Positions 1 through 9,514 of a stretch of DNA of 9,514 bases are shown here, piece after piece (within the stretch, counting starts at the first letter, position 1; every line of letters begins with the position of its first letter). The stretch is taken from IMG/VR virus record IMGVR_UViG_2711768021_000003. One strand, written 5' to 3'. The notes beneath the pieces were generated by a model. That model was not told the DNA's origin, made no database searches, and saw only the letters and a program-made list of their open reading frames with translations. Origin of the DNA: a virus (Duplodnaviria; Heunggongvirae; Uroviricota; Caudoviricetes). The position numbers and the translations under genes were made by a program.

Positions 1-195
1 TGGGTTATCGCTCGCCACGGGAATATCTACGGCAGCAAGCCAGTAATGGGTTAAGTGATAACAGGTGTCTGGAAATATAGGGGCAAATCCAGCGTTCATC
101 AGCCCCCGCATTGCCGACAGGATCACAGACGGGGGGCGCAACTGGTTGTCGTTCAACTGGCCCAGCTACCGTTCTTGTATCAGAGGTGTGGCTGC

Positions 196-1587
196 ATGAC
201 AACACCAGTCTGGCGTAATGATGACCTGGAAGGCGCTGTCATTGGCGCATTCTTTCTGCGTGGGGCAGATCATGAAGTGATGGATATTCTGATCACACTA
301 CCGGCGGACATTTTTTCTGTACGAGCGTATCGGGATATCTACACAGGCATCTGCAGACAGGCCCGTGTTTCAGGAGTGATTGACCCCGTGCTGTTGTGTA
401 ATGAGATGCCGGAACTTGCCCCGGTGATTACTGATACCGGGCGTAAAACCTGGGTGAAGTCTTCACTGGAGCACTATGTTGCAGCGTTGCGGCGCAATGC
501 CGCACTGCGCGATGCAGAAAAAACACTGAATGAGGCGCTGCAGAAATTACGTGATGCGCATACCTGTGAAGCAGCTGAAGATGCCCTGAAGGATGCGCAG
601 AACATGATGGTCACACTGTCGACAGGAAAGGGCGTCATTCAGCCGGTACATATTGATGATGTGCTTCCGGAAGTGGTTGAGCGTGTTGAATGCCGGAATC
701 AGGGGCTGGAGAAATCCAGGACGTTGATGACCGGTATTGATGAACTGGACGCAAAAACAGGCGGTATGGAGCCCGGAGACCTGGTATTCATTGCCGCCCG
801 TCCTTCGATGGGGAAAACCGAACTTGCGCTGGACATCATCGACAAGGTGACTGAGCAGGGGCATGGTGTGCTTCTGTTCACCATGGAGATGGCGAACATC
901 CAGATTGGTGAACGTATGGTGTCTGCGGCTGGAGGGATGCCAGTATCACGCCTGAAATCTGTGGCTCACTTTGAAGATGAAGACTGGGCGCGTTTCTCAC
1001 AAGGGGTGGGGCGGATGACCGGGCGCAATATCTGGATGGTGGACCAGGCGAACCTGACCATTGATGAGATATGCGCAACAACGAAACACCATCTGATTAA
1101 ACATCCGGAAACGGCGCTGGTGGTGGTTGATTATCTCGGGCTGATAAAAACCCGAACCACGGGGCGTCATGACCTTGCCGTGGGTGAAATCTCAAAGGGG
1201 CTTAAAGGCCTGGCAAAATCCGGTGGTTTTCCGTTGATTGCGCTGAGCCAGCTCTCCCGCGGTGTGGAGTCCAGACCCAATAAACGTCCCATGAACTCAG
1301 ACCTGAAAAATTCCGGAGAAATAGAGGCGGATGCAGACATCATTCTGATGCTTTACAGGGATGAAGTGTACAACCCGGATACACAGGCTACAGGCATAGC
1401 AGAAATTAATATCACGAAACAACGTAACGGTTCTCTGGGGACGATTTACCGGCGTTTTTATAACGGACATTTTCTGCCTGTGGACCAGGAAAGCGCACAG
1501 GTTCTTTCCACCCCAATGCGGCAGCCCCAGCCGCGCAGATACAGCAATACACGTACCGACAGCAGTAAGATGGAGCGTTTCTTTTGA
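196..1587 (+). CDS. Replicative DNA helicase, DnaB family (phage P22 gene 12-like)
   Basis: Long ORF open from 55; ATG at 196 is preceded by GAGGTG (183-188). Walker A 'AARPSMGKTE', Walker B-like 'ALVVVDYLGL', 'SQLSRG' and 'RPMNSDLKNSGEIEADADII' are typical of DnaB-type hexameric helicases. The 55-195 part of the track ORF is Arg-rich and not protein-like, so the start was placed at 196. Confidence 0.85.
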   Translation: MTTPVWRNDDLEGAVIGAFFLRGADHEVMDILITLPADIFSVRAYRDIYTGICRQARVSGVIDPVLLCNEMPELAPVITDTGRKTWVKSSLEHYVAALRRNAALRDAEKTLNEALQKLRDAHTCEAAEDALKDAQNMMVTLSTGKGVIQPVHIDDVLPEVVERVECRNQGLEKSRTLMTGIDELDAKTGGMEPGDLVFIAARPSMGKTELALDIIDKVTEQGHGVLLFTMEMANIQIGERMVSAAGGMPVSRLKSVAHFEDEDWARFSQGVGRMTGRNIWMVDQANLTIDEICATTKHHLIKHPETALVVVDYLGLIKTRTTGRHDLAVGEISKGLKGLAKSGGFPLIALSQLSRGVESRPNKRPMNSDLKNSGEIEADADIILMLYRDEVYNPDTQATGIAEINITKQRNGSLGTIYRRFYNGHFLPVDQESAQVLSTPMRQPQPRRYSNTRTDSSKMERFF

Positions 1588-1841
1588 ACAACCAGACAAT
1601 GACTTTTACCTCTGAACAATTGCGTAAACACGCGCAGGAAATGTTGCGACAGGCGGAACAACTGGAAAAAACAGGTGTAACAAAAGATGCCATTCGTCGG
1701 GATATGGTGCCAGCGCTCAGGGAACTGATGCAGGCGAAACATCGCGCACAAAAAGCGGTGGATGAGCTCGTTGATTGTGTGGCAGAGCTGGAAACCAAAG
1801 TTGGAAAGTTTGAAAAAATGGTGCAGGAGGTGCTGCGCTGA
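1584..1841 (+). CDS. Hypothetical small phage protein, predicted helical/coiled-coil, nin-region equivalent
   Basis: ORF overlaps the helicase stop by 4 nt. Start is either TTG 1584 (GGAG at 1572-1575, 8 nt spacing) or ATG 1599. Charged, heptad-like sequence (QAEQLEKT...AVDELVDCVAELETKVGKFEKMV). No family recognised. Confidence 0.5.
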   Translation: MNNQTMTFTSEQLRKHAQEMLRQAEQLEKTGVTKDAIRRDMVPALRELMQAKHRAQKAVDELVDCVAELETKVGKFEKMVQEVLR

Positions 1842-2212
1842 TGCGCCATGAGTTTATTTTACCTTATCCGCCGACGGTGAATACTTACTGGCGACGTCGT
1901 GGCAGCACATATTTTGTATCAAAAGTTGGTGAGCGTTATCGCCGTGATGTGACGCTAATTGTTCGCCAGCAGCGGCTGAAATTAAACCTGTCCGGAAGGC
2001 TGGCGATAAAGATTATTGCAGAGCCACCGGATAAGCGCCGTCGTGACCTGGACAATATCCTGAAAGCACCACTGGATGCGCTGACGCATGCCGGACTACT
2101 CATAGACGACGAGCAGTTTGATGAAATCAATATTGTGCGCGGTCAGCTCGTTCCTGGTGGGCGACTGGGCGTGAAGATTTATGAAATCACAGGTGATAAC
2201 GATGGCGCGTGA
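1841..2212 (+). CDS. rusA: Holliday junction resolvase RusA (crossover junction endodeoxyribonuclease)
   Basis: ATG 1841 overlaps the upstream stop (ATGA). About 120 aa with '[14 protein letters not shown]', '[19 protein letters not shown]' and 'LIDDEQ' matching the acidic catalytic core of the RusA family. Position after replication genes and before Q is typical for lambdoid phages. Confidence 0.85.
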
Positions 2213-2588
2213 TATTCAGCAGGTTATGGAACGGTGGGGGGCTTGGGCTGCAAACACTCATGAAGATGTATCCTGGGCGTCGATCGCTGCTGGTTTTAAA
2301 GGGTTAATTCCGTCGAAAGTGAAATCACGCCCTCAGTGTTCTGATGATGATGCAATGATAATTTGTGGCTGTATGGCCCGGTTGAACAAGAAAAATCAGG
2401 ATTTGCACGATTTGCTGGTGGATTATTACGTAGGTGGAATGACTTTTATGAGTCTGGCACGGAAACATGGGTGTTCGGATACCTGTATTGGCAAGCGCCT
2501 GCAGAAAGCGGAAGGGGTTATTGATGGCATGTTGATGATGCTTGATATCCGGCTGGAGATGGACAGATACGTAGAACGAATTATGTAG
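2202..2588 (+). CDS. Q: Late-gene antiterminator Q (phage 82 / QuuD-like family)
   Basis: ATG 2202 with AGGTGA 7 nt upstream, overlapping the rusA 3' end by 11 nt. '[18 protein letters not shown]...[53 protein letters not shown]' resembles the small Q antiterminators of E. coli lambdoid prophages, with a Cys-rich putative metal site. A sigma70-like promoter follows immediately downstream. The track start at 2181 lacks an RBS. Confidence 0.75.
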
Positions 2589-2592
2589 GTGC

Positions 2593-2622
2593 TTGACCAG
2601 ACACATTGTCCGGGGCTATATT
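2593..2622 (+). promoter_or_regulatory. Candidate late promoter PR' (Q-dependent), sigma70-like
   Basis: TTGACC at 2593-2598 and CTATAT/TATATT at 2616-2622 with 17-18 bp spacing, 5 nt after the Q stop codon. Lambdoid late promoters sit directly downstream of Q. Confidence 0.45.
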
Positions 2623-2683
2623 CCTCACGCGCCAGCAAAATCTGGCGTCGGGATTGGAACCCCGGATAGAGACCGCGACAGAC

Positions 2684-2706
2684 ACACGCCGCGAGCGTGT
2701 TTTTTA
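2684..2706 (+). terminator. Rho-independent terminator candidate (tR'-like, ending a short late leader RNA)
   Basis: Stem ACACGC (2684-2689) pairs with GCGTGT (2695-2700), 5-nt loop, followed by TTTTTAT. Lies about 60-80 nt downstream of the candidate PR' start, as for the short terminated transcript of lambdoid late regions. Confidence 0.4.
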
Positions 2707-2833
2707 TTGTCGTATGCACGCGCACATCTGAATTATGGTGGGGCGCATGGGGGAGCTGAAAAGCTCGCCGGTCGGTTTCCCGGTAGTTCCAACCCTGTGC
2801 GTCTCACCACCCGATGATTGGAACCTGACGGTG

Positions 2834-2862
2834 TTGACAGTTTCAGGTTTGCAGTTTACATT
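2834..2862 (+). promoter_or_regulatory. Candidate sigma70 promoter inside the late leader
   Basis: Perfect -35 TTGACA at 2834-2839, 17-bp spacer, -10-like TACATT at 2857-2862. Sequence match only. Confidence 0.25.
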
Positions 2863-2897
2863 TCCCCGCGGTGCTCAAAACACCTCGAAAGCGGTAT

Positions 2898-2925
2898 CCA
2901 CACCCGATAGCCATGTGGTTTTTTT
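2898..2925 (+). terminator. Weak hairpin plus T7 run, possible second terminator/attenuator
   Basis: CCACA (2898-2902) pairs with TGTGG (2914-2918), followed by seven T (2919-2925). Short stem and long loop, so weak. Confidence 0.3.
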
Positions 2926-3068
2926 GTGTCCAGAATTCTTGGTTTATGACCGGGTGTGCGGCTAATACAATACCAGCAATGGAAATACGCCCGCCGACTT
3001 TCGACGGTTTTGAGCGCCCGGTCACCCTCTCAAAAGGGGTAAATCAAAATATTCGAAAGGACATGTCT

Positions 3069-3632
3069 ATGAATCGCACGTCTATTGAAAAACTCCCGTC
3101 ACTTACGCATAACCATCTTCCTGTCATGACAACAGAGCTGCTGGCTGATTTGTACGGAACAGAGCGCCAGCGTTTGACAAACAATTTCAATCGAAACAAA
3201 GAACGGTTTATAGAAGGTAAACATTTTTTCCTGATAGAAGGTGATGCGTTACGAGAGTTGAAGAACGAAAACTCTTTAAGAGTTTCTGTGAAAATTGCCC
3301 GTAACGTTCGCTCCCTCATCCTCTGGACAGAACGTGGCGCAGCCCGTCACGCCAAAATGCTCGAAACCGATCAGGCGTGGGAAGTGTTCGAAAAACTGGA
3401 AGACTGTTATTTCAACCAGAAACAGCCACCAGCGGCACAAAACACATCTATCGAAAATGATGGATGCGCATTACTGAGCCACTTCGATAAACACGGTCAG
3501 GTTGAGTTCACGGAAAAGGTACCCGCCGATGCGATGGTATGTACTCTGGAACGGTTTAAATTTTATCTGGAGCAACACGGGTGGATCGTTGCCCGTAAAG
3601 AGCAACTGGTGGAGCGGTTGATGCGGTTTTAA
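3069..3632 (+). CDS. ORF6N/Rha-like phage regulatory (antirepressor-type) protein; cargo gene in the late region
   Basis: ATG 3069 (or 3063) with AAAGG 9 nt upstream. 'LPVMTTELLADLYGTERQRLTNNFNRNKERFIEGKHFFLIEGDALRELK' and 'WTERGAARHAKMLETDQAWEVFEKLE' resemble the ORF6N / KilA-N-related DNA-binding domain of phage Ant/Rha-type proteins; the C-terminal ~70 aa are unassigned. Followed by a clean terminator. The track ORF start at 2871 is rejected because 2871-3068 contains a hairpin+T-run and non-protein-like sequence. Confidence 0.65.
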   Translation: MNRTSIEKLPSLTHNHLPVMTTELLADLYGTERQRLTNNFNRNKERFIEGKHFFLIEGDALRELKNENSLRVSVKIARNVRSLILWTERGAARHAKMLETDQAWEVFEKLEDCYFNQKQPPAAQNTSIENDGCALLSHFDKHGQVEFTEKVPADAMVCTLERFKFYLEQHGWIVARKEQLVERLMRF

Positions 3633-3707
3633 AAATTTTTTCCGAAAACTTTACGATCGTAAAAAGTTGAATATCCTGTTAAGAGTGGTTACTACGCCAC
3701 ACAGCTT

Positions 3708-3734
3708 AAACCCGCCGATGAGCGGGTTTTTTTA
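3708..3734 (+). terminator. Rho-independent terminator downstream of the ORF6N gene
   Basis: AAACCCGC (3708-3715), loop CGATGA, GCGGGTTT, then a T-run to 3733. Confidence 0.6.
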
Positions 3735-3783
3735 TACCTGAAAAACGGCACAGGACGTTAAACGTGCTGGTGGTCAGATGAGT

Positions 3784-3812
3784 TTGCAGATGTGATGACA
3801 TATGGTTATTAT
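3784..3812 (+). promoter_or_regulatory. Candidate promoter for the tRNA cluster
   Basis: TTGCAG (3784-3789), 17 bp, TATTAT (3807-3812), about 10 nt upstream of the first tRNA 5' end. Sequence match only. Confidence 0.3.
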
Positions 3813-3821
3813 TCTGCCTCC

Positions 3822-3898
3822 GGCCCTTTAGCTCAGTTGGTCAGAGCGAGCGACTCATAATCGCCAGGTCGCTGGTTCAAGTCCAGCAAGGGCCACCA
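3822..3898 (+). tRNA. tRNA-Ile2 (anticodon CAT, lysidine type) or tRNA-Met
   Basis: Manual cloverleaf: acceptor GGCCCTT/AAGGGCC, D-arm TAGCTCAGTTGGTCAGAGC, anticodon loop CTCATAA (CAT at 3856-3858), T-arm GCTGGTTCAAGTCCAGC, 3' ACCA. Strongly resembles enterobacterial ileX-type tRNA. Confidence 0.85.
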
Positions 3899-3899
3899 A

Positions 3900-3976
3900 C
3901 CACCACTAGCTCATCCGGATAGAGCATCAACCTTCTAAGTTGACGGTGCGAGGTTCGAGTCCTCGGTGGTGGGCCA
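3900..3976 (+). tRNA. tRNA-Arg (anticodon TCT, reads AGA/AGG)
   Basis: Acceptor CCACCAC/GTGGTGG, D-arm TAGCTCATCCGGATAGAGC, anticodon stem TCAAC/GTTGA with loop CTTCTAA (TCT at 3934-3936), T-arm CGAGGTTCGAGTCCTCG, discriminator G, CCA. Confidence 0.8.
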
Positions 3977-3978
3977 GC

Positions 3979-4054
<76 letters not shown>

Positions 4055-4057
4055 TAT

Positions 4058-4132
<75 letters not shown>

Positions 4133-4167
4133 GCGAGATTTGAGACGAAGGTTGTTATTTGCACTGA

Positions 4168-4179
4168 CACAATATTGTG
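4168..4179. promoter_or_regulatory. Perfect 12-bp palindrome CACAATATTGTG between tRNA cluster and holin (candidate operator)
   Basis: Exact reverse-complement symmetry read from the sequence. No match to LexA or Fur consensus that I can see. Confidence 0.25.
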
Positions 4180-4271
4180 TGGGAATGTCTGACTCCTTAC
4201 CATCTCCTGTTCTGTGATGTTGTTTTGTTGCAGTTCCAGTGCTCTTTTTTCAGCACCAGAATGGTGCATTG

Positions 4272-4559
4272 NNNNNNNNNNNNNNNNNNNNNNNNNNNNN
4301 NNNNNNNNNNNNNNNNNNNNNNNNNNNNNNNNNNNNNNNNNNNNNNNNNNNNNNNNNNNNNNNNNNNNNNNNNNNNNNNNNNNNNNNNNNNNNNNNNNNN
4401 NNNNNNNNNNNNNNNNNNNNNNNNNNNNNNNNNNNNNNNNNNNNNNNNNNNNNNNNNNNNNNNNNNNNNNNNNNNNNNNNNNNNNNNNNNNNNNNNNNNN
4501 NNNNNNNNNNNNNNNNNNNNNNNNNNNNNNNNNNNNNNNNNNNNNNNNNNNNNNNNNNN
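4272..4559. other. Run of 288 N (masked or unsequenced)
   Basis: Literal n characters. Hides the 5' part of the holin gene and its upstream region. Confidence 1.
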
Positions 4560-4661
4560 ATTGGTGTGCTGGGAAGTCTGCTTCTGGGGCTTCTGACTTA
4601 TCTGACAAATCTGTATTTCAAAATAAGAGAAGACAAGCGTAAGGCTGCGAGAGGTGAATAA
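4560..4661 (+). CDS. S: Holin, class II pinholin (phage 21 S21-like), 3' fragment; 5' end lost in N-run
   Basis: Visible C-terminus '[33 protein letters not shown]' matches the second TMD and charged tail of S21-type pinholins. Stop TAA overlaps the ATG of the downstream SAR endolysin (TAATG). Confidence 0.7.
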
Positions 4662-5022
4662 TGTCGCCATCATTACGCAAGGCTGTTGCAGCTGCTATTG
4701 GTGGTGGGGCTGTTGCTATAGCATCTGTGTTAATCACTGGCCCAGGTGGTAACGATGGTCTGGAAGGTGTCAGCTACATACCATACAAAGATATCATTGG
4801 TGTATGGACTGTATGTCACGGACACACCGGAAAAGACATCATGCTCGGTAAAACGTATACCGAAGCAGAATGCAAAGCCCTCCTGAATAAAGACCTTGCC
4901 ACTGTCGCCAGACAAATTAACCCGTACATCAAAGTCGATATACCGGAAACAACGCGCGGCGCTCTTTACTCGTTCGTTTACAACGTGGGCGCTGGCAATT
5001 TCAGAACATCGACGCTTCTTCG
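4661..5022 (+). CDS. R: SAR endolysin (T4-lysozyme-fold muramidase, phage 21 R21 / P1 Lyz-like); 3' end lost in N-run
   Basis: N-terminal Gly/Ala-rich signal-anchor-release segment '[20 protein letters not shown]'; catalytic E-x8-D-x5-T triad in '[16 protein letters not shown]'; '[15 protein letters not shown]' core. The track ORF 4661..5320 is an artefact of reading the N-run in frame into Rz. Confidence 0.8.
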
Positions 5023-5143
5023 NNNNNNNNNNNNNNNNNNNNNNNNNNNNNNNNNNNNNNNNNNNNNNNNNNNNNNNNNNNNNNNNNNNNNNNNNNNNNN
5101 NNNNNNNNNNNNNNNNNNNNNNNNNNNNNNNNNNNNNNNNNNN
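5023..5143. other. Run of 121 N (masked or unsequenced)
   Basis: Literal n characters. Hides the endolysin 3' end and the Rz/Rz1 5' ends. Confidence 1.
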
Positions 5144-5320
5144 GCAGTCTGTCAGTCAGTGCGTGAAGCCACCACCGCCTCCGGCGTGGATAATGCAACC
5201 AGCCCCCGACTGGCAGACACCGCTGAACGGGATTATTTCACCCTCAGAGAGCGGCTGATGACGATGCAGATGCAACTGGAAGGGGCACAGGAGTATATCC
5301 GCACTCAGTGCATTAAGTAG
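5144..5320 (+). CDS. Rz: Rz i-spanin, C-terminal part (5' end lost in N-run)
   Basis: 'AVCQSVREATTASGVDNATSPRLADTAERDYFTLRERLMTMQMQLEGAQEYIRTQC' is nearly identical to the C-terminal third of lambda Rz. Confidence 0.75.
   Translation, partial: AVCQSVREATTASGVDNATSPRLADTAERDYFTLRERLMTMQMQLEGAQEYIRTQCIK
5145..5258 (+). CDS. Rz1: Rz1 o-spanin, C-terminal part, embedded in +1 frame of Rz
   Basis: 'QSVSQCVKPPPPPAWIMQPAPDWQTPLNGIISPSESG' matches the proline-rich mature region of lambda Rz1. The lipobox and signal peptide are in the N-run. Confidence 0.7.
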   Translation, partial: QSVSQCVKPPPPPAWIMQPAPDWQTPLNGIISPSESG

Positions 5321-5362
5321 CCTTTTTATCGTGGTAAACATTTCGCAGGGTATGAGGTATTT

Positions 5363-5713
5363 ATGCCATCACTAATCCCACGTGCCTGCCGTAAGCGTGG
5401 ATGTGCAGGTACAACCACAGACAGTTCGGGTTACTGCGATAAACATCGCGGTGAAGGCTGGGTGCAGCACCAGCGCGGACTGAGCCGCCACCAGCGTGGC
5501 TATGGCTCAAAATGGACGGTGATTCGTGCCCGTATTCTGAAGCGCGATAAAGGTCTGTGTCAGTTGTGTCTGCGTGTCGGTGTGGTGAGCGAGGCGAAAA
5601 CCGTCGACCACATCATCCCGAAAGCGCATGGCGGAACAGACGCAGACAGCAACCTGCAGAGTCTGTGCTGGCCCTGCCATAAAGCGAAAACAGCGCGCGA
5701 ACGAATCCGGTGA
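5363..5713 (+). CDS. HNH endonuclease (packaging-associated, HK97 gp74-like)
   Basis: ATG 5363 with GAGGTA 5 nt upstream. Cys-rich N-terminus (CRKRGC...CDKH) and HNH core 'VDHIIPKAHGGTDADSNLQSLCWPCHKAKT'. Located immediately upstream of TerS/TerL, as in HK97-like phages. Confidence 0.8.
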   Translation: MPSLIPRACRKRGCAGTTTDSSGYCDKHRGEGWVQHQRGLSRHQRGYGSKWTVIRARILKRDKGLCQLCLRVGVVSEAKTVDHIIPKAHGGTDADSNLQSLCWPCHKAKTARERIR

Positions 5714-5735
5714 TAATTATTCTCACTTGTAGGGA

Positions 5736-5795
5736 GGGGCGGGGCAAATCCCTGTGACCTGACGTCTTCCGGACTGCCCGCCCCATCGTTTTTTT
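5736..5795. other. GC-rich inverted repeat plus T-run in the HNH-TerS intergenic region; candidate cos-region element or rho-independent terminator
   Basis: GGGGCGGGGCA (5736-5746) pairs with TGCCCGCCCC (5775-5784) with one bulge; 28-nt loop contains the palindrome GACGTC; followed by T7 (5789-5795). Confidence 0.3.
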
Positions 5796-5834
5796 ATACC
5801 CGCGAAAAATGAAATTTAACCAGGAGTGCCGCAT

Positions 5835-6329
5835 ATGGCTGGAACGGCGGGGCGTTCCGGGCGTCGCCCCAAGCCAACGGCGCGCAAGGCGCTGGCCGGA
5901 AACCCCGGCAAGCGAGCCCTGAACAAAGATGAACCTGTTTTTACGCCCATCAAAGGTGTTGAGCCACCAGAGTGGTTCGCTGAAGAAGATCTCCCTCTCG
6001 CCACGATCATGTGGCAACTGACAACCAAAGAACTCTGCGGTCAGGGCCTGCTGTGCGTGACTGACCTGGCGGTACTTGAGCGGTGGTGCGTGGCCTATGA
6101 GTTCTGGCGACGTGCCGTGAAAAATATTGCCATACAGGGCAACACCATCACCGGTGCAATGGGCGGCAGGGTCAAAAATCCGGAGCTGACCGCCAAAAAA
6201 GAACAGGAGTCCGAGATGAGCAGCACGGGGGCAATGCTCGGACTCGACCCCAGCAGCCGCCAGCGTCTGATTGGCCTGGCGGGGCAGAAGAAAGCCACTA
6301 ACCCGTTTCTGAAAATTATCGAATCATGA
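5835..6329 (+). CDS. Terminase small subunit (P27 family, HK97 gp1-like)
   Basis: ATG 5835 with AGGAG 8 nt upstream (the track GTG at 5826 is too close to the RBS). N-terminal '[26 protein letters not shown]' is the signature of P27-family small terminases. Stop overlaps the TerL start (ATGA). Confidence 0.8.
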
Positions 6330-8059
6330 GCCGGAAATCTTACCCCAACGTAAATGCTGCAAATCAGTATGCCCGGGATGTCGTGCGCGGAAAGATTGTT
6401 GCCTGCCAGTTTGTGATTCAGGCCTGCCAGCGCCATCTTGATGACCTGATGGCGGAAAAAAGTAAGTCGTTTCGTTACCGCTTCGACAAGGACCTGGCTG
6501 AACGGGCCGCGAAATTTATTCAGCTGTTGCCGCACACCAAGGGGGAGTGGGCATTCAAACGGATGCCCATCACGCTGGAGCCGTGGCAGCTATTTGTGAT
6601 CTGCTGTGCGTTTGGCTGGGTCAATAAAGGCACCCGGTTGCGCCGCTTCCGGGAGGTGTACACCGAAATCCCCCGTAAGAACGGCAAATCAGCAATCTCT
6701 GCCGGTGTTGCCCTGTATTGTTTTGCCTGTGATAACGAGTTTGGCGCGGAAGTGTATTCCGGTGCCACGACAGAGAAACAGGCGTGGGAAGTCTTTCGCC
6801 CGGCGCGACTGATGTGTAAACGCACACCCATGCTGACGGAAGCGTTCGGGATTGAGGTTAACGCCTCAAACATGAACCGTCCGGAGGATGGCGCGCGGTT
6901 TGAACCGCTGATCGGCAACCCAGGTGATGGTTCATCACCCCACTGTGCCGTGGTTGATGAATATCACGAGCATGCCACCGATGCGCTTTATACCACAATG
7001 CTTACCGGGATGGGGGCGCGACGTCAGCCACTGATGTGGGCCATCACCACCGCCGGGTACAACATTGAGGGGCCGTGCTACGACAAGCGGCGGGAAGTCA
7101 TCGAGATGCTCAACGGCTCGGTGCCTAACGATGAACTGTTCGGGATCATCTATACCGTTGATGAAGGTGACGACTGGACCGGCCCGCAGGTGCTGGAAAA
7201 AGCCAATCCAAATATTGGCGTGTCGGTTTATCGCGAATTTTTGTTAAGTCAGCAGCAGCGTGCGAAAAATAACGCCCGTCTGGCAAACGTCTTTAAAACA
7301 AAACACCTCAATATCTGGGTGTCGGCGCGTTCGGCGTATTTCAACTTGGTGAGCTGGCAGAGCTGCGAGGATAAATCACTGACCCTTGAGCAGTTCGAGG
7401 GGCAGCCGTGCATTCTGGCCTTTGACCTGGCGCGTAAGCTGGATATGAACAGCATGGCGCGACTTTATACCCGCGAGATTGACGGTAAAACGCATTACTA
7501 CAGTGTGGCCCCGCGTTTCTGGGTACCGTATGACACGGTGTACAGCGTCGAGAAAAATGAAGATCGACGGACAGCCGAACGCTTTCAGAAATGGGTGGAA
7601 ATGGGCGTTCTGACCGTTACCGATGGTGCGGAGGTGGATTATCGCTACATCCTCGAGGAGGCCAAAGCGGCGAACAAAATCAGCCCGGTCAGTGAGTCAC
7701 CCATCGACCCCTTCGGGGCGACCGGGTTGTCACATGACCTTGCTGATGAAGACCTGAATCCCGTCACTATCGTCCAGAACTTCACCAATATGTCCGATCC
7801 GATGAAAGAGCTGGAAGCAGCGATTGAATCGGGACGTTTTCATCATGACGGCAATCCCATCATGACCTGGTGTATCGGCAACGTGGTCGGCAAAAACATG
7901 CCGGGTAACGATGATGTGGTGAAACCCGTCAAAGAGCAGGCGGAAAACAAAATCGATGGTGCAGTTGCGCTGATTATGGCGGTTGGCAGAGCCATGCTGT
8001 ACGAGAAAGAAGACACGCTGTCTGACCACATTGAGTCCTACGGGATCCGCTCGCTTTAA
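6326..8059 (+). CDS. Terminase large subunit (Terminase_1 family, HK97 gp2-like)
   Basis: 577-aa ORF translationally coupled to TerS. ATPase-like N-terminal half ([16 protein letters not shown], Walker-B-like CAVVDEYHE) and nuclease-like C-terminal half ([12 protein letters not shown]). Confidence 0.9.
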
Positions 8060-8070
8060 CTGAGGTAATT

Positions 8071-8253
8071 ATGATCATGCTGATTCTCGCGCCTCTGGTG
8101 GGCGTGCTGGGTGCGCTTTTGCTGGCGTATGGTGCCTGGCTGATTTATCCCCCGGCGGGTTTTGTTGTTGCCGGGGCGCTGTGCCTGTTCTGGTCGTGGC
8201 TGGTGGCGCGATATCTCGACCGTACACGGCAGTCTGTCGGCGGAGGTAAATAG
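8071..8253 (+). CDS. Small hydrophobic protein, two predicted transmembrane helices, unknown function
   Basis: ATG 8071 with GAGG 5 nt upstream, 11 nt after the TerL stop. '[60 protein letters not shown]' is 60 aa with two hydrophobic segments and a charged tail. Stop TAG overlaps a GTG that has a strong GGAGG RBS (candidate portal start). Confidence 0.45.
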
Positions 8254-9409
8254 TGTTCTTTTCGGGATTATTTCAACGAAAAAGCGATGTGCCGGTGACC
8301 ACGCCAGCAGAACTGCTGATGCTATCGGGCTGTCATACGACACCTATACCGGAAAGCGGATCAGTAGCCAGCGGGCCATGCGCCTGACGGCGGTCTATTC
8401 TTGCGTCAGGGTGCTGGCAGAGTCTGTTGGTATGCTGCCCTGCAGTCTCTACAAAATCAGCGGTACCCTGAAAACACGGGCGGTGGATGAACGACTGCAT
8501 AAGTTGGTTTCGGCAAAACCTAATGGCTACATGACACCGCAGGAATTCTGGGAGCTGGTTATTGTCTGCCTGTGTCTACGGGGGAATTTTTACGCCTACA
8601 AGGTAAAGGCACTGGGAGAAGTGGTGGAGCTTCTTCCGATAGATCCGGGCTGTGTGGAACCGAAGCTGAACAGCCAGTGGCAGCCGGTTTATCAGGTGAC
8701 GTTTCCGGATGGTTCCGTGGATGTGTTGACCCAGAATGAAATCTGGCATGTGCGCACCCTGACGCTGGATGGACTTGTCGGGCTGAATCCCATTGCGTAT
8801 GCGCGTGAGGCCATTTCACTGGCAGCGGCAACCGAGGAGCACGGTGCCAGGTTGTTTAGTAATGGTGCGGTGACATCCGGTGTGTTGCGTACGGAACAAA
8901 AGCTCACGCCGGATGCTTACGAGCGTCTGAAGAAAGATTTTGAGGAGTGTCACACGGGGCTTGGCAATGCTCACCGCCCGATGATTCTGGAAATGGGGCT
9001 GGACTGGAAGTCGATGGCGCTGAACGCCGAGGACAGTCAGTTCCTGGAAACCCGCAAGTTTCAGCTGGAAGAAATCTGTCGTCTGTTCCGGGTGCCGTTG
9101 CACATGGTGCAGAACACCGATCGCGCCACCTTCAACAATATCGAAGAGCTGGGGCTGGGATTTATCAACTATTCACTGGTGCCGTATCTGACCCGCATCG
9201 AACAGCGGATCAACACCGGACTGGTACGAAAAAGTAAGCAGGGCGTTTATTACGCCAAATTTAACGCCGGGGCGTTACTGCGCGGGGATATGAAGTCCCG
9301 TTTTGAAGCCTACGCCACCGGGATCAACTGGGGAATTTACTCTTCCAATGACTGCCGCGACCTGGAAGATATGAATCCGCGTCCCGGTGGTGTAATGCCG
9401 ATCAGTTAA
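8253..9409 (+). CDS. Portal protein (HK97 family) with an apparent -1 frame break near 8327-8330
   Basis: Main ORF (frame of 8162, through 9409) carries portal motifs 'AMRLTAVYSCVRVLAESVGMLP' and 'GLNPIAYAREAISLAAATEEHGARLFSNGAVTSGVL'. The best start is GTG 8253 (GGAGG at 8242-8246) but it is in a different frame that stops at 8385-8387. The two frames join if the GGG run at 8327-8329 is read as GGGG. The unambiguous in-frame part is 8378..9409. Confidence 0.7.
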
Positions 9410-9442
9410 GGATCAGTTGACCGATCCAGTGGCTGTGTAAGA

Positions 9443-9477
9443 ATCCGGAAACGCTCACTTGTTTCCGGATTTTTTTA
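9443..9477 (+). terminator. Rho-independent terminator downstream of the portal gene
   Basis: Perfect 10-bp stem ATCCGGAAAC (9443-9452) / GTTTCCGGAT (9461-9470), 8-nt loop, then TTTTTT (9471-9476). Confidence 0.65.
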
Positions 9478-9514
9478 TGCACATTGGACAGGCTCTTGAT
9501 CTGGTATCCCGTTA

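Follow-up and report, generated by a model that had tools for sequence, protein, structure and literature searches.

Most probably, the gene at positions 3069-3632 (+ strand) of the window (the whole 9,514-nt stretch of viral DNA analysed here) encodes an antirepressor of the AnrP type and is the sole protein gene of a two-unit, RNA-controlled cassette flanked in a lambdoid prophage by the antiterminator gene Q and the late promoter PR'. On this reading the cassette belongs to an already known kind of lysis-lysogeny switch and is not late cargo in the style of a toxin gene. The initial annotation had described a 'self-contained cargo gene'; our reading is an effector gene under RNA control, in a cassette of the type known from P1 immI and Gifsy-1 isrK-anrP. 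What can be read directly from the DNA is the set of RNA elements scored by Rfam, the covarying complementarities, the AnrP homology and the placement relative to PR'.

The antirepressor gene and its protein

The ORF spans 3069-3632 and encodes 187 aa, exactly as first annotated, and the assignment of its N-terminal half to an ORF6N-type regulator of the antirepressor kind is well founded. Specifically, the Pfam ORF6N profile (PF10543) matches residues 15-99 of a 189-aa form of the protein with 74.4 bits (cut-off 27.8, E=9e-21) and is covered over its positions 5-86 of 86, PHROG 2379 ('anti-repressor') spans residues 2-187 of 187 (E=3e-85), and AnrP of Gifsy-1 (STM2616) aligns with 184 of the 187 residues at 49% identity (E=6e-58), with an alignment that reaches the C-terminal third of the protein and is weaker there. 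These matches place the gene with AnrP of the Salmonella prophage Gifsy-1 among the phage antirepressors. Translation is predicted to begin at ATG 3069, a start that homologous loci also keep, unlike ATG 3063, and that lies 7 nt 3' of a Shine-Dalgarno sequence, AAGGA at 3057-3061, in agreement with the ribosome-binding site proposed earlier. An AlphaFold2 model (mean pLDDT 70.9) supports a layout of an ORF6N domain (residues ~12-115), a disordered linker (116-131) and a small C-terminal domain (132-187).

The C-terminal ~70 aa, initially left without assignment, received none from our searches either. The region ~118-187 has zero Pfam or NCBIfam matches, its family profile finds no match among PDB sequences, and its model (pLDDT 55-66) retrieves nothing from the PDB with Foldseek at E<=0.001. 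A word-indexed search returned just 14 near-identical fragments, and an exhaustive HMMER search of 1.84 billion representatives returned 11 clusters only. We also considered membership of the ORF in a defence system and rejected it: PADLOC gave weak matches to PDC-S05 alone (a candidate defence family; E=1e-7), confined to the ORF6N region.

ORF6N is one of the KilA-N-like predicted DNA-binding domains, and we know of no ORF6N protein, AnrP included, that is established as a direct binder of a repressor. This family background lends some weight to a reading in which the 187-aa protein is a DNA-binding transcription factor that activates the early or Q operon directly through ORF6N, instead of inactivating a repressor, with the RNA control unchanged. 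We consider this unlikely. The genes found 3' of Xcc1 or C4 control RNAs carry five different N-terminal domains, all of them antirepressor-typical (for Xcc1 RNAs, ORF6N, Bro-N, Rha, KilA-N and P22_AR_N), and the C-terminal domain recurs behind Rha and AntA N-terminal domains, a swapping expected of modular repressor-targeting proteins. Moreover, the product of the equivalent antirepressor gene of P1 binds C1 (PMC8198154).

Position of the cassette between Q and the late promoter

The Q antiterminator gene lies upstream at 2181-2588 (+ strand; Pfam PF06530, E=3e-52), as the initial annotation had supposed. Its core is 81% identical at the protein level to the 144-aa Q of Sakai Sp5 over residues 10-133 (BLASTP), matching the 144-aa clade, and at the left cassette junction (~2580) 2 codons stand where Stx-phage Q has its final ~19, in keeping with a DNA homology to H-19B Q that fades at ~2575-2585. 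Homology to the Stx phages resumes on the other side of the ORF, where positions 3650-3739 correspond to the PR' and first leader hairpin located after Q in the H-19B and Sakai phages. The homologue of the H-19B/933W-type PR' (3650-3683, + strand; aligned to H-19B and Sakai Sp5) has a -35 TTTACG at 3650-3655, a -10 TATCCT at 3672-3677 and an expected start near 3683, placed by means of the 258-nt distance between PR' and tR' (PMC7547250). The alignments thus delimit a cassette of ~1.05 kb (about 2584-3640) inserted between Q and PR'.

The window therefore reads in the order Q, cassette with the ORF, PR' homologue, hairpin, tRNA promoter, four tRNAs and lysis genes. The tRNA part, outside the cassette and given for context, consists of a promoter-like site at 3783-3812 followed by four tRNA genes (CAT, TCT, TGT, TCC; 3822-4132, all within 3783-4132, + strand); Sy et al. 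reported that a promoter between tR' and stx2 drives the tRNAs. The hairpin with its T-run (3708-3734, + strand; fold z=-3.3) had been taken for the gene's own terminator. The structure is indeed there, and transcripts coming out of the antirepressor gene would end at it too, but homology identifies it with the hairpin that comes first in the PR' leader (the 5' part of StxS-L) of Stx phages, so it is not a terminator specific to that gene.

The initial annotation had viewed the ORF as an autonomous moron at the Shiga-toxin position, expressed late under Q control and acting in host modulation or superinfection exclusion. The location of the ORF between Q and the lysis genes, its own promoter-like site and the weak PDC-S05 matches are what speak for this reading, which we regard as very improbable. 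The order that it supposes (Q, PR', tRNA, cargo, holin) does not hold, since both the Q-cognate PR' homologue with its first hairpin and the tRNAs follow the ORF; Q-modified polymerase starting from PR' would consequently never transcribe it, which removes the proposed tie to late transcription. The true toxin position, from the tRNAs to the holin (~4133-4660, including a masked stretch at 4272-4559), leaves no space for cargo, and four antisense-control RNA elements precede the ORF. Host modulation or superinfection exclusion is likewise not what the closest studied homologue indicates, as AnrP, when expressed, raises antQ mRNA and transcription and induces the Gifsy-1 prophage (PMC4825925).

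The -10 TATCCT is one position off the TATCAT of Stx phages and the native C-terminus of Q is lost, for which reasons late control in the prophage of the window may be impaired. A different location of the late promoter, at 2593-2622, would follow from what PMC7547250 implies for IsrK, and we rejected it as the main reading: that promoter and isrK also occur in the Nil2 nin region and beside unrelated upstream genes, and an H-19B-type PR' is present at 3650-3683.

Two tandem antisense RNA units upstream of the gene

The 480 nt separating Q and the ORF contain four RNA elements recognized by Rfam models (c4-a1b1/isrK, C4 and sRNA-Xcc1), all above the gathering score (GA). They are arranged in two units, each with a promoter of its own, that meet at 2833/2834. 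Throughout, pairing boxes were labelled a and b from where they lie, and P1 usage may have the two letters the other way round.

Unit 1 (2593-2833) opens with a P_isrK-type promoter (2593-2622, + strand; TTGACC-18-TATATT, expected start near 2629) whose -10 context (GGGGCTATATTCC) is also found 5' of isrK in Gifsy-1 and in the Nil2 nin region, and recurrence in the latter, far from Q, indicates that the promoter belongs to the cassette and not to Q. It is followed by an IsrK-like short RNA (2629-2705, + strand), the predicted equivalent of the a1/b1 decoy of P1 c4, recognized from Rfam (isrK, 77.5 bits, GA 50; c4-a1b1 at 2616-2668, 50.1 bits, GA 46.7), a terminator scan and complementarity to C4. 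This RNA comprises two hairpins and an intrinsic terminator (2684-2705), with b1 in a loop (UUGGAAC, 2654-2660) and a1 as GAGACCG (2669-2675). A C4-type antisense RNA comes next (2731-2814, + strand; Rfam C4, 71 bits, GA 45); its minimum-free-energy fold equals the Rfam consensus (z=-5.0) and it carries the boxes a' CGGUUUC (2773-2779) and b' GUUCCAA (2786-2792). The a1b1 element thus precedes C4, both above their gathering scores, in the order of a c4 module. Two AUGs within C4, at 2735 and 2747, correspond to +107 and +119 of the Gifsy-1 isrK transcript (PMC4825925) and open an orf45-like frame.

Complementarity and comparison with the single-unit locus L061 define a b2 target (GAUUGGAACC) at 2816-2825 (+ strand). 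Past this point unit 1 breaks off: b1, a1 and b2 are found, whereas a2, the Shine-Dalgarno sequence and the antirepressor gene, all present in single-unit loci, are missing. L061, for instance, has an identical C4 and b2, then ...AGAAACCACCAGAGGGCGTCATTATG and an ant gene. With no target in cis left to unit 1, the cassette may in part be left over from recombination.

Unit 2 begins with the promoter that had been proposed for the ORF (2834-2862, + strand; TTGACA-17-TACATT, 10/12 matches, expected start near 2869). That proposal is reinforced by at least 12 of 30 diverged relatives that have a comparable promoter in the corresponding place and by the coincidence of its position with the annotated 'promoter by homology' between antA and antB of Nil2. 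Downstream lies a predicted leader or decoy RNA that has no Rfam entry and was recognized from its complementarity to Xcc1 (2869-2926, + strand). It comprises a b1' hairpin (GGUG-CUCAAAA-CACC, 2870-2884), a1' (UCGAAAG, 2885-2891) and a terminator hairpin (CCACA...UGUGG followed by U7, 2898-2925), whose stem shows compensatory changes across loci and whose T-run is kept in 28/30 classes of relatives.

The antisense element of unit 2 is an RNA of the sRNA-Xcc1 family (2948-3031, + strand), which matches the Rfam model with 77.4 bits (GA 53) over positions 1-87 of 87. In Rfam alignments the family has a C4-like topology, with an outer stem, two hairpins, a single-stranded junction and a CACCC tail; the single-sequence fold is weakly better than shuffles (z=-1.6), and the structure thus rests on the Rfam model. 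Box a' (CUUUCGA, 2998-3004) lies in hairpin 2 and b' (GUUUUGAG, 3007-3014) in the junction. The predicted target on the antirepressor mRNA (3044-3061, + strand) consists of exact complements, b2' UCAAAAU at 3044-3050 and a2' UCGAAAG at 3053-3059, the latter overlapping the Shine-Dalgarno sequence at 3057-3061. Accordingly, segment 2998-3014 of Xcc1 is complementary both to the Shine-Dalgarno region (3044-3059; -17.4 kcal/mol, with 23/1000 shuffles as good) and to the leader (2870-2891; -37.7 kcal/mol, 0/1000 shuffles as good), which carries 12-nt and 7-nt complements to Xcc1. Unit 2 thus has complementary boxes both upstream and at the downstream ribosome-binding site, while it is not a member of Rfam C4. 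By these complementarities, the sRNA-Xcc1 element beside the gene is predicted to behave as a C4-like antisense lock.

Expression of this part of the cassette in a lysogen, which had been suggested for the ORF, is supported by the homologous control RNA, abundant in the EHEC lysogen EDL933 with 40,293 RNA-seq reads and a ribosome coverage of 0.02 at the Xcc1 locus (PMC5331693). The low ribosome coverage bears on one rejected candidate, an N-terminally extended product from AUG 2946 resembling Ant1/Ant2 of P1. Its frame is also unconserved, entering the gene only in TCGAAAG-type loci and ending, in TCAGTAG- and CAAGTAG-type loci, at a TAG that lies in a2. Rejected as well was a coupling of units 1 and 2 by translation of the orf45-like frame (76 codons, 2735-2965) into the 5' stem of Xcc1: the frame runs into unit 2 only in the lineage of the window and stops 82-123 nt before Xcc1 in other tandem loci.

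These structures might be viewed as a decaying recombination scar in which the gene is no longer expressed or functional, given that unit 1 is truncated after b2, that Q is without its native C-terminus and that the orf45-like frame enters unit 2 in this one lineage. Such decay is hard to reconcile with a 187-aa ORF that has zero frameshifts or stops and 52 invariant columns in an alignment of 49 homologues, with the perfect complementarity of a', a1' and a2', and with diverged versions (82% identity) that keep the same composite, and we give it very little credence.

Specificity of Xcc1 loci across phages

Our survey of sRNA-Xcc1 loci covered 76 viral contigs, corresponding to 51 unique sequences and 30 distinct hairpin-2 segments (hereafter classes). 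The loop heptamer of Xcc1 (a') occurs as ~24 types in the 30 classes, and the upstream and downstream sites change alongside it. A perfect complement of at least 7 nt is found in cis in 73% of classes downstream and 80% upstream, by contrast with 4.8% and 7.1%, respectively, for between-locus (trans) comparisons (cis versus trans, binomial P ~1e-22). A perfect complement of at least 7 nt to the a'+b' segment lies within 66 nt 3' of Xcc1 in 45/51 unique loci, with the a2 site ending 6-12 nt 5' of the start codon of the downstream gene. C4 units among the loci vary like the Xcc1 units, with five b specificities.

These trends lead us to propose, tentatively and as a real possibility, that sRNA-Xcc1 represents a second structural class of c4-type, cis-encoded locks with reprogrammable boxes, here stacked behind an orphan IsrK/C4 at the Q/PR' junction. 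The parts of the proposed Xcc1 lock are a promoter, a terminated b1/a1 decoy leader, a processed antisense RNA and b2/a2 over the Shine-Dalgarno sequence. In the literature searched, we found no paper linking sRNA-Xcc1 to an antirepressor lock, and no clan link between sRNA-Xcc1 and C4 appears in Rfam as returned. The family (RF02221) was described as an integron sRNA of Xanthomonas campestris (Chen et al. 2011, as related in citing papers) and is treated, in the literature covered, as a virulence-linked, trans-acting sRNA; one paper notes an APSE-phage copy 5' of an ORF6N gene and leaves it uninterpreted. Element 2948-3031 of the window matches this family model end to end, and in phage loci the family follows the C4 logic of a1/b1 and a2/b2 boxes and is placed before antirepressor genes.

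A further reading has the cassette selected mainly for its RNAs, the orphan C4 (with Xcc1) silencing in trans the antirepressors of the same specificity in co-resident or incoming phages and the protein being secondary. Consistent with this, unit 1 retains promoter, decoy, C4 and b2 in the absence of a target gene, tandem units are joined in three different ways, one locus (L095) has a geneless Xcc1 unit before a complete one, the same C4 specificities occur in single-unit, ant-bearing loci such as L061, and parts of the control region are found in 825/5426 E. coli genomes, in up to 4 places per genome. We nevertheless find it improbable, considering that at least 11 independent viral contigs carry an intact, identical copy of the ORF, that its own lock is perfectly matched, and that trans action is documented for IsrK but not for C4-like RNAs acting from one lambdoid prophage on another.

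Proposed mechanism and related systems

Under the preferred reading, an antirepressor under RNA control, unit 1 would have lost its target gene and unit 2 would directly control the ORF. In the lysogen, the cassette promoters would fire, with most transcripts ending at the leader terminators, and read-through transcripts would be processed into a stable Xcc1 RNA, presumably by RNase P; a CACCC-type 3' tail is the only processing-related feature visible in the sequence. The C4 RNA of P1 is cut from its precursor by RNase P and keeps the downstream gene untranslated. In Xcc1, the loop of hairpin 2 and the junction are predicted to pair with UCAAAAU and UCGAAAG (3044-3059), and with the Shine-Dalgarno sequence thereby covered, no antirepressor would be made. 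The short leader RNA, which carries both target boxes and has a much stronger complementarity, may act as a competing decoy, as IsrK does in Gifsy-1, and the lock would open once target or decoy RNA outruns the antisense RNA. Possible triggers include infection of a naive cell, antiterminated early read-through via Q at induction and conditions that raise the leader RNA. The antirepressor would then inactivate, probably by binding, a CI-type repressor of its own or of a co-resident prophage (the window holds no prophage repressor gene), pushing the phage towards Q expression and lysis.

The closest parallel is the isrK-orf45-anrP cassette of Gifsy-1 (Hershko-Shalev et al. 2016, PMC4825925), which shares with the window the order of Q, promoter, IsrK (a1b1) with terminator and C4-like RNA, the overlap of the C4-like RNA with the orf45 AUGs, a 187-aa ORF6N gene, a short promoter-proximal RNA and a tRNA. 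In Gifsy-1, the isrK promoter drives anrP transcription, yet anrP is untranslated, and IsrK supplied in trans raises anrP translation >100-fold by pairing with the C4/orf45 region; antirepression was inferred by the authors from an increase in early-operon mRNA (PMC4825925). The two cassettes differ in that the C4/orf45 unit of Gifsy-1 abuts anrP through an ATGA stop-start overlap, whereas in the window it is cut after b2 and a second unit controls the gene. They also differ in b specificity (UUGGAAC in the window versus UUGGCGU in Gifsy-1) and in their Q and late promoter, which are of H-19B/933W type in the window and of phage 82 type in Gifsy-1. Finally, a search of the region 3' of the ORF gave no isrJ homologue at E<=1, unlike in Gifsy-1.

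In immI of P1 and P7 (c4-icd-ant1/ant2; Citron and Schuster 1990, as related in PMC8198154), C4 RNA blocks ant expression. According to that summary, the window shares with immI an antisense RNA made from the transcript of its own target, boxes a' and b' with targets a1,b1 upstream and a2,b2 at the downstream ribosome-binding region, control of an antirepressor, and specificity boxes that vary between related phages. P1, by contrast, is a plasmid prophage whose immI operon contains icd and is also under C1 control, and the P1 Ant proteins are not ORF6N proteins of the size encoded by the 187-aa gene; furthermore, the window has two tandem locks, the one proximal to the gene being from the sRNA-Xcc1 Rfam family.

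The ant region of Stx phages (Nil2, VT2-Sa and 933W-like) is 83% identical to the window over 2611-3419. Nil2 contains both units and a gene for each (isrK-C4-antA and promoter-Xcc1-antB). The nin region, 5' of roi and Q, houses the units of Stx phages, whereas the window holds a composite without antA, after Q. The C-terminal halves of the Stx-phage ant products differ from that of the window. The CI RNA of P4 with seqA and seqC, likened here by mode of action, shares the principle of a processed RNA acting on complementary sites upstream and downstream, and the Gifsy-1 authors regarded IsrK as a structural homologue of seqA (PMC4825925). Conversely, P4 CI acts by premature transcription termination of replication genes and controls no antirepressor.

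Implications

Antirepressors set the timing of prophage awakening and can allow one prophage to induce another, and antirepressor action in Shigella and pathogenic E. coli bears on the induction of toxin phages. The flagged gene is a routine member of this class, and the idea of a new cargo can be dropped. NCBI annotation of E. coli genomes labels such genes as 'ORF6N domain-containing protein' only and includes none of the control RNAs. If our proposal for sRNA-Xcc1 is correct, this widespread RNA family gains a concrete, testable function, and if the family is generally a c4-like lock, its many naturally orthogonal a/b box sets are a potential source of programmable translational switches.

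The site at the Q/PR' junction would also be used by the isrK-anrP cassette of Gifsy-1, with an unrelated Q, and in both cases the cassette lies between Q and an apparent late-promoter RNA. If this reading of a Q/PR' cassette is true, IsrJ, and not IsrK, would be the late-promoter short RNA of Gifsy-1. Where a cassette with a strong promoter of its own directly follows Q, placement relative to PR' may be misread.

An antirepressor gene between Q and the late promoter

The window comprises the right arm of a lambdoid prophage. In it, genes for a DnaB-like helicase (55-1587), RusA (1841-2212) and Q (2181-2588) are followed by the ORF6N gene under study (3069-3632), four tRNA genes (3822-4132), a stretch with 288 masked bases and, at its end, a holin-like C-terminus, lysozyme and Rz (4661-5320) and an HNH endonuclease gene (5363-5713; PF01844, E=2e-16), with the small terminase, large terminase and portal protein genes 3' of the latter. 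The ORF is real at its full 187 aa, and the ORF6N assignment made in the initial annotation was confirmed (E=9e-21); PHROG 2379 ('anti-repressor') covers the protein end to end (E=3e-85). Its top protein match comes from Shigella sonnei (99% identical), and an identical 187-aa protein is encoded by 11 IMG/VR viral contigs, those scanned carrying the same upstream RNA elements as the window at equal spacing. The start kept among relatives is ATG 3069, preceded by AAGGA (3057-3061), while ATG 3063 is missing in them.

Two positional inferences of the initial annotation proved wrong. The gene had been placed in the late operon, but a homologue of the Q-dependent late promoter PR' and its first hairpin were found 3' of the ORF. 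In H-19B and Sakai, TTTACG-16 nt-TATCAT overlaps the end of Q and is followed by the hairpin AACCCGCCGATGCGCGGGTTTTTTT and, ~210 nt further, by a second terminator. Sy et al. describe PR' as 'closely associated with Q', with 258 nt from its start to the terminator tR' (PMC7547250), a spacing that agrees with a start ~6 nt past TATCAT and with the second terminator as tR'. Window positions 3650-3739 align with the H-19B/Sakai promoter and first hairpin, giving a PR' homologue with -35 TTTACG (3650-3655) and -10 TATCCT (3672-3677), as opposed to TATCAT in Stx phages; the cassette (~2584-3640) therefore separates the Q core from PR'. At 3708-3734 a hairpin and T-run exist as proposed, yet by this alignment they form the PR'-proximal hairpin and not the gene's own terminator. 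The homology takes in PR' and the initial ~50 nt of the leader RNA StxS-L but breaks off after this first hairpin, so the window lacks the 74-nt StxS-S part and the second terminator (tR') found in Stx phages.

At the other edge of the cassette, H-19B Q DNA homology fades at ~2580, and the window Q is 81% identical to the 144-aa Sakai Sp5 Q protein up to residue 133, after which it stops. Of the 144-aa Stx-phage Q, the last ~19 residues are exchanged for 2 where the gene meets the cassette. Aligned with Sakai Q, the window Q also appears to start at an internal ATG near 2202, not at 2181.

The minus strand of Gifsy-1 has the order Q (STM2617), a1b1/isrK, C4, a 187-aa gene (STM2616, encoding AnrP), isrJ and tRNA. 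AnrP matches the window protein in length and is 49% identical to it across 184 residues (E=6e-58). The isrJ region 3' of anrP (33380-33520 of the Gifsy-1 sequence, minus strand) contains a TTGCAA-17-TATATT promoter and a terminator. In Enterobacter and Klebsiella phages without the isrK-anrP cassette, homologues of this region adjoin Q genes or overlap them, and the Gifsy-1 cassette probably likewise lies between Q and the late promoter. The PR'-derived short RNA of Gifsy-1 may be IsrJ, not IsrK.

Tandem RNA control units

The gene had been considered self-contained; an Rfam scan of the window instead recovered four elements above gathering scores within the 480 nt that separate Q from the ORF, namely c4-a1b1 (2616-2668), isrK (2629-2705, ending in a terminator at 2684-2705), the C4 antisense RNA (2731-2814) and sRNA-Xcc1 (2948-3031). 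With an antirepressor gene after them, c4-a1b1, isrK and C4 in this order correspond to two known systems, the P1/P7 immI operon and the Gifsy-1 isrK-orf45-anrP region. In P1/P7 immI, C4 RNA shuts off expression of the antirepressor Ant (PMC8198154). In Gifsy-1, anrP is transcribed from the isrK promoter, yet the mRNA is untranslated; short IsrK supplied in trans pairs with the orf45/C4 region and thereby raises translation over 100-fold, and AnrP increases antQ-operon mRNA and induces the prophage (PMC4825925). Window ATGs 2735 and 2747 are the exact counterparts of the Gifsy-1 orf45 AUGs, which were mapped to +107 and +119 of the isrK transcript. Compared with Gifsy-1, ~200 additional nucleotides separate C4 from the gene in the window.

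Nil2 has two complete units, isrK-C4-antA and annotated promoter-Xcc1 element-antB. In the window, by contrast, the first unit (promoter 2593-2622, isrK/a1b1 and C4) is gene-less and joined at 2833/2834 to the second, whose promoter-like site at 2834-2862, already proposed, is real. Promoter 2593-2622 moves together with isrK, occurring with the same -10 context in the Nil2 nin region and also beside unrelated upstream genes. One compared locus (L061) has C4 and the downstream target b2 as in the window, then ...AGAAACCACCAGAGGGCGTCATTATG and an ant gene. Single-unit loci (isrK-C4-ant) are the majority of homologous loci, tandem loci like the window are a minority with three different junction sequences, and a few contain a lone Xcc1 unit or a pair of them. 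Of 5426 complete E. coli genomes, 825 contain parts of the control region, but only 5 the tandem form. The gene belongs to a known class and is an ordinary representative of it, set in a variant architecture.

NCBI annotation of the E. coli loci gives 'ORF6N domain-containing protein' alone, the isrK, C4 and Xcc1 RNAs all being unannotated. Another stacked-lock form is seen at 2662-2953 of IMGVR_UViG_2619619249_000001 (L095), with tandem Xcc1 units of unlike box specificities, the first gene-less. Loci L048-L052 (~500-700) are antirepressor gene arrays with C4 units in between: a C4 RNA without isrK/a1b1 directly follows the stop codon of an ORF6N-type gene and precedes a second such gene.

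sRNA-Xcc1 as a candidate antisense lock

In their Rfam consensus structures, C4 and Xcc1 share one topology: an outer stem round two hairpins, a single-stranded junction and a CACCC-type tail. The Xcc1 hairpin-2 loop CUUUCGA (2998-3004) is the exact complement of UCGAAAG at 3053-3059, a site that overlaps the SD, and UCAAAAU at 3044-3050 is exactly complementary to the junction GUUUUGAG (3007-3014). Loop and junction are also complementary to the sites GGUGCUCAAAAC (2870-2881) and UCGAAAG (2885-2891) in the leader of the second unit, which starts a few nt 3' of its promoter and ends in a hairpin and U7 (2898-2925). The predicted duplex of Xcc1 with the initiation region reaches -17.4 kcal/mol (equalled by 23 of 1000 shuffles) and that with the leader -37.7 kcal/mol (0 of 1000).

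With the conserved Xcc1 core as query, the viral contig collection yielded 76 contigs with 51 unique sequences and 30 hairpin-2 segments. The loop heptamer takes ~24 forms (for example, CTACTGA, CTACTTG, CTTTCTG, CTGTATG, CCTAGGA, CTAGTCG, CCACTTGA and CGTGATA), and in nearly all cases its exact complement, fused to GGAG/GGA, lies 6-12 nt 5' of the next gene's start codon and recurs in the upstream leader. In cis, 73% of classes have a perfect complement of at least 7 nt downstream and 80% have one upstream, versus 4.8% and 7.1% between different loci (binomial P ~1e-22). The junction box covaries with both its targets (TTTTGAG, TTTCGAG, TGTTGAG, TTCTGAA and others), and C4 units display like covariation, with five b types. 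Genes 3' of Xcc1 RNAs encode ORF6N, Bro-N, Rha, KilA-N or P22_AR_N domains, often with ORF6C or P22_AR_C added, all kinds typical of antirepressors. On this pairing pattern, sRNA-Xcc1 would be a c4-like lock, the most interesting by-product of the analysis. No paper linking Xcc1 with c4 was found in the literature searched; one records that, in APSE phages, an Xcc1 copy precedes an ORF6N gene. The Xcc1 locus of the EHEC lysogen EDL933 equals CsrB or RNase P RNA in RNA-seq abundance and is practically ribosome-free (PMC5331693).

At ~10760 of IMGVR_UViG_2775506964_000008 (L165), the antisense box and its downstream target match (CTTTCGA/TCGAAAG) and the leader box differs (ACAAACAG); with its mismatched decoy, this unit resembles a recombinant. 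Every Xcc1 locus inspected has kept an ATG at the 5' edge of the RNA (2946 in the window), and the C4 5' edge likewise has one. In the window this ATG is in frame with the antirepressor, giving a 228-aa form (2946-3632); where the boxes are TCAGTAG or CAAGTAG, the TAG within a2 closes the frame 9-10 nt 5' of the start codon.

Domain structure of the antirepressor

An AlphaFold2 model built with 49 homologues predicts a confident N-domain (residues 12-115, pLDDT 80-90), a disordered linker (116-131) and, at low confidence, a C-domain of two strands and two helices (132-187). Neither sequence nor Foldseek searches returned a PDB relative. Detected relatives of the C-domain are few (11 representative clusters) and, because they stand behind ORF6N, Rha and AntA domains, point to a mobile module, which is plausibly the partner-specific part. 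L099-L104 encode, at positions 1-558, 185-aa proteins in which a Rha N-domain (PF09669) is joined to 70 C-terminal residues that are 90% identical to those of the window protein, which indicates domain shuffling among antirepressors.

Proposed mechanism

The RNA elements, their pairing and covariation, the AnrP homology and the position relative to PR' are direct observations, from which we infer RNA processing, a translational block, a protein target and triggers. Constitutive cassette promoters would yield terminated decoy leaders and processed antisense RNAs, with Xcc1 RNA masking the SD on the antirepressor mRNA. The lock would open once target or decoy RNA outnumbers antisense RNA, and the antirepressor would then oppose a CI-type repressor. 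Since the early-right transcription unit ends with the cassette, N-antiterminated transcription would continue from Q into it at induction and strengthen the decision.

Other features of the right arm

A promoter-like TTTGCA-18-TATTAT lies immediately 5' of the four-tRNA array (region 3783-4132; anticodons CAT, TCT, TGT and TCC), whose first member is tRNA-Met by ARAGORN and tRNA-Ile in RefSeq for its E. coli VL40 homologue. The masked run at 4272-4559 (288 bases) covers most of the probable holin gene, leaving its C-terminus visible just ahead of the lysozyme start, and a second (5023-5143, 121 bases) falls within the lysozyme/Rz region. The HNH gene lies directly upstream of the small and large terminase genes, an arrangement that E. 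coli EC12 shares in its P27-family terminase region.

Follow-up and report, generated by a model that had tools for sequence, protein, structure and literature searches.

The window, that is, the whole 9,514-nt stretch of DNA analysed here, has a lambdoid upstream context with genes for a DnaB-like helicase (55-1587), a RusA-like resolvase (1841-2212), a Q-like antiterminator (2181-2588) and an ORF6N/anti-repressor protein (2871-3632). Four tandem tRNA genes (3822-4132; Met-CAT, Arg-TCT, Thr-TGT and Gly-TCC) lie between the anti-repressor and the lysis genes, and the segment 4050-4133, which comprises the end of tRNA-Thr together with tRNA-Gly, is 100% identical to phage phi467. SfI also carries tRNA genes at the equivalent position (PMC3636060).

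The lysis region contains two N runs, at 4272-4559 (288 bases) and 5023-5143 (121 bases). Their flanks encode the C-terminus of a phage-21-type holin with an endolysin (4560-5022) and the C-terminus of Rz (5159-5362), and are 93-97% identical to phage phi467. Several open reading frames in this region are artefacts that read through N: 4177-4596, 4214-4642, 4239-4661 and a lysozyme-Rz ‘fusion’ (4661-5320) on the + strand, and 4084-4608 and 4197-4673 on the - strand. The reading of 4661-5320 as an endolysin-Rz deletion fusion, which would imply a defective prophage, was dropped as this ORF spans the N run at 5023-5143.

The remaining genes, all on the + strand, belong to a packaging module. An HNH endonuclease gene (5363-5713) encodes a terminase accessory nuclease of 116 aa (Pfam HNH PF01844, E 1.6e-16) in which the catalytic His/Asn/His and CxxC...CxxC residues, invariant in the HNH alignment (A1), are present. 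The protein is 99% identical to the HNH protein of phiP27, just 78-79% identical to those of SfV and SfI, and 34% identical to HK97 gp74 (E 2e-10). The small terminase TerS (5835-6329, 164 aa) is of the P27 family, matching Pfam Terminase_4 (E 3.9e-20) and PHROG 83, terminase small subunit (E 1e-58), and shares 48% protein identity with phiP27 TerS. The large terminase TerL (6326-8059, 577 aa) combines an ATPase and a nuclease (Pfam TerL_ATPase and TerL_nuclease) and is similar to HK97 gp2 (BLASTP E 8e-31, 26% identity over 522 aligned positions). A portal protein ORF, whose start codon is unrefined, follows at 8162-9409 (Pfam Phage_portal, E 3.3e-107). These families confirm the order HNH, intergenic region, TerS, TerL and portal as the HK97-style module proposed in the initial annotation. 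HK97 gp1 was considered as a homologue of the TerS in the window and rejected: BLASTP detected no similarity between them (E 6.9), and gp1 has no Pfam match as against Terminase_4 for the window protein. We accordingly do not assign the window protein to the HK97 TerS family.

The HNH gene ends with a TGA stop codon at 5711-5713. The ORF of TerS is listed from a GTG at 5826, but its likely start is the ATG at 5835, which is preceded by a ribosome-binding site, AGGAG (5822-5826), and agrees with the start annotated in SfV. The intergenic stretch thus covers 5714-5834. It includes a putative upstream cos box (5732-5750, + strand) made up of the G-rich GGGAGGGGCGGGG (5732-5744) and CAAATC (5745-5750). 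A variable 24-bp spacer (5751-5774, + strand) comes next and ends with a conserved GAC (5772-5774), 5′ of the predicted bottom-strand nick. The spacer is followed by the C-rich 10-mer TGCCCGCCCC (5775-5784, + strand), the candidate cohesive end. The downstream half (5785-5834, + strand), a predicted TerS recognition region, contains a run of seven T (5789-5795), the putative core ACCCGCGAAAAA (5798-5809), AAATTT (5812-5817) and the ribosome-binding site.

The 10-mer has no second exact copy within the 9,514 nt and is identical to the 10-nt gap of phage SfI. In SfI, both termini of the virion DNA were run-off sequenced and compared with the prophage, yielding a 10-nt gap of 5′-TGCCCGCCCC-3′ from which cos packaging was concluded (PMC3636060). 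The cos is common to all four phages SfI, SfII, SfIV and SfV (PMC3851460). The SfI record closes with the 10-mer (...GGACTGCCCGCCCC), and its start, GTCGTTTTTTT, lies immediately after it. In the record of phiP27 (NC_003356), the misc_feature ‘cos-site’ at 21806-21815 is CGCCCGCCCC, which aligns base for base with 5775-5784. A megablast search against phage genomes matched the same SfV/SfI/SfII/SfIV/phiP27 group. Over positions 5768-6329, identity with the left ends of SfV and SfIV is 97.5-98.4%, while the matches to SfII and SfI, both of ~98%, extend from 5726 and from 5786, respectively. The segment 5710-5837, consisting of the intergenic region and 4 flanking bases, recurs exactly in 5 IMG/VR viral contigs.

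The initial annotation had proposed a cos region between the HNH gene and TerS, and the agreement of the 10-mer with the mapped end of SfI and with the phiP27 cos-site bears this out. We put at about 0.9 the probability that an SfV/SfI/phiP27-like temperate phage with HK97-style TerS-TerL-HNH packaging has its cos site at 5714-5834. The site is an already known cos, mapped for SfI in 2013 and annotated in the phiP27 record, and the identification is correct but ordinary.

Whether the site still serves packaging in this particular genome is a separate matter. The locus could be the relic of a defective prophage, in which the former cos is unused or is used only with packaging functions supplied by a helper. 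A window of 9.5 kb is too short for judging prophage integrity, the N runs mask parts of the lysis region, and the best match of 5300-6400 among complete Escherichia coli genomes reaches only 96.8%, so the host may be another enterobacterium. However, none of the HNH, TerS, TerL and portal genes is truncated, their domains are intact, and the cos core and downstream half are identical to those of the plaque-forming phages SfI and SfII, and to those of SfIV and SfV from 5768 on. The occurrence of the same intergenic sequence in 5 IMG/VR contigs also speaks against decay. A relic is therefore an unlikely reading, and we infer that this particular prophage is probably active.

Accepting the site as a cos, the positions of the nicks can be transferred from its relatives. 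Cuts are predicted at 5784|5785 in the top strand and at 5774|5775 in the bottom strand, and would generate 10-nt 3′ overhangs. The 3′ polarity is suggested by the SfI run-off reads, which are separated by a gap instead of sharing an overlap, as expected for recessed 5′ ends. It is also the polarity of HK97, which has 3′ overhangs of 10 nt (PMC9410871 figure 1 legend; PMC11331095). The discussion of the former paper gives ‘lambda 10-nt 5′ overhangs, HK97 12-nt 3′ overhangs’, values apparently swapped relative to its own Figure 1 legend (PMC9410871); the HK97 value used throughout is 10-nt 3′.

The ends of other deposited genomes can be read against these positions. The records of HK97 and phiE125 terminate at the position aligned with the predicted top-strand end, that of phiE125 ending in ...GGGAC CGCCCGCTTC and restarting with GTCGAATTTTCACGCCCGCGAAATTAAAAATT. 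The Cherry record ends in ...GTAC followed by the 9-nt CGCCGCCCC. For phiL7 and BR143a, the records end exactly at ...GAC, the predicted bottom-strand nick, and the end of the YeP2 record falls within 1 nt of it. The SfV and SfIV records begin 7 nt upstream of the 10-mer, and depositors have not placed ends uniformly; the SfIV genome was linearised by convention (PMC3851460).

The initial annotation also described a GC-rich inverted repeat around a loop containing a GACGTC palindrome and followed by a T-run. Its elements and their coordinates hold: the left arm GGGGCGGGGCA occupies 5736-5746, within the upstream box, the right arm is the cohesive-end 10-mer, and the loop between them (5747-5774) is 28 nt long, with GACGTC at 5761-5766 in the spacer. 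The T-run is likewise present as described. The arms are not complementary along their full length, however. Perfect pairing is limited to 8 nt, between GGGGCGGG (5736-5743) and CCCGCCCC (5777-5784), and extending the stem by GCA/TGC requires a 1-nt bulge at G5744.

Neither the repeat nor its fold departs far from chance. None of 200 shuffled versions of the window contained the combination GGGGCGGG-N20-40-CCCGCCCC, in a test chosen after the pattern was seen. Of 5000 shuffles of the 121-nt region, 182 (3.6%) contained some perfect inverted repeat of 8 nt with a loop of 3-40 nt, and the whole window holds 10 perfect 8-nt inverted repeats versus ~2.5 expected. The inverted repeat is mildly unusual only. 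Palindromic hexamers number 4 in the 121-nt region, including GACGTC, compared with 1.9 expected. As RNA, 5730-5797 has a folding energy of -27 kcal/mol (z = -1.6), with 12 of 200 shuffles equally or more stable, and the full 121-nt region gives z = -1.2. These features are therefore real but, taken by themselves, not statistically striking.

A GC-rich stem followed by a T-run could also act as a Rho-independent terminator of the lysis/HNH transcript, either instead of or besides cos, as the initial annotation had allowed. A stable hairpin can indeed be drawn, with 8 G:C pairs and 2 more contributing to its -27 kcal/mol, and a U7 run lies after it. Its geometry nevertheless differs from that of terminators, with a loop of 28 nt as opposed to 3-8 nt and a U-run that begins 4 nt past the stem as opposed to 0-2 nt. 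A consensus terminator scan returned no call on the + strand in 4600-6400, no Rfam family was matched, and composition accounts for the folding energies.

Relatives lend no support to a maintained stem. In an alignment of 31 diverse relatives (A2), the ten stem pairs drawn in the initial annotation were scored against controls with shuffled 3′ partners. Pairing was found in 66.1% of cells versus 64.8% in the shuffled sets, of which 105 of 500 equalled or exceeded the observed value. The covariation score of the stem was not raised either (0.187, compared with 0.191 in shuffles). The close relatives L024/L072, L025 and L064 carry changes in one arm or the other without compensation, and most relatives have lost the GCA/TGC extension through a T in place of G. 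The T-run moves with the P27-type TerS module and is missing from phi467 and HK97, two phages that still have the G-box and the C-rich end. A Q-like antiterminator is encoded upstream, and late transcription in lambdoid phages has to traverse cos for the head genes to be expressed. A terminator at this position is thus quite improbable, with nothing in favour of even a minor role, and the stem is better explained by the parts of a cos site. Burkholderiales relatives retain the G-box even though their 10-mer, GTGCGCTTGC, is not complementary to it. The inverted repeat is a by-product of two separately conserved elements, the G-rich box and the C-rich cohesive end, and no selected hairpin is present.

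GACGTC was rejected as a functional palindrome, being neither conserved nor beyond chance; it is missing from phiP27, L024/L072 and L025. A third copy of GGCGGGGCG lies at 5839-5854, in the first TerS codons ([11 protein letters not shown]). This copy and 5779-5790 make up a 12-nt inverted repeat (83% complementary). Relative to the G-box region it is a direct repeat, and it may simply reflect the conserved N-terminal peptide of TerS.

The left arm had additionally been compared with the cohesive end of phage lambda. This likeness of GGGGCGGGGCA to the lambda end GGGCGGCGACCT is superficial and derives from GC-richness. If it were meaningful, the locus would be a lambda-type cos, its cosN yielding a GGGCGGCGACCT-like 5′ cohesive end from the left G-rich arm. 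Local alignment to the lambda cos junction, however, gave scores of 20 and 16 on the two strands against a shuffle mean of 15.4 (sd 2.3), values reached by 27 of 500 and 199 of 500 shuffles. The terminase points in another direction as well: TerL is of the HK97/P27 kind and homologous to HK97 gp2, and TerS belongs to Terminase_4 and is not Nu1-like. The ends of SfI, phiP27, HK97 and phiE125 all put the cohesive end on the right, C-rich arm. We regard a lambda-type cos as extremely improbable, and the comparison of the left arm with the lambda end does not survive; the end belongs to the right arm, as in the SfI-like cos described above.

Conservation of the upstream half extends well beyond the SfI group. 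The HNH alignment (A1) was used to fetch 80 loci, one genome per species, of which 73 had enough flank for a search of the coding strand, up to 300 nt after the HNH stop, for a G-rich box followed by an A-run motif. Such a box follows the HNH gene on the + strand in 40 of the 73 loci, which come from many host groups. Controls were nearly empty, with hits in 2/73 loci when the reverse strand was searched, in 1/73 for shuffled sequence and in 0/73 for the flank upstream of HNH. Hosts with the box at fixed spacing belong to several phyla and include Enterobacterales, Pasteurellaceae (Haemophilus), Alteromonas, Burkholderiales, Xanthomonas, Pseudomonas, Bacillus and Clostridia; the spacer and the TerS side diverge among them. 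Their common layout consists of the G-box, (T/G)(C/A)AAATC, a variable spacer of ~24 bp, GAC, a C-rich 10-mer (CGCCGCCnnn or TGCCCGCCCC) and an A/T-tract region. Counted from the last base of CAAATC, the top-strand end lies exactly 34 nt away in the window, phiP27 and HK97. Mean information per column amounts to 1.33 bits for the G-box and 1.17 for AAATC, both inflated by the anchoring of the alignment on the G-rich/A-run pattern, 0.64 for the spacer, 1.28 for GAC, 1.13 for the 10-mer and 0.64 downstream. The signal of GAC and the overhang at a fixed distance is independent of this anchor, as are the control counts.

At closer range, among 80 IMG/VR contigs with near-identical TerS, there are 33 distinct upstream sequences, in which the 10-mer and everything to its right are nearly invariant and the left part is mosaic. 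The left box usually reads GGGGAGGGGCGGGTCAAATC, with the consequence that the GCA/TGC stem extension is lost, and several of these sequences lack GACGTC.

Some loci carry an extra ORF between the HNH stop and the cos module (L094, L097, L099, L100, L106, L109-L111, L115 and L121). In L094 and L097 its product resembles a small Cys-rich, zinc-knuckle-like peptide, with the G-box found further downstream.

These patterns raise the possibility, to which we give somewhat less than even odds, that HNH-dependent cos sites have a deeply conserved third subsite, namely the G-box with (T/G)CAAATC. This element might be a signal of the cosQ kind for the incoming TerL/HNH complex, positioning or licensing the nicks at the end of packaging. 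No G-rich or cosQ-like element of HK97-type cos sites is described in the literature searched, with some older primary papers outside its range. How widely the G-box occurs, and at how constant a spacing, is the sole lead of some novelty in this analysis, and a modest one.

The downstream half follows a different rule. When loci are grouped by TerS sequence, positions +1 to +46 sort by TerS subfamily, regardless of which kind of upstream half precedes them. TerS proteins of the [11 protein letters not shown] type pair with the T-tract, ACCCGCGAAA and A/T tracts, those of the M(P/S)GPPKTP type with CATCGCCGCAGGTTAGAAAACTTTTTT, and those of the MGGRKPLP type with GTGCGTGCAAATTGAAC. These pairings are independent of the attached upstream type. 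For instance, phi467 joins a window-like G-box to an M(P/S)GPPKTP-type downstream block, and L105/L125 show the reverse combination. Carriers of MAGT/MSGK-type TerS (phiE125, phiP27 and Haemophilus prophages) keep ACxCCGCGAAA and A/T tracts. Because the downstream sequence varies with the TerS subfamily, a TerS site is suggested there. In HK97, the minimal TerS site spans +15 to +29, where C:G pairs are read by Arg128 and an adjoining A-tract is recognised by shape (PMC11331095). By comparison, ACCCGCGAAAAA, at +14 to +25, is likely the TerS core. As TerS in the window lacks detectable similarity to HK97 gp1, the analogy between the two sites is architectural only.

Taken together, these elements suggest how packaging might proceed. 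In HK97, the HNH protein gp74 stimulates cleavage by TerL at cos, and TerS-dependent stalling occurs at cos (PMC9410871, PMC11331095, PMC13595911). On concatemeric DNA of the present phage, TerS would bind immediately to the right of the cut, at the predicted core between A/T tracts, and TerL, aided by the HNH protein, would nick the two strands at the positions predicted above. The resulting 10-nt 3′ overhang, 5′-TGCCCGCCCC-3′ on the top strand, would form the right genome end. Packaging would then run rightward from the TerS side and halt at the next cos. The motor would arrive there from the HNH side, crossing the G-box/CAAATC element (5732-5750) 34 bp before the cut.

Several uses follow from this assignment. 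The ends of the prophage genome can be assigned at single-base resolution: the left end would begin at 5785, and the predicted 10-nt overhang occupies 5775-5784. A cos packaging type with 3′ overhangs would imply no generalised headful transduction. The three-part layout of G-box, nick region 34 bp away and TerS-dependent block may allow cos sites and genome ends to be predicted in many uncharacterised prophages, and points to a candidate upstream element in the well-studied HK97 system.

Among known systems, lambda resembles the window in organisation. Its cos (cosQ-cosN-cosB) is likewise nicked in a staggered manner and has, towards the terminase genes, a region bound by TerS, and the upstream element of the window, met first by the incoming motor, may be cosQ-like. 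The two differ in that they share no significant sequence similarity and use other terminase families. Lambda, moreover, has a 5′ overhang of 12 nt and lacks an HNH protein.

HK97 is closer. Its gene order is the same, its TerL and HNH proteins are homologous, and the comparison of cos regions recommended in the initial annotation revealed the same succession of elements. In HK97 as in the window, a G-rich box with TCAAATC ends 34 nt before the top-strand end and is followed by GAC and a C-rich 10-mer, CGCCGCCAAA in HK97. A GC core beside an A/T tract lies downstream, where HK97 TerS binds. Local DNA similarity is nonetheless short, with a score of 23 versus 14.9 +/- 2.2 in shuffles, and the distance from HNH to the end is ~319 bp in HK97 versus 71 bp in the window.

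The Stx2e phage phiP27 shares 93.7% DNA identity with the window over a segment that starts in the HNH gene and extends 23 nt beyond the cut, and has the G-box, the 34-bp spacing and the ACCCGCGAAA motif in common with it. It differs in the first base of the 10-mer, which is C instead of the T in the window, and DNA homology stops at ~5807. The Shigella flexneri serotype-converting phages SfI, SfII, SfIV and SfV have the same 10-nt end, TGCCCGCCCC, and ~98% DNA identity from the spacer (in SfI, from after the cut) through TerS. Their cos also lies between HNH and TerS, and the cos mechanism has been shown for SfI by its virion ends. In the left box, the window has GGGGCGGGGCAAATC whereas these phages have GGGGCGGGTCAAATC. 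The cos region 5726-5807 is a mosaic joint, whose left side is shared with phiP27 and whose right side is shared with SfV, SfI, SfII and SfIV.

Follow-up and report, generated by a model that had tools for sequence, protein, structure and literature searches.

A portal pseudogene with two lesions in a phiP27/SfIV-like prophage remnant of Shigella sonnei

Introduction

Why should the beginning of a phage portal gene lie in one reading frame, and the rest of it in another? The question is raised by a 9,514-nt sequence from a tailed phage (Caudoviricetes; IMG/VR record IMGVR_UViG_2711768021_000003), which we refer to in its entirety as ‘the window’. An intact gene for the large subunit of terminase, TerL (6326–8059; 577 aa; Pfam TerL_ATPase and TerL_nuclease on the identical product), is followed here by a gene for a 60-aa ymfR-like small membrane protein (8071–8253)—the equivalent is annotated as ymfR, or as a membrane protein, in phiP27, ST64B and E. 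coli—and then by a portal gene whose first codons and whose body are out of register by one base. These genes, and the portal and IS4 features described below, all lie on the + strand. The original prediction, made from the sequence by itself, traced the split to a run of three Gs and offered two accounts of it: a real inactivating mutation that left the prophage defective, or a homopolymer error of assembly.

The answer, we believe, is decay. The window is almost certainly part of a broken-down, phiP27/SfIV-like prophage remnant of Shigella sonnei, and what it carries is the 5′-end of an HK97-family portal gene made into a pseudogene twice over, by deletion of a single base at 8315 and by insertion of IS4.

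The portal gene and its start

A GGAGG ribosome-binding site (8242–8246) precedes GTG 8253 by a 6-nt spacer, and the TAG stop codon of the ymfR-like gene (8251–8253) overlaps this GTG by 1 nt (ATAGTG). This geometry, on which the original prediction based its choice of start, reads in the sequence just as it was described, and the GGAGG is invariant in all five of the sequences that we aligned, namely the window and four annotated, intact portals: those of phage phiP27, Shigella phage SfIV, Salmonella phage ST64B and the E. coli A36 prophage. In the annotations of phiP27, SfIV and A36 the portal begins at the GTG that corresponds to 8253, and in that of ST64B it begins in the same frame but one codon earlier; none of the four uses the equivalent of ATG 8378, the start that would have spoken against GTG 8253 had the relatives shared it. 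The portals of phiP27 and SfIV translate as uninterrupted proteins of 413 aa, beginning with a stretch of 21 residues (letters not shown). Residues 1–21 of the 8253 frame (V/MFFSGLFQRKSDVPVTTPAEL; 8253–8314) match the intact portals at 20 positions of the 21, far beyond chance, and bear out the suggestion that this frame encodes the portal N-terminus. GTG 8253, these comparisons confirm, is the true portal start.

Beyond codon 21 the two frames part company, and they do so in the layout foreseen. The 44-codon ORF that opens at GTG 8253 (8253–8387) continues with an out-of-frame tail (8316–8387) to a TGA stop codon at 8385–8387; an exact look-up of the 44-aa product in the protein collection returned no record, which is to say no gene with exactly that product. 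The portal itself goes on in the –1 frame, which is open from 8162 to 9409 and carries, otherwise uninterrupted, portal codons 22–380 (8316–9392). The first ATG of the portal body, at 8378, is Met43 of the true protein, and lies four codons ahead of the AVYSCV motif. It is here that most gene callers begin, and what they call is an ORF of 343 aa (8378–9409) that stops inside IS4, with an IS4-encoded tail, VMPIS.

With the missing base restored, the portal matches the Pfam Phage_portal profile (PF04860) with E = 2.6e-107 and 359 bits, against a cut-off of 39.1, its residues 47–373 aligning to positions 2–321 of the 321 in the profile. The phiP27 orthologue matches the solved HK97 portal (8cez/8fql) with E = 1.5e-53, residues 17–387 against 31–405. 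The upstream context, too, is that of head-morphogenesis modules—HNH, TerS, TerL, ymfR, portal—and the protease and capsid genes that lie downstream in phiP27, SfIV and A36 are absent here because of IS4. What we did not find is a single uninterrupted frame for the whole of the portal: the frame is shifted at 8315, and 33 C-terminal codons are lost to IS4. Judged by its sequence, the window portal is a pseudogene derived from the HK97-family portals (PF04860), then, rather than a working member of the family.

The break would seem to be a young one. For the G-restored portal, dN/dS is 0.04 against phiP27 and 0.10 against SfIV, and in the first 42 restored codons 7–8 synonymous substitutions stand against 2 non-synonymous ones. 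Changes unique to the window lineage number 11 synonymous and 4 non-synonymous (A13V, D162N, R233C and P365S), so the portal was constrained until recently; these ratios argue for purifying selection that acted on it until shortly before it was broken.

A single-base deletion at 8315

When the window is aligned, as DNA, with the four intact relatives, it displays exactly one gap. Where the relatives have GAGCTGGCGGA, the window has GAACT-GCTGA; the base is missing between T8314 and C8316, and the G at 8315 is the survivor of an ancestral GG (CTGGCT in the relatives, CTGCT in the window) at the boundary of codons 21 and 22. The GGG run at 8327–8329, where the original prediction placed the lesion, with ...AELLMLSGLSYD... 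as the restored reading, is unchanged in all five of the aligned sequences. The lesion dinucleotide lies 12–14 nt upstream of this run; the predicted site was off by roughly 13 nt, and the frame should be restored to read ...TTPAELADAIGLSYD..., instead. With a G put back at 8315, the translation runs ...TTPAELADAIGLSYDTYTGKRISSQRAMRLTAVYSCV..., and across the join every residue agrees with SfIV and ST64B. A G added at 8327–8329 joins the frames as well, but LMLS then results where all of the homologues have ADAI or AEAI.

Is the ancestral allele still to be found? A scan of viral contigs, using a pattern that allows either allele, turned up a single contig (L021) that has the same local haplotype but both of the Gs (GAACTGGCTGATGC), its frame open through the site; the change was thus a plain single-base deletion on an existing allele. 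Exact-pattern scans of species-representative genomes, for the deleted 40-mer and for the either-allele pattern, found no match. That collection, we infer, holds one genome per species, and no separate representative of S. sonnei, and its silence has no bearing on the lesion.

Mutation or error

Might the missing base be an error of sequencing or assembly, instead—a homopolymer miscall in a gene whose 5′-end is truly intact? The thought is a natural one. The window has N-runs, some related assemblies are noisy with indels, and assemblies built with the guidance of a reference could inherit a mistake from it. The site, however, is a GG dinucleotide and no homopolymer run; we found no homopolymer of at least 4 bases near 8315, the nearest being TTTT at 8259 and AAAAA at 8279. 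And the sequence is the same in every independent assembly examined. Several complete chromosomes, among them CP000038.1, the chromosome of S. sonnei Ss046, match the window at 100% identity outside its N-runs. Over the 168 nt from 8253 to 8420 there is not a single difference among 14 distinct NCBI assemblies (CP000038 included) and 6 IMG/VR contigs, independently made. The carriers of this stretch include complete chromosomes and short-read draft contigs that break at IS4, and de novo short-read contigs (L012–L014) speak against inheritance from a reference. Portal variation was nil across the loci examined. In the protein collection, where an exact look-up of TerL led to complete chromosomes and draft contigs, that protein is indexed in 4305 blocks; for the truncated product of 343 aa, likewise exact, the count is 1695 blocks.

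The N-runs, which the original prediction took as hints of imperfect assembly, turn out to be nothing of the kind. Those at 4272–4559 (288 N) and 5023–5143 (121 N) stand in place of 655 and 420 defined bases, respectively, in complete chromosomes that are otherwise 100% identical. They are masks laid over defined sequence, therefore, not gaps in the assembly, and are no sign of its quality. Underneath them lie the region of a 98-aa ORF and the start of the holin gene in the one case, and the 3′-end of the lysozyme gene and the 5′-half of Rz in the other; the 219-aa ORF at 4661–5320 is an artificial lysozyme–Rz fusion formed across such a run.

Indel noise does occur among the related assemblies. 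In one of them (L018; JBEAAD010000003.1) TerS, TerL, recN and other genes are in pieces; in another (L010) the run of five Cs in ymfR at window 8149–8153 is short by one; and a third (L008) is cited alongside these two, at window 5805. The indels of L018 and L010 look like long-read errors, or else like real homopolymer variants. The portal lesion, in contrast, is invariant and lies outside homopolymers, and even L018, visibly noisy elsewhere, carries the same one. We give the sequencing-error explanation practically no credence. Of the two accounts first offered, the inactivating mutation in a defective prophage survives, and the homopolymer error does not, the sequence being the same in all of the assemblies examined and the site being no homopolymer. 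That the deletion is real, we have little hesitation in proposing; the case rests on agreement among assemblies, which is strong but indirect.

Can the frames be rejoined?

A gene in two frames might still yield a whole protein if ribosomes were programmed to shift from the one frame to the other, and in this way a full-length portal could continue to be made. The geometry would permit it, and the geometry only: a back-slip of one base between 8315 and 8385 gives a complete N-terminus. But slips anywhere other than at 8315 introduce non-homologous residues, and no slippery heptamer of the X XXY YYZ form was found in the 8253 frame (8253–8387). The two-frame layout is present in no intact homologue, all of them being single-frame, and a frameshift would in any case rescue a portal whose C-terminus, together with all of its partner genes, has gone too. 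A programmed –1 frameshift is vanishingly unlikely, in our view.

Reinitiation needs a little more thought. Start codon 8378 and stop codon 8385–8387 overlap as ATGCGCCTGA, an arrangement that would allow some reinitiation at the ATG by ribosomes that terminate at the TGA. The ORF that they would then enter is otherwise without stops, and its product (residues 43–380, plus VMPIS) keeps the whole of the Pfam portal domain, residues 47–373. Might this fragment have been retained for use by the host? Several observations say otherwise. ATG 8378 has no Shine-Dalgarno sequence before it; Met43 sits within the first stretch of conservation with the HK97 portal; and the partner genes are absent. The identity of the ORF among isolates carries no weight, since the portal is invariant across the loci examined, and the pattern of 11 synonymous to 4 non-synonymous changes is explained by constraint before inactivation. 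Retention of the fragment strikes us as very improbable.

We give no better odds to one particular form of this idea. A fragment made by coupled reinitiation, and so without N- and C-termini, could conceivably be kept by S. sonnei as a dominant-negative poison of portal rings, active against superinfecting phages of the SfII/SfIV/phiP27 kind. It would be, if true, a defense made from a decayed structural gene.

The IS4 insertion

We return, instead, to the portal as a pseudogene, which bears a second lesion. Portal sequence ends at 9392. At 9393 the left end of IS4 begins (TAATGCCGATCAG...; 9393–9514) and continues past the edge of the window; it is 100% identical to the annotated ends of IS4 (insG) in many E. 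coli genomes, and in two related sequences (L008 and L020) that extend farther a 442-aa IS4 transposase follows, in which the domains Nterm_IS4 and DDE_Tnp_1 are recognized. Translated across the junction, the portal frame passes from ...NPRPGG into VMPIS and then stops, with the loss of the last 33 portal codons.

IS4 duplicates 11–13 bp of its target upon insertion. The 12-bp sequence GTCCCGGTGGTG lies to the left of IS4 in the window (9381–9392), and to the right of IS4 in a different genome, at 4197–4208 of scaffold L027 (IMGVR_UViG_2663762996_000003), where the junction at 4197 reads ...GGCATTA/GTCCCGGTGGTGATGTC; in intact SfIV it occurs once. We used L027 for this right junction alone. 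A single N at 2819 joins two contigs within it, and a 386-bp portal/protease segment is duplicated (2431–2818 and 4197–4584) with differences between the copies: GGTGGGGATG versus GGTGGTGATG, and C versus T at the equivalent of window 9344. Read at face value, L027 would combine the one-base deletion with an intact portal 3′-end and a full set of head and tail genes, and would thereby put the two lesions in order. We rejected this reading; the scaffold mixes two related prophages, and linkage across it is untrustworthy. The genome from which it came probably contains two related prophages, one with IS4 in its portal, plus head and tail genes, 98.5% identical to SfIV.

What lies on the far side of IS4 varies. 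In Ss046-like chromosomes IS4 is split by an IS3-family element, and bamE, recN, nadK and grpE come next; in the other context IS4 is intact, and is followed by raiA, pheL and pheA. Two right flanks imply that further IS-mediated rearrangement took place after the insertion. In the chromosomes examined, no protease, capsid, connector or tail genes come after IS4.

The remnant and its decay

The remnant as a whole has a true length of ∼13 kb, and its parts are ordered IS, DnaB-like helicase, RusA, Q, ORF6N, holin, lysozyme, Rz, HNH, TerS, TerL, ymfR, broken portal, IS4. The first of these, at window positions 1–92, is the end of an IS element that adjoins the DnaB-like helicase gene. Read in the opposite direction, it has 93% identity to the IS3-family element found within IS4 in Ss046-like chromosomes. 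With this element on one side, and IS4 at 9393 on the other, the remnant is bounded by IS at both ends. At the loci examined, the gene calls within 10 kb on either side of the 343-aa portal ORF include none for a capsid, tail, integrase or repressor; host genes follow.

Not everything in it is ruined. A cos-like sequence (CTGCCCGCCCCATCGTTTTTTTATACCCGCGA), close to the annotated cos of phiP27, is present at ∼5774–5805, between the HNH gene (5363–5713) and TerS (5826–6329), and so the packaging signal and both terminase genes look intact, even though the head genes have gone.

How might matters have come to this? Ancestrally the portal was one frame that ran from GTG 8253. One G of the GG at 8315 was lost, presumably by ordinary replication error, and the frame shifted after codon 21. 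Ribosomes that start at GTG 8253 would now make a peptide of 44 residues that ends at 8385–8387, and never reach the other 359 portal codons, which lie in the –1 frame. Separately, whether before or after that loss, IS4 inserted after 9392 and removed the last 33 codons, and an IS-associated rearrangement probably carried away the late genes—prohead protease, capsid, connector and tail. Under relaxed selection, the deletion could simply have drifted to fixation. Both lesions are present in every chromosome and contig examined that reaches them, and both thus appear to be fixed in the lineage.

It follows that the frameshift is one of several independent inactivating events, and that the defect is overdetermined. 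In one of its two accounts the original prediction made the frameshift the cause of the defect, but IS4 cuts the portal after 9392, and every downstream head and tail gene is absent from the chromosomes. Taken as a whole, that prediction was right about the split and its geometry, wrong about the place of the lesion, and missed IS4 altogether. The element, with so many of its parts gone, would be unable to build particles. All of this is ordinary gene decay, not unusual biology, and nothing about it is new in kind.

Relatives and comparable systems

The phages phiP27, SfIV, SfII, SfI and ST64B are temperate phages of enterobacteria with HK97-family portals (P27p38 in phiP27, gp03 in SfIV and sb4 in ST64B), and the window resembles them closely. 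As in those phages, the order is HNH–cos–TerS–TerL–ymfR-like membrane protein–portal, and the portal has its GGAGG, starts at a GTG and overlaps by 1 nt the stop codon of the gene before it. Its portal is 87–93% identical to theirs at the nucleotide level, and has the Phage_portal domain and the homology to HK97 in common with them. It differs in its deletion at codon 21/22, in the loss of its last 33 codons to IS4, and in having no protease, capsid or tail genes thereafter. The window is also something of a mosaic. From 5800 to 9392, the whole TerS–TerL–portal stretch is 94.9% identical to SfIV and 82.9% identical to phiP27, whereas the portal alone is closer to phiP27 (92.6%) than to SfIV (87.2%), which suggests a recombination joint near the boundary between TerL and the portal. 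E. coli, which we considered as the source, was set aside: over ymfR and the portal, identity to complete E. coli genomes reaches 93.7% at most, and E. coli sequences served as intact comparators only.

The closest described analogue is e14, the cryptic prophage of K-12-type E. coli. It, too, has a partial terminase–ymfR–portal order, and the portal start overlaps the stop codon of ymfR by 1 nt; its portal is annotated as a pseudogene without a C-terminus, and it is a non-inducible remnant, 86.7% identical to the window over 8000–8657. The two have broken in different ways. The e14 portal breaks off after ∼136 codons, at a deletion that fuses it to a fragment of a baseplate gene, and TerL is truncated as well; the window, in contrast, has an intact TerL and 380 codons of portal, damaged by a frameshift and by IS4.

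Genome decay driven by IS elements is well documented in Shigella species (Hawkey et al. 2020; PMC7373316), and the window fits the pattern: an IS3-family end at 1–92, IS4 at 9393, a further IS inside IS4 in Ss046-like chromosomes, and a pseudogene made by a small indel. It adds one more case of an S. sonnei prophage broken down by small indels and IS activity, a process for which good documentation already exists.

Annotation

The chief value of these observations lies in annotation, for none of the three versions of this locus in the public records shows the true gene, with its GTG 8253 start and its two lesions. The versions concern 8162–9409 (L011 5840–7084; L005). One is a 414-aa protein that starts at TTG 8165 and overlaps ymfR by ∼89 nt (CP000038); the second, in most assemblies, is the 343-aa protein that starts at ATG 8378; and in the third (CP104423) there is no product at all. 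The TTG 8165 start is spurious, and the database proteins of 414 aa and 343 aa are both artefacts of gene calling on a pseudogene. A literature search for a description of the portal frameshift, or of a pseudogene here, found no paper.

Programs that call prophages by counting matches to terminase and portal could overrate the completeness of an IS-bounded remnant such as this. Prophage regions resembling phiP27 that S. sonnei genomes have in common have been listed, and in a survey of S. sonnei 75/02 by PHAST several short ones, of 10–15 kb, bear the label ‘intact’ (PMC5447701). If one of these regions is the remnant described here, the label is misleading.

Follow-up and report, generated by a model that had tools for sequence, protein, structure and literature searches.

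Whether the short open reading frame (ORF) that lies between the genes for the large terminase subunit (TerL) and the portal protein is a gene at all, and if so what a small protein made at this point of a packaging module might do, is the question raised by positions 8071-8253 of IMG/VR record IMGVR_UViG_2711768021_000003, of which a stretch of 9,514 nucleotides, referred to below as the window, was analyzed here. An earlier note on this DNA, made from the letters alone, had described a 60-aa ORF with a good ribosome-binding site, two hydrophobic helices and a short basic tail, and this description proved accurate, the ribosome-binding site reading GAGGT and the tail carrying a net charge of +3. 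The neighbors that it had assigned are also those recognized by Pfam, with TerL_ATPase (E 8e-26) and TerL_nuclease (E 4e-33) matching 6326-8056, Phage_portal matching 8321-9391 (E 2e-107) and the small terminase subunit (TerS), a Terminase_4 protein, located upstream of TerL. The window TerL protein is 98% identical to the ST64B/SfII-type TerL of two of the compared loci (L006 and L007) and 77% identical to that of phiP27, and the two flanking alleles are of different affinity, the TerL being ST64B/SfII-like and the portal phiP27-like. The coordinates of all features are collected in Table 1.

Judged by its sequence, the ORF is the named gene ymfR, a member of an already known family. Its product is identical to Escherichia coli K-12 YmfR (b1150, cryptic prophage e14) at 58 of 60 residues (97%), the two differences both falling in the variable tail (TRQS vs TQSS), and is approximately 98% identical to phiP27 L37; the K-12 protein has the same length of 60 aa, occupies the same site between terminase and portal, and shows the same one-base stop/start overlap as the window copy. 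Equivalents of K-12 YmfR include phiP27 L37, ST64B Sb3, SfII_03 and the PHROGs family phrog_502 ('membrane protein'), which matches the window ORF over residues 1-55 (E 2.8e-28) and is filed by PHROGs under 'moron, auxiliary metabolic gene and host takeover'. The region is matched by 1,604 of 5,426 complete E. coli genomes (~30%), in which the PGAP name is 'protein YmfR', and by 23 phage records, including phiP27 (L37), ST64B (Sb3) and SfI/SfII/SfIV, where the usual label is membrane protein. The RefSeq product name for b1150 is 'IPR020297 domain-containing protein YmfR'. The earlier note did not recognize the ORF as this named gene.

Table 1. Coordinates of the ymfR locus and its flanking features in the window, with predicted segments of the YmfR protein.
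Feature	Coordinates	Strand	Remarks
TerL gene	6326..8059	+	directly upstream of ymfR; stop TAA 8057-8059
ymfR Shine-Dalgarno GAGGT	8062..8066	+	4 nt before ATG; read from sequence
ymfR CDS	8071..8253	+	ATG start, 60 codons + TAG (8251-8253)
Transmembrane helix 1 (predicted), residues 2-25	8074..8145	+	hydropathy; AlphaFold2 helix 2-25; invariant alignment columns
Turn Y26-P-P-A-G30	8146..8160	+	nearly invariant YPPAG; xPAG in distant members
Transmembrane helix 2 (predicted), residues 30-46	8158..8208	+	hydropathy; invariant columns
Cytoplasmic tail (predicted), residues 47-60	8209..8250	+	net charge +3
Portal Shine-Dalgarno GGAGG	8242..8246	+	inside ymfR codons 58-59; 6 nt upstream of GTG 8253
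Portal 5' end	8253..8314	+	GTG 8253; G common to ymfR stop (TAGTG)
Portal remainder	8315..9392	+	frame shifted by 1-bp deletion ~8314/8315
IS4 end, interrupts portal	9393..9514		100% identity to E. coli genomic copies of IS4 (insG)

Annotation of the family is uneven. Copies in SfV (of a second type, phrog_7105, discussed below), SfIV and PY54 carry no annotation, and some records label the ORF as lambda gpW or 'head-tail joining protein W' (ON470584, ON470603, PQ793804), which looks like a positional mis-annotation. Lambda gpW has only its position in common with YmfR, its small gene being situated between A (large terminase) and B (portal); gpW is a soluble head-completion protein, whereas YmfR, with a grand average of hydropathy (GRAVY) of 1.15, is a predicted membrane hairpin and yields no gpW match in Pfam. 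Searches of Pfam and NCBIfam with YmfR returned sub-threshold matches only, none above its gathering score, and those to two unrelated membrane families, TctB (0.025) and anch_rpt_perm (0.24), were rejected as compositional. In the literature searched, we found no functional study of ymfR or of a small transmembrane protein between terminase and portal, nor any account of how widespread the family is, how strictly it is coupled to the portal, how phrog_502 relates to phrog_7105, or which annotations are missing or wrong.

Since the window contains 73 ORFs of at least 40 aa, a 60-aa ORF is by itself nothing unusual, and the case for a real gene comes from conservation. Homologs form 166 protein clusters across the Enterobacterales, almost all of 59-61 aa, and codon alignments of 28 loci gave Nei-Gojobori dN/dS values between 0.1 and 0.45 (median 0.33). 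All 28 loci keep the ymfR frame open, whereas every one of the five other frames, including that of a 95-aa antisense ORF of the window, is broken in 17-28 loci. With a dN/dS of about 0.3 and no other frame open throughout, ymfR is a real gene under purifying selection. The earlier note, too, had favored a real gene, on the strength of the ribosome-binding site spacing and the coupling, over a chance ORF in the GC-rich DNA that separates TerL from portal. That chance, which could appeal to the shortness of the ORF, to the many others of comparable length in the window and to a GC content of 61% against 52% for the window, is negligible in view of the selection, the frame-specific openness, the conserved length and start/stop context, and the hundreds of homologs.

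The position of the gene is as well conserved as its reading frame. In 30 of 30 genome loci, all found through YmfR, the order is TerL-YmfR-portal, and it holds even where TerL identity has dropped to 35% (Serratia) or portal identity to 38% (Halomonadaceae). A converse sample of IMG/VR contigs, picked on portal similarity alone (88-99% identity), contained an intact 60-aa ymfR ending on the first base of the portal start in 80 of 80 cases, and ymfR is present in all phage records of the same portal clade. A profile search against 1.84 billion representative proteins identified 421 clusters at E<=1e-3, nearly all of 45-75 aa; contigs were looked up for seven distant representatives, and in all seven the match sits between TerL (PF03354/PF20441) and Phage_portal (PF04860). 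The comparison with related prophages proposed in the earlier note thus found the ORF intact at every locus of the three samples (30/30, 80/80 and 7/7). Named hosts of YmfR members are all Gamma- or Betaproteobacteria (Klebsiella, Citrobacter, Gilliamella, Pseudomonas, Massilia, Burkholderia, Serratia, Erwinia and Halomonas), and the members include Burkholderia phage 'Gp3'. This distribution marks ymfR as a permanent member of the TerL/portal junction across a large proteobacterial phage group in which the head module consists, in order, of TerS (P27 family), TerL, portal, protease and HK97-fold capsid.

Outside this group the junction is organized differently. HK97 and mEp506 lack ymfR, their TerL and portal genes overlapping directly; it is also missing from Moraxella Mcat11 and both Gram-positive relatives that were sampled, and in Campylobacter CJIE4-1 a MazF gene takes its place at the TerL/portal site. 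The expectation in the earlier note that HK97-type modules normally have no gene between TerL and portal therefore holds for HK97 itself and fails for the large proteobacterial clade to which the window's module belongs. Two phages mark the limits of the module: SfV has a TerL whose 3' end is 95% identical to that of the window, together with a different portal and a different small ORF of 53 aa, and in phi467 the ymfR and portal of the window type follow another TerL. For YmfR identity, rho was 0.69 against portal identity and 0.61 against TerL identity, values that are descriptive because locus pairs are not independent, and the inheritance of ymfR appears to track the portal slightly better than TerL.

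The association with the portal is also visible at the junction itself. At every examined locus with an intact ymfR, the stop codon and the portal start overlap by one base (TAGTG, TAATG or TGATG), and in the related loci a purine-rich GGAGG, GGGGG or GAGG lies 5-10 nt before the portal start; overlap and embedded portal Shine-Dalgarno sequence are conserved from the Enterobacterales to the Halomonadaceae. This pattern bears out the translational coupling that the earlier note had suggested from the TAGTG of the window alone, where GTG 8253 corresponds to the start given for the portal in the phiP27 and E. coli A36 records. With this layout, ribosomes finishing ymfR would stop where the portal start codon begins, past the portal Shine-Dalgarno sequence, and portal synthesis would thereby be tied to ymfR translation. 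The near-invariant C-terminal Gly-Gly of the protein (GGK, GGE or GGD) is best explained as a by-product, in the protein, of the portal Shine-Dalgarno sequence, since this is encoded in the last ymfR codons. On the upstream side, phiP27, E. coli A36 and five further loci (L003-L007) share the ymfR Shine-Dalgarno motif tgaggtaattATG unchanged, and its GAGG is retained at the Mangrovibacter, Erwinia and Citrobacter loci. The window junctions measure 11 nt (TerL stop to ymfR) and -1 nt (ymfR to portal); among distant members, the spacing varies between an overlap of 11 nt and a gap of 3 nt, and in many of these the ymfR start overlaps the TerL stop as ATGA.

A consensus scan of positions 7600-8500 detected no plus-strand promoter or terminator, although such a scan is not proof of absence, and Rfam contained no RNA element matching the locus. 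The scan also did not reproduce a rho-independent terminator that the SfII record annotates in the 5' part of ymfR. Lacking a promoter and terminator of its own, ymfR would be transcribed together with the late packaging and head genes. The earlier note had proposed that the ORF, inserted between TerL and portal, could be a moron, a view contradicted by this lack of plus-strand signals, by junctions of 11 and -1 nt and by the invariant presence of the gene; two features that define morons, transcription signals of their own and sporadic presence, both appear to be missing.

So tight an arrangement invites the suggestion that ymfR is a translational device, in which translation of the ORF sets portal output at a low and fixed level relative to TerL and the peptide itself is of little importance. 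Such a device would account for the stop/start overlap and embedded portal Shine-Dalgarno sequence in every intact ymfR examined, and for the ATGA overlap with TerL in many members. It also fits HK97, which has no such ORF and couples TerL to portal directly (TGATG). A spacer, however, would not be expected to retain invariant Gly, Trp, Cys and Ser residues and a two-helix hydrophobic pattern across 421 clusters, to show a dN/dS of about 0.3 or to be held to a length of 45-75 aa, and we consider it improbable that ymfR serves as a device of this kind and little else.

The conserved residues outline the protein that is being maintained. Nearly the whole of YmfR is hydrophobic, with Kyte-Doolittle means of 2.35 for residues 2-25 and 2.0 for residues 30-46, and AlphaFold2, given 26 homologs as input, modeled a helical hairpin (helices 2-25 and 27-57) with a pLDDT of 73. 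Invariant or nearly invariant positions are G11, G14, G21, W23, Y26, G30, G35, C38, L39, W41 and S42. Of these, G11, G14 and G21 form a glycine face on helix 1, which also carries W23, and G35, C38, L39, W41 and S42 lie in helix 2; in distant members three glycines are still invariant and a fourth nearly so. The tail begins with conserved Arg/Lys, continues with a variable middle and closes with Gly-Gly-Lys, and is the least conserved part of the protein, the terminal GG[KED] excepted. Many family members also have an N-terminal Lys or Arg. Following the positive-inside rule, YmfR is probably an inner-membrane hairpin whose two termini are cytoplasmic and whose YPPAG turn is periplasmic. A Foldseek search of the AlphaFold2 model against BFVD returned generic helical hairpins only, all with E >1, and a PDB sequence search found no match and hence no relative with a solved structure. 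The possibility that helix 1 is a cleaved signal peptide (with a possible A-Y-G|A site) is unlikely, given the invariant glycines within the helix and the lack of a basic n-region in the subgroup to which the window copy belongs. We are highly confident in the identity of the ORF as ymfR, the reality of the gene, the membrane location of its product and the coupling to the portal.

A second family of small ORFs shares much of this design. The phrog_7105 ORFs, exemplified by those of SfV (L033 2289..2450) and Ralstonia phage YO020_1 (L133 2032..2196), encode 52-54 aa and lie between TerL and portal, overlapping both; like YmfR, they have two hydrophobic helices, a G-x-x-G...G face and an Arg-rich tail. 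Unlike YmfR, they have neither the YPPAG turn nor the CLxWSW motif, and they accompany a different portal type. The phrog_7105 ORFs cross-match phrog_502 at approximately 6e-6, and an ORF of phage PG1 bridges the families, matching both (1.4e-12 and 2.4e-9). A direct hhalign comparison of the YmfR alignment with that of the SfV-type ORFs was weak (P 0.009, probability 4%), and the link between the two families rests on the PHROG cross-matches through intermediate sequences.

With the protein placed in the membrane, two accounts of its function deserve weighing. In the first, YmfR would be a late membrane effector unrelated to morphogenesis, which might time lysis in a holin-like or antiholin manner, act on membrane potential, or block the entry of superinfecting DNA; an exclusion factor, a membrane toxin and a lysis-timing modulator had all been put forward in the earlier note, and no search returned positive evidence for any of them. 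YmfR has the architecture of the class II holins and pinholins (phage 21 S, PF04971), a likeness of architecture only that comprises small size, two transmembrane helices, a charged C-terminal tail and glycine-rich faces, and the predicted cytoplasmic location of both ends together with the basic tail is found in class II holins and small exclusion proteins alike. The conserved glycine faces would suit oligomerization, the restriction of named hosts to Proteobacteria fits an envelope-related role, and the PHROGs category of phrog_502 points the same way. Yet YmfR matches no Pfam holin family at E<=10 and is not encoded beside an endolysin. The window has a lysis cassette of its own at 4563-5320, with a P21-type holin (~4563-4658) and a Phage_lysozyme protein, 3.4 kb upstream of ymfR, which stands instead among the packaging genes. 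PADLOC likewise returned no family at E<=10, in a collection that omits some superinfection-exclusion proteins. Accessory genes for exclusion factors and toxins are as a rule scattered in occurrence and readily exchanged, whereas ymfR is invariant at its junction and has no detected promoter or terminator of its own, and a gene of the late operon would stay unexpressed in the lysogen, where exclusion is most useful. We regard an effector role as rather unlikely, although it is the main rival of the assembly role taken up next and about as probable; if YmfR is a membrane effector, it is an unusually stable one.

In the second account, YmfR would act in the lytic cycle as an accessory of head assembly or packaging at the membrane. 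We rank this above a moron function because ymfR is inherited with the portal and never sporadically, and hold it as a tentative proposal that draws on analogy with T4. To our knowledge, HK97 proheads assemble without any YmfR-like protein, and YmfR would therefore not be a universal requirement. The one documented phage membrane factor for portal-initiated prohead assembly is T4 gp40, which acts with the portal gp20 (PMC9958956, PMC3185693), and according to a review T4 is the only phage in which proheads have been found associated with the membrane (PMC3185693). T4 gp40 is membrane-associated, as YmfR is predicted to be, YmfR being made in fixed relation to the portal, and the suggested parallel is one of function; no sequence or structural relationship between the two was found. 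As far as we know, T4 gene 40 is neither located between TerL and portal nor coupled to the portal as ymfR is.

How such an accessory might work is suggested by its conservation. The conserved residues are small or aromatic and lie within the helices, and the tail is variable, from which we infer that YmfR most likely works within the bilayer, through tight helix-helix packing, its partner being either a second YmfR or an inner-membrane protein of the host. Those cytoplasmic parts that could touch the portal or terminase are tiny and vary in sequence, which argues against direct contact with the portal. As a whole, the locus is best explained by a ymfR hairpin that is fixed at the TerL/portal junction and coupled to the portal, a reading to which we assign a probability of roughly 0.6; within it, the role as a head or packaging accessory at the membrane is much the less certain part. 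If YmfR does link head assembly or packaging to the membrane, the standard picture of HK97-type assembly as a cytoplasmic process would change. A bolder version, in which phrog_502 and phrog_7105 together represent an unrecognized core component of head and packaging modules in proteobacterial HK97-like phages with P27-family small terminases, tying portal or prohead initiation, or packaging, to the inner membrane, is a speculative extension that we consider doubtful; were it true, a mode of assembly confined so far to T4, with its gp20 and gp40, would extend to a very large group of phages. ymfR is in itself an ordinary, named gene, and its interest lies in the conservation of a membrane protein of ~60 residues, chained to the portal, across hundreds of diverged phage lineages from Gamma- and Betaproteobacteria.

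Two further ideas were considered and rejected. A special hydrophobic portal N-terminus (MFFxGLF) following the small ORF was discounted, since a similar motif occurs in a Gram-positive portal without the ORF. Co-translational targeting of the mRNA to the membrane was set aside by reasoning only, as a protein of 60 residues is nearly fully made before its first helix exits the ribosome.

The window prophage itself is defective, at least as sequenced. Alignment with phiP27 and E. coli A36 reveals one missing base in the portal gene (GAACT-GCTG), as a result of which the frame from the GTG at 8253 meets a stop after 44 codons, the remaining portal sequence lying in a different frame; homology to the phiP27 portal ends at ~9392, where the IS4 sequence begins. 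The portal would thus be a pseudogene, or its frameshift a sequencing error. It is probable that the window ymfR, although intact, has no function and is carried along by a prophage in decay, a reading of this copy that is compatible with every account of the family's function given above. The possible sequencing error at ~8315 weakens this reading, as do the apparent integrity of the TerS, TerL, HNH and lysis genes and the end of the window within IS4, which places the remainder of the prophage outside view. The state of the portal next door, with its 1-bp deletion and the IS4 insertion at 9393, favors it, and a parallel is offered by K-12, where ymfR of e14 is flanked by a terminase pseudogene (aaaE) and a fragment of the portal gene (beeE). 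In that strain ymfR has been used as a neutral integration site and its deletion is reported to be without phenotype (PMC9145139). Given that e14 is defective, the absence of a K-12 deletion phenotype says little about the function of YmfR. Decay has reached the gene itself in a second Shigella flexneri copy (L013), in which ymfR is frameshifted.

Comparison of the window with two ST64B/SfII-type loci (L006 and L007) and with phage phiP27 revealed, on the basis of DNA identity, that the region 6326-9392 is a mosaic. The TerL DNA is 92-100% identical to L006 and L007, but 63-82% identical to phiP27. The portal stretch 8319-9118 shares 94-99% identity with phiP27 and 62-97% with L006/L007, with the lowest identity to the latter over 8419-8918 (62-83%), and the final 270 bp of the gene return to the L006/L007 type. 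The ymfR stretch at 8020-8219 displays 97-98% identity to all three (ymfR itself, the gene of the small two-helix membrane protein, lies at 8071-8253). Because this stretch is alike in all three references, whereas TerL and portal differ in their affinity, ymfR appears from the sequence to be a conserved island where alleles of TerL and portal reassort.

Alignment with phiP27 and E. coli A36, the references with an annotated portal start, shows that the portal gene of the window has one base fewer at 8314/8315 (GAACT-GCTG). As a consequence, the frame opened by GTG 8253 closes after 44 codons (8253-8387), and ORF 8162..9409 provides the frame for the rest of portal; either this frameshifted gene is a pseudogene or the missing base is a sequencing error. 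The gene is also broken by an IS4 element about 90 bp short of its usual 3' end, and the prophage is therefore defective. Given the perfect match of this IS4 end, inside portal, to E. coli copies, the host of the prophage was probably Escherichia or Shigella. Other elements of the window are listed in the table; the readable C-terminus of the holin (4563-4658) has its match in PF04971, the family of phage 21 holin S.

Table. Elements identified in the window. RNA elements marked Rfam are matches exceeding the gathering score.
Element	Position	Remarks
c4-a1b1	2616-2668	Rfam
isrK	2629-2705	Rfam
C4 antisense RNA	2731-2814	Rfam
sRNA-Xcc1	2948-3031	Rfam
Four tRNA genes	3822-4129	Antiterminator Q gene on one side, lysis genes on the other
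Run of N, 288 bases	4272-4559	Hides part of the holin region
Run of N, 121 bases	5023-5143	Hides part of the lysozyme gene
IS4 element end	9393-9514	100% identity to insG-bearing IS4 copies of E. coli

In Halomonas phage QHHSV-1 (locus L117, 1999..2200), the small ORF is disrupted: helix 1 (30 aa) alone is in frame, and the sequence for helix 2 follows in a different one. It is also disrupted in the second copy in Shigella flexneri SFBU0723 (L013, 4001..4216), where a frameshift has generated a 71-aa chimeric ORF. The TerL/portal gap of the HK97-type module in Campylobacter phage CJIE4-1 (L134) contains a MazF toxin gene (1617..2051), which is a genuine moron-like insertion and provides a useful contrast to ymfR at the matching position.

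Several phage records miss or mislabel small ORFs at this junction. Unannotated YmfR homologues are present in the reference genomes of phages PY54 (L119, NC_005069; 2301..2492) and SfIV (NC_022749; about 2300-2483). SfV (L033, NC_003444) carries an unannotated 53-aa two-helix ORF of the phrog_7105 family (2289..2450), with an overlap between its ATG and the stop of TerL. This ORF also contains the GTG at 2392 that is annotated as the start of the SfV portal gene, a start probably placed some 50 nt too far upstream. In ON470584, ON470603, ON470580 and PQ793804, the ymfR ORF is labeled "head-tail joining protein W", apparently by positional analogy with the lambda A-W-B order; unlike lambda gpW, YmfR is a hydrophobic hairpin, and it has no gpW match.

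Two records with Gram-positive attributions, OR844959.1 ("Enterococcus phage Efm 3-10", 1764 bp) and JAEWTL010000102.1 ("MAG: Bacillota bacterium", L004), contain enterobacterial TerL-ymfR-portal DNA with 96-99% identity to the window, and their attribution looks like contamination or mis-binning.
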